In this document: in pieces, positions 1-64,000 of the stretch
How positions within the stretch are numbered: the stretch's first letter is position 1
Layout of the letters: each line of letters opens with the position of its first letter
Assembly: GCA_963767035.1 (NCBI GenBank)
Contig: CAVYBW010000001.1
Coordinates: 2,438,547 to 2,502,546, forward strand
Source: an uncultured Chloroflexia bacterium
GTDB taxonomy: Bacteria > Chloroflexota > Chloroflexia > Chloroflexales > Herpetosiphonaceae
Reading direction: 5' to 3'
Length of the DNA stretch: 64,000 nt
Program-made: the position numbers and the translations under genes
The notes under the pieces: model-generated
What the model saw: only the letters and a program-made list of their open reading frames with translations
Databases searched by the model: none
Told to the model about the DNA's origin: nothing

Positions 1-1795
1 GCAACCATTACGCGAGCCAGCATCGCTTCTGGCGATACAACGCTGCACTTATTTGCCTCCAATAACAACAATCCTGGGCCGAATCTTACGCTGATCGAAA
101 CCGATTTGAGCGATGGAGTGCATACTAATGGCTCATCGGTGATTAGCTCAGCGCCAATTACGACCACTGGCAGCTACTTTATCAAGCTTGAGGGTGGCAC
201 GCCAACCACGCTGATTGAACCTTACGATTTATATGTGCGGGTCTTGAGCACAAACGTTAGTGAGCAAGAACCAAACGACCTCGTACCACAAAGCATTACA
301 ACCCAAGCCAGCGTCAGTGGTATCCTCTCAGCAACCAATGATCTTGATCGCTACCAATTTAGCGTAAATGCTGGCGACACGATTTTTGCAACTGTTGATT
401 TTGACCCTGAGCGCGATGGCACAACCTGGAATGGCTTGCTAAGGATTGGGTTGGTCGACACGCTGTATTTCGAAGTCAATGATGGCAACAGTGTTTCGCC
501 CAATGCCGAAGCCAATGCGATGACGGTTCAGCAAGCAGGAACCTACGAAATTCAGATTGGTTCGGCGGTTGATGTTGGCTCACAAGCCAGCTATCTGGCC
601 CAAGTGCTGATTCTGCCAGCAGCAACTCAGGCCAACTGCCAAACCGTGACGAGCCAAACAGCCGCCCAAGCAATTGGCCCCAATCCCGGAATCATCCAAT
701 CAAGCATCACGGTTGAACAAGCTGCCAACATTGGCGATCTTGATGTGCTGCTTGATTTAGAGCATAGCCTCATGACCGATTTGGATGTAACCTTGACCGC
801 GCCTGATGGCAATGTGGTTGCTCTCTTCACGGATATTGGCAGCGCCCAGCGCCCTAACGTCAATCTCGTGATCGATCAGCAAGCAGCCTTGCCGCTTGGC
901 AGCTATAACAATTTGAGTGGCATTCATTATGCTCCCGAATTTAATAGTAGCCTTGATTGGTTTGCAGGCCAACAAGCCCAGGGCCAATGGACATTGACAA
1001 TCTATGATGATAGCGACCACAATGGCGGCAGCTTAAATAGTTGGGGCTTGCGGATTTGTGGCATGCCTGCGCCTGCTGATTGTCCAACTGGGATGGCGCG
1101 TAGTGTCCTGTATAGCAGTCAATTTGAGGCTGATAATGGTGGGTTTACGTCACCTGACCTGTTTGAGCAAGAATGGGTTTGGGGTAACCGCAACAGCCCA
1201 CCGATTGTCGGCGCTCATAGCGGTGAAAACAGCTGGAACACCAACTTTAACCGGCAATTATCCCAATAGCGCGCGAATGCAATTGGACTCACCTACTATC
1301 AATTTTACAAATGTTAGTGGACCAATTTATGCACGTTGGTATCAACGCTATCAACTTGGTTCTAGCATCAATGATTTTTATCTGGTAACCGCCCATAGCC
1401 CTCAACGAGTATCAACCTTATTTGAGCATCGCAGCGCAGCTATGCGCATGGAAGTTGGCAACCCAGCTCTAACGCTTGAGCAAAGCACGGGCTGGGGCTT
1501 GCAACAGCATGATCTCAGCTATTTGGCAGGCAGTATGATCTATCGGTTGCGGTGGGATTTTGGCAGCGATTCCCATGATACCTTTGCTGGCATCGCGATT
1601 GATGATGTGGAAATTACTGGCTGTATTGATGCTGGTTTGATTACCCCAACCATCACACCAACCTCAAGCACCACCCCAACGCCAAGCGTTACGCCAATAG
1701 TAACGCCAAGCATCACGCCAACGCCAAGTGCGACACCAACGATTGATCCAGCACGCTTCTACATCCATCTACCACTCGTCATAATCAATCAATAG
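1..1795 (+). CDS. Secreted multidomain protein, paralog A (5' partial). Domains: PPC (pre-peptidase C-terminal) domains, a proprotein-convertase P-domain, a C-terminal beta-sandwich domain and a Pro/Thr linker. Reading frame is interrupted near 1249.
   Basis: The frame is open from nt 1. The 'WTLTIYDDSDHNGGSLNSWGLRICG' stretch is a P-domain signature. The '[25 protein letters not shown]' stretch is a PPC-like fold. ORF 1058..1795 continues the alignment with paralog B (GPIYARWYQRYQ vs [12 protein letters not shown]) after a 1-nt shift in 'aactttaacc'. The C-terminus has a TPTPS linker. Confidence 0.6.
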
Positions 1796-1884
1796 CATCG
1801 ATGGCCCAGTGCTCCAGCCGGGGGATTCTCGGCTGGAGCAGAATCCCCCAAATTCACCCTTGTGTTTAGCTGTTAAGTCAGCCT

Positions 1885-4178
1885 ATGCTAGCCCAATCCC
1901 ACCTTCATCATTCCCTCAGCAAAAGCCTTGGTTTAGGAGGTTTGCATGCGTCTACGGATTGGGTTTATCGGCCTCAGATCGCCTTGATTGGGTTAACGGG
2001 CAGTTTTCGCGCTTTCAAGCCCGTGCAAGCAGCGCCAGCACAACCAGCCAGTACATCCAACCAAGCCAACGCTCCGCAAGGTGCAGCCCGGATCAAAGAG
2101 CAGGAGAGCAACAACACGCCAGCAACTGCGAACCAAATCATTGGTCAGTCGGGAATTGTGCGTGGCTATATTACAGCCAATGATAGTGATTTCTTTGCAA
2201 TTCCACTCAGCAGTGGTCAACGCTTAGCTGCTGGAACCATGACTTCAGCCTCAGTTGGCACCGCAGATAGTATTTTAACGCTCTACCATCCTGATGGCAC
2301 AACCGTTGTAGAGTTCGATAACGATGATGGAGGTTTTGGCTCAACGGCATCAGTGATCAGTTCGGCCATTATCACGAATACTGGCACCTATTATCTTAAG
2401 CTCACAGCCAATAACACCACCAATAAAATTTATTACTACGATCTCTACCTGCGGGTATTGACAGCGCCCAACGCCTGAGCAGAGAGCCCAATAACCCAGC
2501 TCAACTGCTGCCGGCCAGCGGCATTGTCAGCGGGGTGGTTTCAACAACTGCGGATCTTGATATCTTTCAAGTAAGCGTGAATGCTGGCGATACGATTTTT
2601 GCGACGCTCGATATGGACCCAGAACGCGATGGCATAAGCTGGAATGGCCGACTTGGCATTGGCAATTTTAATGGCGCCCCCCTGATCGTGAATGATACTA
2701 ATGCCGTTTCGCCTAATGCTGAATTCTTCCCTATGACCGTGAAAGAAGCTGGTAACTATATTATTCGGGTTGATAGCACTGTGGCAGTAAACAACGGCAG
2801 CTATATACTACAAGTGCAAATTATCCCTGCCGAGGCTCAGATCAACTGCCAAACCTATATGAGCACCGATATTAATCAGACCATTCCGGGTGGCCCCGGC
2901 ATGATTACATCCACCCTAACAATCCCCAATACTGGGTTGATTGAAGATTTGGATGTGATTGTTCAGCTGGATCACACGTTTATTCCTGACCTTGACACCC
3001 TCTTAACCGCCCCTGATGGCAATAGTATTGCCTTATTCACTGATGTTGGGGTCTCAACTGTTGCCCCAGCAACCATGAATGTGGTTATCGATGATGAAGC
3101 CGCAATTCCACTCTTATCAGGGATAACTGTTTCTGGCACGGTCTCACTACCAGAACTTTATCGTCTGAGTTGGTTCGATGGACAACGCAGCCAAGGCAAT
3201 TGGACACTCACCCTGTATGACGATGCTTCAGGCGATGGTGGCACATTAAAAAATTGGGGCCTGCGGGTTTGTGCCGCCCCACCACCAGTTGATTGCCCCG
3301 ATGGTTCAACCGTTACCACAATCTATAGCAGCGATTTCGAATCAAGCAATGGCGGCTTTACCCATGCTGGCACAAATGATTCATGGCAATATGGCCAACC
3401 AAATTTTGCGCCAATTGTTGGAAGCTATAGTGGTCTCAATAGCTGGAAAACCAATCTGACTGGGCCTTATTCCGCGTCAATGAGCGCCAATTTAACCTCA
3501 CCAGCAATCGATCTGAGCGGTGTGGTTGGCCCAATTCAAGTCCAATGGCAACAGCGCTATCAGTTGGATACCGCGGTGAACGATAACTATTCAGTCAGTG
3601 TGCTCGGCAATACAACCCAAACCCTTTTTGATCACCGCGACGGAATTATGCGCGAAACGGTCGGTAATCCAGTGGTCACAATTCAACAAAGTACCGGCTG
3701 GAGCCGTCAACTGCACACTATTAATGATTTTGTCGGTCAATCAATTAATCTCCAATTTCACCTTGATAGTGATGCAGCAATTCAATTAGCAGGGGTAGCA
3801 ATTGATAATGTTCAGGTTACTGGTTGTCTTTTGAATCCAACCGCAACCGCAACCGCAACTGCAACTGCAACCAACACGCCAACTGCGACCGCAACCGCAA
3901 CCAACACGCCAACCACGACCAATACACCGATTGTCAGCGATACCCCAACCAACACGCCAACTGCGACCGCAACCGCAACCAATACGCCAACAATTACGGT
4001 TACACCGACCAATACTAATACGCCAACAATTACGGCGACACCCAGCAATACGCCAACCAATACCAATACACCAACGATCACAATCACACCAAGCCATACC
4101 CCAACGGCTACGCCAAGCGTAACCCCGGGGCCAACCCTGATTCCGGTCTATCTGCCGTGGGTTGGAAAAGATGCTTAA
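1885..4178 (+). CDS. Secreted multidomain protein, paralog B. Domain order: PPC, PPC, P-domain, beta-sandwich domain, long Thr/Pro/Ala linker. Frameshift near 2465, possibly a second near 1980. The start may be ATG 1946 behind RBS 'taggagg'.
   Basis: ORF 1885..2478 ends in '[12 protein letters not shown]'. The other frame continues with '[51 protein letters not shown]', which is the paralog A motif. '[25 protein letters not shown]' is the P-domain. The TATATNTPT repeats at 3830-4110 form the linker. Confidence 0.6.
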
Positions 4179-4198
4179 TCGATAACGTTCAGTGTTTG

Positions 4199-4231
4199 AT
4201 AGCCCGTGGCTGAGCCACGGGCTATTTTTTG
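4199..4231 (+). terminator. Rho-independent terminator after paralog B
   Basis: Perfect hairpin 'agcccgtggc tga gccacgggct' followed by 'attttttg'. Confidence 0.7.
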
Positions 4232-4403
4232 CCAACGCATGAGGTTGTGAAGATTTGATGTAGCCTTGGCTAAACGCTGAATGAGCAAGTTAAGTGCTTG
4301 CTCGTATTTCTCTAAACCACCATTTAGCTTACATTAGCCTGCGTTTTAGCTAAATATTGCTACAATACAAGCAGCAAGATAAACGCTCAGCTATGGAGTC
4401 GTT

Positions 4404-5510
4404 ATGACCAATACAAAACGAACCGTCGGTTTCGGCGGATTGATCATTGCCGCATTGGCGCTCTCAGGAATTGGTGGTGGTTTAGTCGGTGGCGTGGCAG
4501 GCTATCGCTTGGCCCAAGTTGATCAAACGGCGACTGCGGTTGTGGTCACTCCAACCAGTACCAATCAACAAACAATCGACAATCTCACCGCCCAACCGGT
4601 TGTTGCCAATAGCAATGATGCAGTCGTTCAAACTGTTGCCAATGCCTCGCCAGCAGTGGTCAAAATCATTAGCACGGTTGCCGGTGGCCAGGCCAGTGGC
4701 TCAGGCGCAATCATCAATCAAGATGGCTATATCATCACCAATAATCACGTTGTCGAAGGCCAAAACCGCCTGCAAGTTATTTATTCCGATGGCACGAGCC
4801 ATAACGCCGAGCTAATCGGCACCGATGCCTTTTCGGATATTGCAGTGATTCGGGTGCTCGATGCGGTGCCAGCCACAATTTCCTTGGGCAATTCGGATGA
4901 GCTACAGCCAGGCGAAACTGTGGTAGCGATTGGTAGCCCGCTTGGGAAGTTCCAAAATAGCGTTACGGTTGGGGTGGTGAGCGCACTCGACCGCACAATC
5001 GATCGTATGGAAGGCTTGATTCAAACCGATGCCGCGATTAACCATGGCAATAGTGGCGGCCCGTTGATTAATCTCAAAGGCGAAATTGTTGGCATCAATA
5101 CCTTAGTTGTGCGTGGCGATGTTGGCAGTTTGGATGAAGCTCAAGGCTTGGGCTTTGCCGTACCCTCGAATATTGTGCGTGAAGTGAGCGATACCTTGAT
5201 TGCCAATGGTCAGGTCGTGCGGCCATACATGGGCATTAGCTACGAATTACTTTCGCCCGAAACCGCCGAACTGGGCATTCCCAGCGATAAAGGTGCGTTT
5301 GTTACCAATGTTGATGAAGGAACACCAGCCCGCCGGGCAGGCATTAGCCGTGGCGATATTATTCTCTCAGTCAATGGCGAGCAAATTACCCAACGCCACT
5401 CGTTGCAACGCCTGTTGTTACAATATAAGCCCGGCGATACGGTTACGGTCGCGATTGAACGCAACGGCCAGCAACAAGAGGTGCAAATTACTCTGACTGA
5501 ACGCCCATAA
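4404..5510 (+). CDS. htrA: HtrA/DegP-family serine protease with C-terminal PDZ domain and N-terminal membrane anchor
   Basis: Catalytic triad motifs 'TNNHVV', 'DIAVIRV' and 'GNSGGPLIN'. The PDZ region is 'RRAGISRGDIILSVNGEQI'. The N-terminus has a TM segment. Confidence 0.85.
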   Translation: MTNTKRTVGFGGLIIAALALSGIGGGLVGGVAGYRLAQVDQTATAVVVTPTSTNQQTIDNLTAQPVVANSNDAVVQTVANASPAVVKIISTVAGGQASGSGAIINQDGYIITNNHVVEGQNRLQVIYSDGTSHNAELIGTDAFSDIAVIRVLDAVPATISLGNSDELQPGETVVAIGSPLGKFQNSVTVGVVSALDRTIDRMEGLIQTDAAINHGNSGGPLINLKGEIVGINTLVVRGDVGSLDEAQGLGFAVPSNIVREVSDTLIANGQVVRPYMGISYELLSPETAELGIPSDKGAFVTNVDEGTPARRAGISRGDIILSVNGEQITQRHSLQRLLLQYKPGDTVTVAIERNGQQQEVQITLTERP

Positions 5511-5535
5511 TCAACCAAATTAATACTCCTCAACC

Positions 5536-5567
5536 AAGCCCTTCGTCAAGCAACGAAGGGCTTTTTG
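5536..5567 (+). terminator. Rho-independent terminator after htrA
   Basis: 'agcccttcg tcaagcaa cgaagggct' followed by 'ttttgg'. Confidence 0.7.
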
Positions 5568-5571
5568 GTGC

Positions 5572-6554
5572 TTACGATTCAATCATTGCAGGTTCTTGCA
5601 GTTCCAAATGCAAATTGGCTGCATCAAGCCTCGCTTGGATGCCTATTGGCAATGGCAGCATCGCTTGATTGTGACCAAAATCAACCTCTGCCAGAATTGG
5701 AAAATCGTAATCGGCCAACACTGCAAGAATCGCCTCGCGTGGCGTTGGATCAGTCGCACTCTCACCAAAATATTGATTAATCCAAATCAATTTGCCAATA
5801 ACCATCCCACTAATCTGATCAAGCACACCTAAAGGTTAAGCCGTGTGAGATCAATCGTCAGATCATACAGCGTCGTTCCAAGTTCTTCCCAAAAAAAGAT
5901 TGCTCCCTCAAACCACGCTGGTTTAGGCCAATAACGCGTTCCAGCAAGCGCAACCAGTCGTTTGAGATTGCCGCCGATCAAGCGCCCGGTCGTTACCCCT
6001 GGCCGCCAGCATTCCCACTCACTCAAGCGCGGCAATTGGCCTAATGGATCGCTACGCAACAGCAGTTGGCGATAGAGATTGGTCAAGCGATCATGCTGTT
6101 CTGGCTTAAGTTTGGCCCAATAATGCCCAAAGCCATCCTTGAGATCGTTGGTATGCAAGCCACTATGGCCGCATTGAGCCAAAATTGCCCACTGATAGAG
6201 GGTTGTATCGCTCATGCCGAGAAATGGCTTAGGATTGGCCGCAATCAGTTGATAATCGAGATAATCCAGCACGGTGAGCGCCGAGAATCCACCAGTCAGG
6301 GCAATAATTGCCCGCACCGCCGGATTGGCGAACATGGCGTTAATATCGGCGGCCTGTTGTTGCGGTGTGCCAGCCGACCACCAACGACGGGTTTCAATGG
6401 TTTTCCCTTCGAGCAACTCGAAGCCCAACATGCGCAAGGTTGCGCTTCCAGCCGCATAGTCTTCTTGCCAATCGTCAAAGAGTGGTAACGACGATGCAAC
6501 GACACCAATTGTATCGCCAGGTTTGAGGCAATGTGGTTTGATCAACAATGGCAT
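5572..6554 (-). CDS. LD-carboxypeptidase (peptidase S66, LdcA/MccF family). Frameshift near 5826-5832 splits it into ORFs 5829..6554 and 5572..5826.
   Basis: N-terminal 'LKPGDTIGVVASS' is the S66 signature. The downstream ORF carries the conserved C-terminal 'GHNQAMLPLPIGIQARLDA'. The two pieces are in different frames and abut at 5826/5829. Confidence 0.7.
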
Positions 6555-6693
6555 GTGTATTCCTTTATAGAATCAACCCAACCAATGTAGCAATCATTGC
6601 TTGGCTTGGCATTGGCCAAACGATGGATTTATGGCATAGCACTTGCCCTTTACAAACGGTTTAGAATGACAGACGAAATGTAGCCCTGAAGGA

Positions 6694-7089
6694 GTGTGTA
6701 GAATGCGCCGTTGGTTTTTAGCTCTGAGTCTTTTGCTGCTGCTCGCTAGCTGCTCAACCAGTAGCATCGCTACCCAAGTTTCCGATACGGTTCAACAATT
6801 AAGTGAAACATCAGTCCAAGATTTGGTTAATCGTTTATCGGGCATCGAAGAGGCAGTGCGCAACAACGATTGGGAGCAAACCCGCGCCTTGTTTAGCACC
6901 GTCGAGCAAGGCTGGAATGCCTTACGCGTGCCAGTCGAGGCGGCTTTTCCCGACATTGCCAACAATATCCAAGCGCAAATTGATCGCTTAAGCCAAGCCT
7001 TGAGTGTCGAGCTACCAAGCTCCGATGAAGTTCGGGCTGGTTTATCCGATCTGCGCGATCAATTAGTGGCCTTATTACAAGCACTGTAG
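6694..7089 (+). CDS. Small lipoprotein, hypothetical
   Basis: Lipobox 'LLLASCS'. RBS 'gaaggag' lies upstream. No recognisable catalytic motif. Confidence 0.5.
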   Translation: MCRMRRWFLALSLLLLLASCSTSSIATQVSDTVQQLSETSVQDLVNRLSGIEEAVRNNDWEQTRALFSTVEQGWNALRVPVEAAFPDIANNIQAQIDRLSQALSVELPSSDEVRAGLSDLRDQLVALLQAL

Positions 7090-7150
7090 AGCTAGTTTTT
7101 GGCCTAAATTGTGGTATGCTTTTTGAGGCTTCCAGCATAGAGGAACCGGT

Positions 7151-7804
7151 GTGAGTGAATTTCAGCAGGCCTTGGCGTATGCGCTTGAGCCGCGCAATTT
7201 AGCGCGATTAAGTGCAGCTCTCAGTCGGCATGGGCAGCTTGTTGCCAGTGCGATGGCGATTGCACTGCTGCTTGGCTTACCTATAGGTTGGTTGAGTAGC
7301 CGCTCACGCCTGATTAGCGCAATCGCGATCAATACCACCAATGTGCTGCGGGTTATCCCGAGCCTTGCGATTCTGTTTCTGTTTGTTGCTATTCCTGGCT
7401 ATGGCCTGAGCATTCGTTCAGCAATTGTGGCGCTCACCATTTTGGCCTTGCCACCAATTTTAATCAATACCAATGCTGCTTTTCGCACGCTCAACCCAGC
7501 GGTGCGCGAGGCGGCTAAAGCCATGGGCATGCCCGCATGGCTCCAATTATGGCGGGTCGAATTGCCCTTAGCTGCGCCAGTGATCTTATCGGGCATTCGC
7601 ATCGCCTTAGTCGAGGTGATTGCCAGCGCAACCTTAGCCGCATTTATTGGGGCGGGTGGCTTAGGCAGTTTTATCACCTTAGGATTTAGTATGAGCCGCG
7701 TCGATATTTTGCTTGTTGGCGCTATTCCGGTGGCTTTGCTGGCCATAGTGGCCGAAATCGTAATGGCAGGGCTGTTGCGATGGGTGCAACCACCACAGTT
7801 TTAG
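7151..7804 (+). CDS. ABC transporter permease (osmoprotectant/glycine betaine type, OpuCB-like)
   Basis: Six TM segments and an EAA-like loop ('AAKAMGMPAWLQLWRVELPLA'). It heads a four-gene opu-like operon. Confidence 0.75.
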   Translation: MSEFQQALAYALEPRNLARLSAALSRHGQLVASAMAIALLLGLPIGWLSSRSRLISAIAINTTNVLRVIPSLAILFLFVAIPGYGLSIRSAIVALTILALPPILINTNAAFRTLNPAVREAAKAMGMPAWLQLWRVELPLAAPVILSGIRIALVEVIASATLAAFIGAGGLGSFITLGFSMSRVDILLVGAIPVALLAIVAEIVMAGLLRWVQPPQF

Positions 7805-7825
7805 TTTGTTTGGACAGGAGGATTC

Positions 7826-8764
7826 ATGCGACGTTTTATTCAGCTAACGGTGTTGCTCACGCTCTTGATGACGATTTTAGCTGCTTGTGGTGATGATACA
7901 GCCGTCACCAGCGTGCCAAGCGGCAGCAATACCCCCGTGCCGAGCAGCAATCAAGTAATTCGGATTGCCTCAAAGAATTTTACCGAGCAATTTATTGTTG
8001 GCGAAATGTATGCTTTGCTCTTAGAACAAGCAGGCTACAAAGTTGAACGCAAAATTGGCTTAGGTGCAACCGATGTTGCTCAAGCCGCAATGGAAAAAGG
8101 CGAAATCGATATTTATCCCGAGTACACTGGCACTGGTTTGTTGACGGTGCTCAAATTGCCAACCCAAACCGATCCCAAAGCCGTCTATGAAACGGTCAAA
8201 AAAGGCTATGCCGAAAAATATCAAATTGCATGGCTCGACCCAGCGCCAATGAACAATACCCAAGCCTTGGCCATGACTAAAGAAGGGGCACAAAAATTTG
8301 GCATTATCACAATTTCTGATATGGCTGCCAAAGCTGGCGAATTACGCATGATCGGCCCACCCGAGTTCCAAGAACGCGAAGATGGTTTGCCAGGCATTCA
8401 AGCCAAATATGGCAACTTCGAGTTAAAAGAATATGTGCCAGTCGATCCAGGCCTCAAGTACAAAGGTTTGGTCGAGGGCAATGCCGATGTGGTCGTGGCG
8501 TTTGGCACCGACGGTGAAATTGCCAATTATGGCTTGGTCGTGCTCAAAGACGATCGCGCCATGTTCCCACCATACCAAATTGCACCGTTGGTTCGCCAAA
8601 GTGTCTTGGATGCCAACCCCAAATTGGCCGAATTGCTCAATGCCTTGGCCCCAAAACTCGATGATGCAACCATGCAACAACTCAATTTCGAAGTCAGTGG
8701 CAATAATCGCAAATACGAAGATGTAGCCAAAGAGTTCTTAACCGCTCAAGGCTTATTAAAGTAG
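7826..8764 (+). CDS. Glycine betaine/osmoprotectant substrate-binding lipoprotein (OpuAC/OpuCC family)
   Basis: Lipobox 'LAACGDD'. The sequence is typical of OpuAC-fold SBPs. It sits between permease and ATPase genes. Confidence 0.75.
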   Translation: MRRFIQLTVLLTLLMTILAACGDDTAVTSVPSGSNTPVPSSNQVIRIASKNFTEQFIVGEMYALLLEQAGYKVERKIGLGATDVAQAAMEKGEIDIYPEYTGTGLLTVLKLPTQTDPKAVYETVKKGYAEKYQIAWLDPAPMNNTQALAMTKEGAQKFGIITISDMAAKAGELRMIGPPEFQEREDGLPGIQAKYGNFELKEYVPVDPGLKYKGLVEGNADVVVAFGTDGEIANYGLVVLKDDRAMFPPYQIAPLVRQSVLDANPKLAELLNALAPKLDDATMQQLNFEVSGNNRKYEDVAKEFLTAQGLLK

Positions 8765-8782
8765 GTTTTCAAGCGAATTGGC

Positions 8783-8922
8783 GTTTCCTCACCCCCAACC
8801 TGCTCTCCCACGTTCGTCAGTGGGAGAGCAGGAGCACCTGTCTTCACCACGAACTGCGGCAGAACCATGGTGTTAAAGCTCTTCACCCGTTGAACGGGAG
8901 AGGAGCTGGGGTGAGGAAACGC
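8783..8922. mobile_element. MITE-like palindromic repeat, family A, with perfect 15-bp terminal inverted repeats
   Basis: Left end 'gcgtttcctcacccc' and right end 'ggggtgaggaaacgc' are exact reverse complements. Internal hairpins are 'ctgctctccca...tgggagagcag' and 'cccgttgaacggg'. The element lies in the opuCC-opuCA intergenic region. Confidence 0.65.
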
Positions 8923-8958
8923 AATCACTCACCAATTTAAGCTTAGGGAGTTGCAGGT

Positions 8959-9932
8959 GTGAGCACTATCGAGTTTCAGAATGTCCGCAAAAGTTATCCC
9001 AAAGCCACAACTGCGGCGCTCGCCGATATTTCACTGACGATCAATCGCGGCGAATTTGTGATTTTACTTGGGCCATCAGGCTGTGGCAAAACCACCTTGA
9101 TGAAGATGATCAATCGCTTGATTGAACCAAGTAGTGGCACGATTTTGCTCGATGGGGTCGATATTCAAACCGTCAATGCCACCAAGTTACGCCAGCAAAT
9201 TGGCTATGTTATCCAGCAAGTTGGCTTGTTCCCCACATGACGGTCGCCGAAAATATTGCGGTCGTGCCCAAATTGCTTGGCTGGCCCAAAGCTAAAATCC
9301 AAAGCCGCATCGACGAACTACTCAACCTGATTCAACTTGACCCAGACCAATTTCGCCAACGCTACCCGGCCCAAATCTCCGGTGGCCAAGCCCAACGGGT
9401 TGGTTTAGCCCGCGCATTGGCAGCCGATCCCGGCGTGATGTTGATGGATGAGCCATTTGGCGCAATCGATGCGATCACCCGCACCATTTTGCAAGATGAG
9501 ATGTTGCGTATTCAACAGCAATTGCATAAAACCATCGTGTTTGTAACCCACGATGTTGAAGAAGCGCTGCGCTTGGCCGATAAAATTGCAATTTTGCACG
9601 AGGGAATGATCGTGCAATACGATACGCCCTTGAATTTATTGCGCAACCCCGCTAATCAATATGTGGCCGATCTGCTAGGAGCCGATGATTTGGTGCGCCG
9701 TTTGAGTTTGATCCAAGTGCGCCATGTGCTTCAACCATTGCCCAAAAGCTATGATGCTGCGCTGGCAACGATTGAAGGTAGCCAGAATTTGCGCGAGGGA
9801 TTGAATCAATTGCTGGCTAGCAGCAGCGATCAACTGTTAGTCATCGAGCACAATCAACCAATTGGCACGCTCTCGTTAGCAGCGATTCACGCCTATCTGC
9901 ACCCTGAGGTACGCCATGAACGACATCGTTGA
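8959..9932 (+). CDS. ABC transporter ATP-binding protein (OpuCA-like, with C-terminal CBS-like region). Frameshift at 9237 splits ORFs 8959..9240 and 9237..9932.
   Basis: Walker A 'GPSGCGKTT', signature 'ISGGQAQRV', Walker B 'MLMDEPFGAID'. The break reads 'GLFPT*' then 'MTVAENI', where homologues have 'LFPHMTVAEN'. This looks like a missing C in a 'cccc' run. Confidence 0.8.
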
Positions 9933-10554
9933 TGGTTTCAACTATCTGATTACCGAGCGCGCTGATGTTTGGCAGTTGCTCGGCCAGCATGTCACAATGA
10001 GCCTGCTTGGCCTATTGATTGCAAGCCTAATCGCGTTACCATTGGGATTGTTGGTAGTCCGGGTACGCTGGTTGGCTGGCATTGTGATGGCTGTGCTGAG
10101 TGTGTTGTATACGATTCCTAGTTTGGCAATGCTGATTATCTTGATTGCGATGTTTGGCCTGAGCAAAACCACCGTGGTTGTTACCTTGGTCATCTATGCT
10201 CAAGTCATTTTAGTGCGCAATATCGTGGTTGGCATGCAAAGTATTGATCGCGCGGTAATCGAAGCGGCGCGTGGTTTAGGCATGAATCCATGGCAAATCT
10301 GGTGGCGCATCGAATTGCCTTTGGCGTTGCCAATTATGCTAGCTGGGGTGCGAATTGCCGCGATTATGTGCATTGCAATTAGCTCAATTGCTGCCATGAT
10401 TGGCGTTGGCGGCTTGGGCCAATTGCTGTTTCAAGGCATTACCTTTGATCGCGCAGATATGATCTGGGCTGGCACCATTAGCATTGCCAGTTTGGCCTTG
10501 GTTTGTTATGGCTTATTGGCTTTAGTAGAGCAACGGCTTAGCCCAAAAACATAA
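9916..10554 (+). CDS. ABC transporter permease (OpuCD-like)
   Basis: Multiple TM segments. EAA loop 'EAARGLGMNPWQIWWRIELPLA'. The start overlaps the ATPase stop. Confidence 0.75.
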   Translation: MNDIVDGFNYLITERADVWQLLGQHVTMSLLGLLIASLIALPLGLLVVRVRWLAGIVMAVLSVLYTIPSLAMLIILIAMFGLSKTTVVVTLVIYAQVILVRNIVVGMQSIDRAVIEAARGLGMNPWQIWWRIELPLALPIMLAGVRIAAIMCIAISSIAAMIGVGGLGQLLFQGITFDRADMIWAGTISIASLALVCYGLLALVEQRLSPKT

Positions 10555-10660
10555 TTGGAGCCGCGACCAAATTGCAACAATCATTGCAAACAATCTCAAG
10601 CTCCAATTATAGCCAAACCATACGATAGTTACGAGCAGCGCCGCAGCGCCATAAACAAGT

Positions 10661-11203
10661 TTAGAACCACTTTTTCTCAACAACATACTTCTGATAGAAC
10701 TCAGCATCAGAAGCCACTAAATATAAGACCGCCTGCACCAAACACACGACCCCGACCAAGGCATAGCCGAAAAAGCCAATCACAATACAGGTTAATGGCA
10801 GAAATATCACATTCGACAACAGTAAAATCAAGCCCATTTGATTATTGCCCATGTAAAAGCCGTGAATCCCAAATGGCCCCAAGAAAAAAGCCAACAAAGC
10901 GGCGACAACTTTATTTTTCTCGCTCTGCGCATAACCTTGGGGAACTTGATATTGATATGGTTGTTGGTAATTAACCATTGGTTGTTGATACTGAGCTTGG
11001 TATGGTGGTGGCTGAACTGGTTGAATTGGCTGGTCATAATTTTGATAGCCTACCGCTGGCTGAGCCGGATTTTGATAGGCTACCGTTTGAGCGCCATGCA
11101 CTGGGCTGCCTTGCAACGAGCCACCACAATTGGTACAAAACATCACATCAGGATGGGTTTGAGTGCTACAGGTTGGGCAAACTTTATAAAATGCTTGAGT
11201 CAT
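10661..11203 (-). CDS. Zinc-ribbon plus Q/Y/P-rich linker plus TM2-domain membrane protein
   Basis: N-terminal 'CPTCSTQ...CTNCGG' is a zinc ribbon. The C-terminal 'GIHGFYMGN' lies within two TM helices, as in the TM2 domain. Confidence 0.6.
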   Translation of the reverse strand: MTQAFYKVCPTCSTQTHPDVMFCTNCGGSLQGSPVHGAQTVAYQNPAQPAVGYQNYDQPIQPVQPPPYQAQYQQPMVNYQQPYQYQVPQGYAQSEKNKVVAALLAFFLGPFGIHGFYMGNNQMGLILLLSNVIFLPLTCIVIGFFGYALVGVVCLVQAVLYLVASDAEFYQKYVVEKKWF

Positions 11204-11437
11204 AACAGTTTCCTCAGCGCTTACAATAGCGGCAGTAAATTATTGAATATATTTTAGTTGCAATCGTATCTGCGTTTAAGACGTTTTTACCTGATCTTTT
11301 GTTTCAAGCTCAGCATATCAGTCAGGGCTTAGGCCGTCATCAGTCGCGAGATGCAGCGTTAATCGGTCGCATGCAGATAGCCTTTAATCGTCAATCAGGC
11401 GAAAATAGCATATCAAACTTTTGCTTGGAGTACAATC

Positions 11438-11884
11438 ATGACGCTTTATTTTTATGCAGTTTCGGCAGAATTTGGCTGCTTCTCGAACTTTTCGGCTCAT
11501 GGATTTAAGCTTGATGGCCAGTATTGGCCCACTAGCGAGCATTATTTTCAGGCCGAAAAGTTTGCTGGCACTGCCTATGCTACTAGCATTCGCTTAGCCA
11601 AATCGCCAGCAATTGCCGCGCGGCTTGGCCGCAGCCGCAAACAACCATTGCGCCCCGATTGGGAAGCAATCAAAGACGATGTAATGCGCCAAGCGTTGTT
11701 CGCAAAATTTCGCAGCCACGCTGATATTCGGGCAATCTTGCTGGCAACCGCTGATCAACCAATCGTTGAGAATGCGCCAGGCGATTATTATTGGGGCTGC
11801 GGCGCTGATGGCTCAGGCAAAAATATGCTTGGTCAATTATTAGTTGAAGTTCGCCAAACCCTACGTGATGAGGAAATTGCATGA
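11438..11884 (+). CDS. NADAR-domain protein (YbiA-like N-glycosidase / ADP-ribose-processing family)
   Basis: 'FSNFS...WPTSEHYFQAEKF...YWGCGADGSGKNMLGQLL' matches E. coli YbiA nearly motif for motif. Confidence 0.8.
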   Translation: MTLYFYAVSAEFGCFSNFSAHGFKLDGQYWPTSEHYFQAEKFAGTAYATSIRLAKSPAIAARLGRSRKQPLRPDWEAIKDDVMRQALFAKFRSHADIRAILLATADQPIVENAPGDYYWGCGADGSGKNMLGQLLVEVRQTLRDEEIA

Positions 11885-12108
11885 GCCATGTCCATTTTTC
11901 AATCGAACAATTGCACCATTTTCAATGTGGCGCATGTAGTGGCTGGTGGAGCATTGGCGATGCTCCACCACGCGAGCATTGGTTTTGCCCATGGTGTGGC
12001 ACCCAGTTAATCAATGCTGGCCCGTTGCCGCCATTAGCGCCAAATAGCGACCTGCCCGAAAGCCCAAATAGCAACCCAGCCTTGAATGATGGCCTAGCAA
12101 TCGATTGA
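11881..12108 (+). CDS. Small zinc-ribbon protein. Overlaps the NADAR stop as ATGA.
   Basis: 'CGACSGWW...CPWCG' are paired CxxC motifs. The 4-nt overlap suggests translational coupling. Confidence 0.4.
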   Translation: MSHVHFSIEQLHHFQCGACSGWWSIGDAPPREHWFCPWCGTQLINAGPLPPLAPNSDLPESPNSNPALNDGLAID

Positions 12109-12193
12109 GCATTTGCTGGAGCAGCAAGCGCTAGTTGGCAAGCATCGCCGAATCTTGTACGATGGCGCAAGCAGTTTTGTGAAGGAGCCGTCT

Positions 12194-12532
12194 ATGTTAA
12201 ACCCCGCTGATCAGCTGTTACTCAAAAGCCTCTGCAACGATTTGGTTGCGGTAGAAGAACAATTAAGTGAACTCGAAACCCATCGTGAAGCAATCCGCGC
12301 GCGGATCTCGGAATTGGTTGAGCAAATGGGCGGCAAAATTCAATTACGTGGTTTTGGCACCTTGCAAATCTCAAATCCAGCGGTGGTCGTCTCATACGAT
12401 CGCAAGGGCATTGAACAATTGGTGCAGCAGTTAGAAGACGCTGGCAATTTTGCGCTGGTTGATGCAATTCAAAGCTCGCGCAAGGAATCGATGCGGAGCG
12501 GTGGTTTGCGCATTATGCGTGAAAAAATCTAA
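12194..12532 (+). CDS. Hypothetical coiled-coil protein
   Basis: ATG behind RBS 'gaaggag'. The ORF tool extends it to 12113, which is probably spurious. Confidence 0.4.
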   Translation: MLNPADQLLLKSLCNDLVAVEEQLSELETHREAIRARISELVEQMGGKIQLRGFGTLQISNPAVVVSYDRKGIEQLVQQLEDAGNFALVDAIQSSRKESMRSGGLRIMREKI

Positions 12533-12535
12533 GCT

Positions 12536-13645
12536 ATGCGTGTATCTGCCCGTTTATTATTCAAAAGCGTATTAATTGTGCTGATTTGGGGCGTAGCGGT
12601 GCTGCAATTGTACCGCCAGCGCGTGCCACCAGCCTTTAATCTGCCTGCTGCGGCGAGCGTCCAAACTCAGCACCCAATTGTGGGAATTCATACCCGCTTG
12701 ATGGGCTTGGATGAAACCACGATTCGGCGTACTTTGCAGCAAGTGCGCGAAATGGGCGCAACCACCATCATCGATCTGTTTCCGTGGGCGGTGATTCAGC
12801 CGCGTTCGGCCAATAGCTATGAGTGGACGGGCAGCGATATGTTGATTGCCCATGCCCAACGTCAAGGCCTGACGGTGATCGCCCGCTTGGATTTTGTGCC
12901 AGCTTGGGCGAGGCCTGCCAACACCAACGATCGCTATATCGCGCCCGATCACTATGTGGCATATGCTGATTTTGTGGCGGCGTTTGCCCAGCGGTATGTG
13001 CCACAGGGCGTGCGGGTGTTGCAAATTTGGAACGAGCCAAATTTACGCTTTGAATGGGGCGATCGTGCGCCCGATCCGGTGGCCTATGCCGAACTCTTGA
13101 AAGTGGTCTATCCACGGGTCAAAGCAGTTGCGCCCGAAGCCATAATCACTTTATCAGGGCTTGCGCCCGGTGGCCCGACCGGGCCGATCGATCCTCAAAC
13201 CTTGAGCGTTAATGACCTGACCTTTCTAGGATTATGTTTAGCTGAAAAGCCACCGTTTGATGCAGTTTCGGTGCATGCCTATGGCTCGATTAATCATGCC
13301 GATCAGCCGCCCGACCCAACGATTACCAATTTTCGTCGCACTGAACTGATTCATGATGTAGTGCTAGCGGCGGGCTATGATGTGCCGTTTTACATCACTG
13401 AGGGTGGCTGGAACGATCATCCACGCTGGCCGAATGCGGTTTCGCCACCAATCCGCGTGCAAAACACGCTTGCCGCTTATGCTTGGGCCGAGCAACACTG
13501 GCCATGGATGCAAAGCGTCGGCTTTTGGCAATTCTCATTGCCCAATCTGACCTACACCTATGCCGATAATTATACTTTTGTCGCGCCTGATGGCATACCT
13601 AAGGCTATTTATTATGCCGTGCAGCAATTTACTCAACAGCCCTAG
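12536..13645 (+). CDS. Membrane-anchored clan GH-A (TIM-barrel) glycoside hydrolase, GH5/GH39-like
   Basis: N-terminal TM helix. 'IWNEPN' contains the acid/base Glu and 'ITEGGW' contains the nucleophile Glu, both typical of clan GH-A. Confidence 0.55.
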   Translation: MRVSARLLFKSVLIVLIWGVAVLQLYRQRVPPAFNLPAAASVQTQHPIVGIHTRLMGLDETTIRRTLQQVREMGATTIIDLFPWAVIQPRSANSYEWTGSDMLIAHAQRQGLTVIARLDFVPAWARPANTNDRYIAPDHYVAYADFVAAFAQRYVPQGVRVLQIWNEPNLRFEWGDRAPDPVAYAELLKVVYPRVKAVAPEAIITLSGLAPGGPTGPIDPQTLSVNDLTFLGLCLAEKPPFDAVSVHAYGSINHADQPPDPTITNFRRTELIHDVVLAAGYDVPFYITEGGWNDHPRWPNAVSPPIRVQNTLAAYAWAEQHWPWMQSVGFWQFSLPNLTYTYADNYTFVAPDGIPKAIYYAVQQFTQQP

Positions 13646-13687
13646 TAGTAATACAGAACCACCTCAACATTCCAAAAAATGAATTTT

Positions 13688-13795
13688 AGGGGGTGCAGGG
13701 GGATTAAAGCCCCCTGCGTTTCCCTCCGGCGGAGGGACGGAAGGGTGGCGAACCATAGTGAGAACCAATAGATCTTTAACCACGAACTATGCTTG
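13688..13795. repeat. Dispersed structured repeat, family B
   Basis: 'gggggattaaagccccc' hairpin, 'tccctccggcggaggga' hairpin, then 'cggaagggtggcgaaccatagtg...ctttaaccacgaact'. Close copies lie at 21661..21712 and 21826..21905, with a fragment at 8840..8880. Confidence 0.6.
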
Positions 13796-13844
13796 ACATA
13801 GCCCAAAAGATTCTCTATACTCAGCTGGTAAGTGGTCTGACCAG

Positions 13845-14537
13845 TTGGTGAGTATGAGTGAATTACAACGACCAGCAGCGTATTGCGAACAACACTTGAT
13901 CAAAGCGATTATTGGTGGCAACTATGCCGCTGGTACGAGCCTGCCGAGCGAACGCGAGCTTGCTGGGCAATTGGGCGTTACCCGACCAACCTTGCGCGAG
14001 GCAATTCAACGCTTGGCACGTGATGGCTGGCTGGTGGTGCAGCAAGGCAAGCCCACCGTGGTTTGCAATATTTGGCAAGCTGGCGGTTTGGGCGTGTTGC
14101 GCAGTTTGCTGCAATATAGCAGCGAGCTACCAGCGCAAATTGTGCCGCAACTGCTAGCGGTGCGCTTGGATTTAGCACCAAGCTACACGGCAATGGCCAT
14201 CGAACAGCATGGCGAGCAAATCGAGGCCTTGTTGCAAACAGGTTTAGTTTTGGCCGATACTGCTGCGGCCTATGCCCAATTCGATTGGCAATTACAGCAT
14301 CAACTGACGATTGCTTCGATGAATCCAATTTATACCTTGATTTTAAATGGCTTTCGCGGCTTCTACCACATGATGGCCTTGGATTATTTTGCACTAGCGC
14401 AGGCACGTGAGCATTCAGCGGCATTTTATCGCACGCTGTTGCACGCTGCCAGCACTCACGATGTTGAGCTAGCGCGTGAGGCGAGCCGCGCTGCCATGCA
14501 CCAAAGCATTGAGTTTTGGCATGAATTAAATCACTAA
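13845..14537 (+). CDS. fadR: GntR-family transcriptional regulator, FadR subfamily
   Basis: 'LPSERELAGQLGVTRPTLREAIQRLARDGWLVVQQGKPT' closely parallels the E. coli FadR HTH region. The C-terminal domain is an all-alpha FadR_C-like fold. Confidence 0.7.
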   Translation: MVSMSELQRPAAYCEQHLIKAIIGGNYAAGTSLPSERELAGQLGVTRPTLREAIQRLARDGWLVVQQGKPTVVCNIWQAGGLGVLRSLLQYSSELPAQIVPQLLAVRLDLAPSYTAMAIEQHGEQIEALLQTGLVLADTAAAYAQFDWQLQHQLTIASMNPIYTLILNGFRGFYHMMALDYFALAQAREHSAAFYRTLLHAASTHDVELAREASRAAMHQSIEFWHELNH

Positions 14538-14555
14538 ATTAACAAAGGGGTTAGT

Positions 14556-16157
14556 ATGCGCCGTTGGAATGGTTGGGGCGATGAGAGCAAAGATTATGTG
14601 GTTAAAGCTGGTATTTTAGGCTTACTCAAGCAATTAATTGGGGTTGGCCCAATTCCCAGCGATGTAACCCTAGCCGAGGTTATTGCCCACGTGCCAGCAT
14701 CACGCTTGCCACACCACGACTTGATTAGCACTGATCCTGAGCTGCGAATTCGCCATGCTCGTGGCCAGAGTTTTGCCGATTTGGTGGCCTTGCGCAGCGG
14801 CGATTTGGGCCAAATTCCCGATGGTGTGGCCTTTCCCCAAACCAGCCAAGCGGTGCGCGAGTTGCTCGATTGGGCTAGCGCCAATACCGTAACCCTGATT
14901 CCCTATGGCGGCGGAACCAGCGTCGCAGGCCATATTAATCCAGTTGCTGGCGAACGGCCAATTTTGACCGTTAGCCTTGCCAAACTCAATCGCTTGCTGG
15001 AAATCAACCCAACTGCGCGGCTAGCACGGTTTGGGGCAGGCATCAAAGGTCCAGATCTGGAAGCACAATTGCGTGCTTTGGGCTTTACGCTCGGCCATTT
15101 TCCCCAATCGTTTGAGCTTTCGACGCTTGGCGGCTGGATTGCCACCCGTTCAAGTGGCCAGCAATCACTTGGTTTTGGGCGCATTGAGCAATTATGGGCT
15201 GGCGGACGAATTGAAACACCCCAAGGCGCATTAGAATTAGCGCCATTTCCGGCCTCGGCGGCTGGCCCTGACTTACGTGAAATGCTACTTGGCTCGGAAG
15301 GCCGCTATGGCATTATCACCGAAGCCACAGTACGCATTCGGCCAATTCCTGAGCTTGATGTGGTGCATGCAATCTTCTTCACTAATTGGGAACAGGCCCA
15401 AACTGCGGCCCGCACGATTGCCCAAGCCAACCTGCCGTTGGGAATGTTGCGGCTGAGCACGCCAACCGAAACCATGACCAACCTCGCCTTGGCAGGCCAC
15501 GAACGAGCGATTGGCTTGCTCGAAGGCTTTTTGAAATTGCGTGGCGTTGGCGCGGAAAAATGTATGCTGTTGGTTGGCTTTATTGGCAGCAAAGCCCAAG
15601 TTGCGCTCAGCCGCCAAGCAGTTTTGCGCTTGACCCGCCAACACGCTGGGGTGCATATCGGCCAAACCTTTGGCAAGGCATGGCGACATGGGCGGTTTCG
15701 CGCACCCTATTTGCGCAATCGGCTGTGGGAATTGGGCTATGGCGTGGATACGGTCGAGACTGCCACGACCTGGGAGAATCTCAACCCATTGTTAGAAACG
15801 CTAGAGCAGCGTTTGCGCAATGGCTTAGCTGCTGAGCACGAACAGGTGCATGTCTTCACCCATCTTTCACATTTCTACACTACTGGTTCCAGCATCTACA
15901 CTACCTATGCGTTTCGGCTAGGCGCTGATGCCCAAGCAACCATGGCCCGTTGGCACCAACTGAAAAGCGCTGCCAGCCAAGCAATTGTTGCCGCCGGCGG
16001 CACGATTAGCCATCAACATGGCGTGGGGCTTGATCATCGGCCCTATCTTGAGGCTGAAAAAGGCCGTTTGGGCATTGGCGCGTTGCAACAACTTGGCCAA
16101 CATTTCGACCCGCAAGGCTTGCTCAACCCCGCCAAATTATACGAGGATGGCCAATGA
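14556..16157 (+). CDS. FAD-linked oxidase of the alkyl-dihydroxyacetonephosphate synthase (AGPS) family
   Basis: 'RRWNGWGDESKDY', 'IPYGGGTSVAGH', 'ELSTLGGWIATRSSG', 'GSEGRYGIITEATVRIRPIPE' and 'ISHQHGVGL' track the conserved blocks of eukaryotic AGPS. The gene is 18 nt downstream of the fadR-like gene. Confidence 0.75.
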   Translation: MRRWNGWGDESKDYVVKAGILGLLKQLIGVGPIPSDVTLAEVIAHVPASRLPHHDLISTDPELRIRHARGQSFADLVALRSGDLGQIPDGVAFPQTSQAVRELLDWASANTVTLIPYGGGTSVAGHINPVAGERPILTVSLAKLNRLLEINPTARLARFGAGIKGPDLEAQLRALGFTLGHFPQSFELSTLGGWIATRSSGQQSLGFGRIEQLWAGGRIETPQGALELAPFPASAAGPDLREMLLGSEGRYGIITEATVRIRPIPELDVVHAIFFTNWEQAQTAARTIAQANLPLGMLRLSTPTETMTNLALAGHERAIGLLEGFLKLRGVGAEKCMLLVGFIGSKAQVALSRQAVLRLTRQHAGVHIGQTFGKAWRHGRFRAPYLRNRLWELGYGVDTVETATTWENLNPLLETLEQRLRNGLAAEHEQVHVFTHLSHFYTTGSSIYTTYAFRLGADAQATMARWHQLKSAASQAIVAAGGTISHQHGVGLDHRPYLEAEKGRLGIGALQQLGQHFDPQGLLNPAKLYEDGQ

Positions 16158-17759
16158 ACCCACGTTTGCAATGGAATGGCGCTTGGCGCGAACGCACGTG
16201 GCATGAGCTTGACCAGCCATGGGATGTGATCATCATTGGCGGTGGGATTACCGGAGCAGGCTTATTGCGCGAAGCAACCCGCTCGGGCCTCAAAGCCCTG
16301 CTGCTCGAAGCACGCGATTTTGCTTGGGGCACTTCAAGCCGCTCATCAAAATTAGTTCATGGTGGGCTACGGTATTTGGCCCAAGGCCAAGTGCGGGTAA
16401 CCTATGATTCAGTGGTTGAGCGCGAACAGCTCTTAAATGAAGCGCCAGGTTTAGTCGGGCCGTTGGGCTTTTTGATTGGCCTGCCACAGGGCAAACCGCT
16501 GAAACGTTGGGTTTATCAGGCTGGATTATTGGCCTACGATGCCCTTGCGCGACGCAGCGAACAGCATTATTTGAGCATGCCCAATTTGCGATTACTTGCG
16601 CCATACCTCAACGATGCCACATTAGCGGCTGGTTTGCGCTACAGCGATGCCCAAACCGATGATGCGCGTTTGGTTTTGCGCATTTTGCGCGAAGCAGCAG
16701 CAGCAGGCGCAACGTTATTAAATTACTGCGGCAGTTACGCAATTGGTGCGTGAAGATCAGCAAGTAGTTGGGGTTGTGGTGCGAGAGCAACTCAGCCAAC
16801 GCGAGCAAACACTCAAAGCTACAGCAGTAATCAATGCTACGGGCGTTTGGGTCGATCAATTGCGTCAACAGATTCAAGCGCCAGCTAAAATGCGCCCACT
16901 GCGTGGCAGCCATTTGGTGTTTGCCCAAGCCCAATTGCCACTGACACAAGCAATCAATTTAGAGCATCCCCGCGATCGCCGCCCGGTCTTTTTTGTGCCA
17001 TGGGAAGGCGTGAGCATCGTTGGCACCACCGACCTTGATCACGAGCCAGATTTGTGGCAAGAGCCAAGTATTAGCCCCGCTGAAGTTGATTATTTATTTG
17101 AAGCAGTTCAGAAGGCGTTTCCCAGTTTGGGTTTAGGCTTGAGCGATGTGATTTCGACTTGGAGCGGCGTGCGGCCTGTGGTCGATACCGGCGCGAGCGA
17201 TCCGTCCAAGGAATCGCGAGATTATGTCTTGTGGCAAGAGCAAGGCTTATTGACGGTAACTGGCGGCAAATTAACTACCTTTCGTTTGATCGCACTTGAA
17301 GCTTTGAAGCTATTACGCCAACGCTTGCCAAAAATCAAGCTTTGGCCGCATGCACCACGGCTCAATCCGGCTCCCGCTGATTTAGCTGGCAATCTCGCAC
17401 CGTTGATTAAGCAACGTTTGTTGGGGCGCTACGCCGCCGAAGCACCGGTGATGCTGCAACAATTGCCAGCCGCTGAATTTGGATCAATTGATGGTTTGCC
17501 AAGTTTATGGGCCGAAATGCGCTGGGCAGCTCGTTGCGAAGCAGTAACCAATTTGGGTGATTTGCTGTTGCGGCGTAGTCGTTTGGGCATATTACTAGCC
17601 CATGGCGCAGCCGCCTATCACGAGCAAATTCAGGCGATCTGTGCTGAGGAGTTGGGCTGGGACGCAGCACGCTGGCAAACTGAGTGGCATAGCTATCAAG
17701 CATTAATTGCCCAGCATTATGGCTTGCCAACCAGCCGTGTTAATGCTGCTCTAATTTGA
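16154..17759 (+). CDS. glpD: FAD-dependent glycerol-3-phosphate dehydrogenase (GlpD/GlpA-like). Frameshift near 16720-16730 splits ORFs 16154..16753 and 16743..17759.
   Basis: 'DVIIIGGGITGAG' is the FAD motif and 'SSRSSKLVHGGLRYL' follows. The second ORF continues with 'VVGVVVRE...VINATGVWVD...RGSHLV'. The start ATG overlaps the AGPS stop as ATGA. Confidence 0.75.
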
Positions 17760-17811
17760 CAATGACCCTAAGCAGGCTATAATGAAATCAAACCTTCTCC
17801 TCTCTCTTCTC

Positions 17812-17852
17812 TCCCACAAGCGGCTCCATTATGCGAGCCGTTTGTGGTTTAA
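17812..17852 (+). terminator. Stem-loop downstream of glpD, probable terminator
   Basis: 'ccacaagcggctc cattatgc gagccgtttgtgg' with one G-U pair, followed by 'ttt'. Confidence 0.5.
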
Positions 17853-17991
17853 GTGACATTTCACCACAGCAACCATGCAACCAATCATCAATCGCATCAA
17901 TTTGCTTGACGCAGACATTACATTGTGATATTTATAACATAGCAACCAATTAAAACCTGCTTACTCGCGGCTTGTGGATAAGGTGGCGTTG

Positions 17992-19245
17992 ATGAAGATC
18001 ACGATTCTGAGTTACGGTTCGCGCGGCGATGTGCAGCCATTCTTGGCACTTGGCCGAGCCTTGCATCATGTTGGGCATAGCGTTCAGTTGGTTGGCCCTG
18101 CCAATTTTGCCGAGTTAAGCCAAGCTGCGGGCGTGCCGTTCGTTTCAGTTGGGGTTGATCTTCAGGCGTATCTACGCGAACGCATCACGAGCTTATCAGG
18201 CTCACGCAACGTCATCAGCCTCTTAAAAAAGCTGCGCAACGAACTCAATGAGCTAATTGAGGAAATTGCCCATGAGACATTGCAGGCTTGCCAAGGCAGC
18301 GATTGTATCATTGGCGCAGGGCCACAAACTGCTAGTCTATCCCAAAAACTTGGGGTTCCATTTATTGAAGCCGTGCTTCAGCCAATGACTCCCACCCGTG
18401 CATTTCCCTCACCAATTGCCCCAAGCTGGCTCCAATTTGGTGGATTTGCCAACTATCTCAGCCACCTTGGGTTTGAGCAGATCTTTTGGCAGATCTTTCG
18501 GCCTACGGTCAATCGGGTGCGGACGCATGTGCTTGATTTGCCATCGTATGGCTTCAGCAGTCCGTTTGCCCAGATTCGCGAGCAGGTTTCACTGCGGCTG
18601 CATGCCTATAGTGCCCACGTAATGCCACGGCCAAGCGATTGGGCCGCCCAACATCAAGTAACGGGATTCTGGTTTCTGCCTCCACCCACCGATTGGACAC
18701 CACCCGCTGATCTCAGTGCTTTTCTGGCAGCCGGCCCTGCACCGATTTATATTGGCTTTGGCAGCATGATGGGTGGTGATCCACAGCAATTAACCGCGCT
18801 GGTGAGTGCCACCTTGGCTCGCTGCGGCCAACGTGGGATTTTAGCTGGCGGCTGGGGGGCGTTAGCCGAAACTGCAGAATCAACAGATCAGTTGTTTTTT
18901 GTTCAGGATGTGCCGCATTATTGGCTTTTACCACAAATGGCCGCGATCGTGCATCATGGCGGTGCTGGCACCACAGGCGCGGCTTTACGCAGTGGCAAGC
19001 CCTCGATTGTGGTGCCATTCGGCTTTGATCAAGCCTTCTGGGGGCGACGGGTGGCAGAGCTTGGCGTGGGTTCCGCTCCCGTTCCGCGCAAGCAACTCAG
19101 CGTTGATCGGTTGGCGAGCGCGATCACTCAAGTAACTAGCCAAGCAGCGATTCGCGAGCGGGCAGCGCAACTTGGTAGCCAAATTCAAGCTGAGTATGGC
19201 ACAGCGCAGGCAATCGATCATATCCATCGGGTCTTGCGCCGCTAA
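17992..19245 (+). CDS. GT1-family glycosyltransferase (UDP-glycosyltransferase, MGT/sterol-GT-like)
   Basis: N-terminal 'ILSYGSRGDVQPFLALGRAL' and C-terminal 'HHGGAGTTGAALRSGKPSIVVPFGFDQ' are UDPGT signatures. RBS 'aaggtgg'. An alternative GTG start is at 17974. Confidence 0.75.
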   Translation: MKITILSYGSRGDVQPFLALGRALHHVGHSVQLVGPANFAELSQAAGVPFVSVGVDLQAYLRERITSLSGSRNVISLLKKLRNELNELIEEIAHETLQACQGSDCIIGAGPQTASLSQKLGVPFIEAVLQPMTPTRAFPSPIAPSWLQFGGFANYLSHLGFEQIFWQIFRPTVNRVRTHVLDLPSYGFSSPFAQIREQVSLRLHAYSAHVMPRPSDWAAQHQVTGFWFLPPPTDWTPPADLSAFLAAGPAPIYIGFGSMMGGDPQQLTALVSATLARCGQRGILAGGWGALAETAESTDQLFFVQDVPHYWLLPQMAAIVHHGGAGTTGAALRSGKPSIVVPFGFDQAFWGRRVAELGVGSAPVPRKQLSVDRLASAITQVTSQAAIRERAAQLGSQIQAEYGTAQAIDHIHRVLRR

Positions 19246-19256
19246 TCGTCTCGGTT

Positions 19257-21392
19257 TTAGGCGATTTCTTCTGGCTCAAGCACTGGCAAATTCCACAATT
19301 CTTCGGGGACTTGCATATGAATCTGGGTGCCGCCCTGCTCAGGTGTGGAAATAGTCAGGCTGCCACCAATCACCATCAATAAACCGCGATGCAAACGCAA
19401 GCCACTGCCGCTGCCCGCTGAACTCGGCTGATTCGCCGCGATGCCCACGCCATCATCACAAATATCTACGACCAACCCATGTCGCCAATCGATCTGCACT
19501 TGAAGATTCAAGTGGCGGCGTGGGTCGTTGCCACGGGCATGGCGGGCAGCATTGCGCAGTGCTTCTTGCAAGGCATAGCTAATTACTTCGCCGATAAATT
19601 GCGGCGTATCAGCCAAACGAGCTTCAGCAGCAGGCGCAACCGTATATCCAACCTGATCAAAGGCATTGCCAAAATCAACCAGCACCATATCGTGCAGGGT
19701 TTGAGCCAAGCCACCTTGAGCTAAACGATAGGGCGTTGCTGGCGGCAAAGAACGAATCAGGGCTGAAAGCTTGGTATGCGCCTCGGATAAGGCCTTAATT
19801 GTTTGTTGCGCCATGGGATCGTTCGCTGAAACAGCGCTCAAATGAATCAAGGCAGCGTGAATTTGGGGCAAAACATCGTCGTGCAAGGTGCGCCGACCTT
19901 GACTACCCAACACTTTGACCTCGGCAATTCGTTGCCGCAGCACATCGCCTAACATTCGAGCCGCCCGTTCGCCCGCTAGCGCATCGGTCAAACGCGCACA
20001 GCAGGCCGCCGCAACTTCCATTAATTCTTCGCTATAAACCGCGCCGTTCTGCGGCGAACCAAGCACCAAAGCACCAGCTAAACCACGACCATCCCAGAGT
20101 GGGATGGCCCATTCAGCGCCACTTTGGGCCTTGAGCTGAATCCCTGATGTGCGGCGTTCTGATGAAATTGGCAATTGCTCAAGAATTGGAATTGGCGTTT
20201 GGCCCCAATGATAGCTGATGACTTTGGGCAAACCTGGCACTGCATCGCGTAGCAACAAACAGGCGCGTTCTGCTCGCAACACATCGCGGCTAATCGCCTC
20301 GACCAAGCCCTCGACTGAGGCCGAGAGACTAGCACCACCATCTAGCAAGCGATCTTGAAAGTGTAAACTGCCGACGAAAGGCCGTAAACGTTCCATAAAG
20401 GCCTCGTGCTCAACCCGATAGCGCCAACTTAACAAGCCATAAGCCAACGAGGCCAAGGTGGTGGCAAACAGCACAATATAAATCGAAGCCACTTCAAATG
20501 CGGCGCTAACCCCAACCATCAAAGCAAAACCACCAGCAATCGCCACCAGCCAGCGCCATTGATCGATGCGGTTCCATTGAGGTAGCGGGCGATCGGTAAA
20601 AGCCGCATAGGCGCCCATGGCTTGGCCAGCAGCACCCAAGGCCGCCGCCACCACGATCAACACCATCACATCCAATTGAAAAAGAGCTCGATCGCTCGAT
20701 CGGCCAGCCATGCTACTTCCGGCGTGCGCACCGATGAGCCTTGCGAAAAAACTACCACCGCGCCGATTAAGGCCACAATTCCGGCTAGCAAGCCAAGCAA
20801 CGATGTGCGAATCAGCCACGAACGCACCCGCAGCCACGCTTGATGCGGCAGATTATTGCGCCGACCAGGTCCAGTCAGCAAGGCATGAAATTGGCAAACT
20901 GAAACACATGATCAAGGCCAAAAGATAGCCAGCGACGATAAACGGCAAGTTGGCAACCAACCATGCTGGCACAAATTTCAAGGCCAAAATGCGGGCTTCT
21001 TGGGGCAATGGGTAAATCGCAGTCAGCACTAAGCCCAAAATCCCAATAAAAATGCCCATGGTAAACAACAGCAATTTATGAACGCGTAGGCTCTTGCCGC
21101 TCACCCCCGTATACCAGATCATCGTGGCATACCAAGCATACGGTGCGAGCAACGAAACCACGCTGATGACCCGCCACCAAAATGGTAGGCCCACATCAAC
21201 GACAGGTGGGCCACGCCCAATAATCGCCGCGTGAATCAAAAAGAACACGCCAGCCATCAGCAAGCCAGCCGCCGCCAAGCGTGGGCCACGTTCGCGCCCG
21301 CCATCAAGCGTCACGGTCATGCCCAACCATAAACAGATAATTGCATTGAAGATTGAAATTGCGAGGGCAATCGATTGCAGAATAAAAATCAT
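19257..21392 (-). CDS. Sensor histidine kinase. N-terminal multi-TM (7TMR-HK-like) domain, then GAF, HisKA and HATPase_c. Probably split by two frameshifts near 20840-20885 into ORFs 20853..21392, 20666..20881 and 19257..20837.
   Basis: C-terminal 'ICDDGVGIA...GSGLRL' is HATPase. A His-containing dimerisation helix sits around 'HDDVLPQIHAALIHL'. The 179-aa upstream ORF is entirely TM helices and a bridging ORF adds another TM helix. No response regulator is adjacent. Confidence 0.55.
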
Positions 21393-21425
21393 GGGCGCTA
21401 CCTATAAGCCAGTTATTTCATCATA

Positions 21426-21905
21426 CCAGCCTCAAACTAGCACCTAGGTGCAAAACCAACGTTCCCTCACCTCAACCCTCTCCTGACAAGGGTGGGTTTT
21501 ACAAAGACTTAGTGAATGTGGATGGTTATGATCCCCTCACCCCAGCCCTCTCTCCCGCCCGCGAGGCGAGGGGGAGTCATAGCTTGGTTGTGACGCTTCG
21601 AACCACACCATGGTAGATTCACCGGAAACCGTGTGCTAACTACCAAATATCCTCGAGGTGGCAGAGATTAAAGCATCTCCCTCAAGCAGAGGGACCGAAG
21701 GGTGGAGAACAAGGGATCAGGATTCAGTGGTCAGGGATGAGCAACTCGGAAACCGCAAAGCACGTGAAGAGCCGAAGCAAGGTTTGGGTATTAGGCAGCA
21801 TAACACTATTCCACAGCGTAAATATTCGGGGGATGAAAGCCCCCGCGTCTCCCTCCAGCTGAGGGACGGAAGGGTGGAGAATTTTGATTCAATCGTGAGG
21901 ACCAA
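21426..21905. repeat. Cluster of dispersed repeats: two family-A palindromic copies (21452-21582) and two family-B copies (21661-21712, 21826-21905)
   Basis: 'gttccctcacctcaaccctctcc', 'tcccctcaccccagccctctctcccgcccgcgaggcgaggggg', and 'gggggatgaaagcccccgcgtctccctccagctgagggacggaagggtggagaa'. These also explain the spurious 168-aa ORF 21658..22164. Confidence 0.65.
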
Positions 21906-21963
21906 AAGCTTTATGGCGGCGATCCCATTGCTGAGATCGCCGTTATTGCACCGAGATTTCAAT

Positions 21964-24102
21964 TTATTGGCAGGTGCCGCCATTAAGTTGGAAGGCATTG
22001 CTTGCCAAACTTGGCGGGCTACCAACACCTTGGAAACCAAAGTTGGCGGTACCACCATTGGCTGCGAGATAGCCGTTCCAGCCAGCGTTGCCGACAGTCA
22101 CCGCGCTACCAGTTTGGCTGAGCGTGCCATTCCACAGATTACTGATGGTTTGGCCGCCAGTTAAGTTGAACTTCAAGTTCCAGCCATTGATCGCACTTGC
22201 TTGGAGGTTGGTCACGGTAACATCGGCAATGAAGCCTGAACCCCATTGGCTGGTTACCTTGAAATCAACCCGACAACCGACTCCAGTGCTGGTTGGGCTA
22301 GCCGTTGGCACTTGGGTTGGTGTCCGCGTCGCGGTTGGTGCGGTGGTTGCCGTCGCGGTTGGCACTTGGGTTGGTGTCCGCGTCGCCGTTGGAATGCTAG
22401 TTGGGCTAGCCGTTGGAATCGTCGTCGCGGTCGAGGTTGGGCCAGTCGTTGGCGTGCGGGTGACGGTTGGAATGCCGGTTGCAGTCGCGGTTGGCACTTG
22501 GGTTGGCGTGCGCGTCGCAGTCGCGGTTGGCCCTGTGGTTGACGTTGGTTGGTTGCTATTCACCACACCAACGGTCAGATAGTCGGCGTAGATTGTTGCC
22601 GTACCAGTGTTGCCAGTCAGGGCATTGAATTCAACCCCCAACTCGCGCACTTGATTGATATCGGGCACGCCTGCTAATTCAATCGTCAGCAAGCTTGTAC
22701 CTGAATCAAGCAGCACTGTGCCACTATCTTTCCAATTCCAAGCACTACCAGTCTTGATGTAGAGCTTCGCGTTGAGACCGCTCCCAACATTTTGGGCACT
22801 CAAGCGAATTTGAATTCGTGATTGACCAGTCAAATTAAGCTCTTGGGCAATGCCAATGCTCGCAGGCGTAGCCGCCAAATTAACTTGTGCTTTGATCCCA
22901 CGTTGGCCGTTAGCGGCCCAATCAGTGGTTACAACCGGCCCTGAAACTAAATTCGAGCCAGTCCAGCCTTGCAGCGTGCCATCTTCAAAATCGCTAACCA
23001 CAATGCCGGGCAATGGCGTTGGAGTTGGCGTACCCGGCGTTGCTGTGGGAGCGATCCCAAGCGTACCATTCCAAAGTTGGCTAACATTGGTACGATTCAA
23101 GGTTGCCCAGTGGGCATAGGTGCTTTGAATCCGGCTATCGGTATTGCGATAAAACATATCGGTATGCCAGATCATAAAGTAGGCAAATGGGGCGCTGCTC
23201 AAAAGCGCAGGGTCCATCATATAGTCGGTTTCGCTGAGCGCTTTAATCTTGGTTTGTGAAAAACGCCCAAGATCTTCGTACCAGCTCACGTAGTTGCCTG
23301 AGGTTTCATTATAAACGTCGCTGCCCAAAATATCGGCCTGGCCAGCGGGATACCATGCCGTGCTGACTCCTTTGACCCCAGGTGTCCAAACCCAGATCAA
23401 GTTGTGCAAGCCACGAGTGGTGACCAAATAGCTGAACATATCGTCCCAGAGGCGGCGATAGTTGATGGCTCCGTTATCTTTATCCCACCAGAACCAACCG
23501 CCACCAGCTTCGTGGTAGGGTCGCCACAGCACTGGCACGTTGGCATCTTCCAGTTGTTGCAAATCATCGGCAATATTATCGAGCCAAATCAGATAATTGT
23601 TGCGTTCAGTTGTGCCGTTGACAAACATATTGTCAATATCAACCACCGTAAACATATCTTGGTGGTTGGTACCTTGGCTGGCAACGGGTGTCCAGTGTTG
23701 GCTGATGGTTGGAATAACTTTGGCGTTGGCCCAATCGCTGATGATCGCATCGATCATCCATTGACCATCATTGGGCAGTGCGCCGCCGATGGGAAAATCC
23801 CAGCCACGCAGCGCGGGGTAACGTTGAGGATTAGTGCGGGCATAAACTGCATTCGACATTTCGTCTTTGCGAGCATTATCCCAGTGAACTTCTTGCTGAC
23901 CGCCGAGCCAATACTGACCTTTGTATTGGTCAAAGCGATCGAGCACATTTTGGGCATACGGGGCGAGATTTGGATCGGCGGCTTGATAGGCGGTAATCGC
24001 GGCCTTGGTGCTATGCGTTGGCAACAAACTTAATGAACCAAGCACAACCCCAAGGAGCGCAATCGTCAACAACGACCGCGAACGGCTCAGGTTCGACCAC
24101 AT
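21964..24102 (-). CDS. Secreted GH26 glycoside hydrolase (beta-mannanase-like) with an internal CBM, Pro/Thr linker and C-terminal CBM2
   Basis: Signal peptide. 'WRPYHEAGGGWFWWDK' matches the GH26 catalytic-acid block. C-terminal 'CRVDFKVTSQWGSGFIADVTVTN...WNLKF...GGTCQ' is CBM2. Confidence 0.7.
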   Translation of the reverse strand: MWSNLSRSRSLLTIALLGVVLGSLSLLPTHSTKAAITAYQAADPNLAPYAQNVLDRFDQYKGQYWLGGQQEVHWDNARKDEMSNAVYARTNPQRYPALRGWDFPIGGALPNDGQWMIDAIISDWANAKVIPTISQHWTPVASQGTNHQDMFTVVDIDNMFVNGTTERNNYLIWLDNIADDLQQLEDANVPVLWRPYHEAGGGWFWWDKDNGAINYRRLWDDMFSYLVTTRGLHNLIWVWTPGVKGVSTAWYPAGQADILGSDVYNETSGNYVSWYEDLGRFSQTKIKALSETDYMMDPALLSSAPFAYFMIWHTDMFYRNTDSRIQSTYAHWATLNRTNVSQLWNGTLGIAPTATPGTPTPTPLPGIVVSDFEDGTLQGWTGSNLVSGPVVTTDWAANGQRGIKAQVNLAATPASIGIAQELNLTGQSRIQIRLSAQNVGSGLNAKLYIKTGSAWNWKDSGTVLLDSGTSLLTIELAGVPDINQVRELGVEFNALTGNTGTATIYADYLTVGVVNSNQPTSTTGPTATATRTPTQVPTATATGIPTVTRTPTTGPTSTATTIPTASPTSIPTATRTPTQVPTATATTAPTATRTPTQVPTASPTSTGVGCRVDFKVTSQWGSGFIADVTVTNLQASAINGWNLKFNLTGGQTISNLWNGTLSQTGSAVTVGNAGWNGYLAANGGTANFGFQGVGSPPSLASNAFQLNGGTCQ

Positions 24103-24299
24103 GGCGACAATCTCCTTTGATTGAGGACATTCAGCGTTGGGTATTGATCGTAGGTAGAACGAGGCTATGATGCGATGGGCTACACGAGTGAATGTCCAAG
24201 ATTCCAGAGCTAATTGAGGAACATTCCCATCAGCGATAATAGTCTAAATTTTTAAAGAGTCAATTCAAATTTTAAGTATTTCTTTAGAATTTCAAACAA

Positions 24300-24334
24300 C
24301 AAAGTCGCCAGCTATGTGCTTAGCTGGCGACTTC
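24300..24334 (-). terminator. Probable terminator for htpG
   Basis: Perfect hairpin 'aagtcgccagct...agctggcgactt' with a T-rich tail on the minus strand. Confidence 0.45.
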
Positions 24335-24454
24335 TTCAATCCTCTAGGCAGTTGTTTTTAGTAATAATTTAGACTTTACCTTTGGCGCGATCGTTGTCCA
24401 GCATAATTATTTGAGGCGTAATCAGTCGCATGTTGGGGATTCTAGTGGCTTGAA

Positions 24455-24648
24455 AGTTCCCTCACCCCCAGCCCCCTCTCCCACCTAGCGGGCGAGGGGG
24501 AGTCGGAAAACGAATAATCTTGCTTTTCCACACGGGGCGCGGAGGAGTCCTGATCCAAAAATGCTGGTTTCTCGATCCAATCTTGATCAAACCACCATAT
24601 CAAGCCCCTCTCCCGCTAGGTGGGAGAGGGGCTGGGGTAAGGGAACTT
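24455..24648. mobile_element. MITE-like element, family A (~194 bp) with ~21-bp TIRs
   Basis: Left 'aagttccctcacccccagcccc' and right 'ggggctggggtaagggaactt'. Sub-terminal hairpins are 'cccctctcccacctagcgggcgagggg' and 'cccctctcccgctaggtgggagagggg'. Confidence 0.65.
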
Positions 24649-24651
24649 GAT

Positions 24652-26526
24652 TTATTGCTTTTTGGTGGCGGCGGCGATCAAGGCATGCACGCCGCTGATC
24701 AACTCGCTGGGGTTGGGGTGTAAGCCTTCGCCCAACAAGGCCGTGCCATACAATTGCTCAACCGCAACCTTGAACAATTCGCCTTGATCAGGCTCGTCGA
24801 GCAATGCTGCCAAGTTATGCACAATCGCGTGGCGTGGATTGAGTTCAAGAATTCGGCTGGGTATGCTATATTCTTGGCCCATCATACGCCGAATGCGATC
24901 CATATCGCGGCCCATATCATCGCTCGGTGCGGCCAAACGCACAGGATTGCTGCGTAGCAATTTCGAGCCACGTACTTCGCTGATTTGCTCGCCCAATAAT
25001 TCCTTGATCCGGTCGCCAAGTTGGCCAAGGGTGGCTGCCGAGATCGAGCCTTCAAGCTCAATATCGTCGCCAGCAATATCGGCATCATCAACCGAGCGCA
25101 ATTTTTTGCCTTGGAAATCGCGCAAGCTCGAAATCACAAAGCTATCGATTGTTTCATGCAGCAACAGCACTTCGAAGCCGCGTTCATTGAAATAATCAAG
25201 GTGCGGCGAACGGCGAGCGGTATCCACATTGTCGGCAATCACATAATAAATATCTTCTTGGCCTTCCTTCATGCGTTCGACATACTCGCTGAGCTTGGTC
25301 AAGCCCTCGCTGTTGGTTGAGTGGAAGCGCAAGAGTGGCTCAATTTGGCTGCGCGTGCCGGGATCGGTCACCAAGCCTTCTTTGAAATATGGCCCAAATT
25401 CACGCCAGAACTCGGCAAATTTCTCGGCATCGTTATCGGCTAAGGTTTCAATTTCTTTGGTAATTTTGTTGGTGATAATTTTGGCAATTTGGCGCAATGT
25501 ACCGCTGCTTTGCACCGTTTCACGCGAGACATTCAACGGCAAGTCTTCCGAATCGACCACACCTTGGACAAAGCGCAAATGCTTGGGCAACAATTCTTCG
25601 TTGCGATCTTGGATGAGCACCTTGCGTGAATACAGCTTCAAGCCAGGATCAGGAATTTGGCGCATCATGCCTTGCTCACGTTTGGCGGGCAAGAACAAAA
25701 TTGCGTGCAAATCAACCGGCGCATCGGTGCTGATGTGGACGGTGCTCAATGGCTCGCTGAAATCCATCGTGGTTTGGCGATAGAAATCATTATATTCTTC
25801 TTGCGTGACTTCGCGTGGTTGCTTGCGCCACAGGGCAGTGCGTTGGTTGAGCGTCTTCTTTTCGTCGCCTTCAGCCGAATAAATTGGGAAGGCCACAAAA
25901 TTGGAGTGCTGGCGCACAATTTGTTCGAGCTTCCAACGTTCGGCGTATTCTTCGGCATCTTCTTTGAGCACAATTTCGATCGTCGTGCCACGTTCGCTGC
26001 GTTCGGCTGCTTCCAAGGTGTAGGTTGCTTCGCCGCGTGAAGTCCAGCGCCAGGCAGTTGCGTCGGGCTGATGCGACAACGAGGTGACACGCACTTCATC
26101 TGCTGCCATAAAGACTGAGTAGAAACCCACGCCAAATTGACCAATAATTTCGCTGCTATTGGTTGGGTTGGCTTCGCCCAGCTTTTGCAAGAAGGCTTTC
26201 GCGCCTGATTGAGCGACAGTACCCAAATTCTTGATCATATCGTCGCGGGTCATGCCAATCCCAGTATCGCTGATGCGAATAATCCGAGCATCTTTATCGG
26301 CTTCAAGCGTGATTGCCAATTCAAGCTCAGGATCGCGCACATCTTGGTTGGTCAGCATCTCGAATTGCACCCGATTCAAGGCATCGGAAGCATTCGAAAT
26401 CAATTCGCGCACAAAAATCTCGCGATGGGTATACAGCGAGTGAATCAGAATATGCAAAACTTGTTGTATTTCAGCTTGGAATTGAAACTGTTCGCGCTCG
26501 TTGGCAACGTCGTGTTGCTCAGCCAT
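24652..26526 (-). CDS. htpG: Molecular chaperone HtpG (Hsp90)
   Basis: 'ELISNASDALNRVQF' and 'GQFGVGFYS' are the canonical Hsp90 N-domain motifs. 624 aa. Confidence 0.92.
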   Translation of the reverse strand: MAEQHDVANEREQFQFQAEIQQVLHILIHSLYTHREIFVRELISNASDALNRVQFEMLTNQDVRDPELELAITLEADKDARIIRISDTGIGMTRDDMIKNLGTVAQSGAKAFLQKLGEANPTNSSEIIGQFGVGFYSVFMAADEVRVTSLSHQPDATAWRWTSRGEATYTLEAAERSERGTTIEIVLKEDAEEYAERWKLEQIVRQHSNFVAFPIYSAEGDEKKTLNQRTALWRKQPREVTQEEYNDFYRQTTMDFSEPLSTVHISTDAPVDLHAILFLPAKREQGMMRQIPDPGLKLYSRKVLIQDRNEELLPKHLRFVQGVVDSEDLPLNVSRETVQSSGTLRQIAKIITNKITKEIETLADNDAEKFAEFWREFGPYFKEGLVTDPGTRSQIEPLLRFHSTNSEGLTKLSEYVERMKEGQEDIYYVIADNVDTARRSPHLDYFNERGFEVLLLHETIDSFVISSLRDFQGKKLRSVDDADIAGDDIELEGSISAATLGQLGDRIKELLGEQISEVRGSKLLRSNPVRLAAPSDDMGRDMDRIRRMMGQEYSIPSRILELNPRHAIVHNLAALLDEPDQGELFKVAVEQLYGTALLGEGLHPNPSELISGVHALIAAATKKQ

Positions 26527-26769
26527 AGGTCTCTACTCCTTATGAAAAAATCTAAATCGGAATTTAAACCGCTAGGCCGATTGTAGCATAGCCAAGCCTG
26601 CTGCGAGAAGCTTTCTACGTTAGCATTGTGTTGGAGATGCGGCATAAGACTGAGGCCAAACGAGCCAAAACTTGGTATAACTCAACTATTCTTTTACCTT
26701 GGAGGCATTTCATGCAAACACTATCACTCACTGCTGGCATTGTTTGGGTTAAGTATCAGCAACGATAAA

Positions 26770-27121
26770 CGATTCCCTCATCCCCCAACCTCACAAGGGT
26801 AGGTTTTTAACAATGGTATGGTTGGATGGACAAGAGTTCATGATTCCCTCACCCCCCAACCCCCTCTCCCACTAGACGCGGGCGAGGGGGCTTACGGGGC
26901 TAGGTTTTTAATCAAGGCTCGTGGTGCACCATTCCCCTCTCCCACTGGATGGGAGAGGGGGAGATGCCCTTGTTCACCGACGCATTGCGAACGAACCATT
27001 GTGTTAAAACCCCTCGCACGTAACGCGGGCGAGGGGTTGATGAGGGAACGCAACCAATCATTAAACCCTTGTAACAAGCCTCACTTGTCGAGCGATCAAG
27101 GGGTTGGATGTGAGGGAATCG
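26770..27121. mobile_element. Nested family-A palindromic repeats (outer TIR pair plus about three inner copies)
   Basis: Outer ends 'cgattccctcatcccccaacc' and 'ggggttggatgtgagggaatcg'. Inner pieces include 'tgattccctcaccccccaaccccctctcccactagacgcgggcgaggggg', 'cccctctcccactggatgggagagggg' and 'cccctcgcacgtaacgcgggcgagggg'. Confidence 0.6.
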
Positions 27122-27172
27122 TAGCAACCGCGCTTATACTTGCCATGCTGGGTTAACTTTTTCTAGCAGGAG

Positions 27173-28387
27173 TTGCATGTGCAACCGCAAGCGCGTTTGA
27201 GCTATCTGGTTTTGGAATTCAGCACGCGGCTGATGTTGAGTTGTATTTTTACCGCCTCGATGCTCTATCGGATTCAAGTTTTGCAGCTTGATCCGTTGCA
27301 ATTAGTTTTAGTTGGCACCGTTTTGGAAGCCGCCGCCTTTGCCTTGGAAATTCCCACGGGCGTGGTCGCCGATGTCTACAGTCGGCGCTTGTCGGTAGTT
27401 TTGGGGGTGGCCTTTTTGGGCTTGGGAGCGCTCAGCGAGGTTTGGCTAGGCAGTTTTGTTGGCAGTTTGCTGGCGCAGCTAGTTTGGGCTTTGGGTTATA
27501 CCCTGATGAGCGGCGCAACCGAGGCTTGGATCACCGATGAACTAGGAGTTGAAGCGGTCGAGCCATTGTTTCTCAAGGCCGCGCAACTCAATAGCATTGC
27601 CAGTTTATTGGGCATTGGCGTAGGCATAGTGCTCGCCAGATTTGGCTTGGTTTGGCCGATGATCAGTGGTGGTGTGGCCTTGGTTGGCTTGGCGTTTGGC
27701 CTTCGTTGGTTAATGCCAGAGACCGGATTTACCCCCGCGCCCGTGGTTGAACGCCAAAGTTGGGGTCGCTTTGGGGCGACGTTGGGCCATGGCTGGCAAG
27801 CGGTACGGGTGCAGCCAATGCTGCTTAGTTTGTTGCTAATCAGTGCAATCGCTGGAGCAGCATCCGAGGGCTACGATCGGCTGTGGGAAGCGCATTTGCT
27901 GACCACGATTGGCCTGCCAACATGGCTTAATCTCCAGCCAGTTACGTGGTTTGGCATAATTGCCGCACTAGGAACCTTGGCAAGTTTATTAGCGGTTAGC
28001 GTGGTGCAACGCTTGGCGAGCAACACCAGCGAACGCAGCATGTGGCTGTTGCGTTGGCAATACGGCTTGTTGGCGCTGGGCTTGCTTGGTTTAGCGTTCG
28101 CCCAACAATTTGCTATAGCCTTGTTTTGGATTATGTTAATTCGAATGCTGCGCCAAAGCATTCAACCGTTGTATAGCGCTTGGCTCAATCGGCTGATTGA
28201 AAGTCGCAGCCGAGCGACAATTATCTCGATTAATAGCCAAGCCGATGCCTTTGGCCAGATTTTAGGTGGGCCAATCATTGGATTAATCGCTAGTCGCATT
28301 GGGCTACCAGCAGCATTTGTGGCCGCAAGCTGCTGTTTATGGCCAATGCTAGTGATATTACGGCGCGGCAGGCTAACCAAGCAATAA
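27173..28387 (+). CDS. MFS-family transporter
   Basis: About 12 predicted TM helices and 404 aa. MFS-like 'GVVADVYSRRLSVVLGV' loop. Confidence 0.7.
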   Translation: MHVQPQARLSYLVLEFSTRLMLSCIFTASMLYRIQVLQLDPLQLVLVGTVLEAAAFALEIPTGVVADVYSRRLSVVLGVAFLGLGALSEVWLGSFVGSLLAQLVWALGYTLMSGATEAWITDELGVEAVEPLFLKAAQLNSIASLLGIGVGIVLARFGLVWPMISGGVALVGLAFGLRWLMPETGFTPAPVVERQSWGRFGATLGHGWQAVRVQPMLLSLLLISAIAGAASEGYDRLWEAHLLTTIGLPTWLNLQPVTWFGIIAALGTLASLLAVSVVQRLASNTSERSMWLLRWQYGLLALGLLGLAFAQQFAIALFWIMLIRMLRQSIQPLYSAWLNRLIESRSRATIISINSQADAFGQILGGPIIGLIASRIGLPAAFVAASCCLWPMLVILRRGRLTKQ

Positions 28388-28424
28388 ATTAAAATCAAGC
28401 GGCTAAAATCGATCAGTCATGAGC

Positions 28425-28456
28425 GTAGGTTTCTACGCCATGGCCGTTTTTTTAAT
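28425..28456 (+). terminator. Rho-independent terminator after the MFS gene
   Basis: 'gagcgtag gtttc ctacgc...' followed by 'gttttttt'. Confidence 0.55.
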
Positions 28457-28559
28457 TTTCACCTAGCAATAAAAACCTAACAATTAAATACAATCGAAAT
28501 AATTGTCGCGTGCGTGTCGCAAGCCTTTCACAGGGTTGTCGCACTGAGAAAACGAAGCT

Positions 28560-28982
28560 GTGTCCAGACCCAAATTGATACAGCTTAGGAGGCTCTCAGT
28601 GTACAACTCATCATCAATTAGCCGCCGCATCCTACTCGCCTTCGCAACCTTCGGTCTGATTTTTGTCAGTTTTGTTTACACTGCCCTCACAAGCAGCCAA
28701 ACCCTTCAATTTGATACACCAGCAGCTTCCAACACCGCATGGCAATGGGGCGACATCGAAACCATTACCGTTACCCAGCAATTACAAACCGCGCCACTTA
28801 ACACCGCATGGCAATGGGGCGACATCGAAACCATTACCATTACCCAGCAATTGCAAACCGCACCACTGAATACCGCATGGCAATGGGGCGATATCGAAAC
28901 CATTACCGTCACCCAGCAATTACAAACCACACCACTAAATGTCGCTTGGCAATGGGGCAATATCGAATCAGGCAAGCTTTAG
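28560..28982 (+). CDS. Membrane-anchored protein with 3.6 near-identical 23-aa tandem repeats (NTAWQWGDIETITVTQQLQTAPL)
   Basis: N-terminal TM helix 'ILLAFATFGLIFVSFVY'. The 69-nt DNA repeats at 28731-28976 are about 95% identical. Confidence 0.55.
   Translation: MSRPKLIQLRRLSVYNSSSISRRILLAFATFGLIFVSFVYTALTSSQTLQFDTPAASNTAWQWGDIETITVTQQLQTAPLNTAWQWGDIETITITQQLQTAPLNTAWQWGDIETITVTQQLQTTPLNVAWQWGNIESGKL
28731..28976 (+). repeat. 69-bp tandem repeat x3.6 inside a CDS
   Basis: Units start at 28731, 28800, 28869 and 28938 (partial). Confidence 0.85.
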
Positions 28983-29001
28983 CCGAGAAGGAGGACGCGG
29001 C

Positions 29002-29634
29002 ATGGATACAACAACATTTCCGGAACTTTGGCACTCCATTCCGCGTGATATTGCAGCCTTGCTACCAAACACGCCAACCCTGCCCTACGAAGCCCATTTG
29101 CTCTTAAATACTATCGCTCGCCATTCGCATGAACTTTATTCTCATTCGCTACGGGTTGGCCAAATGGCGTGGCATATGAGCCAGACGCTGGGCTTACCAA
29201 GCTACGAACATCAGCAGATTTGGCTGGCAGCGCTCTTGCACGATTGTGGCAAAACCCGCATGCCACGCAGTTTGCTGGTTCGTCCGACGCTTGGCAGCCC
29301 ACCTTGGGAAGTAGCGATCTATCAACAGCATGTCAACGAAGGCATCGCGCTATTGCAAGCGTATCCAAGATTGCACGCCTTGATGCCTTTGGTAGCTGAG
29401 CACCACGAACGAATCGATGGCAACGGCTTTCCACGTGGCAGCAAATACCCAACACGTAGCGCCCAAATTGTCGCCTTGGCCAATACGCTCGACCATCTGC
29501 GGGCACAACCAAGCAGCCTTGGCAACAATCTGCAAGGCTTGATCAATCAGGCAATTGGCCACGATTGGGATGCAGCGGTGGCAGCAACGGCGCTTAGTGC
29601 TTGGCGACAAGCCAATCTGGCTGAGGTTGGATAA
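29002..29634 (+). CDS. Stand-alone HD-GYP domain protein, a putative c-di-GMP phosphodiesterase
   Basis: 'HSLRVGQ', 'LLHDCGK' and 'EHHERIDGNGFPRG' carry the HD and GYP motifs. RBS 'gaaggagga'. Confidence 0.7.
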   Translation: MDTTTFPELWHSIPRDIAALLPNTPTLPYEAHLLLNTIARHSHELYSHSLRVGQMAWHMSQTLGLPSYEHQQIWLAALLHDCGKTRMPRSLLVRPTLGSPPWEVAIYQQHVNEGIALLQAYPRLHALMPLVAEHHERIDGNGFPRGSKYPTRSAQIVALANTLDHLRAQPSSLGNNLQGLINQAIGHDWDAAVAATALSAWRQANLAEVG

Positions 29635-30442
29635 CTTGTTCGTGCCATTCGGCGGCTTGTTGGCGCAAACGATTGCGCACCAAGGCCAAGGCATCAGCCG
29701 ATTGATCCGCTGCAATCCAGCGCCGACCTAAGCGTTGAGCCACTGCCGCCGTCGTGCCTGAGCCACAACAGAGATCGGCTACCAGATCGCCTGAATTGCT
29801 TGCTGCGAGGATGATTCGCTCCAGCAAGCGTTCAGGCTTTTGGGTGGGATAGCCCAAGCGCTCGGCAGCCATGGGGTTGAGCATGGGAATATCCCAAACA
29901 TCATCAACCGGCGTGCCATCGGGATGCGGCAAATAGCGCTTGCCTGCTGCCGAGCGAATGCCAGCCTTGGCAAAACCGCTGCTGGCTTTATAGGGTTGGC
30001 GCATCGCTTGCAAATTATATGTCCAGTGTTGGGGATGCTTGCTATACCACAAAATCGTATCGTGTTTGTGCGAAAAGCTACGCCGTGCCCGCCCGCCACC
30101 AGTATAATGCCAAATAATTTCATTGCGAAAACAATCGAAGCCCCAAAGCCGATCAAGCAGCACTTTGGCATAATGCACAGCCCGGCGATCAAGGTGCAAA
30201 AATAACGAGCCATGCTCAGCCACAAGCTGGTGCGCAGCCAGCAAGCGTTGCTCTAGCCAAGCCAAATAGGCAGTTAAGCCACCTTGCCAGCGATCATCAA
30301 ACGCGCCAGCGCTATCGGCAAACACACGGCCAGCAGCAAACGGCGGGTCGAGATACAGGAGATCGATCGATTGTGGCGCGATTGTGGCGATAACGTCCAA
30401 CATTTCGCCTTGAATAAGCTGATTTGATTGCTGCGAATTCAC
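29594..30442 (-). CDS. Beta-class DNA methyltransferase (N6-adenine or N4-cytosine, CcrM/HinfI-like order with motif IV before motif I)
   Basis: 'LLYLDPPFAAG' is motif IV and 'GDLVADLCCGSGTTAAVAQ' is motif I. Its 3' end converges on and overlaps the HD-GYP gene. Confidence 0.75.
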   Translation of the reverse strand: MNSQQSNQLIQGEMLDVIATIAPQSIDLLYLDPPFAAGRVFADSAGAFDDRWQGGLTAYLAWLEQRLLAAHQLVAEHGSLFLHLDRRAVHYAKVLLDRLWGFDCFRNEIIWHYTGGGRARRSFSHKHDTILWYSKHPQHWTYNLQAMRQPYKASSGFAKAGIRSAAGKRYLPHPDGTPVDDVWDIPMLNPMAAERLGYPTQKPERLLERIILAASNSGDLVADLCCGSGTTAAVAQRLGRRWIAADQSADALALVRNRLRQQAAEWHEQVIQPQPDWLVAKH

Positions 30443-30463
30443 GCCTGGCCCTTCTAACTATGA

Positions 30464-31240
30464 TTAACCTAATGATTGAAGCAACAAATTTACCAAGCGC
30501 TCGCGGTTGGTCGTTTCCAATTGATACAGATCATGCTCGAGATTAGTTTGGGTCATGAGCAATGCTTGTTCGCCTGCCTGCAAGAGGGTATATTCGCGGC
30601 TCAACACTTGCTGGCCTTGATAGACCACTGCATTGAAAATCGTAGTCGTGTGGTTTTGGCGCAACAGCTCAATAAACAACAAGCCTGCTTGCTCAGCAAC
30701 TCCCGAATTGCGCAAGGCTTGCAGGGCGGCTTGCTCTTCGCTCGCCTCAACCAAACTACGGGCTTCGGCTAAAACCGTGCTTTGAATATGAAATCGCAAC
30801 TCAGGCTGAGCCGCGCTAGCATAGCCACACCAATCGAGGCTTTGGTTTGCCAATTGCTCCAACGAGCCAAGCGCCTGCAACTGCTGTTGGTCGGGATTAA
30901 GCACTTCATGAAACACGACGGAATCAGCGTGTTTATGGCCAAAGGCTTGCAGCAGCGTGCCATTGCTCTGCACATAATGCAAAATCAGGCTGCGTTGGGG
31001 GTAGGCGCAGGTTGCGACCAACGCCAACGGATCACGGGCGATCATCAGCATGCCATCGTGATCGAGTTGGGCGAGGTTGCGTTGGCGCAATGAAACTTCG
31101 CCCCGTTGCTGAAGTTGGCCTTGCTCAGCAGGATTCTGGGCTGGCTCAACGCCCATAATCGTTGCGGCGCTGACCACTGCACAAATCGCCACAATTTCGG
31201 TCCGATTTAACTCAACAACTAGGCTCATAGCAACCTCCAA
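30464..31240 (-). CDS. Hypothetical protein immediately upstream of, and co-oriented with, the DNA methyltransferase
   Basis: 258-aa ORF with no recognisable motif. The gap to the MTase is 21 nt. Confidence 0.4.
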   Translation of the reverse strand: MEVAMSLVVELNRTEIVAICAVVSAATIMGVEPAQNPAEQGQLQQRGEVSLRQRNLAQLDHDGMLMIARDPLALVATCAYPQRSLILHYVQSNGTLLQAFGHKHADSVVFHEVLNPDQQQLQALGSLEQLANQSLDWCGYASAAQPELRFHIQSTVLAEARSLVEASEEQAALQALRNSGVAEQAGLLFIELLRQNHTTTIFNAVVYQGQQVLSREYTLLQAGEQALLMTQTNLEHDLYQLETTNRERLVNLLLQSLG

Positions 31241-31338
31241 AGATCAACAAGGCTCATCCCATTGTAACGGTAAATCGCTTGGGCCATGCTAAAATGCTCT
31301 GTGCACTCGATTTCTTGTAGCTGTGGTAAGGAGCTGGT

Positions 31339-32109
31339 TTGATGCAATTGACAATTCTTGGGTGTGGCGGCTCGATGGGCGTGCCAATGCTGGCGTGTGA
31401 TTGTGAGGTTTGTACTTCGAACGAGCCACGCAATCAGCGCACACGCACGGCAGCCTTAATTCAAAGCCCTACCACCACGATTTTGATCGATCCTGGGCCA
31501 GATTTGCGAATTCAAGGCTTGCGTCATGGTTTGCAGCAACTTGATGCGGTTTTGGTGACCCATCCGCATCAAGACCATATTGGCGGCATCGACGATTTAC
31601 GGCCATTTACCTTGCAGACCCAACGCACCTTGCCGCTATACGCCAACCAATTTACCCTCGATCGAATTCTCTACCAATACGATTATGCCTTTGCCAGCGG
31701 CGAATCAGCCTCAACGCGCCCGAATCTGGGCCTGAACCAGCTTGATGGAGCACAATTTAGTATCGGCGATATGACGATTATTCCCTTGCCGATTGAGCAT
31801 GGCAGTTGGCAAATTTTGGGCTTTCGAATTGGCGATTTGGCTTATATGACTGATGTCAGCCATATTCCAGCGCCAACCTTTGAACTATTGCATGGTGTAA
31901 AAAGCTTGATTATTGGAGCTTTGCGCCATGAACCACACCCGTTGCATTTTACCGTTGCACAAGCCTTGGCCGCCGTTGAACGGATTCAGCCACAACAAGC
32001 ATTTTTTGTGCATATGAGCCATAGCCTCGATTACACAACTGAGCATGCCAACTTGCCCACGCATGTGCAACTCGCCTACGATGGCTTAGTTGTGCCAATC
32101 GGAGAATGA
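31339..32109 (+). CDS. MBL-fold metallo-hydrolase (PhnP/GPA-like phosphodiesterase)
   Basis: 'ILGCGGSMGVP' and 'THPHQDHIGG' form the HxHxDH metal site. Confidence 0.7.
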   Translation: MMQLTILGCGGSMGVPMLACDCEVCTSNEPRNQRTRTAALIQSPTTTILIDPGPDLRIQGLRHGLQQLDAVLVTHPHQDHIGGIDDLRPFTLQTQRTLPLYANQFTLDRILYQYDYAFASGESASTRPNLGLNQLDGAQFSIGDMTIIPLPIEHGSWQILGFRIGDLAYMTDVSHIPAPTFELLHGVKSLIIGALRHEPHPLHFTVAQALAAVERIQPQQAFFVHMSHSLDYTTEHANLPTHVQLAYDGLVVPIGE

Positions 32110-32192
32110 GACTTTTTGGGTCGGACATGAGACTTTTGCCAAGCGTCGCGCTGCTATGCTACATCTATCGAAATCAAAGAAGGAGTGTAGCG

Positions 32193-33542
32193 ATGAAACG
32201 ACAAACCCAACACCTGTGGCGCTCGACGCTTGGTCTACTAGGAACGGTTGGCCTAATCGCCAGTAGTTTTTCAATCACCACCAATTCAGTGTCGGCCCAA
32301 ACTAGCAGTGCTCGACCATGTTTGACTGGTGATCCACTTCAATTGAACGCACTCAAAACCAAGTTGAGCCAAGCTAATCCACCAAGCGGCATTCAACGGG
32401 TCAATCGCAACTTGACAGTCGAATTTATTACGACTGGCGTGCTGACCGACGAAGTTCCAAGTTTACCAGTGCTGCCAACAGAAATTGGCGACGATGAGCC
32501 GGTCGAACGCGAGCCAGTGCCTGCTGCGACTGCAACATTTCGGGTGTTCAACACCTTAACCTTGAAAGAATTTCGGGTGGTTATGCAAGCCAGCGCAGTT
32601 GGCAGCATCCGCGATTGCTACGAGCGCAATAATTTGCTCAGTGGTACAGCGCCAACCGATTACACCGGCAATATCGATGAGCCAGCACCCCAACGGAGCA
32701 AACAAAGCGAAATTTTCACGCCGTTTGGCTGGAGCAACGGCGATGATAACCGCGAATTAAAAACCAATGCCAGCCAATATCCATTGCGCACAATCAGCCA
32801 ATTTTCACGCGTCAGCGGCGACCAAGATTCCAACTGCACTGGTACGTTTGTTGGCCCACGCCACCTGATCACCGCAGCCCACTGTATCAATCGTGAAGCA
32901 ACCAACGTTTGGTTTCGAACCAAAGTAACGCCGGCCCGCAATGGCACAGGCAGCGGCTCTGCACCGTTCAGCTCAACAGTTATTGAGCCAAATCCATCGC
33001 CACCAGTTGAATCGTGGTATTGGACCTTTGAAGAATGGCGCGACCCTAACCAAAGCAATCGTACTCGTTGGGACATTGGGATGATTGTTGTGCCAGATCG
33101 TTTGGGCGATACGACCTACTGGATGGGCGTTGCGCCCCGCACGGCCAGCTATTTGAAGAACACCGCCAGCTATAATCGGGGCTACCCAAATTGTAATGGC
33201 GATGGTGCGACTCGCGGTAATGCACCAGCAGGCTGTCAAGTAGCTCGTATGTATGGCGATCCAAACGATTGTGGTGCACGCTGGTTCAAAAATTTGGATG
33301 GCGCTAATTGGTCAATGCGCTACGATATCAAATGTGATATTAGTGCAGGCCATAGTGGCAGTCCTGTCTATCATTATGAATACAGTGCCCATCACGGCCA
33401 AGAAATGCCAGTCGTCTCAGCAGTGATTATCACCGAAGAATGTTTCACCTGTTCAAATCTAAATTCATATGTGAATACGGTTCGGCGGGTAACCCCTTCA
33501 GTGCTTGATAACTACGTTGCCTTACGCGAAATCTTCAACTAG
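32193..33542 (+). CDS. Secreted trypsin-fold serine protease, S1B (glutamyl-endopeptidase-like)
   Basis: Signal peptide. 'ITAAHCI' is the His motif, with a 'DIGMIVV' Asp region and the 'GHSGSPVY' Ser motif. RBS 'agaaggag'. Confidence 0.7.
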   Translation: MKRQTQHLWRSTLGLLGTVGLIASSFSITTNSVSAQTSSARPCLTGDPLQLNALKTKLSQANPPSGIQRVNRNLTVEFITTGVLTDEVPSLPVLPTEIGDDEPVEREPVPAATATFRVFNTLTLKEFRVVMQASAVGSIRDCYERNNLLSGTAPTDYTGNIDEPAPQRSKQSEIFTPFGWSNGDDNRELKTNASQYPLRTISQFSRVSGDQDSNCTGTFVGPRHLITAAHCINREATNVWFRTKVTPARNGTGSGSAPFSSTVIEPNPSPPVESWYWTFEEWRDPNQSNRTRWDIGMIVVPDRLGDTTYWMGVAPRTASYLKNTASYNRGYPNCNGDGATRGNAPAGCQVARMYGDPNDCGARWFKNLDGANWSMRYDIKCDISAGHSGSPVYHYEYSAHHGQEMPVVSAVIITEECFTCSNLNSYVNTVRRVTPSVLDNYVALREIFN

Positions 33543-33562
33543 AAACCCATGCATTCACAACA

Positions 33563-33592
33563 AAGCCCGCTGCAACTATTGCAGCGGGCTTT
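33563..33592. terminator. Bidirectional terminator hairpin
   Basis: 'aagcccgctgca actat tgcagcgggctt' with A/T flanks. It lies between the convergent protease gene and a small ORF. Confidence 0.65.
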
Positions 33593-33597
33593 GGGCA

Positions 33598-33789
33598 TTA
33601 TTGGCGATCTACTTTTTTGCGTTGGCGGTGATATTTCGCCATTGCCCGGCCCCATTCTTTAGCCTTTTGTTGGCGCGGATTGGGTGGTGGGCGATCGTCA
33701 TTTTTGCGTTCTCGGCGCTCAGCTATTTCTTCGGTTTCTTGGTCTTCAATCCACTCTTCATTCAAATAATTTCGGGTTTGGCCTTTCAT
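33598..33789 (-). CDS. Possible small highly charged protein (63 aa)
   Basis: ORF only. Composition is Lys/Arg/Glu-rich with no homolog recognised. Confidence 0.2.
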   Translation of the reverse strand: MKGQTRNYLNEEWIEDQETEEIAERRERKNDDRPPPNPRQQKAKEWGRAMAKYHRQRKKVDRQ

Positions 33790-34104
33790 GGCGACAGCTT
33801 ACTCCTCAATAGAAATTGATTCCGCAACGCGAGCGCTACGGGGAGTCTGTCCCAGGGCCGATGTTTTAGGATATCGAGCCCTAGCTACTATAGCTCCCCG
33901 TTTGAGAAAACAATCACGGCAGCCATATATACCCTCCTTGGTTTCAAAATGTATCTGGTCGATAGTGTAAATAGCATACCAATTTTTTTGCTCCATCGCA
34001 AGACTGAATTTAACCCAAATTGGTGGGACATTTTCTACCCCGATTAACTAAAAAACCACCCCTATGACCTAGCATAGAGGTGGTTTGAGCGAAACAGGGG
34101 CGGC

Positions 34105-35985
34105 TTACTCGACGGTGAACTCACCATCGACCACGCCATCATCGGCTGGTTTGGCGTTGGCGGTTGCACCAGCAGCAGCTTGTTCGCCGCTGTACTGGGC
34201 TTCACCAATGCTCATCAAGGTTTGTTGCAAGGTGGTCATTGCAGCTTGAATCCCAGCGTCATCGTCTTCGGCAACCTTGGTGCGCAAATCGGCAATTTGC
34301 GCTTCGGCTTGGCTCTTGATGCTTGGGTCAACCTTATCGCCGAGGTCGTTGAGCGTTTTTTCAGCTTGATAGGCAATGTTATCAGCTTGGTTTTTCAACT
34401 CAATCTTCGCACGGCGAGCTTGGTCGGCTGAAGCATTCGATTCAGCGTCACGCACCATCTTTTGCACATCGTCCTTGCTCAGGTTGGTGCTGGCCGTAAT
34501 CGTGATTTTTTGCTCTTTGTTGGTGGCTTTATCTTTGGCCGAAACATTGATAATGCCATTCGCATCGATATCAAAGGTCACTTCGATTTGTGGTACACCA
34601 CGTGGCGAAGGCGTAATGCCTTGCAATTGGAAACGGGCCAAAGTCATGTTATCGCCAGCCATCTCACGCTCGCCTTGCAAAACGTGAATATCAACCGCGG
34701 TTTGGCCATCAGCCGCGGTGCTGAATACTTCCGATTTGCGGGTTGGGATAGTGGTGTTGCGATCAATCAACTTGGTCATGATCCCGCCAAGGGTTTCAAC
34801 ACCCAATGACAATGGCGTAACGTCGAGCAACAGCACATCTTTGACTTCGCCACCAAGCACACCAGCTTGGATAGCGGCGCCGATTGCTACCACTTCATCA
34901 GGATTCACGCCCTTGTGTGGGTCTTTGCCAGTCAGTTTGCGCACCAATTCTTGCACCACTGGCATCCGAGTTGAACCACCAACCAAAACGACTTCATCAA
35001 TTTGGGTTGCCTTCAAACCAGCATCTTTGAGTGCTTGGGTGAATGGTCCCTTGAGCCGTTCGGTCAAATCGGCGGTCAATTGCTCGAACTTCGAGCGGGT
35101 CAGGTTGGTGACCAAGTGCTTTGGACCGCTGGCATCTGCCGTAATAAATGGCAAGTTGATTTCGGTTTCCATGGTCGTCGAAAGTTCCATCTTGGCTTTT
35201 TCAGCAGCTTCTTTCAAACGTTGCAACGCTTGCTTATCGCTGGTCAAATCAATGCCTTGATCTTTTTTGTACTCATCGATCAACCATTTTACAATCCGAT
35301 GGTCATAGTCATCGCCGCCAAGATGGGTATCGCCATTGGTTGCCTTGACCTGAATCACGCCATCGCCAACTTCGAGCACTGAAACGTCGAAGGTACCGCC
35401 ACCAAGGTCGAATACTAAGATCGTTTCGTCGCTCTTTTTATCAAGACCGTAGGCCAAAGCCGCAGCGGTTGGCTCGTTGATAATCCGCAACACTTCCAAG
35501 CCAGCAATTTGGCCGGCATCTTTGGTTGCTTGGCGTTGAGCATCGTTGAAATACGCTGGCACAGTAATCACCGCTTGGCGTACTGGCTCGCCCAAATATT
35601 GTTCAGCATCATTTTTGAGCTTTTGCAAGGTCATGGCTGAAATTTCTTGCGGCGTGTAATCCTTGCCAGTGCGTGGTACGCGCACCCGAGCATCGCCACG
35701 TGGGCCATTCACAATATCGTATGGAACGGTGCTACGTTCTTGGTTGGCTTTATCAAATTCCAAGCCCATAAAGCGCTTGATTGAGAAAATTGTATTTTCA
35801 GGGTTGACCGTTGCTTGCCGCTTGGCAGTTTGCCCAACCAATCGTTCGCCGTTTTTCGAGAAGGCCACAACTGATGGTGTGGTACGACCACCTTCAACGT
35901 TTGCAATAACCGCTGGATCGCCACCTTCCATAACAGCGACTACCGAGTTGGTTGTCCCCAAGTCGATCCCTACAATCTTTGCCAT
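34105..35985 (-). CDS. dnaK: Molecular chaperone DnaK (Hsp70)
   Basis: 'IDLGTTNS', 'DLGGGTFD' and '[10 protein letters not shown]' are the Hsp70 signatures. 626 aa. Confidence 0.95.
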
Positions 35986-36430
35986 AGCGGTTAATCCTCC
36001 AAAAAAATGTTTGTATTGATATGTGTCATTTGTTTGCGTATCTATTGGAACAGGCTCGCATTGCTGCCCGACCTGTGTATGGAGTATAGCCGATCATCCA
36101 CTAGAACAATATAGATGGAATGTTAGTTTTGTGTAAGAGATGGTTAACAAGCAGCAAATCAAAAATCAAAAGCCAGAAGCCAAAAAGAACAGCAAACATA
36201 GTAAACATGAGGGATGAAGTAAGAACAAAGAGCATACAGATTTTAACGCAGCGGCGCAGAGGAATATATGGCTTTGGGCTATTGGCTTTGGGCTATTGCA
36301 CCAAAAATCAAACAAATCTGGGCAATCTGTGACAAAAATACGGATCATTCGTGCAATTCGTGCAATTCATGGCTAAAAATGAACCCTTCGCGGTTTCAGC
36401 CTTCGTGTTGCTTCATGTGCTTCGTGGATC

Positions 36431-36456
36431 AAAAAAGGGATCAGTTGCCTGATCCC
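36431..36456 (-). terminator. Rho-independent terminator overlapping the stop of the SAM-methyltransferase gene
   Basis: Minus strand reads 'gggatcaggcaactgatccc' followed by 'tttttt'. Confidence 0.6.
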
Positions 36457-37619
36457 AATAGTTGCTCTAAATAGGGCGTAACGCCCCAAAATTGCTTGAG
36501 CGCCTCGTATTCAGCCACGGCTTTGGGGTCGGGCTTTTTGCTGCGGGTAGCGCGAATCATCAAATTCTTGCCGGTATGCTCAGCATCAACAAACTCGATA
36601 ATCTCGCTGCGATAGCCGTTGATCCGCAGAATTTGCGCGCGCAAGCTGTCGGTCACGAGATCGGCGGTGCGCTGGCGAATGCTGCCATAGCGCAACATGG
36701 GGTTAAACACCTCGGCTTGAATCTGATGGGTCAGATGTTTATGACAACAAGGCACGCTCAAAATTGCTTGCGCTTGGCTGCGCAAGGCCAAAGCCAAGGC
36801 ATCGTCGGTGGCGGTATCGCAGGCATGCAACGAAAAAACCACATCAGGTTGTTGCTCAGGTTGCCAATCGGCCAGCGGCGTAGCAATAAAGTGCATGTCG
36901 GTGTAACCCAACTCGGCGGCTTGCGCCCGACATTTATCAATTAAATACTCGTTTGAATCTACGCCAATCACCACTGCCGCCAGCCCACGAATATTAACTA
37001 AATAGTGATAGGCAGCGAAGGTCAAATAGGCCGAGCCACAACCAGCATCGAGAATCCGCAATGGTTGCTCGGCGCTGGGCTTGAGATCAAGCTCATCGAA
37101 CACGCGCAAAAATTCGTTGATTTGAGTGTATTTTTTGCTCATGCTGGCCCGAATCACCCCATCATTGGTCATAATGCCAGTTTTTTGTAAATAGGCATCG
37201 GGGCGATCGCTGGGCAACGGCAAAGCTTTAACATGATTATGGCGCAAATCTGGCGCGTCAGCCTGATTACGGGCACGGCTGATAATCATTTTGCCCTTTT
37301 TGCTGCGCTGCACTTGAATGCGCTCGTTGGTGGTTTCAAGCGTAATATTGCTCAGCGGAATGTCGATAATCTCGCCGAGGGCGCTGCTGGCTTGCTCAAG
37401 CGCATAATTTTTGGTGATATTTTGGCGCTGATCAAAATAGGCTGCTTGCCACGCCCGGCCAGTTTTCAGTTGCACAGGCCGCACCACCACCCGTTGCCAA
37501 CGCAAATCGCTGGCACGCGCCGCGCCGCTCATGGTCAGGCGCACAAAATCGTCAGTTAATGCCAAGGCGATCAACTGGTCGCGATAATTTTCAGCTGTTA
37601 GTTGCATAGAATTAACCAT
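36441..37619 (-). CDS. Class I SAM-dependent methyltransferase (large, 392 aa)
   Basis: 'RILDAGCGSAYLT' is motif I. Confidence 0.55.
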   Translation of the reverse strand: MVNSMQLTAENYRDQLIALALTDDFVRLTMSGAARASDLRWQRVVVRPVQLKTGRAWQAAYFDQRQNITKNYALEQASSALGEIIDIPLSNITLETTNERIQVQRSKKGKMIISRARNQADAPDLRHNHVKALPLPSDRPDAYLQKTGIMTNDGVIRASMSKKYTQINEFLRVFDELDLKPSAEQPLRILDAGCGSAYLTFAAYHYLVNIRGLAAVVIGVDSNEYLIDKCRAQAAELGYTDMHFIATPLADWQPEQQPDVVFSLHACDTATDDALALALRSQAQAILSVPCCHKHLTHQIQAEVFNPMLRYGSIRQRTADLVTDSLRAQILRINGYRSEIIEFVDAEHTGKNLMIRATRSKKPDPKAVAEYEALKQFWGVTPYLEQLLGSGN

Positions 37620-38460
37620 TGTAATAGCCTAAAATCTGGTCAACTTGGCGCCCATAGTGCTCACCAAAGAGCGTTAAATGAACCAAGAGCCAATACAGTT
37701 GATAGAGCGGCTGGCGCTCACGATAGTCGCTGGGTAGCGGCCATGCGGCTTGATAGGCCGCCAGAAATTGGTTGCCAAAGCCGCCAAACAAGCTGGCAAA
37801 GGCAATATCGGTTTCGCGGTCGCTATAACTAACCGCCGGATCGATCAAACATGGCTGGCCAGTGTTGGTCGTGATCACGTTGCCAGTCCACAAATCGCCA
37901 TGCACCAGGCTTGGGCGAGGCTGATGCGCCAACAATTGCTCAAGCTGATCAGCCAAACGCTGGCATTGCTGTTGCCGCTGTTTGGGCATGCGTCCAACTT
38001 GAGCGGCTAGCTCAACTTGCGGCCAAAAGCGTTGATCACGCCAAAATTCGGCCCAATTGGGGCTTAGTTGATTGGGTTGCGCCAAGGCTCCGATAAAATT
38101 CGAGCGTGAGTAACCAAAGTTTGGTCCAAACGTTTGATGTAATTGAGCTAAGCCCGCACCAAGATCACCAGCCTGATAACGCCCCTTGGCTTCGAGCCAT
38201 TCGAGCGCCAACCAGGTTTGGCTCACACCTAAAACTGCTGGTACAGCCAACGCCCCTGCCGCCGCTAAACATGCCAAGCCATCGGCTTCGGCCACAAAAA
38301 AATCATTGGCTGGTTGCTCACGCCATTTGATCAAAGCCAATTGCTGGCCGATTTGAATCTGCACAGCATGGTTGATATCGCCGCCATAGATTGACTTGAT
38401 TGGCCGAATCTTGGCGGCGAAGTGTTGCTCAAGGCTATATTAGATCTCAGCGGGCAGCAT
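37612..38460 (-). CDS. Fructosamine/ketosamine-3-kinase family protein with an in-frame TAA at codon 7. ORF finders report only 37612..38364.
   Basis: 'LVHGDLWTGNV' is the kinase motif. The upstream in-frame 'SIYGGDINHAVQIQ' matches the conserved N-terminal block. ATG at 38460 overlaps the preceding stop as TAATG. TAA lies at 38440-38442. Confidence 0.6.
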
Positions 38461-38996
38461 TAGCCAGCAGTTTGGCGTTTTTTGCGCCAAATCTTATAGC
38501 CAATAAAAACCACTGCCAAACCAACCAAGGTCGCAGGCACGGCAATCACCGCCGCCTCACCAATCGCCTTAAACACCGAATCGACTTGCACCTTGCTCGT
38601 AAAAACCATCTCGCCTTCAGGTGCGCCAAGCACCAAGCGCATATTCCATTGATCGCTGATTGTAAAACGCAGCCGTTCGCTGGTATAGCGTCCGGCGTTG
38701 CGATCCTGGTTTTCTGGCACCATAATAAACAATTCTTCGCGGCCAATGCTTTCGGGCGCGGCATAGAGCTGCACCAAATTGAGCGGCGAAGGCTGGCCAG
38801 ATGTGGCATCGGTAATCACCACCCGCAAGAGGGCATCGCCAACTGCTGGTGGATTGGGGGCAAGCGTGGCGACAACGCGATATGATCCGCGTACTTCGTC
38901 GATCAACACTTGCTCGGTTGGATTATCCGCGAAAGCGCGGTTGGGCAGGAGCACTAGGAGCGCTAGTGCCACACACATAAAACGTAGAATGCGCAT
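38460..38996 (-). CDS. Secreted or membrane-anchored hypothetical protein (signal peptide plus C-terminal TM)
   Basis: 'LALLVLLPNRAFA' is the signal and 'LAVVFIGYKIWRKKR' is the C-terminal anchor. Confidence 0.45.
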   Translation of the reverse strand: MRILRFMCVALALLVLLPNRAFADNPTEQVLIDEVRGSYRVVATLAPNPPAVGDALLRVVITDATSGQPSPLNLVQLYAAPESIGREELFIMVPENQDRNAGRYTSERLRFTISDQWNMRLVLGAPEGEMVFTSKVQVDSVFKAIGEAAVIAVPATLVGLAVVFIGYKIWRKKRQTAG

Positions 38997-39089
38997 ACTT
39001 CCCTATGGTACAATGCTTCAGCCTGCGCCATTGGCGGCGCATTGCCTGTAGTATATCGCGATTTTAACCAAACCTGTCGTGGGGATGTC

Positions 39090-39728
39090 ATGTTTTTAAT
39101 TGTTGGGCTGGGCAATCCAGGTGAAAAATATCTGCAGAATCGGCATAACGTCGGCTTTCAATGCGTGGCTGAGTTTGCCCGTCGCCATGGCTTGAACTTC
39201 GATGGCAAGCGCGCCGATGCCCGCATTGCCGAGGGCAACATTCATGGCCAACGGGTAGTCTTGGCGCGCCCGCAAACTTTTATGAACGATAGTGGAAAAT
39301 CGGTGGTGGGCCTGGTTAATTGGTATAAAATCGACCCAGCCAGCGAATTATTAGTCATTTATGATGATTTAGATTTGCCGTTTGGCACGCTCAAATTGCG
39401 TAATCAAGGCAGTTCTGGCGGCCAGCGCGGCATGAATTCGATTATTCAATTGCTCGGAACTCAAAAATTTGCCCGTTTGCGCTTTGGGATTGGCCGCCCA
39501 CCAGAAGGCTGGGAAGTGATTAATTTTGTGCTGGGCAACTGGAATGCCGTCGAGCGCGAAGAATTGCCAAAGTTATACGATCACGCGGTTGAAGCCAGTG
39601 AATTGTGTATCCGTGATGGCGTAACCAAGGCTATGAATGCGGTCAATGGCGAAGCGCCCAAACAAAAAAGGGAAACGAAAGATAAGGAAACGAAGGATAA
39701 GGAGACAGCTAATGAGCAACCACGTTGA
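39090..39728 (+). CDS. pth: Peptidyl-tRNA hydrolase with KE-rich C-terminal extension
   Basis: 'LIVGLGNPGEKYLQNRHNVGF' is the Pth N-terminal signature. Confidence 0.85.
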   Translation: MFLIVGLGNPGEKYLQNRHNVGFQCVAEFARRHGLNFDGKRADARIAEGNIHGQRVVLARPQTFMNDSGKSVVGLVNWYKIDPASELLVIYDDLDLPFGTLKLRNQGSSGGQRGMNSIIQLLGTQKFARLRFGIGRPPEGWEVINFVLGNWNAVEREELPKLYDHAVEASELCIRDGVTKAMNAVNGEAPKQKRETKDKETKDKETANEQPR

Positions 39729-40068
39729 TTTTGAGCAAGCCCGCAGTTATTGCCTAAGCATTGGCGAGGTGATCGAAGATTATCCGTTTGGCCCTGAGCC
39801 GTTGGTGTTTAAAATTGGCGATGAGCGCGGCAAAATCTTTGCTTTGTTGGTTCAAGGTGAGTCAGCCAATATCAGCCTCAAATGCGATCCCGATCGGGCT
39901 GAGATGCTACGCGAGCAATATCCGGCGATCACGGCTGGCTATCATTTAAACAAGCGCCATTGGAATACGATTGTGCTTGATGGCAGCGTGCCCGATGCTG
40001 AATGCTTGGCGCTAATTGCCCATTCGTATGATTTAGTGAAGCCCAAACGGCGTAAAGCCAAAGCCTAG
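39712..40068 (+). CDS. MmcQ/YjbR-family DNA-binding protein
   Basis: 'FGPEPLVFKIGD...KIFALL...LKCDPDRAEMLREQYPAITAGYHLNKRHWNTIVLDG' matches the YjbR family. RBS 'aggag'. Confidence 0.7.
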   Translation: MSNHVDFEQARSYCLSIGEVIEDYPFGPEPLVFKIGDERGKIFALLVQGESANISLKCDPDRAEMLREQYPAITAGYHLNKRHWNTIVLDGSVPDAECLALIAHSYDLVKPKRRKAKA

Positions 40069-40085
40069 GATATTGAGGTTCATCA

Positions 40086-41228
40086 ATGTTGCCGTTGCAG
40101 ATTGTACCCGTGCGCAATGCCCGCCAGCGGCAGCAGTTTATTCGTTTTCCGTGGAAGGTCTATCGTGGCGCGAATCCCGACCCATTGTGGGTTCCGCCGT
40201 TATTGCTCGAACGCGAACGCTTTTTTAACCCCAAGCATGGCGGCTTTTTTGCCCATGGTGATGTGCAATTGTTTCTGGCCCAGCGCGGCGCGGCAATTGT
40301 TGGCACGATCTCGGCTCACATCAATTTTCTGCACAATCGTACTCACAACGAGCATATTGGCTTTTTTGGCTTTTTCGAGGTGCTTGACGACCCTGAAGCC
40401 GCCGCCACATTGCTGCAAACCGCTTGCGAGTGGGTGCGCGATCGCGGCTATAAAGCGATTCGCGGCCCGATGAACTTTTCAATTAATGATGAATGTGGCT
40501 TGTTGATCGAGGGCTTTGAGCTAGCGCCTGTGATGATGATGACCTATAATCCGCCACGTTATGTTGAGTATATTGAGCAACAGGGTTTTGGCAAGGCCAT
40601 TGATTTATATGCATGGGTGGTTGATCAACAGAGCTACGCTGAAAAAGGCCGTGGCCTGAAGATCGAGCGGGTTGCTGCTTTGGCCCAAGCCCAAACCGGC
40701 TTGAGTTTTCGCAAACTGAATATGCACCGTTTTGCCGCAGAAGTTGAGGCTGGCTGGCATGTTTACAATCAGGCTTGGGCCAACAATTGGGGCGCAATTC
40801 ATATGAGCTTGGCCGAATTCCGCCATTTGGCCTATAGCTTTAAGCCGTTTCTCGACCGCGAAGTGATGATTGTGGCTGAAGATCAGGGCCGCATGGTTGG
40901 TTTATTAATCGCCGTGCCCGATATTAACATTCCGTTGCGTTATAGCGATGGGCATTTATTGCCATTTGGTTGGCTCACAATGCTCCGCCACAAGCGTAAT
41001 ATTAACCAAATGCGGGTGTTAATTATGGGTGTATTGCCTGAATATCGGCGCCGCGGCATTGATGCAGTGTTTTATCGCGAGCTTCGCAATGCTGGCCTCA
41101 AGCGTGGCTATCATACCGCCGAAATGTCGTGGATTCTCGAAAATAATGATGTGATGAACAATACCATTGCTGGGCTGGGCGGGCGGCGCTACAAAACCTA
41201 TCGCATCTACGAAAAATATTTTGCTTAA
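40086..41228 (+). CDS. GNAT-fold N-acyltransferase-like protein (Acetyltransf_6/FemAB-like architecture)
   Basis: About 380 aa. The 'FPWKVYRGANPDPLWVPPL' N-terminus is common to this uncharacterised acyltransferase family. Confidence 0.45.
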   Translation: MLPLQIVPVRNARQRQQFIRFPWKVYRGANPDPLWVPPLLLERERFFNPKHGGFFAHGDVQLFLAQRGAAIVGTISAHINFLHNRTHNEHIGFFGFFEVLDDPEAAATLLQTACEWVRDRGYKAIRGPMNFSINDECGLLIEGFELAPVMMMTYNPPRYVEYIEQQGFGKAIDLYAWVVDQQSYAEKGRGLKIERVAALAQAQTGLSFRKLNMHRFAAEVEAGWHVYNQAWANNWGAIHMSLAEFRHLAYSFKPFLDREVMIVAEDQGRMVGLLIAVPDINIPLRYSDGHLLPFGWLTMLRHKRNINQMRVLIMGVLPEYRRRGIDAVFYRELRNAGLKRGYHTAEMSWILENNDVMNNTIAGLGGRRYKTYRIYEKYFA

Positions 41229-41234
41229 ACTGAT

Positions 41235-41266
41235 CGAGAGCAACCACGTTGGTTGCTCTCGTATTG
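41235..41266 (+). terminator. Terminator hairpin
   Basis: 'cgagagcaacc acgt tggttgctctcg'. Confidence 0.55.
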
Positions 41267-41295
41267 CAAGGCAATGGCTACGAGTGAGGTTTAAT

Positions 41296-41339
41296 ATTCC
41301 CTCACCCCAAACCCCTCGCCCACGACGCGGGCGAGGGGC
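41296..41339. repeat. Family-A palindromic repeat copy
   Basis: 'attccctcaccccaaacccctcgcccacgacgcgggcgagggg'. Confidence 0.6.
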
Positions 41340-41451
41340 GTTTGTTGATCCAGTTCTCACTGATTCGCATACGAAAAAGGTGCATGCTAATCAAGGAATG
41401 CGGACTCGATCAACCTAGTTAGCCGCTGCTCTTAACGCCTCAGAATGTTTG

Positions 41452-42378
41452 TTACCAAGTTGCTGGTGGATCGCTGGCTGGAAAACTGGTATCAACAGCT
41501 TTATCTTCGGTCTCTAGTGATTCTTCTTTATTGGTTTTGGCTTCAACCTTCATTTGATCACTGTATTGTGGGTCGTTCACAGCGGGCTTTTCGCCAACGG
41601 CATTTGACTTAACCGCAGTGCGTTCTTCCTCATCCTCGATTACTTTGCGGAAGCGCTCGAGATCTTCGGCAATCGCTTTTTGCGGATCATTGCCAAACAA
41701 CTTAGCTACGGCTTCGCCAACTGCACCTGCTGGTGGTTGATAATCGAGCTTAACCCGAACCTCGGTTTGCTCATCGCCCAATGCAGTAAATTCAACCCGA
41801 CCTTGATTGGGCAAGCTCGAATTTGGCAACGAACGCCAAGCGATATATTCATTCAATTTGGCATCGGCAATTTCAGCATCCCACGAAATGCTCAGGCCTA
41901 GCGGTGCTTTAGCTTCCCAGTGGCTGGTGCCATTTTGAAACATTTTGACGCTGTTGAGGTAGTGCATAAATTTGGGCAAGTTTTCGAAGTTGCCCCAGAA
42001 GCGGAATACCTCGGCAACTGGCTGTTCAACCGTCACCGTATGTTCGACGCTGATCGCTTTCGCTTGGTCAACGCCTGCTTGATCAGCATTGGTGTGGTTG
42101 GTAGGAATCGGAATCCGTGGCGTTGTTGGCGCGGATGGTTTGCTCCACGTCGATTCAGTGCTAGTTTCAGCGGTATTGATATTGAGTGCGCTATAAGCTG
42201 GGCAATGGCCAGTTAAGCCACGCCACAAGAGCGGTGCGCCCCCAGCAATTGCTGCCAAACTCACTGGCAAATGGCGACGCATAATACCAAACGCAACCAG
42301 TGCGCTGCCGCTTGCTACCGAAAGCAAGCGCTCAGTTTGATGCACATTTTTCTCAGTAGCCATACAGAACTCCTTCAA
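41452..42378 (-). CDS. SRPBCC (cyclase/dehydrase-fold) protein with N-terminal YgaP-like DUF2892 membrane segment and acidic C-terminal tail
   Basis: 'LLWRGLTGHCPAYSALNI' is the DUF2892 motif. The central domain has a START/Bet v1-like pattern. Confidence 0.55.
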   Translation of the reverse strand: MKEFCMATEKNVHQTERLLSVASGSALVAFGIMRRHLPVSLAAIAGGAPLLWRGLTGHCPAYSALNINTAETSTESTWSKPSAPTTPRIPIPTNHTNADQAGVDQAKAISVEHTVTVEQPVAEVFRFWGNFENLPKFMHYLNSVKMFQNGTSHWEAKAPLGLSISWDAEIADAKLNEYIAWRSLPNSSLPNQGRVEFTALGDEQTEVRVKLDYQPPAGAVGEAVAKLFGNDPQKAIAEDLERFRKVIEDEEERTAVKSNAVGEKPAVNDPQYSDQMKVEAKTNKEESLETEDKAVDTSFPASDPPATW

Positions 42379-42489
42379 CTAGGCTAATGCAAACTACTGA
42401 GTACTATCGCAAGTTACGTACCACAAAAAATGCGCTCGGAGGTTGCTAGGGTAAAAAAGGACCGAATTTAAAAACTAACCTTACTTAAG

Positions 42490-43341
42490 TTATAGAATAT
42501 TAAGAATTGTTTGGTTTGATGTACGCTGTGCAATCAGCCTTGTTATATAATCTAATTCCATTCTTGCATCAGCTTGAAGTCCAAGGCTTCTCGCAATTCC
42601 ATTAGCATCAGTGCTTAAGCGAGTCGATAGTTTCAACTTTAGTTCATTATCCAAATCTTTCTCTAGCTGATATGCATGAATATGAGTAGAGTCAGAAATA
42701 TTAACTGTTGGATGAATGTGAGAAAAGTTGAATTCACCTTGCATATAGTTTAAGAATCTATCTTGGATTACTAAAACTAGTTTTTTGTTGATATATTCAA
42801 ATGTTTGAACTTTGTGATGCATTTGCATCATGATTGTTTTAGCAGTCATTTTCCAGTTAATACCATAGGGCTTTAATAAATCAGATTCACCAAAATCAAC
42901 AGCCAGACCTAAAGATTTCAGCAATAACTGGCGAGTAGGCCAGACAGTTCCAGTTGTATCAAGTGTTTGTAATTCAATCCCAACAAAGTCGTGTACAACT
43001 TTATCTTTCATTGAAACTAAGAAATAATCAACATTACCTCCAGGAATTGAAATTTCAGGAATTAAATGTAATTCATTTCCAGGTTCATGTAAGGTTAGTA
43101 AATGAAGGCAATCAATAAATATTTGACGACGTTGAGTTAGTCGCGTAGGGCAAATAATAATTGGTTCATTTAATTTTCCGCTAAGTACAGTACATGTTCC
43201 TATTGATATATTAGGATTACTTTTACGTACTTTATAGCATTTGCGATTTAAGAATACGCATTGCTGTTGATCAACAATATCAATCCAGTTTAATCGAATA
43301 TTTTCTGTGGAATGACCATAAAGTTCAACTATATTATTCAT
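42490..43341 (-). CDS. Putative Type II restriction endonuclease, partner of the adjacent methyltransferase
   Basis: No family motif recognised. Low GC, a 4-nt start/stop overlap with the MTase, and the size (283 aa) are typical of REases. Possible PD-(D/E)xK-like 'DYFLV...VGIELQ'. Confidence 0.5.
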   Translation of the reverse strand: MNNIVELYGHSTENIRLNWIDIVDQQQCVFLNRKCYKVRKSNPNISIGTCTVLSGKLNEPIIICPTRLTQRRQIFIDCLHLLTLHEPGNELHLIPEISIPGGNVDYFLVSMKDKVVHDFVGIELQTLDTTGTVWPTRQLLLKSLGLAVDFGESDLLKPYGINWKMTAKTIMMQMHHKVQTFEYINKKLVLVIQDRFLNYMQGEFNFSHIHPTVNISDSTHIHAYQLEKDLDNELKLKLSTRLSTDANGIARSLGLQADARMELDYITRLIAQRTSNQTILNIL

Positions 43342-44429
43342 TTTATTGAATCAATCCTTTCTTGAGTCAAATTCAAATATTCAGGTGATAAATCAATGCC
43401 AATAGATTTACGCTTAAGCGTTTTAGCAACAATCAGTGTAGTGCCTGTCCCACAGAATGGATCTAGAATTATCCCATTTGGTGGACAGGTAGCAAGAATT
43501 GGGATACGACATAGATCTGTTGGGTAAGCAGCAAAATGTGTATTACGTTTTTGAGTATCTTCAGGAAGAATATCCCATACATCTGTTGGCTTGCTCCCAT
43601 TGGGATGGTAACGTAAAAAATAGAATCCTCTATCACGTAACTCTTTAGCTCTACCTGAAATCTTTTCTTTATCAGAATGAGTTGTTCGTTGTTGTCCGCG
43701 AATCACCATTCTAAAGTCAGCAATCTCACCTGATGCAATACTAGCAAGCATCTGTTGTAGCGATTGAAAAGCGATTACTTTCTCTGCATCTGTCAAAGTA
43801 GTCGATAGTTCAATTTGACGTTTGTAACGAATACCTGAAACTCCTGTAGCAGATACAATTACTCCATTAACAACCTTTGAGGAACGTGGTTTAGTACGAA
43901 TAGAATCTAAATCATAATAATATTTAGGTTGTTTGACGAAATGAAATAAATATTCATGTACATTACCTAGCCTATCCCTTGCTGTATCCATACCACTTTT
44001 AACTTTATTCCAAATGATATCATTTCGTAGAATCCATTGATTTTCATCGATCAGTGTGAGAGCAATCCTCCAAGGAATACCAAGTAAATTCTTATTATGA
44101 TATGAATCGCCCATATTAAGCCAAAAAGAACCTTTAGATTTCAATACTCTTTTACATTCACTAAATACATTCATTAAATTTTCAATAAATTCCTGATATG
44201 TGTCTTCCATACCAATTCCATCATTTTCATATTGTCTCTTCTGCCAGTATGGAGGGGATGTCATAATCATATCAATAGATTCGCTAGGTAGGTTCTTAAG
44301 AATATAAAATGCATCTCCAAGTAATAAAATTGGGTTTCTATTATCATTATCTAAATATTGAGATAAAATATTTTTTTCAGTATATATATTTAATTTTGAT
44401 CTACCATAAACTGTAGCCATAAGAAACAC
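43338..44429 (-). CDS. Beta-class DNA methyltransferase (probably N4-cytosine, SPPY type)
   Basis: 'IMTSPPYW' is motif IV and 'LDPFCGTGTTLIVA' is motif I. Low GC. Confidence 0.8.
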   Translation of the reverse strand: MFLMATVYGRSKLNIYTEKNILSQYLDNDNRNPILLLGDAFYILKNLPSESIDMIMTSPPYWQKRQYENDGIGMEDTYQEFIENLMNVFSECKRVLKSKGSFWLNMGDSYHNKNLLGIPWRIALTLIDENQWILRNDIIWNKVKSGMDTARDRLGNVHEYLFHFVKQPKYYYDLDSIRTKPRSSKVVNGVIVSATGVSGIRYKRQIELSTTLTDAEKVIAFQSLQQMLASIASGEIADFRMVIRGQQRTTHSDKEKISGRAKELRDRGFYFLRYHPNGSKPTDVWDILPEDTQKRNTHFAAYPTDLCRIPILATCPPNGIILDPFCGTGTTLIVAKTLKRKSIGIDLSPEYLNLTQERIDSIK

Positions 44430-44494
44430 CTCTAAATTAAGTGATGCAACTATATTAATGTTGCATCACTGTACATGATATTCTATAAGATTAA

Positions 44495-44995
44495 TTAATC
44501 AATTTGGCTCAATTGATTATCTTGCCATTTGATATGCCCGCGCAGCAGCAATGAGGCCGAGCGTAACTTGTAGATCATATCGTTGATAAAATTGCGCATA
44601 ATTCGATAGCCAATTGCAGTGTTTGTTTCGCAGAGCGCCGAAAGCTCAGGCCCGTTGATCACTAATAACGTGGTTGGGTTCATACTGGCAACCGCTGTGG
44701 CCGAGCGACTGCCGCCGCCAAGCATGGCAATTTCGCCAAAAGCTTGACCTTCGTAGGCAGTATTAATTGTTGATAAGCGACTTTGGCCGTCGGAGCCACG
44801 GGTTTGAACTTGAATTTCAACCGCGCCATCGTGAACAACATACAAATCATCGCCATCACTATCCTCTCGGAAGATAATTTGGCCTTTTTTGGCCTTGGCA
44901 ATTTTGCAAAGCTGGGCAATCTGGCTAAGCTCAAGATCGCTTAGCCCAGCAAAAATATCGACGCGACGTAACACTGCAATGACACTATTGTTCAT
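44495..44995 (-). CDS. Cyclic-nucleotide-binding (cNMP/CAP-effector) domain protein, no DNA-binding domain
   Basis: 'FGEIAMLGGGSRSATAVA' is the cNMP-binding signature. The start overlaps the upstream HK stop by 11 nt. Confidence 0.65.
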   Translation of the reverse strand: MNNSVIAVLRRVDIFAGLSDLELSQIAQLCKIAKAKKGQIIFREDSDGDDLYVVHDGAVEIQVQTRGSDGQSRLSTINTAYEGQAFGEIAMLGGGSRSATAVASMNPTTLLVINGPELSALCETNTAIGYRIMRNFINDMIYKLRSASLLLRGHIKWQDNQLSQID

Positions 44996-47252
44996 CGTTC
45001 CTCCGGCCTGGTTGGGGCGAGAATAAAAAGGCATCAAGATCGAGGGTGGTTTGGGTGGTGTTGGTTTCGTGTTTCTCAGGGATAAAGCGCGGGATGGCGA
45101 TGCAGAAACGTGCGCCGCCGCTCGGAGCGCTATCAACCCAAATCCGCCCATTGTGCAGTGTAATAATTTCGCGACATAAATACAAGCCCAAACCTAAGCC
45201 TTCGGTGCTTGATCCGGTTCGGCGAATCCCCGGCACTCTGTAGTAGCGTTCGAATAAACGTTCGCGTTGGCCTTGGGGAATCCCAGGCCCTTGATCGTCA
45301 ACCTGAACATAGCCAAAATGTTCATCACTAAACACTTGCACCCAAATTTGGGTTTGCTGTGGGCTATAACGAATCGCGTTGGTCAAAAAGTTGGTAGCAA
45401 CTTGGCGCAATTTCAGCGAATCGCCATAGACTACGCTGGAGTTGAGTTGCTCAAAGTGCAGGGTATGATGGTTGGCAGTGTGGCGGGCATGCATCACCAC
45501 CGAATCGAGCAAAATGCCCAAATCAACAGCGTCAAGCTGGATTGTGAAACGCTCAGCATCAATTCGCGATACATCAAGCAGATTATCGACCAGTTGCACC
45601 ATAATATTAACTTGCTGGCTCAAGGTGATAAAGCCGCGCAAATCACGGCCTTCAGTCGCTTGCTTCAATTCACGCCGCAGCAGCAAATCGCTATAGCCTT
45701 TGATTGCCGCCAGTGGCGAGCGCAATTCGTGGGCTGCAACCGCCAAAAATTCATCCTTGGCTTCTTCCAAACGCCGTTGCTCGGTAATATCGCGGAATAC
45801 GATCACCGCCCCATCAAACGAGGTATCACCACTATCAATTAATACTGAACGGCGCAAGGGTGCACCGCTAAAACTCAATACAACATCTTGATCTTGGCTC
45901 CCAGGCACGATTAAGCGATAATCGCGAAAAACCTCGCCAGCCAAGGCACGGGCAAACGGCAGCATGTCGGCTTCGACAAAACTACCATCAAGATAGCGCG
46001 CCCCCGATTCGCTGCTGGTAGCAAGGGTTGGCAAAATTGAAATTTCAACTAAGCCGGCAGCAGTTTCGTTGGCCAGAATTAACTCGCCGATACCATTACA
46101 AATTGCCACGCCATCAGCAATCGATTCGATCACCGTGCCAAGCCGTTGGCGTTCGCGTTGGCTTTCTTCATATAAGCGGGTATTGGCAATCGCGATGCCA
46201 ATTTGCGAACCCATCGAGACCAACGAAGGCCAATCGATATTATTGGATAGCGTTTGGTAATTGCCATACAACACCAAAACACCCACGATCGTGCCACCCG
46301 CTAAGAGTGGCATCGCCGCCCGCCCCATAATATCCTCGCCCAAATCGCTGGTACTGATAACTGGGCGCAATGTTGGCTGGCCATAGTAGACCACATCTTC
46401 TAAGACGCTATTGGCTTGGCTCGAAGCAAGCAGCAGCGCTTCGCGCGGTGGCAGTTGGTGTTGGGCAGCTAAAGTGATGCTACGGCCACCAGGCGAGGCT
46501 AAACAAATTGCCCCACCATTGGCGCTGACCACCTCAATTACCACCAACAAAGCCACATTTAAAAGGTCGGGCAAATCGGATGATGTGCTAATGGCCGTAA
46601 CGACCGCATCGAGCGCAGCCAAACGCCGGCGTTGACCACGGGCATCGGCCTGTTGGCGCACCAACTGCAACAACGAGCCTAGCTGATCAAGGGTTGGTTG
46701 CAACCAACCGGCTGAAGTGGCATTCAGGCTTGGTTTGCTGCTAAAAAACTCAATCACCCCGCTAGGTCGGCCATTGCCGCCAAGCGTAAAGCCCGTTACT
46801 TGAAATGAAATTGGCAGGAGCGCCCGCCAACGATTGAAAAGCGCCTCGCGCCGCCGACCCAAAGCCCCAAACATGCCGCGATACTCATCAGCATTGCGAG
46901 CGGTGATCGCATGGCCTTCGCTAACGACGCGTCCAGCCAGCGCCTCGCCGCTGCGCACTTGCAAAGCACTTAATGCTTCTCTATCGTCGGCGCTAAAATC
47001 CTCGTGGCTGCCATTGTTGAAGTGGCTTAGCAGGTAACGATGTGAAGTAGAACTATAAAACCACACTGCAATGGCATCAACAGCTAAAACTTGGCGCAAT
47101 TGGGCACTGGCTGCGGTAATCAAGCGAGCCGGATCATCAACATTCATAATATCGTTCATGATCCGTGAGAGTGCGAGAAGCCGCGTTTGAATCCGTTTGC
47201 TGCGCAACGTTTGGAGCTGTTGCTGGCCGCGTTGCCGTGATCGTTCTGTCAT
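44985..47252 (-). CDS. Cytoplasmic multi-GAF/PAS sensor histidine kinase
   Basis: 'AAHELRSPLAAIKGY' is the H-box and 'DDQGPGIP...GLGLGLYLCREI' is HATPase_c. Confidence 0.8.
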   Translation of the reverse strand: MTERSRQRGQQQLQTLRSKRIQTRLLALSRIMNDIMNVDDPARLITAASAQLRQVLAVDAIAVWFYSSTSHRYLLSHFNNGSHEDFSADDREALSALQVRSGEALAGRVVSEGHAITARNADEYRGMFGALGRRREALFNRWRALLPISFQVTGFTLGGNGRPSGVIEFFSSKPSLNATSAGWLQPTLDQLGSLLQLVRQQADARGQRRRLAALDAVVTAISTSSDLPDLLNVALLVVIEVVSANGGAICLASPGGRSITLAAQHQLPPREALLLASSQANSVLEDVVYYGQPTLRPVISTSDLGEDIMGRAAMPLLAGGTIVGVLVLYGNYQTLSNNIDWPSLVSMGSQIGIAIANTRLYEESQRERQRLGTVIESIADGVAICNGIGELILANETAAGLVEISILPTLATSSESGARYLDGSFVEADMLPFARALAGEVFRDYRLIVPGSQDQDVVLSFSGAPLRRSVLIDSGDTSFDGAVIVFRDITEQRRLEEAKDEFLAVAAHELRSPLAAIKGYSDLLLRRELKQATEGRDLRGFITLSQQVNIMVQLVDNLLDVSRIDAERFTIQLDAVDLGILLDSVVMHARHTANHHTLHFEQLNSSVVYGDSLKLRQVATNFLTNAIRYSPQQTQIWVQVFSDEHFGYVQVDDQGPGIPQGQRERLFERYYRVPGIRRTGSSTEGLGLGLYLCREIITLHNGRIWVDSAPSGGARFCIAIPRFIPEKHETNTTQTTLDLDAFLFSPQPGRRNDEQ

Positions 47253-48202
47253 CGCCGCTGTTCCTCATCCCACGCAATGTTCCACGCCACTGCTCGGCGT
47301 AAGCCTTCGGCTAAAGCAACTTGGGGCGTGTAACCCAAGAGTTGGCGCGCTCGCCCGATGTTGGCCACATAGTAAGTGACTTCACCAGCGAGTTTTGACG
47401 GTTGCACATTAATCGTTGCTTCAATTTGCAAGGCCTCGGCGATCAATTCGGCCATACGAACCAGGGTATTGCCTTCGCCATAGGCTAAATTAAAGGTCTG
47501 ATTGGCAACGTGGCCACTGACAATTCGCTCGATGCCACGCACAATTCCATCGACACAATCATCGACGTAGGTGAAATCGAGGGTTTTTTCACGCCCAAAG
47601 ACGGTCACAGGTTGGCCGTCGCGGATGCGGCGAATGAACAGGGGAATTACCCGTTCCATACGCTCGATGTCGTTATCGTAGCGCCCATAGACATTCGAAA
47701 ATCGAAAGACTAAATAGGGCAGATTGTAACATCGGGCATAGGAATAGATAAATGCTTCGCCGCTGATTTTTGAAGCCGAATACGGGCTTTCGGTATACAC
47801 AAAGTCGGCTTGGGCTTCTTCGGTTAAGTAGCGATGAATATCACCATAGACTTCACGTGATGAGCTAAAAATGATTGGCACTTGTTGATGGCGACAGTAT
47901 TCCAATACGTTGTAGGTGGTCATCACGTTTTCCAACGCTCGGTGGGGATAGGTGACCAGTTCATGGACTTTGGCATTGGCCGCCAAGTGTACTACGACAT
48001 CGGGTTTAGGATAGGGCACGCCGCCGATGCCGCCTTCGAAATCGCGGTAGGGTGCGCCAAGATCCTGAATCACATACTCAAAGGCTTTGGTCCACGTGTT
48101 GACTCGTTGATCAACTCCAAACACTTCATGGCCATCTGCGAGAAGGCGTAGCGCCAAATTGGTGCCAATCTGCCCACTGGAACCTGTGATCAAAACCAAC
48201 AC
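47249..48202 (-). CDS. NAD-dependent epimerase/dehydratase (SDR, UDP-sugar epimerase-like)
   Basis: 'VLITGSSGQIGTNL' is the Rossmann motif. A YxxxK catalytic motif is present. GTG start behind 'aaggag'. The stop overlaps the HK start. Confidence 0.75.
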   Translation of the reverse strand: MLVLITGSSGQIGTNLALRLLADGHEVFGVDQRVNTWTKAFEYVIQDLGAPYRDFEGGIGGVPYPKPDVVVHLAANAKVHELVTYPHRALENVMTTYNVLEYCRHQQVPIIFSSSREVYGDIHRYLTEEAQADFVYTESPYSASKISGEAFIYSYARCYNLPYLVFRFSNVYGRYDNDIERMERVIPLFIRRIRDGQPVTVFGREKTLDFTYVDDCVDGIVRGIERIVSGHVANQTFNLAYGEGNTLVRMAELIAEALQIEATINVQPSKLAGEVTYYVANIGRARQLLGYTPQVALAEGLRRAVAWNIAWDEEQRR

Positions 48203-48309
48203 GGGAGACTCCTTGCTTAGTATGGTGTGGCTGCGATTATAGCATGCGGATTTGGCGGTGTGAAAGCTGCAAGCCCAATCCATGCCGCAAGTGAGCTTGC
48301 AGCACGTTT

Positions 48310-48555
48310 CTAGGCTTGTTGGGCGAGATAGGCAGCGATTAATGTTTCAACTTCGCCGGCCTCGGCATGACGTTCGGTCTGAAGTTTGCTATAGAGCAGC
48401 TGCCCATTAACTACGACTTCAAAACAACCACCCTTCGCGGGAATCAGGCTCAGTTGCGCAATCGCTTGGCGATGAATGTCCAACAGTTGGGCTGCCAAAC
48501 TGACAGCACGCGGGGTGTAGTTTCAATCCATGCAAAATGTAATTGTGATCTGCAT
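48310..48555 (-). CDS. selW: SelW/Rdx-family selenoprotein with in-frame TGA (Sec) at codon 11. ORF tools report only 48310..48498.
   Basis: ATG at 48555 sits 7 nt after 'aggagg'. Translation is 'MQITITFCMDU NYTPRAVSLAAQLL...GGCFEVVVNGQLLYSKLQTERHAEAGEVETLIAAYL'. This parallels human SelW ('VVYCGAUGY...GFFEVMVAGKLIHSK'). TGA is at 48523-48525. A hairpin 'gctgtc agttt ggcagc' lies 15 nt 3' of the TGA. Confidence 0.6.
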
Positions 48556-48678
48556 AGCGAGCCTCCTATATCAATTAACCATAGGTTTATTATAGCTCTA
48601 TCTCTCAGCCCATAAGCGCATAGAACAGAGAGCATAGAGCATAGTAGATTAGGCTATGGTCTATTGGCAGGTTTGACC

Positions 48679-49006
48679 TCTCACCTCCTAGCCTGCTCTC
48701 CCTTCAAGGATAGGTTTTAACAAAGGGCTAGTGGATGGTCATATTAATAATCCCCTCACCCCCTATCCCCCGCTCCCACTGAACGCGGGCGAGGGCGAAC
48801 CGTGCCTCCATTTCCCATGGATCTGCGAAAACCACCATATGAAGCCCCAGCCCCGAGCCACGGGAGCGTGGCTGGGGTCAGGGCATCTTAACCGACTACC
48901 CTTGAACGCGGGCGAGGGGGAACCGTGCCTCCATTTCCCATGGATCTGCGAAAACCACCATATGAAGCCCCAGCCCTGTGGCGCGGGGCTGGGGGTGAGG
49001 GAATGC
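48679..49006. repeat. Family-A repeat cluster containing a ~110-bp direct duplication
   Basis: 'gaacgcgggcgaggg(c/g)gaaccgtgcctccatttcccatggatctgcgaaaaccaccatatgaagccccagccc' occurs at 48781-48868 and again at 48904-48991. The cluster ends in 'ggggctgggggtgagggaatgc'. Confidence 0.65.
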
Positions 49007-49230
49007 AAAAGAAATTTTTGGTTCTTCTGCCACGTCTTGGGGCTAAATACAACAGAGAACAGATGGGATTAGGCTCTGAGTTGTTGGCTTTGATTCTTGA
49101 GGTTACGAACAAATGACCGATAGCCATAAGCCAATAGCCTCAAGTCATTCGTGGTTAATGACCCTTGTAATCGTTTTGCTTTAACATACACTCTCAATAC
49201 AGCATTTGATTCAGTTAAATGGAGCAACGC

Positions 49231-49726
49231 TATGTCAAGTCAACTTTGGTGGATTATTGTAGCAGTCTTGATAGGGTTGGCAATTTGGGTTTGGAGCATG
49301 CGCTCCGAACGGCCAACCAGCAGCATCAATCTCAATCAACAACCGCTTAATCACAAGCCAACCCCAACCTTCGATCCAGCGATGATCAATCAATTCAGAT
49401 CAAAATCCGATCCTAGCACGATCGATCAAGCCCAAATTCAAGCGTTATTATTGCAAGGCAAAAAGATCGAGGCAATTAAGCAGGTGCGCCAACAGACAAA
49501 CCTTGGGCTAAAAGAAGCCAAAGATTATGTCGATCAGATTGAGCATGGTACAAGTCCGATCAGCCCACATCTGGCGATACCACAAGCGCACGCATTACCA
49601 GAAGATCTGCTGCGCGAAGCCCAAATGGTTGCCAACCAAGGCAACAAGATTAAAGCGATTAAACTGGTGCGACAGGCCACCAATTTGAGTTTGAAAGAAG
49701 CCAAAGATATGGTTGATAGTTGGTAA
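49231..49726 (+). CDS. Membrane-anchored protein with two ribosomal-L7/L12-CTD-like repeats
   Basis: TM helix 'WWIIVAVLIGLAIWVW'. The repeats 'KKIEAIKQVRQQTNLGLKEAKDYVD' and 'NKIKAIKLVRQATNLSLKEAKDMVD' resemble L12 C-terminal 'KIAVIKVVREATGLGLKEAKDLV'. Confidence 0.5.
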
Positions 49727-49823
49727 GCACAAAACCACGCTGGGCCAGAATCCAGCGTGGTTTTAAGGCATGGTTGCGTCAAGGCGACGCGAAGAGGTTC
49801 GACAAGCGAGGCTTGTCCGCTAA

Positions 49824-52148
49824 TCAGGCTTTTTTGGCACGCACAGCTAAGGCATGCTCAATTGCCCAAATCGATTGTGGCCGCATGTACATGCTGGCAC
49901 GGAAGGTTCGTTCAACGCCCCATGCTTCTGGTGTGCGGAACCACAAACCAAGTTCGTTATAGGTGGCGTTATAGGCTCCCCAAGCGGTTTGCCAGCCTTC
50001 AACGTCAAGGCCTTCTTGCAGCATCATGGCCGCAATCGCGTAGGTTGTGCCGCTCCAAACTTCGCTGGCTTGGTTCGAACTGGTATCAACCGTGCCATCT
50101 GGATGCATACCATTGACTGCACCCAACGCGCCATTGGCATATTGCATGACGTTGAAGCGATAAACCGTTTGCAAGGCCGAACGAATCATGGCGTGTGGGG
50201 CAACCGCTGGCAAGCCAATCGCGCCAGCATACCATTGGCCCACCAATTGATCGGCCATAATCACTTCGCGCAAATCGGTATCAGCAGTGTGATAGCGGAA
50301 ATAGGTTCCATTCCAGAGTTTGGTTTCGAAACTTTGACGAGCCGCAGCCAACCATTCGCTCCATGCATCGGCTTGGGCATGCTCGCCCATGCGTTGCGCC
50401 AAGCGAATCGCCGCCTCCAAGGCACAAATCAACAAGCTGGCCGAATAACTGGCCGCGCCGCTCATGGCCCAAGTATCGTAAGTTTGGTCGGCTCCACTAT
50501 GGTCGAGCAAACCATCGCCATCGCTATCAAATTGATGCACATATTCCAAAGCGGTCGGAATCGTTGACCAGGTTGCTTCAAGCATGGCCTGATCATTCCA
50601 CAAGGTTACGTCGCGATAGATGCGCAAGATATACTTGAGGTTGAGATCTTTCCAGTTATTGATATCTTGAAAGTCGTAGGCATTAGTTTTGATTAGCGGT
50701 TGCTCTTTGGGCGCGCCAAGATCGTGTGGCAATGCCCCAGCGGCCTTACGAATCGCTTGGACTTGGGTTGCCACAATCGTCACGACCGTATCATCAGCAT
50801 CGTTGACGGTTTTGGAGAAGGCAATAATTTCGCCCCGTTCAAGCTCTGGCCAAAGCGCCAAGATGCTCCACGAGCTATAGAACGACACATCGAGTGTGCC
50901 ATAGAAAGGATAATCGTAACATTCGAGGTAGCTGAACAAGCCCACCGCATCAGCCGCAGGCTCGGGTTCGCCGACCGCACGATCAACCCACAACGTACCA
51001 CCATCAACCAAATAATACAGTTCGTTAAAAAGAGCAGATTTATACCAAAGTGGCCGTTGATCGTCAGCCAGAATTGGATTTTGCCATGCTTCAATTGCGT
51101 TGCGCCAAGCATCGCCATTGTTCAAACTTGCAACCGCCAAGGCTTGGGCTTGATCACCATTCGTGCCCCAAAAATGGGTATAGCGCTTGTACCAGCGGCT
51201 TTCATCAGCAAACTCAACGATTGGGAAGTCCCAAGCGAGGCTGAAGGGAATCACGGCGCTTTCACCAGGCGCAAGTTCGAGGGTTACGGCAATTGCCGTG
51301 GCGCTGCGTTGATCGGCAGCAACTTGCTGACTGGTTGGATATTCAGCCAATTGACCATCGCTGGCAAAATCTTGCCAAAGCGCAGCGGCATCGTTAGCAA
51401 CATCCCAGCATGTCCATTGGCTCACAGTGGCAGCTTCAGGTGCTTGCACCGCCAAAGCCCAAGTGCCATTATGGCTGCTCAAGGCTTGATCGCTGGTTTG
51501 GCTCAAAGTCACACCAATGCTGTTGCCATCGTTCCATGCTGTGTGTTGGCGTTGCAAGCTCAAGCCAGCTGCTTCGACCGCCCGGGTATGTTCCCATGAC
51601 AGCATTAATCCCAAGCGCACAGTTTCGCTGCCCCGATTGGTCACGCGCCATGTGAACACGCCAACCGGATAGCTACTTTCCTTGAGATTGCCAGCCAAAA
51701 CTGGTGAAAATTGCTCTTGCACCAATTCGAGTGGCCAATCGGGGTGTTGATAATCGAACCACGCGCGGGGAAACAGCGCATGATAATTGCCAGCGCCAAC
51801 TGGATAATTCCAATTCCACGTGCTCAATTCATCAGTATCAGGCTGGGTTGTGCACAACACCTGGGCCGCTTGTTGGCTGGCGGTTTGCCAGAAAACACTC
51901 CATTGATTGGGCCAAACGCTGCGCTGAACGTGTTTGCCAACTTCTAAATGCCAGCGCGACCAATCGCCACGAAAGTTGCGGCCAATCGCCCCGCTGCCCA
52001 TGCCACCAATTGGCAAACCATGAAAGACTCCATCGTCAATGATTGGCCCGTGATCGTGGGCGGCAACCGCCGCATTCGGATAATCGAGGCCAAGCGGGCG
52101 TTGCCACGCTGCGAGAGGAATTGAGGGATGGTGGCGTTGTTCGGTCAT
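49824..52148 (-). CDS. GH116-family beta-glucosidase (GBA2-like)
   Basis: 'HGLPIGGMGSGAIGRNFRGDWSRWHL' matches the GBA2 N-terminal domain. 774 aa with a six-hairpin C-terminal region. Confidence 0.7.
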   Translation of the reverse strand: MTEQRHHPSIPLAAWQRPLGLDYPNAAVAAHDHGPIIDDGVFHGLPIGGMGSGAIGRNFRGDWSRWHLEVGKHVQRSVWPNQWSVFWQTASQQAAQVLCTTQPDTDELSTWNWNYPVGAGNYHALFPRAWFDYQHPDWPLELVQEQFSPVLAGNLKESSYPVGVFTWRVTNRGSETVRLGLMLSWEHTRAVEAAGLSLQRQHTAWNDGNSIGVTLSQTSDQALSSHNGTWALAVQAPEAATVSQWTCWDVANDAAALWQDFASDGQLAEYPTSQQVAADQRSATAIAVTLELAPGESAVIPFSLAWDFPIVEFADESRWYKRYTHFWGTNGDQAQALAVASLNNGDAWRNAIEAWQNPILADDQRPLWYKSALFNELYYLVDGGTLWVDRAVGEPEPAADAVGLFSYLECYDYPFYGTLDVSFYSSWSILALWPELERGEIIAFSKTVNDADDTVVTIVATQVQAIRKAAGALPHDLGAPKEQPLIKTNAYDFQDINNWKDLNLKYILRIYRDVTLWNDQAMLEATWSTIPTALEYVHQFDSDGDGLLDHSGADQTYDTWAMSGAASYSASLLICALEAAIRLAQRMGEHAQADAWSEWLAAARQSFETKLWNGTYFRYHTADTDLREVIMADQLVGQWYAGAIGLPAVAPHAMIRSALQTVYRFNVMQYANGALGAVNGMHPDGTVDTSSNQASEVWSGTTYAIAAMMLQEGLDVEGWQTAWGAYNATYNELGLWFRTPEAWGVERTFRASMYMRPQSIWAIEHALAVRAKKA

Positions 52149-52271
52149 GATCCTGTGCTCCTATGTTTGGTTGCGATTACCAAACACTGCTCGATAAATA
52201 ACAAAGCGGCGTGCAGACCTCAGCAACGCCAAAGTCTGCACGCCTTTGTCCCGGTTGTTGAGAAAATAAAT

Positions 52272-53165
52272 CTATTTGACTGCGCCAGCGGTCAGGCCAG
52301 CGATAAATCGCTTTTGTAAAAGGAAGAACATCGCGGCAACTGGCAGAATAATCACCACCGAAGCTGCCGAAAGCAACTCGTAGCGATTTTGCGAGCCAGC
52401 TACGCCCGTAAATTGGCGAATGCCCACCGGAATCGTTTGGACGTTCAAGATCCACGCGAACAACAGTTCATCCCACGCGGTCAAGAACACAAAGATTGCG
52501 GTTGAAATAACGCCTGGGCCAGCCAATGGCATCACGATATACAAGAAGGCTTGGAAGCGGGTTGCCCCATCGACCATGGCCTGTTCTTCCAAGTCGATTG
52601 GAATCGTCGCAAAGAAACTGCGCTGAATCCAGAGTGAGATTGGCAAAAAGAAGCCAACATACAGCACAATTGCGCCAAAATTGGTGCCAATCAAGGGAAC
52701 GCCAAGGTTATTTTTCAACCAAAGGAAGGTCATATACAGCGGAATCAGGAACAACGTGCCAGGCACCAATTGGGTTCCCAAAATCGCCATACTAAACCCG
52801 CCCGAACCAGGAAAGCGGAATCGTGCCAAGGCATAGCCCGACATCGAAGCCAAAATGGTTACAACCAAGGTTGTAATGCCACAAATAATTAAGCTATTGC
52901 TGAAATAGGTGCCGAATTTAACCCGCGTCCACATTTCGCTATAGTTGCTAAATTTCCACTCGCTGGGAAAGAAATTGCTAGCAGCGGCAAATTCATCGCG
53001 CGATTTGAACGAGCCAAGAATCAAAAAGATAATTGGCAATAACATAAAGGCAATCAGAATCAGCAGTAAGATATCGCCACCACGATCGAGAAACCATGCT
53101 TTGTAGTTAATCGTCGTGCGAGCTGGTCGGGCCGATTCGGCCTTTTTGCTGAGCGAAACACCCAT
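52272..53165 (-). CDS. Carbohydrate ABC transporter permease (MalG/CebG-like)
   Basis: Six TM helices and an EAA loop. Confidence 0.75.
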   Translation of the reverse strand: MGVSLSKKAESARPARTTINYKAWFLDRGGDILLLILIAFMLLPIIFLILGSFKSRDEFAAASNFFPSEWKFSNYSEMWTRVKFGTYFSNSLIICGITTLVVTILASMSGYALARFRFPGSGGFSMAILGTQLVPGTLFLIPLYMTFLWLKNNLGVPLIGTNFGAIVLYVGFFLPISLWIQRSFFATIPIDLEEQAMVDGATRFQAFLYIVMPLAGPGVISTAIFVFLTAWDELLFAWILNVQTIPVGIRQFTGVAGSQNRYELLSAASVVIILPVAAMFFLLQKRFIAGLTAGAVK

Positions 53166-53176
53166 AAACGGCCTCC

Positions 53177-54154
53177 TTATTCAGCCCGCAAGCTTTCGCG
53201 GAATGTACGATACCAAATGCCAACAAAGACCAACAGCATACACATCAGAATCACTGAGGCTGCCGAGCCAAAGCCATATAAGTGACGTTCCCATGTCTGG
53301 CGCGTAATCGCGGGCACCAGCAGGTCGGCATATTCGCCAGCGAAACCGGTACCACCACCAAACATTTGGACAGCGATATTATAGCCGCCATAGAAACCAT
53401 TAATCAAGCCAAACAACACTTGGGTTGCAGCAATGGGCTTAATCAGCGGCAAGGTAATGTGGCGAAAGCGTTGCCAACCATTTGCGCCGTCAAGTGAGGC
53501 CGCCTCATATAAGTCGGTTGGAATCACCTGAATTGCGGCGAGGAACATAATTGTGGTGAAGGGCAAACCACGCCAAACCGTGGCAATCACCAAGGCATAG
53601 AGCGAGTTGGGGCCAATCAACCAGGTTACTGGGTTATCAACGATGTTCAAACCAAGCAAGATCCGATTGGCCAAGCCACCTTGTTCCAGCCAAATAAAGT
53701 TGAAAATCGTTCCAGTTACGAAGGTTGGCACAACCCATGGCAACAATACCAAGGTTCGCGCAAGCCCACGCCAGCGGAAATTACGATTCAGCAACAGGGC
53801 TAGAATCAAGCCCACGCCCAGGGTGCCAATATTCGTCCAGATGGTATAAACTAAGGTATTTGCCGCAGCATTGATTAGGCCAGTTACCCGCGAACTTGTG
53901 CCAGCTTCGCCAAGCCCAAAGATCGCGTTGAATACTTCGATGTAGTATTTTAGCCCAACAAATGGTGCTTTGAGGTAGAGGGTTAAGGTTGTAAGTCGAA
54001 CGTCGAGGAGTGAAAGGTACAAGCCTTGCACAATCGGAATCAAGTGGACAACCAGCATCGCCACAATGGTTGGAGCGATAAATTTATATGCTAGGCTGTT
54101 TTCCCGAATCCGTTGCCACAATGAGAGTTTATTTTTTTTTGGTGCCAGAGCCAT
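53177..54154 (-). CDS. Carbohydrate ABC transporter permease (MalF/CebF-like). The ORF tool start at 54202 is an alternative.
   Basis: TM topology and EAA loop 'YEAASLDGANGWQRFRHITLPL'. A T9 homopolymer lies just after the ATG. Confidence 0.7.
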   Translation of the reverse strand: MALAPKKNKLSLWQRIRENSLAYKFIAPTIVAMLVVHLIPIVQGLYLSLLDVRLTTLTLYLKAPFVGLKYYIEVFNAIFGLGEAGTSSRVTGLINAAANTLVYTIWTNIGTLGVGLILALLLNRNFRWRGLARTLVLLPWVVPTFVTGTIFNFIWLEQGGLANRILLGLNIVDNPVTWLIGPNSLYALVIATVWRGLPFTTIMFLAAIQVIPTDLYEAASLDGANGWQRFRHITLPLIKPIAATQVLFGLINGFYGGYNIAVQMFGGGTGFAGEYADLLVPAITRQTWERHLYGFGSAASVILMCMLLVFVGIWYRTFRESLRAE

Positions 54155-54234
54155 AAACGTCGCTCCATTGCGTGGATGCAATCGTTGATGGAATGCAGGC
54201 ATTTTGCAGCCTGCATTCCATCACCAAGTCCGAT

Positions 54235-55692
54235 TTATTTACCCAACAATTCGTTGACGGTTTGAGCAGCTTGATCCAAGCGGGTCTTGACGACTTCAGC
54301 GCTGACTGGGCCGCCAGCGGTTGCTACATCGTCCCACAGTGAACCAAGTTGTTCGTTGAGAACGCTCTCAACTTGACCCCATTCAGCGATAGGTGCTGAG
54401 GTCTTGCCTTTAGCGGCAGCCGAGATGAACACGCTGTACAACGGATCGCTGGCGATGCTAGCATCGGCTTGAGCGGTCTTGGTTGCTGGCAACATGCCAA
54501 TGGCTTGGCTGTAGCGCAATTGTGATTCGTTACCGGCCAAGAATTGAACAAACTTGACAGCGGCTTCGACGTTTTCGCAGCTCTTCAAGATGGCCAAGTT
54601 GCTACCACCAACGAAGGTGTATGAGCCACCAGGGCCAGCTGGGAATTCGGCGTAGGCCAAGCTATCGGCTACGGCGCGGTTGGTCCAGCCACCAGCATCA
54701 GCAGCAGTGCGAGCATTGCTGATCGACCATGGGCCGGTGATGGCGCTGAAGGTGCGGCCATCGCCGAAACTGGCATCAACTTGCGCTGAGTTCAATTCCA
54801 AGGTGTTGGTGACGGTCAATTTGCTGCTGTAGAGGTTAGCAAATTCTGAAACACCAGCAACAGCTGCATCTGAGTTGAAGGTTGCTTCGCTGAGGTCGGT
54901 GCTCAACAAATCGCCACCGCTGTTCCAGATCCACATTGAGCTATTTTGCCAAACGTTCCAGTCGTTGCGGCCTGGGAAAGCGATCCCAGCAACGTCAGGA
55001 TTTTGTTCTTGGATGGTAGCCAAAGTGGTTTTGAAGCTAGCCCAATCCTTGAAGGCATCTTCTGGCTTCAAGCCAGCTTTTTCCAACAAGTCTTTGCGAT
55101 AGGCAACGGCGCGAACATCAGCAAACCATGGAATCGAGAAGGTGCCTTCGGTACCTTGCAATTGTGAGGTTGCCCATGAAGCGGCGACAAAGCTATCGCT
55201 GCCACCCATAGCGGTGATTTCTTCTTCGGTGAATGGGCGCAAGCCACCCATTGCAGCAAAGGTTGGGTTCCAAGTCGTGCCCAATTGGGTCAAACATGGG
55301 CCTTCGCCACCTTGGACTGAGGTTTGGATGCGTTGGAAAGCTGCACCCCAGTCGAGCATTTCTGGCTCAACATTGATGCCAGGGTTGGCTTTTTCGAAAG
55401 CATCAATTTCAGCTTGGATTGCATCGGCTGGAGCAGCGCCGTTTGGCATGTGCCACAGCTTCAAGGTCACTTCGCCAGCAGCTGGCTCAGCGGTTGCAGC
55501 AGCTTCGGTTGGAGCGGCAGCTTCGGTTGGCGCAGTAGCGCTGGTTGGTTCGACTTGAGCTGCGGTGGTTGCAGTTGCAGCTGGAGCAGTTGTTGCAGTG
55601 GGAGCGGTCTCACCACCACAAGCAACTAAGATCATTGAGATCAGGGTTAAGAGGCTTAGCCACGTAATAAATGGACGTCGTGAGCGTTGCAT
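54235..55692 (-). CDS. Extracellular solute-binding lipoprotein (family 1, cellobiose/cellodextrin CebE-like) with Ala/Thr/Pro-rich tether
   Basis: Lipobox 'LVACGG'. ATG behind 'ggagga'. It is the first gene of the SBP-permease-permease-GH116 unit. Confidence 0.7.
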   Translation of the reverse strand: MQRSRRPFITWLSLLTLISMILVACGGETAPTATTAPAATATTAAQVEPTSATAPTEAAAPTEAAATAEPAAGEVTLKLWHMPNGAAPADAIQAEIDAFEKANPGINVEPEMLDWGAAFQRIQTSVQGGEGPCLTQLGTTWNPTFAAMGGLRPFTEEEITAMGGSDSFVAASWATSQLQGTEGTFSIPWFADVRAVAYRKDLLEKAGLKPEDAFKDWASFKTTLATIQEQNPDVAGIAFPGRNDWNVWQNSSMWIWNSGGDLLSTDLSEATFNSDAAVAGVSEFANLYSSKLTVTNTLELNSAQVDASFGDGRTFSAITGPWSISNARTAADAGGWTNRAVADSLAYAEFPAGPGGSYTFVGGSNLAILKSCENVEAAVKFVQFLAGNESQLRYSQAIGMLPATKTAQADASIASDPLYSVFISAAAKGKTSAPIAEWGQVESVLNEQLGSLWDDVATAGGPVSAEVVKTRLDQAAQTVNELLGK

Positions 55693-55749
55693 ACGAATCC
55701 TCCTTGATTCTGGAGTGGGTTGAACATCAATGTCCAATGCGAACTCATT

Positions 55750-55763
55750 TGGGATCGCTCCCA
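55750..55763. promoter_or_regulatory. CebR/CelR-type operator box TGGGATCGCTCCCA
   Basis: 13 of 14 match to the actinobacterial consensus TGGGAGCGCTCCCA. It lies 58 nt upstream of the SBP start and next to the lacI-family gene. Confidence 0.55.
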
Positions 55764-55817
55764 AAAACTCCCGTGTTCGATCAGACCATGCGATCTAGTG
55801 AATCCGCTGGGTATGGT

Positions 55818-56855
55818 TTAGGATACCCGTGGCCCGCACGATTGGCGTAAGACTAACGAAGGTGAGAGTCGGATGTGTTGCTGCAGCGGTGGTCGGCCTT
55901 CGAGATGGTCAAGCAACATCGTGGCGGCGGTACTGCCAAGTTTCTGAATCGGTTGGTGAATTGTTGTCAGGGCGGGAGTTGTGTAGGCCGCGCCTGGCAC
56001 ATCGTCAAAGCCTATCAGCGAAATATCGTGGGGAGCATGTAACCCGGCCTCGTAAATAGCCCGTAAGGCTCCTAATGCCATGGTGTCGCTGGCCACAAAG
56101 ACAGCGCTTGGTCGATGTTCAAGGCTCAGCAATTGGCGCATTGCAGCATAGCCACCCTCTTGGGTGAATTCGCCCTCGATCATCAATTGATTTTCGATTG
56201 CGACCCCTGCTTGCAACATCGATTGCTTATACCCATCACGGCGATCAATGGCGGTTTTCATCTGCAGTAGGCCGGTAATTGCCCCAATCCGTCGATGGCC
56301 AAGTTGCAATAAATGGTTGACTGCCAGCACTGCGCCTGCCCGATTAGCAACATCAACGGTATACATTGGTTGCATATAGGGGTGTTCGCCAATTAAGACC
56401 AACGGCATTTGGTCGTTAATCAACAAGGGCAAAACTGGGTCATCAATATCGCTCGAAAGCATCAACAGACCGTCGGTCATCCGACTGCGTAATACCCGCT
56501 GATAGAAATCCCGTTCTTGCAGCCCCGTCACCATCGAGAGCATCACCGAATAATCCCGTTCAGAACAGGTTTCGGTAATTCCTTGGATGATTAATGGGAA
56601 GAATGGGTCGGTGAAGATTACTGCCGAGCTGCGTGGGATCAACAGGGTCACCACATTGGTTCGGCGGCTTGCCAGACTGCGGGCGGCTGCCTGTGGAACA
56701 TATTCTTGCTCGCGAATAACTTCCAACACCCGTTGTCGCACTTCAGCCCGCACGCTGGGATGATTATTAATTACCCGCGAAACGGTTGAGCGTGAAACAT
56801 TGGCAAGTTGGGCTATTTGGCGAATCGTGAGTTGTTCCACGGTGAAACCCCACAA
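55818..56855 (-). CDS. LacI-family transcriptional regulator (CebR/CelR-like)
   Basis: HTH 'LTIRQIAQLANVSRSTVSRVINNHPSV' plus a periplasmic-binding-protein-like sugar domain. It is divergent from the GH9 gene and upstream of the ABC operon. Confidence 0.8.
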   Translation of the reverse strand: MWGFTVEQLTIRQIAQLANVSRSTVSRVINNHPSVRAEVRQRVLEVIREQEYVPQAAARSLASRRTNVVTLLIPRSSAVIFTDPFFPLIIQGITETCSERDYSVMLSMVTGLQERDFYQRVLRSRMTDGLLMLSSDIDDPVLPLLINDQMPLVLIGEHPYMQPMYTVDVANRAGAVLAVNHLLQLGHRRIGAITGLLQMKTAIDRRDGYKQSMLQAGVAIENQLMIEGEFTQEGGYAAMRQLLSLEHRPSAVFVASDTMALGALRAIYEAGLHAPHDISLIGFDDVPGAAYTTPALTTIHQPIQKLGSTAATMLLDHLEGRPPLQQHIRLSPSLVLRQSCGPRVS

Positions 56856-57038
56856 ACTGATTTAAATTACTTTGGAACCGGTCTCAGAAGTCTTGGGGAG
56901 AGAATAAAAGATCTTATGTCTTTTGTCAAGTTGTGCGGTATCAAAAATATATTTTAGTTTTCTTTATAGCTGTGTAGTAGGTTTTTAGGGCTTTACAATA
57001 GCCTAAAGCTAAATCTAAAAACTTTTTAAAATTTACGC

Positions 57039-57067
57039 TTGACAAGTTGCAATGAATCATTTACGAT
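57039..57067 (+). promoter_or_regulatory. Sigma70-like promoter for the GH9 gene (TTGACA, 17 nt spacer, TACGAT)
   Basis: The -35 hexamer is at 57039-57044 and the -10 at 57062-57067. Confidence 0.45.
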
Positions 57068-57094
57068 ATTTTTACTTTCATAACAACCTGTGCT

Positions 57095-57108
57095 TGGGAG
57101 CGATCTCA
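57095..57108. promoter_or_regulatory. CebR/CelR-like operator half-degenerate box TGGGAGCGATCTCA
   Basis: 11 of 14 match to TGGGAGCGCTCCCA. It lies between the promoter and the GH9 start. A second copy is at 57175..57188. Confidence 0.45.
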
Positions 57109-57174
57109 TTCTATCACTGCATCATGCTCATCACTCCCCTCGCGGTTCAGCAAACACGTATTTGCTAGTAGCAT

Positions 57175-57188
57175 TGGGAGCGGTCTCA
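57175..57188. promoter_or_regulatory. Second CebR/CelR-like box TGGGAGCGGTCTCA
   Basis: Direct repeat of the 57095 box, 80 bp apart. Confidence 0.45.
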
Positions 57189-57274
57189 ATCAACCTACAA
57201 GCCAGCTGAACCCACAGTAGCTATGAAAATTATGCTGTGCGCTGTTGCACACCAGTACATGCAATCAACATTAA

Positions 57275-59860
<2,586 letters not shown>

Positions 59861-60035
59861 CCAACTGATTAGCAACTCCTCGGCAATGTTTGCATCGAAC
59901 TGTCCGCGCTGTTTTATGCAAGCATTGCCCCGGCCACGCTAAACCAGTTGTATGGAAATAGATAGCTCTGCCGTCGATTGGGCAGAGGTTCGCTTCGTGT
60001 TGTCTCTGAACTTTTTATGTATCCAAGGAGCATGT

Positions 60036-62614
60036 ATGTCTCGGCACTATTATGCCCGCGGGGCGATGTTGTTAGCCCTGCTAACAATGATTGGTGGTCT
60101 ATTGACCACTCAGAATGCCAAACCAACCGCCGCTGCTGCCAGTTGTGTTGTCACCTATCGCGTGCCCAATCAATGGGGCAATGGCTTCTTAGGCGATGTC
60201 AATATTCAAAATAATGGCGCTGCGATCAATAGCTGGACAGTTGGCTGGAGCTTTGCTGGCAATCAGCAAATTACCAACCTCTGGAATGGGGTTGTGACCC
60301 AAACTGGCCAAAACGTCAGTGTCAGCAACGCTGGCTGGAACGGTTTCATCGGCAGCGGTGGTGCTGTCAATGTTGGTTTCCAAGGAACCTACAGCGGAAG
60401 CAACGCCATCCCAACCGTGTTTACCTTGAATGGTGTGGTTTGTGGCGAAAACACGCCAACGCCAACCACTGGCCCAACCAACACCACGACCCCACCAACC
60501 GCAACCACGCGGCCAACCAATACCGTGGTTGTGCCAACCAACACGGCTGTGCCGCCAACCGCGACAACTCGGCCAACCAACACGGCTGTGCCGCCAACCG
60601 CGACGACTCGGCCAACCAACACGGCTGTACCGCCAACCGCAACCAATGGCCCAACCAGCACGCCACGACCAACGAGTATCCCAACGGTTGTGCCACCAAC
60701 CAGCACTCCAACCCTGCCAGGCGATGATACCTATGATCAACGCTTCTTGGAGCTGTATGCTGAATTGAAGAATCCAGCTAATGGTTACTTTAGCTCAGAA
60801 GGCGTGCCGTATCACTCAATCGAAACCTTGATTGTTGAAGCCCCTGATTATGGCCACGAAACCACATCCGAAGCCTATAGCTACTGGTTGTGGCTCGAAG
60901 CCATGTATGGCGAAGCAACTGGCAACTGGCAACCATTGGCCGATGCTTGGCGCAATATGGAAATGTACATCATTCCAACCAGCCAAGATCAACCATCGGT
61001 TGGGGCTTACAATGCCAATAGCCCAGCCACCTATGCTGGCGAATGGGAATTACCAAGCCAATATCCATCAGCCTTGCAAACCAACGTTTCAGTTGGCCAA
61101 GACCCAATTGCCGCTGAATTGCGCTCGGCCTATGGCACCAGCGATGTGTATGGCATGCACTGGTTGCTCGACGTTGATAACTGGTATGGCTATGGCCGCC
61201 GTGGCGATGGCACCAGCAAACCATCATATATCAATACCTTCCAACGGGGCGCACAAGAATCAGTTTGGGAAACCGTACCACACCCATCTTGGGAAAACTT
61301 CAACAATGGTGGCCCAAATGGCTTCTTGAATCTGTTCACTGGCGATGCTAGCTACGCTCGCCAATGGCGCTACACCAACGCCCCCGATGCCGATGCCCGC
61401 GCTGTCCAAGCGATCTATTGGGCAAAAGTGTGGGCCGACGAACAAGGTGGCTCACCGATCGTCAATGGCTTGGTAAGCAAGGCCGCTAAGATGGGCGACT
61501 ACTTGCGCTATGCCTTCTTCGACAAGTACTTCAAGCAAATTGGCTGTACTTCAACCTCGTGCCCAGCAGGCTCAGGCTACAGTAGCTCCCACTATCTGTT
61601 GTCGTGGTACTACGCTTGGGGCGGTTCGATCGGCAGTGGCGGCGCATGGTCATGGCGCATTGGCAGTAGCCACAATCACTTCGGCTACCAAAACCCAATG
61701 GCAGCCTGGATTTTGGGCAGCCAATCGGCTTTCAAGCCAGCCTCAACCAATGGTGCTCGAGACTGGAACACCAGTTTGACTCGCCAAATTGAGTTCTACA
61801 CCTGGTTGCAATCAAGCGAAGGCGCAATCGCCGGTGGCGCTACCAATAGCTGGAATGGCCGCTACGAAGCAGCTCCAGCTGGTACCAGCACCTTCTACAA
61901 TATGGCCTACGACGAAAAACCTGTGTACCACGACCCAGCAAGCAACACATGGTTTGGTTTCCAAGCTTGGTCAATGGAACGGGTCGCTGAATATTATTAC
62001 GCATCAGGCGATGTCAAAGCCAAAAACGTGCTCGACAAGTGGGTAACATGGGCTTTGGCCAACACCACCTTGACCAGCAATGGCAGCTATGAAATTCCAT
62101 CAACCTTGGCTTGGAGCGGCCAACCAGTTACCTGGAACGCCAGCAACCCAGCCACCAACACCAACTTGCACGTCACGGTCGTCGATAAAACCCAAGACGT
62201 GGGTGTTGCCGCCGCTTATGCCAAAACCTTGATGTACTACAGCGCCGCTACCAAGCGCTATGGCACCCAACACGTTGCTTCACAAACCATCGCCAAAGAA
62301 TTGATCGACCGGATGTGGACCCAGTATCGCGATGATAAGGGTGTTGCAAACCCCGAAACCCGCAAAGACTACAACCGCTTCGACGATTCAGTCTATGTTC
62401 CAAACGGCTGGACTGGCACCATGGCCAATGGTGATCCAATCAACAATTCATCAACGTTCTTGAGCATTCGCACCAAGTACGAAGATGATCCAGCCTTCCC
62501 AGCAGTGCAAGCCTACCTCAATGGTGGCCCTGCGCCAACCTTCACCTACCACCGCTTCTGGCTCAAGCCGATATCGCAATGGCTTACGCCGAATACGATC
62601 GCTTGTTCCAATAA
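60036..62614 (+). CDS. CBM2-linker-GH48 exocellulase (reducing-end cellobiohydrolase). C-terminal frameshift near 62556.
   Basis: N-terminal CBM2 '[23 protein letters not shown]'. The GH48 block '[37 protein letters not shown]' is present. After 'HRFW' the +1 frame gives the conserved end '[17 protein letters not shown]', with one G missing in 'tggg'. Confidence 0.8.
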
Positions 62615-62715
62615 GCCCTATGGATGCTCGCTAGCGCCGGCTGGCGAGCATCCGTTAATAAAGCTTAATTGCAGGACTTTTAGGCTATCCATTAAGATCT
62701 TAATAAATAGTAAAC

Positions 62716-62750
62716 TGAGGGCGGCAGTTAATCGTCTGCCCTCTTTTTCT
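62716..62750 (+). terminator. Rho-independent terminator after the GH48 gene
   Basis: 'gagggcggcag ttaatcg tctgccctc' followed by 'tttttctc'. An upstream palindrome 'ggatgctcgc...gcgagcatcc' sits at 62621-62652. Confidence 0.55.
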
Positions 62751-62773
62751 CAATTGTTCTTTTTGGAGGTTGT

Positions 62774-64000
62774 TTGATGTTTAAGCATCGTAAAATTCTA
62801 CTAATTGTGGCGTTGCTCACGCTGCTGACCGTGCCATGGTGGCAATCCAAAGCTGCGCAAGGCAATAATGTTAGTCCGTTATTGTTTCCATATAACCAAG
62901 CTTCTGGCATTAGCTACAATGTGACCGATCTCACGCAGGCTTGGAACGAGTGGAAAAGTAATCTTATCACTGCCAATAACGCTGGCGGCGGCAATCGCCT
63001 ACGCGTCCTTGGTGGGGTCGATAGCTCTTCAACTGTCTCCGAAGGCCAAGGTTATGGCATTCTGTTTGCCTCGATTTTCGATGACCAAACCACGCTTGAT
63101 GGTTTGTGGTTGTTCACTCGCGATCACCTCGACCCCAATGGCTTGATGCACTGGCACATTGGCAATCCCGGCCAATTGCGCGGTAGCTACGCCGCCACCG
63201 ATGGCGATGAAGATATTGCCTTAGGTCTGGTCAATGCTTGTGTTAAAAGTGCGCAAGGGCGTTTGGTCAGCCAGCAGCAATGGCCTCGATTATTGCAGCC
63301 TTGCCACCACCATGATCAACAATATTTACACCTATGAAGTTGATCATCCAGGTTCAAGCCCAATCGCTGGTTTGCCCAACAACCCCGGCAACGAATTATT
63401 GCCCGGCGATGGCTGGAATTTGACCCGCGATTATCCCGAAGGTATCGTCAATCTTTCCTATTTCTCACCTGGCTATTTCACCGTGTTTGGTAAATTCACT
63501 GGCAAATCAAGCGAATGGGAAGCAGTCAACACCCGCAATTATGAAATTACCAACCTCGCTCAATCGCGGGCTGGCAACTGCTCTAAGCTTGTGCCGAACT
63601 GGAACCAGTATGATGGCGATGCCCAGCTGGTTTCGTGGCAGCCCGAAGAATACGCCTGGTGGAGCTATGATGCCGCCCGCTTTGCATGGCGCGTCGCCGT
63701 CGATAAGGCTTGGTATAACACCGCTAGTTCACGCGAAACCATGAACGAAGTTGGTGGTTTTTTCAGCAGCGTCGGCATCGAAAATGTGCAGGCTCGCTAT
63801 CGCATGAACGGTACGTCAGTTGATAATTATCGCGGCGTGTTCTTCGTGGCCAATGCTGCTGCCGCAATTTGGGCCGCTCCCGCCGCTCAAGCAGTCAATT
63901 GTGGTGCTGCCACCGGCACGCTCAAAACCAGCCCACAACAAGCTTACAATCTGGTTTTGACCACCAAAGATGCGCCAAATTCATATTATGTCAATGCTTG
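62774..64000 (+). CDS. Secreted GH8 glycoside hydrolase (endoglucanase/chitosanase family), 3' partial, frameshift near 63265
   Basis: Signal peptide. '[13 protein letters not shown]' and '[15 protein letters not shown]' fit the GH8 PROSITE pattern. The frame-0 continuation '[26 protein letters not shown]...[12 protein letters not shown]' extends to the window end. Confidence 0.75.

Follow-up and report, generated by a model that had tools for sequence, protein, structure and literature searches.

A two-gene Type II restriction-modification system with a predicted NotI-family nuclease, probably a recent arrival between conserved Herpetosiphon genes

NotI of Nocardia otitidis-caviarum (PDB 3BVQ/3C25; Pfam PF12183) is a restriction endonuclease of 383 aa with a Cys4 iron site and a glutamine replacing the lysine of the catalytic motif (PMC4081073). 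Public records also hold shorter proteins of 283 aa annotated as “NotI family restriction endonuclease”, each paired with a “site-specific DNA-methyltransferase”; examples come from Blastocatellia (HLG14275.1), Microcoleus (MCC3407088.1), Klebsiella IncFII plasmids and plasmid pBspH9 of Acinetobacter sp. NEB 394 (WP_176538638.1/WP_176538639.1; genes HUK62_RS18830/18835), a strain for which PacBio data exist (PMC9122589). Methyltransferases of the M.PvuII, M.RsrI and TTHA0409 type (PF01555) are built in the order motif IV (SPPY), target-recognition region and motif I (FxGxG). Sedentary chromosomal integrons, finally, have been described as “biobanks” of anti-phage systems (bioRxiv 10.1101/2024.07.02.601686).

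Here we describe a gene pair of this kind in a 64-kb stretch of the genome of an uncultured Chloroflexia bacterium (Herpetosiphonaceae), a member of Herpetosiphon, henceforth referred to as the window. It is an ordinary Type II system, and our reading, which we hold with a probability of about 85%, is that the two genes of the locus form a restriction-modification system of Type II (probably IIP), which arrived recently from an AT-rich donor. The pair has the same protein length, gene order and 4-nt (or 8-nt) overlap as the annotated NotI-family pairs, and is 52–65% (nuclease) and 58–71% (methyltransferase) identical to them. By contrast, it is the most divergent pair of its clade (the nuclease above all), is far more AT-rich than most of its relatives, and lies between chromosomal core genes, outside any plasmid or integron. 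The best plasmid match to the pair is found in the source strain of BspHI.

The gene pair and its enzyme families

The two genes and their junction are as follows.

42490–43341, minus strand: predicted NotI-family PD-(D/E)XK restriction endonuclease, 283 aa (Pfam, profile, predicted fold)
43338–43341, minus strand: ATGA overlap of methyltransferase stop and endonuclease start, indicating translational coupling (sequence; kept in relatives)
43338–44420, minus strand: beta-class N4/N6 DNA methyltransferase, 360 aa, probably N4-cytosine (PF01555, PADLOC, motifs)
44427–44432, minus strand: putative Shine-Dalgarno-like GAGGTG upstream of the methyltransferase ATG (sequence reading)

The methyltransferase gene starts with an ATG preceded at 6 nt by GAGGTG; a GTG at 44429 is an alternative start. 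Its product matches PF01555 end to end (179 bits) and the PADLOC model MTase_II (E = 1.9e-74), has 6,215 homologues (highest identity 71%), and finds TTHA0409, N4-cytosine methyltransferases, CcrM, M.PvuII and M.RsrI as its relatives in the PDB (E = 5e-20 to 4e-13). Motif IV (SPPY, residues 55–58) is followed by the target-recognition region, and motif I (DPFCGTGTT, residues 320–328) comes last, i.e., the circular permutation of the beta class. SPPY is typical of m4C enzymes, SPP[YF] being common to the N4-cytosine enzymes and the window protein, and judged from this motif alone the product is probably N4-methylcytosine; the nearest NCBIfam models are adenine-specific, with scores far under their cut-offs. 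The likeness to the M.PvuII, M.RsrI and TTHA0409 type extends no further than the catalytic and SAM-binding motifs, whereas the target-recognition region differs, so that specificity cannot be read across from these enzymes.

Methyltransferase and nuclease have a gene each; the two genes are read in the same direction and overlap by 4 nt, which is the adjacency expected of a Type II system, and the pair is also inherited together: a methyltransferase homologue lies directly upstream of the nuclease homologue in 84 of the 85 related loci with room upstream, and the same 4-nt overlap recurs in 60 of 69. The pair occurs in different phyla; plasmids of Acinetobacter and enterobacteria carry it, as do 5 contigs of IMG/VR. 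We found no sign of control by a C protein, in that the island holds no third ORF and the palindrome upstream of the pair is not conserved in 69 related loci. The preliminary description of this DNA, which had proposed a Type II cassette made of a beta-class methyltransferase (SPPY, DPFCGTGTT) whose stop codon overlaps a 283-aa ORF in ATGA, thus holds for the methyltransferase, the junction and the type of system.

It does not hold for the nuclease, described there as lacking any conserved domain and as possibly belonging to an undescribed family. The notion of a new family could draw on the fact that neither NCBIfam nor a search of PDB sequences, whether with the single sequence (phmmer) or with a 13-sequence profile, returned a match. 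However, the protein scores 28.4 bits on PF12183 (NotI; cut-off 22; E = 1.3e-6; residues 51–200), matches the PADLOC model REase_II (E = 5.4e-11) and has 4,696 homologues, several of them labelled “NotI family restriction endonuclease” in public records, the closest being at most 65% identical in a collection of 5.8 billion proteins. A family profile of 31 sequences matched NotI alone in the PDB (E = 2e-5); the match covers the Cys4 region (NotI residues 13–87) and places E182-I-Q184 of NotI onto E123-L-Q125 of the window nuclease (HMMER pairs IELQT with LEIQT of NotI, a segment that by itself falls under significance). The fold predicted by AlphaFold (pLDDT 92.4 with a 56-sequence alignment, 35.7 with a shallow 13-sequence one) was likewise matched by NotI alone, at an identity of 15–18%, the low value being the other point in favour of a new family. 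On the strength of sequence and predicted fold, we assign the nuclease to the NotI family, which is a known family, and regard the alternative as refuted.

Among 56 diverse homologues, conservation reaches 90% or more at C28, C35, C50, C64, D105, E123, Q125 and K177, with D105 and K177 invariant in the family alignment. The nuclease therefore has both the N-terminal Cys4 module of the NotI family (C28, C35, C50 and C64, a putative metal site) and a PD-(D/E)XK site with glutamine in place of lysine (D ... E-x-Q; D105, E123-L-Q125). Given the low identity to NotI, and since NotI is 100 residues longer, its specificity is not transferable to the window enzyme.

If both enzymes are active, the methyltransferase would mark a short recognition sequence wherever it occurs in the host genome, by N4-methylcytosine as SPPY suggests. 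The nuclease, its translation presumably coupled to that of the methyltransferase through the ATGA overlap, should by analogy with NotI act as a homodimer and make a staggered cut, the overhang predicted from NotI being 5' and 4 nt long. Its N-terminal Cys4 module would bind a metal in a structural role, as NotI does with iron, and the D105/E123-x-Q125 site would bind Mg2+ and cleave incoming DNA wherever that sequence is unmethylated.

A foreign island in a hypervariable site

The pair occupies a short segment between two genes conserved in Herpetosiphon.

41452–42378, minus strand: flanking core gene, YgaP-like TM and SRPBCC/polyketide-cyclase-type protein, hotspot boundary (PF11127, PF03364; syntenic in five sisters)
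42452–44491, unstranded: segment of foreign, low-GC DNA (2,040 bp) flanked by conserved Herpetosiphon genes (GC; homology breakpoints against sisters)
44495–45151, minus strand: flanking core gene, cyclic-nucleotide-binding protein, hotspot boundary (PF00027; 96–98% identical in five Herpetosiphon species)

The GC content of the segment is 0.328, against 0.512 in the rest of the window. Compared with 2,040-bp windows stepped every 500 bp over that remainder, the lowest of which has a GC of 0.463, this corresponds to z = -10, and the GC profile shows no other island of such low GC within the 64 kb. Both island genes have a GC3 of 0.20–0.21, while the adjoining genes have 0.47–0.54. Nucleotide homology to five sister genomes ends at 44492–44496 on one side and at 42425–42451 on the other, so that host-homologous DNA resumes only 38 nt past the stop codon of the nuclease. 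In all five sister Herpetosiphon species the pair is absent from the locus, and the same intergenic site holds other conflict-related cargo, including SUKH-3 immunity genes, or almost nothing; it is, in other words, a hypervariable hotspot. That GC3 is still at 0.20 and has not drifted to the host value argues for a recent arrival from an AT-rich donor. The island of about 2 kb and its horizontal acquisition had been proposed in the preliminary description, with absence from sister genomes named as a check, and both are borne out, the acquisition also by the lack of any nuclease more than 65% identical in the protein collection searched.

How the segment entered is suggested less directly, and here the palindromic elements near its ends deserve attention.

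42490–42500, unstranded: left arm of an 11-bp inverted repeat (TTATAGAATAT on the plus strand), formed by the stop codon and last codons of the nuclease gene
44478–44488, unstranded: right arm of the same repeat (ATATTCTATAA on the plus strand), 6 nt past the stop codon of the upstream gene
44440–44470, minus strand: hairpin with a perfect 11-bp stem and a 9-nt loop, copy-specific, between the stop codon of the upstream gene (44495) and the methyltransferase start

The repeats had been reported as the ends of the cassette, with the right arm placed at 44476–44486; they are real, and the right arm lies 2 nt further on. One possibility is that they are the ends of a mobile unit, still functional or vestigial: either relics of integron attC cores or the ends of a non-autonomous transposable element. 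When the island was shuffled 1,000 times with its dinucleotide composition kept, 0.2% of the shuffles contained a perfect inverted repeat that was 11 bp or longer and had each arm no more than 70 nt from an end, a figure that favours this possibility, although the 70-nt criterion was set after the repeat had been seen. Two further perfect 11-bp inverted pairs lie inside the island in chance-like placement. The right arm overlaps a consensus-level -10 hexamer; the promoter-like TTGATT-16-TATCAT at 44502–44475 is not above chance (9 such sites found, 11.3 expected).

Further support for mobile ends comes from the relatives of the pair, about one in six of which (some 14 of the 85 loci) are textbook integron cassettes. 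In these, an attC site (R'' GCATAAC ... R' GTTRRRY; 56–141 nt; imperfect hairpin) starts 6–34 nt past the nuclease stop codon, and GTTATGC, the R' end of another attC, lies about 50–120 nt upstream of the methyltransferase; one related locus carries an array of attC sites. Like the defence cassettes described from integrons (bioRxiv 10.1101/2024.07.02.601686), the window pair is compact, promoter-proximal and made of two genes within about 2 kb, and its arms (..TTATAG / CTATAA..) lie roughly where attC cores would, with TTAT/ATAA in common.

Unlike those cassettes, the window copy has no attC, no adjoining cassettes and, within the island and the two flanking genes scanned for domains, no integrase; these flanks are conserved Herpetosiphon core genes, syntenic in five sister genomes. 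The scan that recovered the 14 of 85 sites in relatives (false positives 9/249) found none after the window nuclease; a more permissive, fold-based attC scan gave about one match per kb across the window, i.e., it was unselective. The likeness to attC cores amounts to 4 nt, the left arm is coding sequence, and no second perfect copy of the 11-bp motif occurs within the window. The two restriction-modification genes are the sole ORFs of the island, which contains no integrase or transposase, and no direct repeat marking a target-site duplication lies beside the arms. Because the arms lie inside the foreign DNA, one of them is coding, these marks of transposition or integration are missing and 55 related cassettes have no equivalent conserved repeat, we see a role of the repeats as functional bounds as conjectural, and consider it quite unlikely that they are mobile-unit ends.

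The strong hairpin that the preliminary description placed at 44440–44473 is present, upstream of the methyltransferase. A local 11-bp hairpin arises in 3.4% of island shuffles, and the 80-nt leader containing it folds at -18.2 kcal/mol (z = -2.7). We rejected it as a conserved operator or regulatory element, given that no palindrome upstream of the methyltransferase is common to the related cassettes and Rfam returned no match; no good T-run follows it. It was also rejected as an attC, being too short at 31 nt and having its AAC/GTT boxes beside the loop and not at the outer ends.

Recognition sequence and state of the nuclease

To look for a recognition sequence, we compared observed and expected (Markov O/E) counts of palindromes in 87 loci carrying the clade. 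Site avoidance in these carriers gives CAGCTG as a weak lead. The EagI/NotI core CGGCCG was not specially avoided (O/E 0.70, rank 36 of 64), and its absence from the window is shared by sister genomes that lack the cassette; judged through this 6-bp core, the 8-bp GCGGCCGC is unlikely to be the site of the clade. The BspHI site TCATGA was also rejected (O/E 0.70 in carriers; pBspH9 itself has 5 such sites), as was the CCGCGG m4C system of D. radiodurans, whose nuclease is a GIY-YIG enzyme. Palindrome counts in the enterobacterial plasmids were unselective, since many hexamers are missing there. In the literature consulted we found no published specificity for the 283-aa NotI-like clade, and work on m4C systems (Methylococcus; CAGCTG methylases of Salmonella) gave no link to the window pair.

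The divergence of the nuclease raises the question of whether it still works. At positions invariant in 12 close homologues, the window nuclease deviates in 16 of 138 cases (11.6%; including Y54S, E136T, R139L, H183Y and C252S), while the homologues themselves deviate at 0–2; for the methyltransferase the count is 5 of 161 (3.1%), within the range of its clade-mates (0–8). With an excess of this size, confined to the nuclease and comprising several non-conservative changes, the enzyme may be attenuated, inactive or of altered specificity. Decay to a near-orphan methylase is a common fate of acquired restriction-modification pairs, and the locus might be such a case, with a functional methyltransferase beside an attenuated or dead nuclease. 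However, the window protein branches outside the tight clade formed by the 12 homologues used for comparison (60% vs 73% identity), and its place in the tree alone would be expected to account for part of the excess. Moreover, the ORF is not truncated (most relatives also have 283 aa), its ATGA coupling to the methyltransferase gene is undisturbed, and it retains the four cysteines, D105, E123, Q125, K177 and every other position with at least 90% conservation in the alignment of 56 sequences. The un-ameliorated GC3 also leaves little time since arrival. We thus see decay as an alternative of some weight, though an improbable one, and retain the reading of a complete system with a presumably active nuclease.

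Implications for the host and the NotI-like clade

Several of these strands could be combined in a more speculative proposal, namely that the 283-aa clade comprises compact enzymes of NotI fold, has CAGCTG as its site, protected by N4-methylcytosine, and spreads partly as an integron cassette, the window repeats being worn attC cores of a cassette captured at a non-integron hotspot. We regard this combination as a long shot. If its CAGCTG part were true, the clade would cleave PvuII sites with a fold unrelated to that of PvuII and, on the NotI analogy, would probably leave staggered ends.

For the host, the genome records a very recent horizontal gain of a defence system, at a hotspot whose conflict genes vary with the Herpetosiphon species (restriction-modification here, SUKH-3 immunity elsewhere). 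For the family, the 283-aa NotI-like clade is abundant; its thousands of copies are spread over different phyla and include some on plasmids, in integrons and on a few viral contigs, and a single recognition-site assignment would serve a large set of its annotated genes.

Composition and genomic setting of the island

We found that the GC content of window 42452-44491 (2,040 bp) is 0.328 versus 0.512 in the remaining 64 kb (z = -10), the lowest other 2-kb window in a scan of that remainder having a GC content of 0.463. The low-GC island of the preliminary description is thus confirmed, with sharp boundaries. Third-position GC content (GC3) is 0.20-0.21 in the island genes and 0.47-0.54 in four neighbouring genes, meaning that the island DNA has not yet adapted to its host.

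Gene layout of the island (window coordinates)
43338-44420, minus strand: methyltransferase (MTase), ATG start with GAGGTG six bases upstream (the mechanical ORF start is the GTG at 44429)
42490-43341, minus strand: 283-aa ORF
43338-43341, minus strand: ATGA overlap, shared by the MTase stop and the start of the 283-aa ORF

The DNA flanking the island is 85-90% identical to that of all five sister species (NSE202, H. giganteus, H. llansteffanensis, H. geysericola and H. aurantiacus), and the cyclic-nucleotide-binding protein encoded next to the island shares 96-98% identity with its counterparts in these same five. Homology with all five sisters ends at the stop codon of the cyclic-nucleotide-binding gene (window 44492-44496) and restarts at window 42425-42451, which is 50-70 bp upstream of the following gene. 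In the gap the sisters carry inserts of 290 bp, 1.26 kb, 3.0 kb, 3.4 kb and 4.3 kb, all unrelated to the island, three of which encode tandem homologues of SUKH-3 immunity proteins (PF14433, E 2.8e-6 and 2.2e-4) together with small membrane proteins.

Intervals equivalent to window 42452-44491 in the five sister loci
L001: 10513-13528
L002: 10510-14770
L003: 10510-13946
L004: 10513-11770
L005 (H. aurantiacus): 10509-10801

The restriction-modification (R-M) pair is absent at this locus from all five sisters, and no relative of the nuclease above 65% identity was found in a collection of 5.8 billion proteins. Given these absences and the differing sister cargo, the interval between the cNMP-binding and SRPBCC genes is a hypervariable Herpetosiphon cargo hotspot, with different DNA in each species and with the R-M pair as a recent, private acquisition; together with the foreign composition, this bears out the horizontal acquisition proposed from the sequence alone. 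Neither of the two outcomes named in the preliminary description as refuting it was observed.

The hotspot boundary carries a tandem repeat of 9 nt (approximately CCTTCGTGT), located at L005 10636-10797 and at the right-hand edge in L001, L003 and L004 (alignment A5); on the opposite strand it codes for the His/Glu-rich C-terminal tail (HEGHEGHE...) of a SUKH-3-like protein. The 290-bp H. aurantiacus insert retains a remnant of this tail alone, which suggests deletion of the SUKH-3-like gene. At the same position, a terminator-like GC hairpin with a T-run is found instead in H. giganteus and, in degenerate form, in the window.

Family membership and state of the two enzymes

The MTase matched Pfam PF01555 (N6_N4_Mtase) over its full length (179 bits) and the PADLOC Type II MTase model (E 1.9e-74). 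Its motifs follow the beta-class order, with SPPY (the form usually carried by N4-cytosine enzymes) near the N-terminus and DPFCGTGTT near the C-terminus. The closest solved relatives, namely TTHA0409, N4-cytosine methyltransferases, CcrM, M.PvuII and M.RsrI, have only the catalytic and SAM-binding motifs in common with it.

The 283-aa ORF matches a nuclease family, as the preliminary description had anticipated, but the statement that it has no conserved domain was wrong: it hits Pfam PF12183 (restriction endonuclease NotI) with 28.4 bits (cut-off 22) and the PADLOC REase_II model (E 5.4e-11). A word-indexed search returned 4,696 homologues at E <= 0.001, the best of them mostly exactly 283 aa long and about 60% identical, and an exhaustive search of 50%-identity representatives returned 474 clusters; several homologues are named "NotI family restriction endonuclease" by NCBI. 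When a profile of 31 diverse family members was compared with the PDB, the sole family matched was NotI (3bvq/3c25; E 2e-5), with the match spanning the N-terminal cysteine-rich region and a second, sub-threshold stretch aligning the family's IExQT with NotI LEIQT (E182-I-Q184). Residues C28, C35, C50, C64, D105, E123, Q125 and K177 are each conserved in 90% or more of 56 sequences; for NotI itself, a structural iron-Cys4 motif and a catalytic motif with glutamine instead of lysine are documented (PMC4081073). The 283-aa protein shows all the defining NotI-family features that sequence and predicted fold can address. It is, however, 100 residues shorter than NotI and 15-18% identical to it, and NotI specificity cannot be transferred to it. 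We conclude that the pair is a recently imported Type II R-M pair whose nuclease belongs to the described NotI family as a divergent member and is not, as had been suggested, the founder of a new one.

We also considered whether the system is decaying, with a functional methylase and an attenuated or dead nuclease. Among 138 positions that do not vary in the other 12 of 13 clade members, the window nuclease deviates at 16 (F8Y, K33R, Y54S, I93L, E136T, R139L, M161I, L171M, V172M, H183Y, L209I, C252S, E258D, L270I, L279I and F280L; window 42490-43341 versus alignment A1), where its clade-mates deviate at 0-2; the co-transferred methylase deviates at 5 of 161 (range in the others 0-8). The ORF is full length with intact catalytic and cysteine residues, and part of the excess is expected since the window nuclease branches outside the comparison set (60% vs 73% identity). 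Nuclease-specific relaxation, or changed specificity, is possible in this copy.

Relatives of the pair and the ends of the island

We compared the pair with 80 metagenomic loci, 5 viral contigs and 4 loci from an exact protein look-up. Of the 85 loci with upstream room, 84 have a methylase homologue directly 5' of the nuclease homologue, which supports the Type II cassette proposed for these adjoining genes, and 60 of 69 loci have a 4-nt overlap of stop and start. Carriers of the pair include Acidobacteria, cyanobacteria and Gammaproteobacteria, and it is also found on plasmids (small ones of Acinetobacter; IncFII plasmids of Klebsiella, Enterobacter and Serratia). On the Acinetobacter sp. TR3 plasmid pTR3_4 (L101 5818-9694) the next genes on that strand encode a DGQHR-domain protein and a further hypothetical protein, and the group may form a small defence cluster.

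Several relatives are flanked by an inverted repeat (GTTATGC... / ...GCATAAC) that, by inspection, represents canonical integron attC sites. The R'' element GCATAAC begins 6-34 nt past the nuclease stop, an imperfect hairpin of 56-141 nt comes next, R' reads GTTRRRY, and the R' end of the preceding attC (GTTATGC) lies upstream of the methylase. Such a site follows the nuclease in about 14 of 85 loci (about one in six) versus 9 of 249 random control positions, and L043 carries an array of them (500-5215). Defence systems within integron cassettes have been described previously (bioRxiv 10.1101/2024.07.02.601686).

Examples of attC sites in relative loci
L062: 4859-4917
L039: 4879-4939
L043: 4871-4933
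L030: 3092-3232
L060: 2100-2171
L035: 2202-2287

The window copy lacks an attC, an integrase, a transposase and a target duplication, and its foreign DNA extends just 38 nt past the nuclease stop. The 11-bp inverted repeat reported at its ends exists, but its right arm lies at 44478-44488, two bases from the earlier placement; its left arm consists of the stop codon and last codons of the 283-aa ORF. It has TTAT/ATAA alone in common with attC cores, has no shared equivalent among 55 related cassettes, and is possibly a vestige of cassette ends or possibly due to chance. The strong hairpin noted earlier is likewise present (44440-44470; perfect 11-bp stem, 9-nt loop); 24 nt separate it from the stop of the upstream gene and 19 nt from the methylase start, and it lacks a good T-run. 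It may belong to a 5' leader or shield the cassette from read-through. Dinucleotide shuffling of the island (1,000 replicates) gave a local 11-bp hairpin in 3.4% of cases and, in 0.2%, a perfect inverted repeat that was 11 bp or longer and had an arm close to each end, a criterion set after the fact. The island interior holds two further perfect 11-bp inverted pairs. No common palindrome was found upstream in 69 related loci, and the single promoter-like match was no better than chance. Terminal repeat and hairpin are real but copy-specific, and any function of theirs is putative.

Elsewhere in the window, 48731-49127 has ORFs on both strands within which a stretch of about 75 nt is directly duplicated (peptide PLNAGEGEPCLHFPWICENHHMKPQP twice) and looks like a repeated intergenic element, not a gene. 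A permissive hairpin scan also returned GTTGG/GGTTGC-rich short-repeat runs (3865-4005, 59301-59540 and 60472-60693), likely low-complexity sequence coding on the opposite strand for Pro/Thr/Asn-rich linkers.

Candidate recognition site

Site avoidance was assessed against a maximal-order Markov expectation in 87 non-redundant carrier loci (L008-L096; 454 kb), all cassette-bearing. CAGCTG was the most depleted of all hexamers (observed/expected, O/E, 0.24 overall, 0.23 in flanks alone, 0.18 in cassettes), and of the 65 loci that were 3 kb or longer, 49 had no copy versus 23.9 expected; the 64 palindromic hexamers had a mean O/E of 0.70 (sd 0.14), several being nearly as depleted. Because the data come from carriers only and other palindromes come so close, we regard CAGCTG as a lead rather than a result, a tentative candidate for the clade's site that may well prove wrong. 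In the window, 16 sites were observed versus 23 expected, in keeping with the pair's recent arrival.

Two other sites showed average O/E in carriers (0.70 each). TCATGA was considered since the best plasmid match (55% identical; L102, NZ_CP055291.1, 849-2814, on the 9-kb plasmid pBspH9) comes from Acinetobacter sp. NEB 394 (formerly Bacillus species H), the strain that is the source of BspHI and for which a PacBio methylome exists; as pBspH9 itself has 5 TCATGA sites and carriers do not avoid the sequence, its pair is probably not BspHI. The other was CGGCCG, the NotI core. Herpetosiphon DNA (window and L001-L005) is nearly devoid of several GC-rich palindromes, cassette present or not: CGGCCG (window 0 vs 17.5 expected, sisters 1 vs 30.7), GGGCCC (0 vs 7.5, 0 vs 9.9), GGATCC (0 vs 4.6, 0 vs 10.6) and GGCGCC (5 vs 31.8), with CCGG at O/E 0.58 (window) and 0.34 (sisters). 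This scarcity probably reflects the genus's many other restriction systems.

The analysis also yielded useful by-products: the cargo hotspot of Herpetosiphon, relatives carried by integrons, and a testable specificity guess for a very abundant, apparently unassigned enzyme clade.

What the first reader, a model, noticed from the sequence alone, without database searches (positions are those of the whole stretch)
48310..48555. Hidden SelW/Rdx selenoprotein: in-frame TGA in a CxxU motif, truncated by ORF callers
Reading the minus strand from the ATG at 48555, which sits 7 nt behind a perfect AGGAGG, gives MQITITFCMD-TGA-NYTPRAVSLAAQLL... and then the ORF-tool protein. The N-terminus F-C-x-x-U-x-Y-x-P-R-A and the later GGCFEVVVNGQLLYSK align with selenoprotein W (CGAU...GFFEVMVAGKLIHSK). 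The six-frame track only shows the TTG-started fragment 48310..48498 and loses the redox motif. The mRNA carries a 6-bp stem with a GU-containing loop (gctgtc-agttt-ggcagc) 15 nt after the TGA, which is a candidate bacterial SECIS. This implies the organism decodes Sec and that other selenoproteins may be mis-annotated genome-wide.
Basis: partly seen in the sequence, partly recalled or inferred. Interest (0 to 1): 0.8.

Follow-up and report, generated by a model that had tools for sequence, protein, structure and literature searches.

The report
Truncated SelW-like selenoprotein gene, Herpetosiphon
This is a small redox protein gene whose in-frame TGA almost certainly encodes selenocysteine, so gene callers cut off its active site; the family and the mechanism have been known in bacteria for about 20 years, so it is a correct but ordinary find.

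Summary
On the minus strand, ATG 48555 sits 6 nt behind AGGAGG and opens an 81-codon frame, MQITITFCMD-TGA-NYTPRAV...QQA, with the TGA at 48525..48523. ORF callers report only the 62-aa TTG fragment.

- **Family:** with U read as C, the product scores 64.7 bits on Pfam Rdx (cutoff 22.6) and 52.9 on TIGR02174 CXXU_selWTH (cutoff 34.2).
- **Orthologs:** all 82 related loci, from Herpetosiphon, Anaerolineae, Planctomycetota, Acidobacteriota and Bacillota, keep TGA at this codon. More distant solved homologs have Cys there.
- **Genus pattern:** in Herpetosiphon, codons 1-10 vary mostly synonymously. A 49-nt run covering the TGA and the hairpin is invariant.
- **Hairpin:** GCUGUCA-GUU-UGGCAGC, 15 nt after the TGA, meets all four published bacterial SECIS constraints. 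Across 41 orthologs it is 95.5% paired, with compensatory changes in 4 of 7 pairs and an invariant loop G.
- **Sec machinery:** none lies in the 64-kb window. A published survey lists SelD, SelA and SelB and 2 selenoproteins for H. aurantiacus DSM 785, whose ortholog is 91% identical.

SelW-like selenoproteins are a long-known bacterial family, so this is a new member of a known kind and an annotation fix. Interest is low.

The parts
48310..48555 (-). Full SelW-like (Rdx family) selenoprotein CDS: 81 codons plus a TAG stop, with one in-frame TGA
   Evidence: Translation. Pfam Rdx scores 64.7 bits against a 22.6 cutoff and covers profile positions 1-72/74. TIGR02174 CXXU_selWTH scores 52.9 against 34.2. 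The gene is 91% identical and syntenic to the Herpetosiphon orthologs.
48562..48567 (-). Shine-Dalgarno AGGAGG, 6-nt spacer to the ATG
   Evidence: Read directly from the sequence. A GGAG core is kept at the same place in L001 and L002. The TTG at 48498 has no such motif upstream.
48532..48534 (-). Cys8 codon (TGC), the resolving Cys of the CxxU motif
   Evidence: TGC or TGT is invariant at this position in alignment A2. It lies at the end of strand beta1 in the model.
48523..48525 (-). In-frame TGA, proposed selenocysteine codon (residue 11)
   Evidence: TGA sits at the homologous codon in 82 of 82 related loci. It aligns with the second Cys of the CxxC motif in solved Rdx proteins, 2fa8 and 2obk. 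In the AF2 model it is the N-cap of helix alpha1.
48491..48507 (-). SECIS-like hairpin GCUGUCA-GUU-UGGCAGC (5' arm 48507..48501, loop 48500..48498, 3' arm 48497..48491)
   Evidence: The hairpin folds at -7.8 kcal/mol alone and -8.6 with flanking bases. It meets the four bSECIS constraints quoted. Over 41 orthologs 95.5% of cells are paired, against 17-45% when the partner is slid. Four of 7 pairs show compensatory changes, no shuffle of 500 reaches the observed value, and the loop G is invariant.
48479..48527 (-). 49-nt run with no substitution among 7 Herpetosiphon sequences, covering the TGA and the hairpin
   Evidence: Elsewhere in the gene, 4 of 10 and 18 of 54 codons carry synonymous differences, so the absence of variation here points to an RNA-level constraint.
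48496..48498 (-). Spurious TTG start used by ORF callers, lying in the loop and 3' arm of the hairpin
   Evidence: GenBank entries Haur_0303, SE18_14130 and MBM7844304.1 are all 62 aa and start at this position.
48589..48594 (-). Candidate -10 box TATAAT, about 35 nt upstream of the ATG (weak lead only)
   Evidence: Read from the sequence. A TATAAT is also present upstream in L001 and L002. The consensus scan did not call it because there is no good -35 element.

Best explanation
The gene at 48555..48310 (minus strand) encodes an 81-residue SelW-like member of the Rdx (SelT/SelW/SelH) family. Its active site is Cys8-Met-Asp-Sec11.

**Translation.** It starts at the ATG behind the AGGAGG. When the ribosome reaches UGA 48525..48523, the hairpin 15 nt downstream acts as a bacterial SECIS. 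SelB carrying Sec-tRNA(Sec) binds the apical G-U loop and delivers selenocysteine in competition with release factor 2. Translation then continues through the hairpin to the TAG.

**Protein.** The product adopts a thioredoxin-like beta1-alpha1-beta2-beta3-beta4-alpha2 fold with Sec at the N-terminus of helix alpha1. It most likely works as a small thiol/selenol oxidoreductase that cycles between a selenol/thiol form and a selenenylsulfide form. Its substrate is unknown.

**What is shown.** Family membership, the conserved UGA, coding-type conservation upstream of the UGA, and a conserved, covarying hairpin that fits the bSECIS model.

**What is inferred.** Actual Sec insertion, SelB binding, and the redox role. 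The presence of Sec machinery rests on a published survey of a congeneric genome, not on the window's own genome.
For: - **Family HMMs:** scores exceed the curated cutoffs, and the extension across the TGA is what completes the profile.
- **Conserved TGA:** 82 of 82 related loci from at least four phyla have TGA at this codon.
- **Sec/Cys pairing:** solved Rdx proteins have Cys aligned to it, CTQC against CMD-U.
- **Genus-level substitution pattern:** codons 1-10 show 4 synonymous changes and 1 replacement, the 5' leader is highly variable, and a 49-nt run over the TGA and hairpin is invariant.
- **bSECIS constraints (PMC13188914), all met:** a 3-nt loop on a 7-bp stem; loop pattern A-G-U-U-U, matching N1 G [G/U] N N2; 21-22 nt from UGA to the loop; and -7.8 to -8.6 kcal/mol.
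- **Covariation:** 95.5% paired against 17-45% for slid controls, 4 pairs with changes on both sides, and 0 of 500 shuffles reaching the observed value. RNAalifold finds the same helix on its own.
- **TGA as a stop:** it is an ordinary stop elsewhere in the window.
- **Fold:** the AF2 model has the Rdx topology with residue 11 at the alpha1 N-cap, and its best structural matches are bacterial SelW-related proteins.
- **Sec machinery in the genus:** H. aurantiacus DSM 785 is listed as SelD+, SelA+ and SelB+ with 2 known selenoproteins (PMC5029168 Tables S1 and S2).
- **Gene context in relatives:** about 20 related loci have the gene directly beside selD, two of them also beside selA.
- **Known family:** SelW-like is an established bacterial selenoprotein family (PMC1088965 and PMC1794560).
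Against: - The 64-kb window holds no selA, selB or selD and no tRNA gene, and the rest of the source genome could not be read.
- The window's exact protein is not in the 15-billion-sequence collection, so the Sec trait is inferred from congeners.
- The hairpin is small and not thermodynamically exceptional. The z-score is about 0, and about 3% of random TGA triplets pass crude bSECIS rules.
- No Rfam model matches.
- The covariation sits inside a conserved A-V-S-L-A/T-A coding segment, and the sequences are phylogenetically related, so the shuffle control overstates significance.
- The AF2 model was built on P0001, which has Trp in place of Sec, from a shallow alignment, and reaches only pLDDT 73.
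- There is no experimental evidence of selenium incorporation.
Confidence: 0.92

Rival explanations
1. The TGA is a genuine stop. The functional product is the 62-aa TTG-started protein annotated in GenBank, an Rdx domain without its redox motif. The upstream 10 codons are a short leader peptide or non-coding.
For: This is how the gene is deposited for H. aurantiacus, H. geysericola and H. giganteus. The fragment alone still passes the Pfam cutoff at 37.6 bits.
Against: - The TTG has no Shine-Dalgarno motif and lies inside a conserved hairpin.
- The fragment lacks strand beta1 and the CxxU motif, covering only profile positions 19-72.
- Codons 1-10 and 12-19 are conserved as protein in 82 loci across phyla, in frame with the rest.
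- Within-genus changes upstream of the TGA are synonymous.
Confidence: 0.03
2. The gene is a decaying relic. The lineage of the window has lost Sec decoding, so the TGA now terminates translation and the gene is a pseudogene still intact in appearance.
For: No Sec machinery lies in the 64-kb window, and the source genome is not otherwise accessible. Published work describes losses of the Sec trait and of selenoproteins in bacteria (PMC1794560).
Against: - The RBS, ATG, frame and hairpin are all intact, and the recoding region is identical to that of five other Herpetosiphon species.
- The substitution pattern shows purifying selection (18 synonymous-only against 9 replacement codons downstream).
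- The type species of the genus is reported to have SelD, SelA and SelB.
Confidence: 0.04
3. The UGA is read through without selenocysteine, for example as Trp or Cys by near-cognate suppression or an alternative genetic code. One metagenome gene caller assumed this and wrote W at the position.
For: P0001 from a Logan assembly was called with W at this position.
Against: - TGA ends 6 of 20 long ORFs in the window, so this is not a code-4 organism.
- The position aligns with a catalytic Cys in homologs.
- It is followed by a covarying SECIS-type hairpin.
- In many relatives the gene sits beside selD.
Confidence: 0.01

Closest known systems
Bacterial SelW-like selenoproteins (Zhang and Gladyshev; Sargasso Sea selenoproteome 2005, PMC1088965; Genome Biol 2006, PMC1794560); NCBIfam TIGR02174 CXXU_selWTH; Pfam PF10262 Rdx
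   Same: The size is about 80 aa. The N-terminal CxxU motif follows strand beta1, and a GGxFE(V/I) motif is present. The UGA is followed by an in-ORF bSECIS with a G in a small apical loop. Close Cys-containing homologs are few or absent. HMM scores exceed the curated cutoffs.
   Different: Nothing essential differs. This copy comes from Herpetosiphon (Chloroflexota), its exact sequence is not in the public collection searched, and its congeners are deposited in truncated form.
Cys-form bacterial Rdx proteins with solved structures (A. tumefaciens Atu0228 2fa8, P. fluorescens 2obk, S. avermitilis SAV_2001 3dex, V. cholerae 2p0g)
   Same: They share the fold (Foldseek E 4e-5 to 6e-4, TM about 0.65). 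The redox motif aligns in sequence (phmmer E 4e-8).
   Different: They carry CxxC rather than CxxU and are about 105 aa long with extra termini. Identity is only about 25-28%, and they need no recoding.
Mammalian selenoprotein W (mouse SelW, 2npb)
   Same: It has a CxxU motif at the beta1-alpha1 junction, the Rdx fold and a similar size. It is a structural match at E 5.8e-3.
   Different: Direct sequence similarity is marginal (E 0.87). The eukaryotic SECIS lies in the 3' UTR and is read by SBP2 and EFSec, whereas here the element lies in the ORF just after the UGA, as in the bacterial SelB-type mechanism (PMC10778597).
E. coli fdhF-type bacterial SECIS / consensus bSECIS model
   Same: It is a hairpin immediately downstream of the UGA inside the ORF, with G-U exposed in a small apical loop at the prescribed distance. 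All four constraints of the consensus model are met.
   Different: The stem is short, 7 bp with no bulged U, and the sequence is unrelated. A sister clade (Anaerolineales) uses a hairpin shifted 5 nt upstream with a CGUGA loop. SelB binding was not tested.

Membership tests
Rdx / SelT-SelW-SelH family (Pfam PF10262; NCBIfam TIGR02174 CXXU_selWTH) | Profile HMM score above the curated cutoff over the whole domain | tested here: met
   PF10262 scores 64.7 bits against 22.6 and covers profile positions 1-72/74. TIGR02174 scores 52.9 against 34.2.
Rdx / SelT-SelW-SelH family (Pfam PF10262; NCBIfam TIGR02174 CXXU_selWTH) | CxxC or CxxU redox motif directly after the first beta strand | tested here: met
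   The motif is C8-M-D-(TGA)11. It aligns with CTQC of 2fa8 and 2obk. In the model, beta1 spans residues 3-9 and alpha1 starts at 11.
Rdx / SelT-SelW-SelH family (Pfam PF10262; NCBIfam TIGR02174 CXXU_selWTH) | Thioredoxin-like beta1-alpha1-beta2-beta3-beta4-alpha2 fold | tested here: met
   The AF2 model of the 91%-identical ortholog P0001 has that topology at pLDDT 73. The top 20 Foldseek PDB matches are bacterial SelW-related proteins, followed by thioredoxins. Confidence is moderate because the alignment is shallow.
NCBIfam NF041051 SelTWH_Campy (equivalog) | Score at or above the equivalog cutoff of 88 bits | tested here: not met
   The score is 77.1 bits, below 88. It is related to that Campylobacter-type equivalog but is not a member.
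Bacterial selenoprotein gene (SelB/SECIS-dependent UGA recoding) | In-frame UGA at a position conserved as UGA or Cys in homologs, with protein conservation on both sides | tested here: met
   TGA is present in 82 of 82 related loci, and Cys in distant solved homologs. Substitutions upstream of the TGA are synonymous.
Bacterial selenoprotein gene (SelB/SECIS-dependent UGA recoding) | bSECIS model: 3-9 nt loop on a 4-16 bp stem; G in the first two loop positions; 16-37 nt from UGA to the loop; MFE <= -7.5 kcal/mol (PMC13188914) | tested here: met
   The hairpin has a GUU loop on a 7-bp stem, or an AGUUU loop on 6 bp. The spacing is 21-22 nt and the energy is -7.8 to -8.6 kcal/mol. The helix covaries and the loop G is invariant across 41 orthologs.
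Bacterial selenoprotein gene (SelB/SECIS-dependent UGA recoding) | selA, selB, selD and tRNA-Sec (selC) present in the same genome | not testable with these tools
   None lies in the 64-kb window, and the rest of the source genome is not available. A published survey lists SelD, SelA and SelB as present in the congener H. aurantiacus DSM 785. tRNA-Sec was not checked anywhere.
Bacterial selenoprotein gene (SelB/SECIS-dependent UGA recoding) | Selenium actually incorporated at the UGA (75Se labelling or mass spectrometry) | not testable with these tools
   This requires an experiment.
Rfam curated SECIS families | Covariance-model match at the gathering score | tested here: not met
   There is no hit at the gathering score in the window. 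A permissive scan of 48440-48560 gave only chance CRISPR-repeat matches. Short bacterial SECIS hairpins are poorly captured by these models, so this weighs little.

The most novel reading that the evidence does not exclude
The SelW-like selenoprotein may be a dedicated partner of the selenium-activation pathway rather than a general redox protein, for example handing selenide or a perselenide to SelD or keeping SelD's active-site Cys/Sec reduced. In about 20 of the 80 related loci (Planctomycetota and two Bacillaceae) the gene lies directly beside selD. In Planctomycetota it is on the same strand with a 30-150 nt gap, and in the Bacillaceae selA is also adjacent. I found no description of this linkage in the papers searched. 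The search was shallow, co-location of selenoprotein genes with sel genes is common, and the Herpetosiphon copy in this window is not next to selD.
Probability: 0.15. Interest if true: 0.45.

Novelty: new member of a known kind. Interest (0 to 1): 0.15.

Why it matters
The main value is annotation hygiene. The gene is deposited as a 62-aa 'hypothetical' or 'SelW-related' protein in at least three Herpetosiphon genomes. That form loses strand beta1 and the catalytic CxxU motif, and the same truncation recurs in dozens of Chloroflexota and Planctomycetota assemblies.

Correcting it marks the organism as Sec-decoding and adds a redox selenoprotein to an aerobic, predatory, filamentous Chloroflexota lineage. 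It does not change what is known about selenoproteins or recoding.

The ortholog set assembled here is a clean small example of a SECIS constrained at synonymous sites, with a register-shifted variant in a sister clade. It also shows a recurrent selD adjacency that might help assign a function to the still uncharacterised bacterial SelW-like proteins.

Tried and rejected
- **Single-sequence folding.** The hairpin is predicted, but the region's z-scores are 0.33 and -0.15. I therefore did not use thermodynamics as evidence.
- **Rfam.** Nothing reached the gathering score. A permissive scan of the recoding region gave only chance CRISPR-repeat matches below threshold, caused by the string GGAUUGAAAC.
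- **tRNA search.** ARAGORN found no tRNA or tRNA-Sec gene in the window.
- **Sel genes in the window.** tblastn with E. coli SelA, SelB and SelD against the window gave no hit. The same run turned up the selD adjacency in other loci.
- **Direct check of Herpetosiphon sel genes.** This was not possible. A protein search with E. coli Sel proteins would have been swamped by closer relatives, so I did not spend it.
- **Scan for other selenoprotein candidates.** A crude scan for other TGA-interrupted ORFs with a bSECIS-rule hairpin gave 11 further candidates. Nine lie inside or at the end of longer ORFs, mostly in another frame, so they look like noise. The other two, at 13681 and 12012, were not followed up.
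- **Code-4 or Trp reading of the TGA.** Rejected, because TGA terminates 6 of 20 long ORFs in the window.
- **Sequencing error at the TGA.** Rejected, because 82 independent assemblies show it.

Full report
**1. The observation**

On the minus strand, the sequence reads AGGAGG (48567..48562), a 6-nt spacer, then ATG (48555). The frame is MQITITFCMD-TGA-NYTPRAVSLAAQLLDIHRQAIAQLSLIPAKGGCFEVVVNGQLLYSKLQTERHAEAGEVETLIAAYLAQQA-TAG. That gives 81 codons, with the TGA at 48525..48523 and the stop at 48312..48310.

The mechanical ORF list contains only the TTG-started 62-aa piece 48310..48498. The hairpin gctgtc-agttt-ggcagc begins exactly 15 nt after the TGA.

**2. Family**

With the TGA read as Cys, the product matches Pfam Rdx (PF10262) at 64.7 bits against a cutoff of 22.6, covering profile positions 1-72 of 74. 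The 62-aa fragment matches only positions 19-72, at 37.6 bits.

NCBIfam TIGR02174 'CXXU_selWTH' scores 52.9 against a cutoff of 34.2. The Campylobacter-type equivalog NF041051 scores 77.1, below its cutoff of 88.

Against the PDB, the best sequence matches are Cys-form bacterial SelW-related proteins: 2fa8 Atu0228 at E 3.8e-8, then 2obk, 3dex, 2p0g, 2ojl and 2oka. In these the CTQC motif aligns on C-M-D-(TGA). Mouse SelW itself is marginal at E 0.87.

I modelled the 91%-identical ortholog P0001 with AlphaFold2 (pLDDT 73). The model has beta1(3-9)-alpha1(11-28)-beta2-beta3-beta4-alpha2, so the TGA-encoded residue is the N-cap of helix alpha1. Foldseek ranks the bacterial SelW-related structures first, then thioredoxins and mouse SelW.

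**3. Relatives and the TGA**

The protein search returned a full-length metagenomic copy called with W at the TGA, and a run of 60-62-aa truncated entries. The underlying DNA of the metagenomic copy and of H. geysericola keeps the TGA.

A scan of one genome per species found 80 loci. The closest are H. aurantiacus DSM 785 (91% identity), H. giganteus, H. llansteffanensis, H. geysericola and Herpetosiphon sp. NSE202. After these come Anaerolineae, Planctomycetota, Blastocatellia and a few Bacillota. All 82 related loci have TGA at the homologous codon, preceded by C-x-x and by a conserved beta1 strand.

The H. geysericola locus has the same neighbours as the window: a GH116 glycosidase, an L7/L12-domain protein, the Rdx gene, an NAD-epimerase and a GAF histidine kinase. 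The window therefore comes from a Herpetosiphon. Its exact protein is not in the 15-billion-sequence collection.

**4. Does conservation begin before the TGA?**

Yes. Among seven Herpetosiphon sequences, codons 1-10 carry four synonymous third-position differences and one replacement (D/Y). In the same ungapped comparison the 60-nt leader is variable at 48 positions.

From just before the TGA through the hairpin (48527..48479) there is a 49-nt run with no substitution at all. Synonymous differences occur in 4 of 10 codons upstream of the TGA and in 18 of 54 codons downstream of the hairpin region. That is the signature of a translated N-terminus plus an RNA-level constraint downstream of the UGA.

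**5. The SECIS candidate**

The published consensus model for bacterial SECIS elements (PMC13188914) sets four constraints:

- a 3-9 nt apical loop on a 4-16 bp stem;
- a G in the first two loop positions, in the pattern N1 G [G/U] N N2;
- 16-37 nt between the UGA and the loop (also in PMC10778597);
- a minimum free energy of -7.5 kcal/mol or lower.

The window's element is GCUGUCA-GUU-UGGCAGC. It can be read as a 7-bp stem with a GUU loop, or as a 6-bp stem with loop A-G-U-U-U, which fits the pattern exactly. The spacing is 21-22 nt and the energy is -7.8 to -8.6 kcal/mol. All four constraints are met.

Taken alone this is weak evidence. The region's folding z-score is about 0, and about 3% of all TGA triplets in the window are followed by a hairpin that passes crude versions of these rules. 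The comparative data carry the argument:

- In 41 orthologs that share the register, the seven pairs are 95.5% paired, against 17-45% when the 3' partner is slid by 1-3 columns.
- Four pairs show changes on both sides: C-G/U-A, G-C/A-U, U-A/C-G/U-G and C-G/G-C.
- None of 500 shuffles reaches the observed values.
- The loop G is invariant and the following U is more than 90% conserved.
- RNAalifold recovers the same helix independently.
- One covarying pair joins two codon wobble positions (columns 30 and 42), so the protein sequence does not dictate it.

A further 31 sequences, mainly Anaerolineales, use a hairpin shifted 5 nt upstream, GCCGGGC-CGUGA-GCCUGGC. It also has a G-U loop and covaries at its two outer pairs.

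The TTG that ORF callers use as a start lies in the loop and 3' arm of the hairpin and has no Shine-Dalgarno motif.

**6. Is TGA a stop here, and is there Sec machinery?**

Six of the 20 long ORFs in the window end in TGA, so read-through needs a dedicated mechanism.

The window has no tRNA gene, no Rfam hit and no selA, selB or selD. The rest of the source genome could not be examined.

A published survey of more than 5200 bacterial genomes (Peng et al. 2016, PMC5029168) lists H. aurantiacus DSM 785 as SelD+, SelA+ and SelB+, and negative for YbbB, YqeB and YqeC. It counts '2 known selenoproteins' for that strain (Tables S1 and S2). The paper does not say which two in the text held here.

In about 20 related loci (Planctomycetota and two Bacillaceae) the SelW-like gene lies directly beside selD, and in the two Bacillaceae also beside selA. 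This ties the gene family to selenium use.

**7. Mechanism**

*Shown.* The gene is an Rdx-family gene whose active-site residue is encoded by a UGA conserved across phyla. The UGA is followed by a conserved, covarying hairpin of bSECIS type.

*Inferred from established knowledge of bacterial Sec insertion* (SelB binds the SECIS apical loop and delivers Sec-tRNA(Sec) to the UGA; PMC10778597). SelB with Sec-tRNA(Sec) binds the G-U loop as the ribosome approaches. Sec is inserted at residue 11, and translation proceeds through the melted hairpin.

*Inferred from the family.* The C8-x-x-U11 pair at the beta1-alpha1 junction of a thioredoxin-like fold cycles between a reduced form and a selenenylsulfide form, acting as a small oxidoreductase. 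The physiological substrate of bacterial SelW-like proteins is unknown (PMC1088965).

**8. Rival explanations**

- A real stop with a 62-aa product is contradicted by the cross-phylum protein conservation of residues 1-19, the missing RBS at the TTG, and the loss of strand beta1 and the redox motif.
- A relic in a lineage that lost Sec cannot be excluded for the window's own genome. It is unlikely given the intact, genus-invariant recoding region and the Sec machinery reported in the type species.
- Non-Sec read-through, or code 4, is contradicted by normal use of TGA as a stop.

**9. Comparison with what is known, and novelty**

SelW-like proteins were the most abundant selenoprotein family in the Sargasso Sea selenoproteome in 2005. 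That study recorded their CxxU motif and a bSECIS with a conserved apical G. The 2006 bacterial survey listed them in many bacteria and noted that they have few or no Cys homologs. Dedicated HMMs exist (TIGR02174, PF10262).

This gene is therefore another member of a known kind. What is wrong is the annotation. Haur_0303 (ABX02955.1), SE18_14130 (KPL86023.1) and MBM7844304.1 are all deposited as 62-aa proteins.

The interest is low: 0.15.

Noticed in passing
Loci L029, L037, L047, L048, L052, L056, L059, L061-L063, L065, L069, L070, L073, L076, L078-L080 (Planctomycetota); L064 (Peribacillus kribbensis); L077 (Mesobacillus subterraneus): The SelW-like selenoprotein gene lies directly beside selD (tblastn with E. 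coli SelD, 37-43% identity). In Planctomycetota it is on the same strand, starting 30-150 nt after the SelW-like stop. In the two Bacillaceae selA is also adjacent. The Herpetosiphon window does not have this arrangement. I found no description of the linkage in the papers searched.
   Followed up: partly
Loci L010-L050 (31 sequences, mainly Anaerolineales), positions about 1544-1562 of each locus: In this clade the SECIS-like hairpin is shifted 5 nt upstream (GCCGGGC-CGUGA-GCCUGGC) relative to the Herpetosiphon and Planctomycetota register, yet it keeps a G-U in the loop. The same protein segment is thus encoded with two different RNA structures.
   Followed up: partly
window 48773-48877 and 48896-49000: A 105-nt direct repeat (two copies, 87% identical, spacing 123 nt) with overlapping G/C-rich inverted repeats lies in the intergenic region between the SelW-like gene and the L7/L12-domain ORF. 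There is a weak partial match at 24589-24637 and a 74% match upstream of the ortholog in Herpetosiphon sp. NSE202 (L007).
   Followed up: partly
window 48236-48264 (minus strand): A strong sigma-70-like promoter match (TTCACA, 17-nt spacer, TG-TATAAT; 11 of 12 positions) lies between the SelW-like stop codon and the likely GTG start of the NAD-epimerase gene. The epimerase probably has its own promoter, and the selenoprotein gene may be monocistronic.
   Followed up: no
window 49151-49726 (plus strand): A 191-aa ORF has two internal repeats resembling the ribosomal L7/L12 C-terminal domain and an N-terminal hydrophobic segment. Its H. geysericola ortholog carries PF00542. This is an unusual stand-alone, probably membrane-anchored L12-domain protein.
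   Followed up: no
window 13680-13682 (plus strand) and 12011-12013 (minus strand): Two other TGA-interrupted open frames with a bSECIS-rule hairpin are not covered by a longer ORF in another frame. The first is followed by a 13-bp G/C-rich stem that looks more like a terminator or repeat element. Neither was examined further.
   Followed up: no
window 48520-48553: The string GGAUUGAAAC, which spans the Sec codon, gives a sub-threshold chance match to CRISPR repeat models in Rfam (13 bits against a gathering score of 45). It is not a CRISPR repeat.
   Followed up: yes
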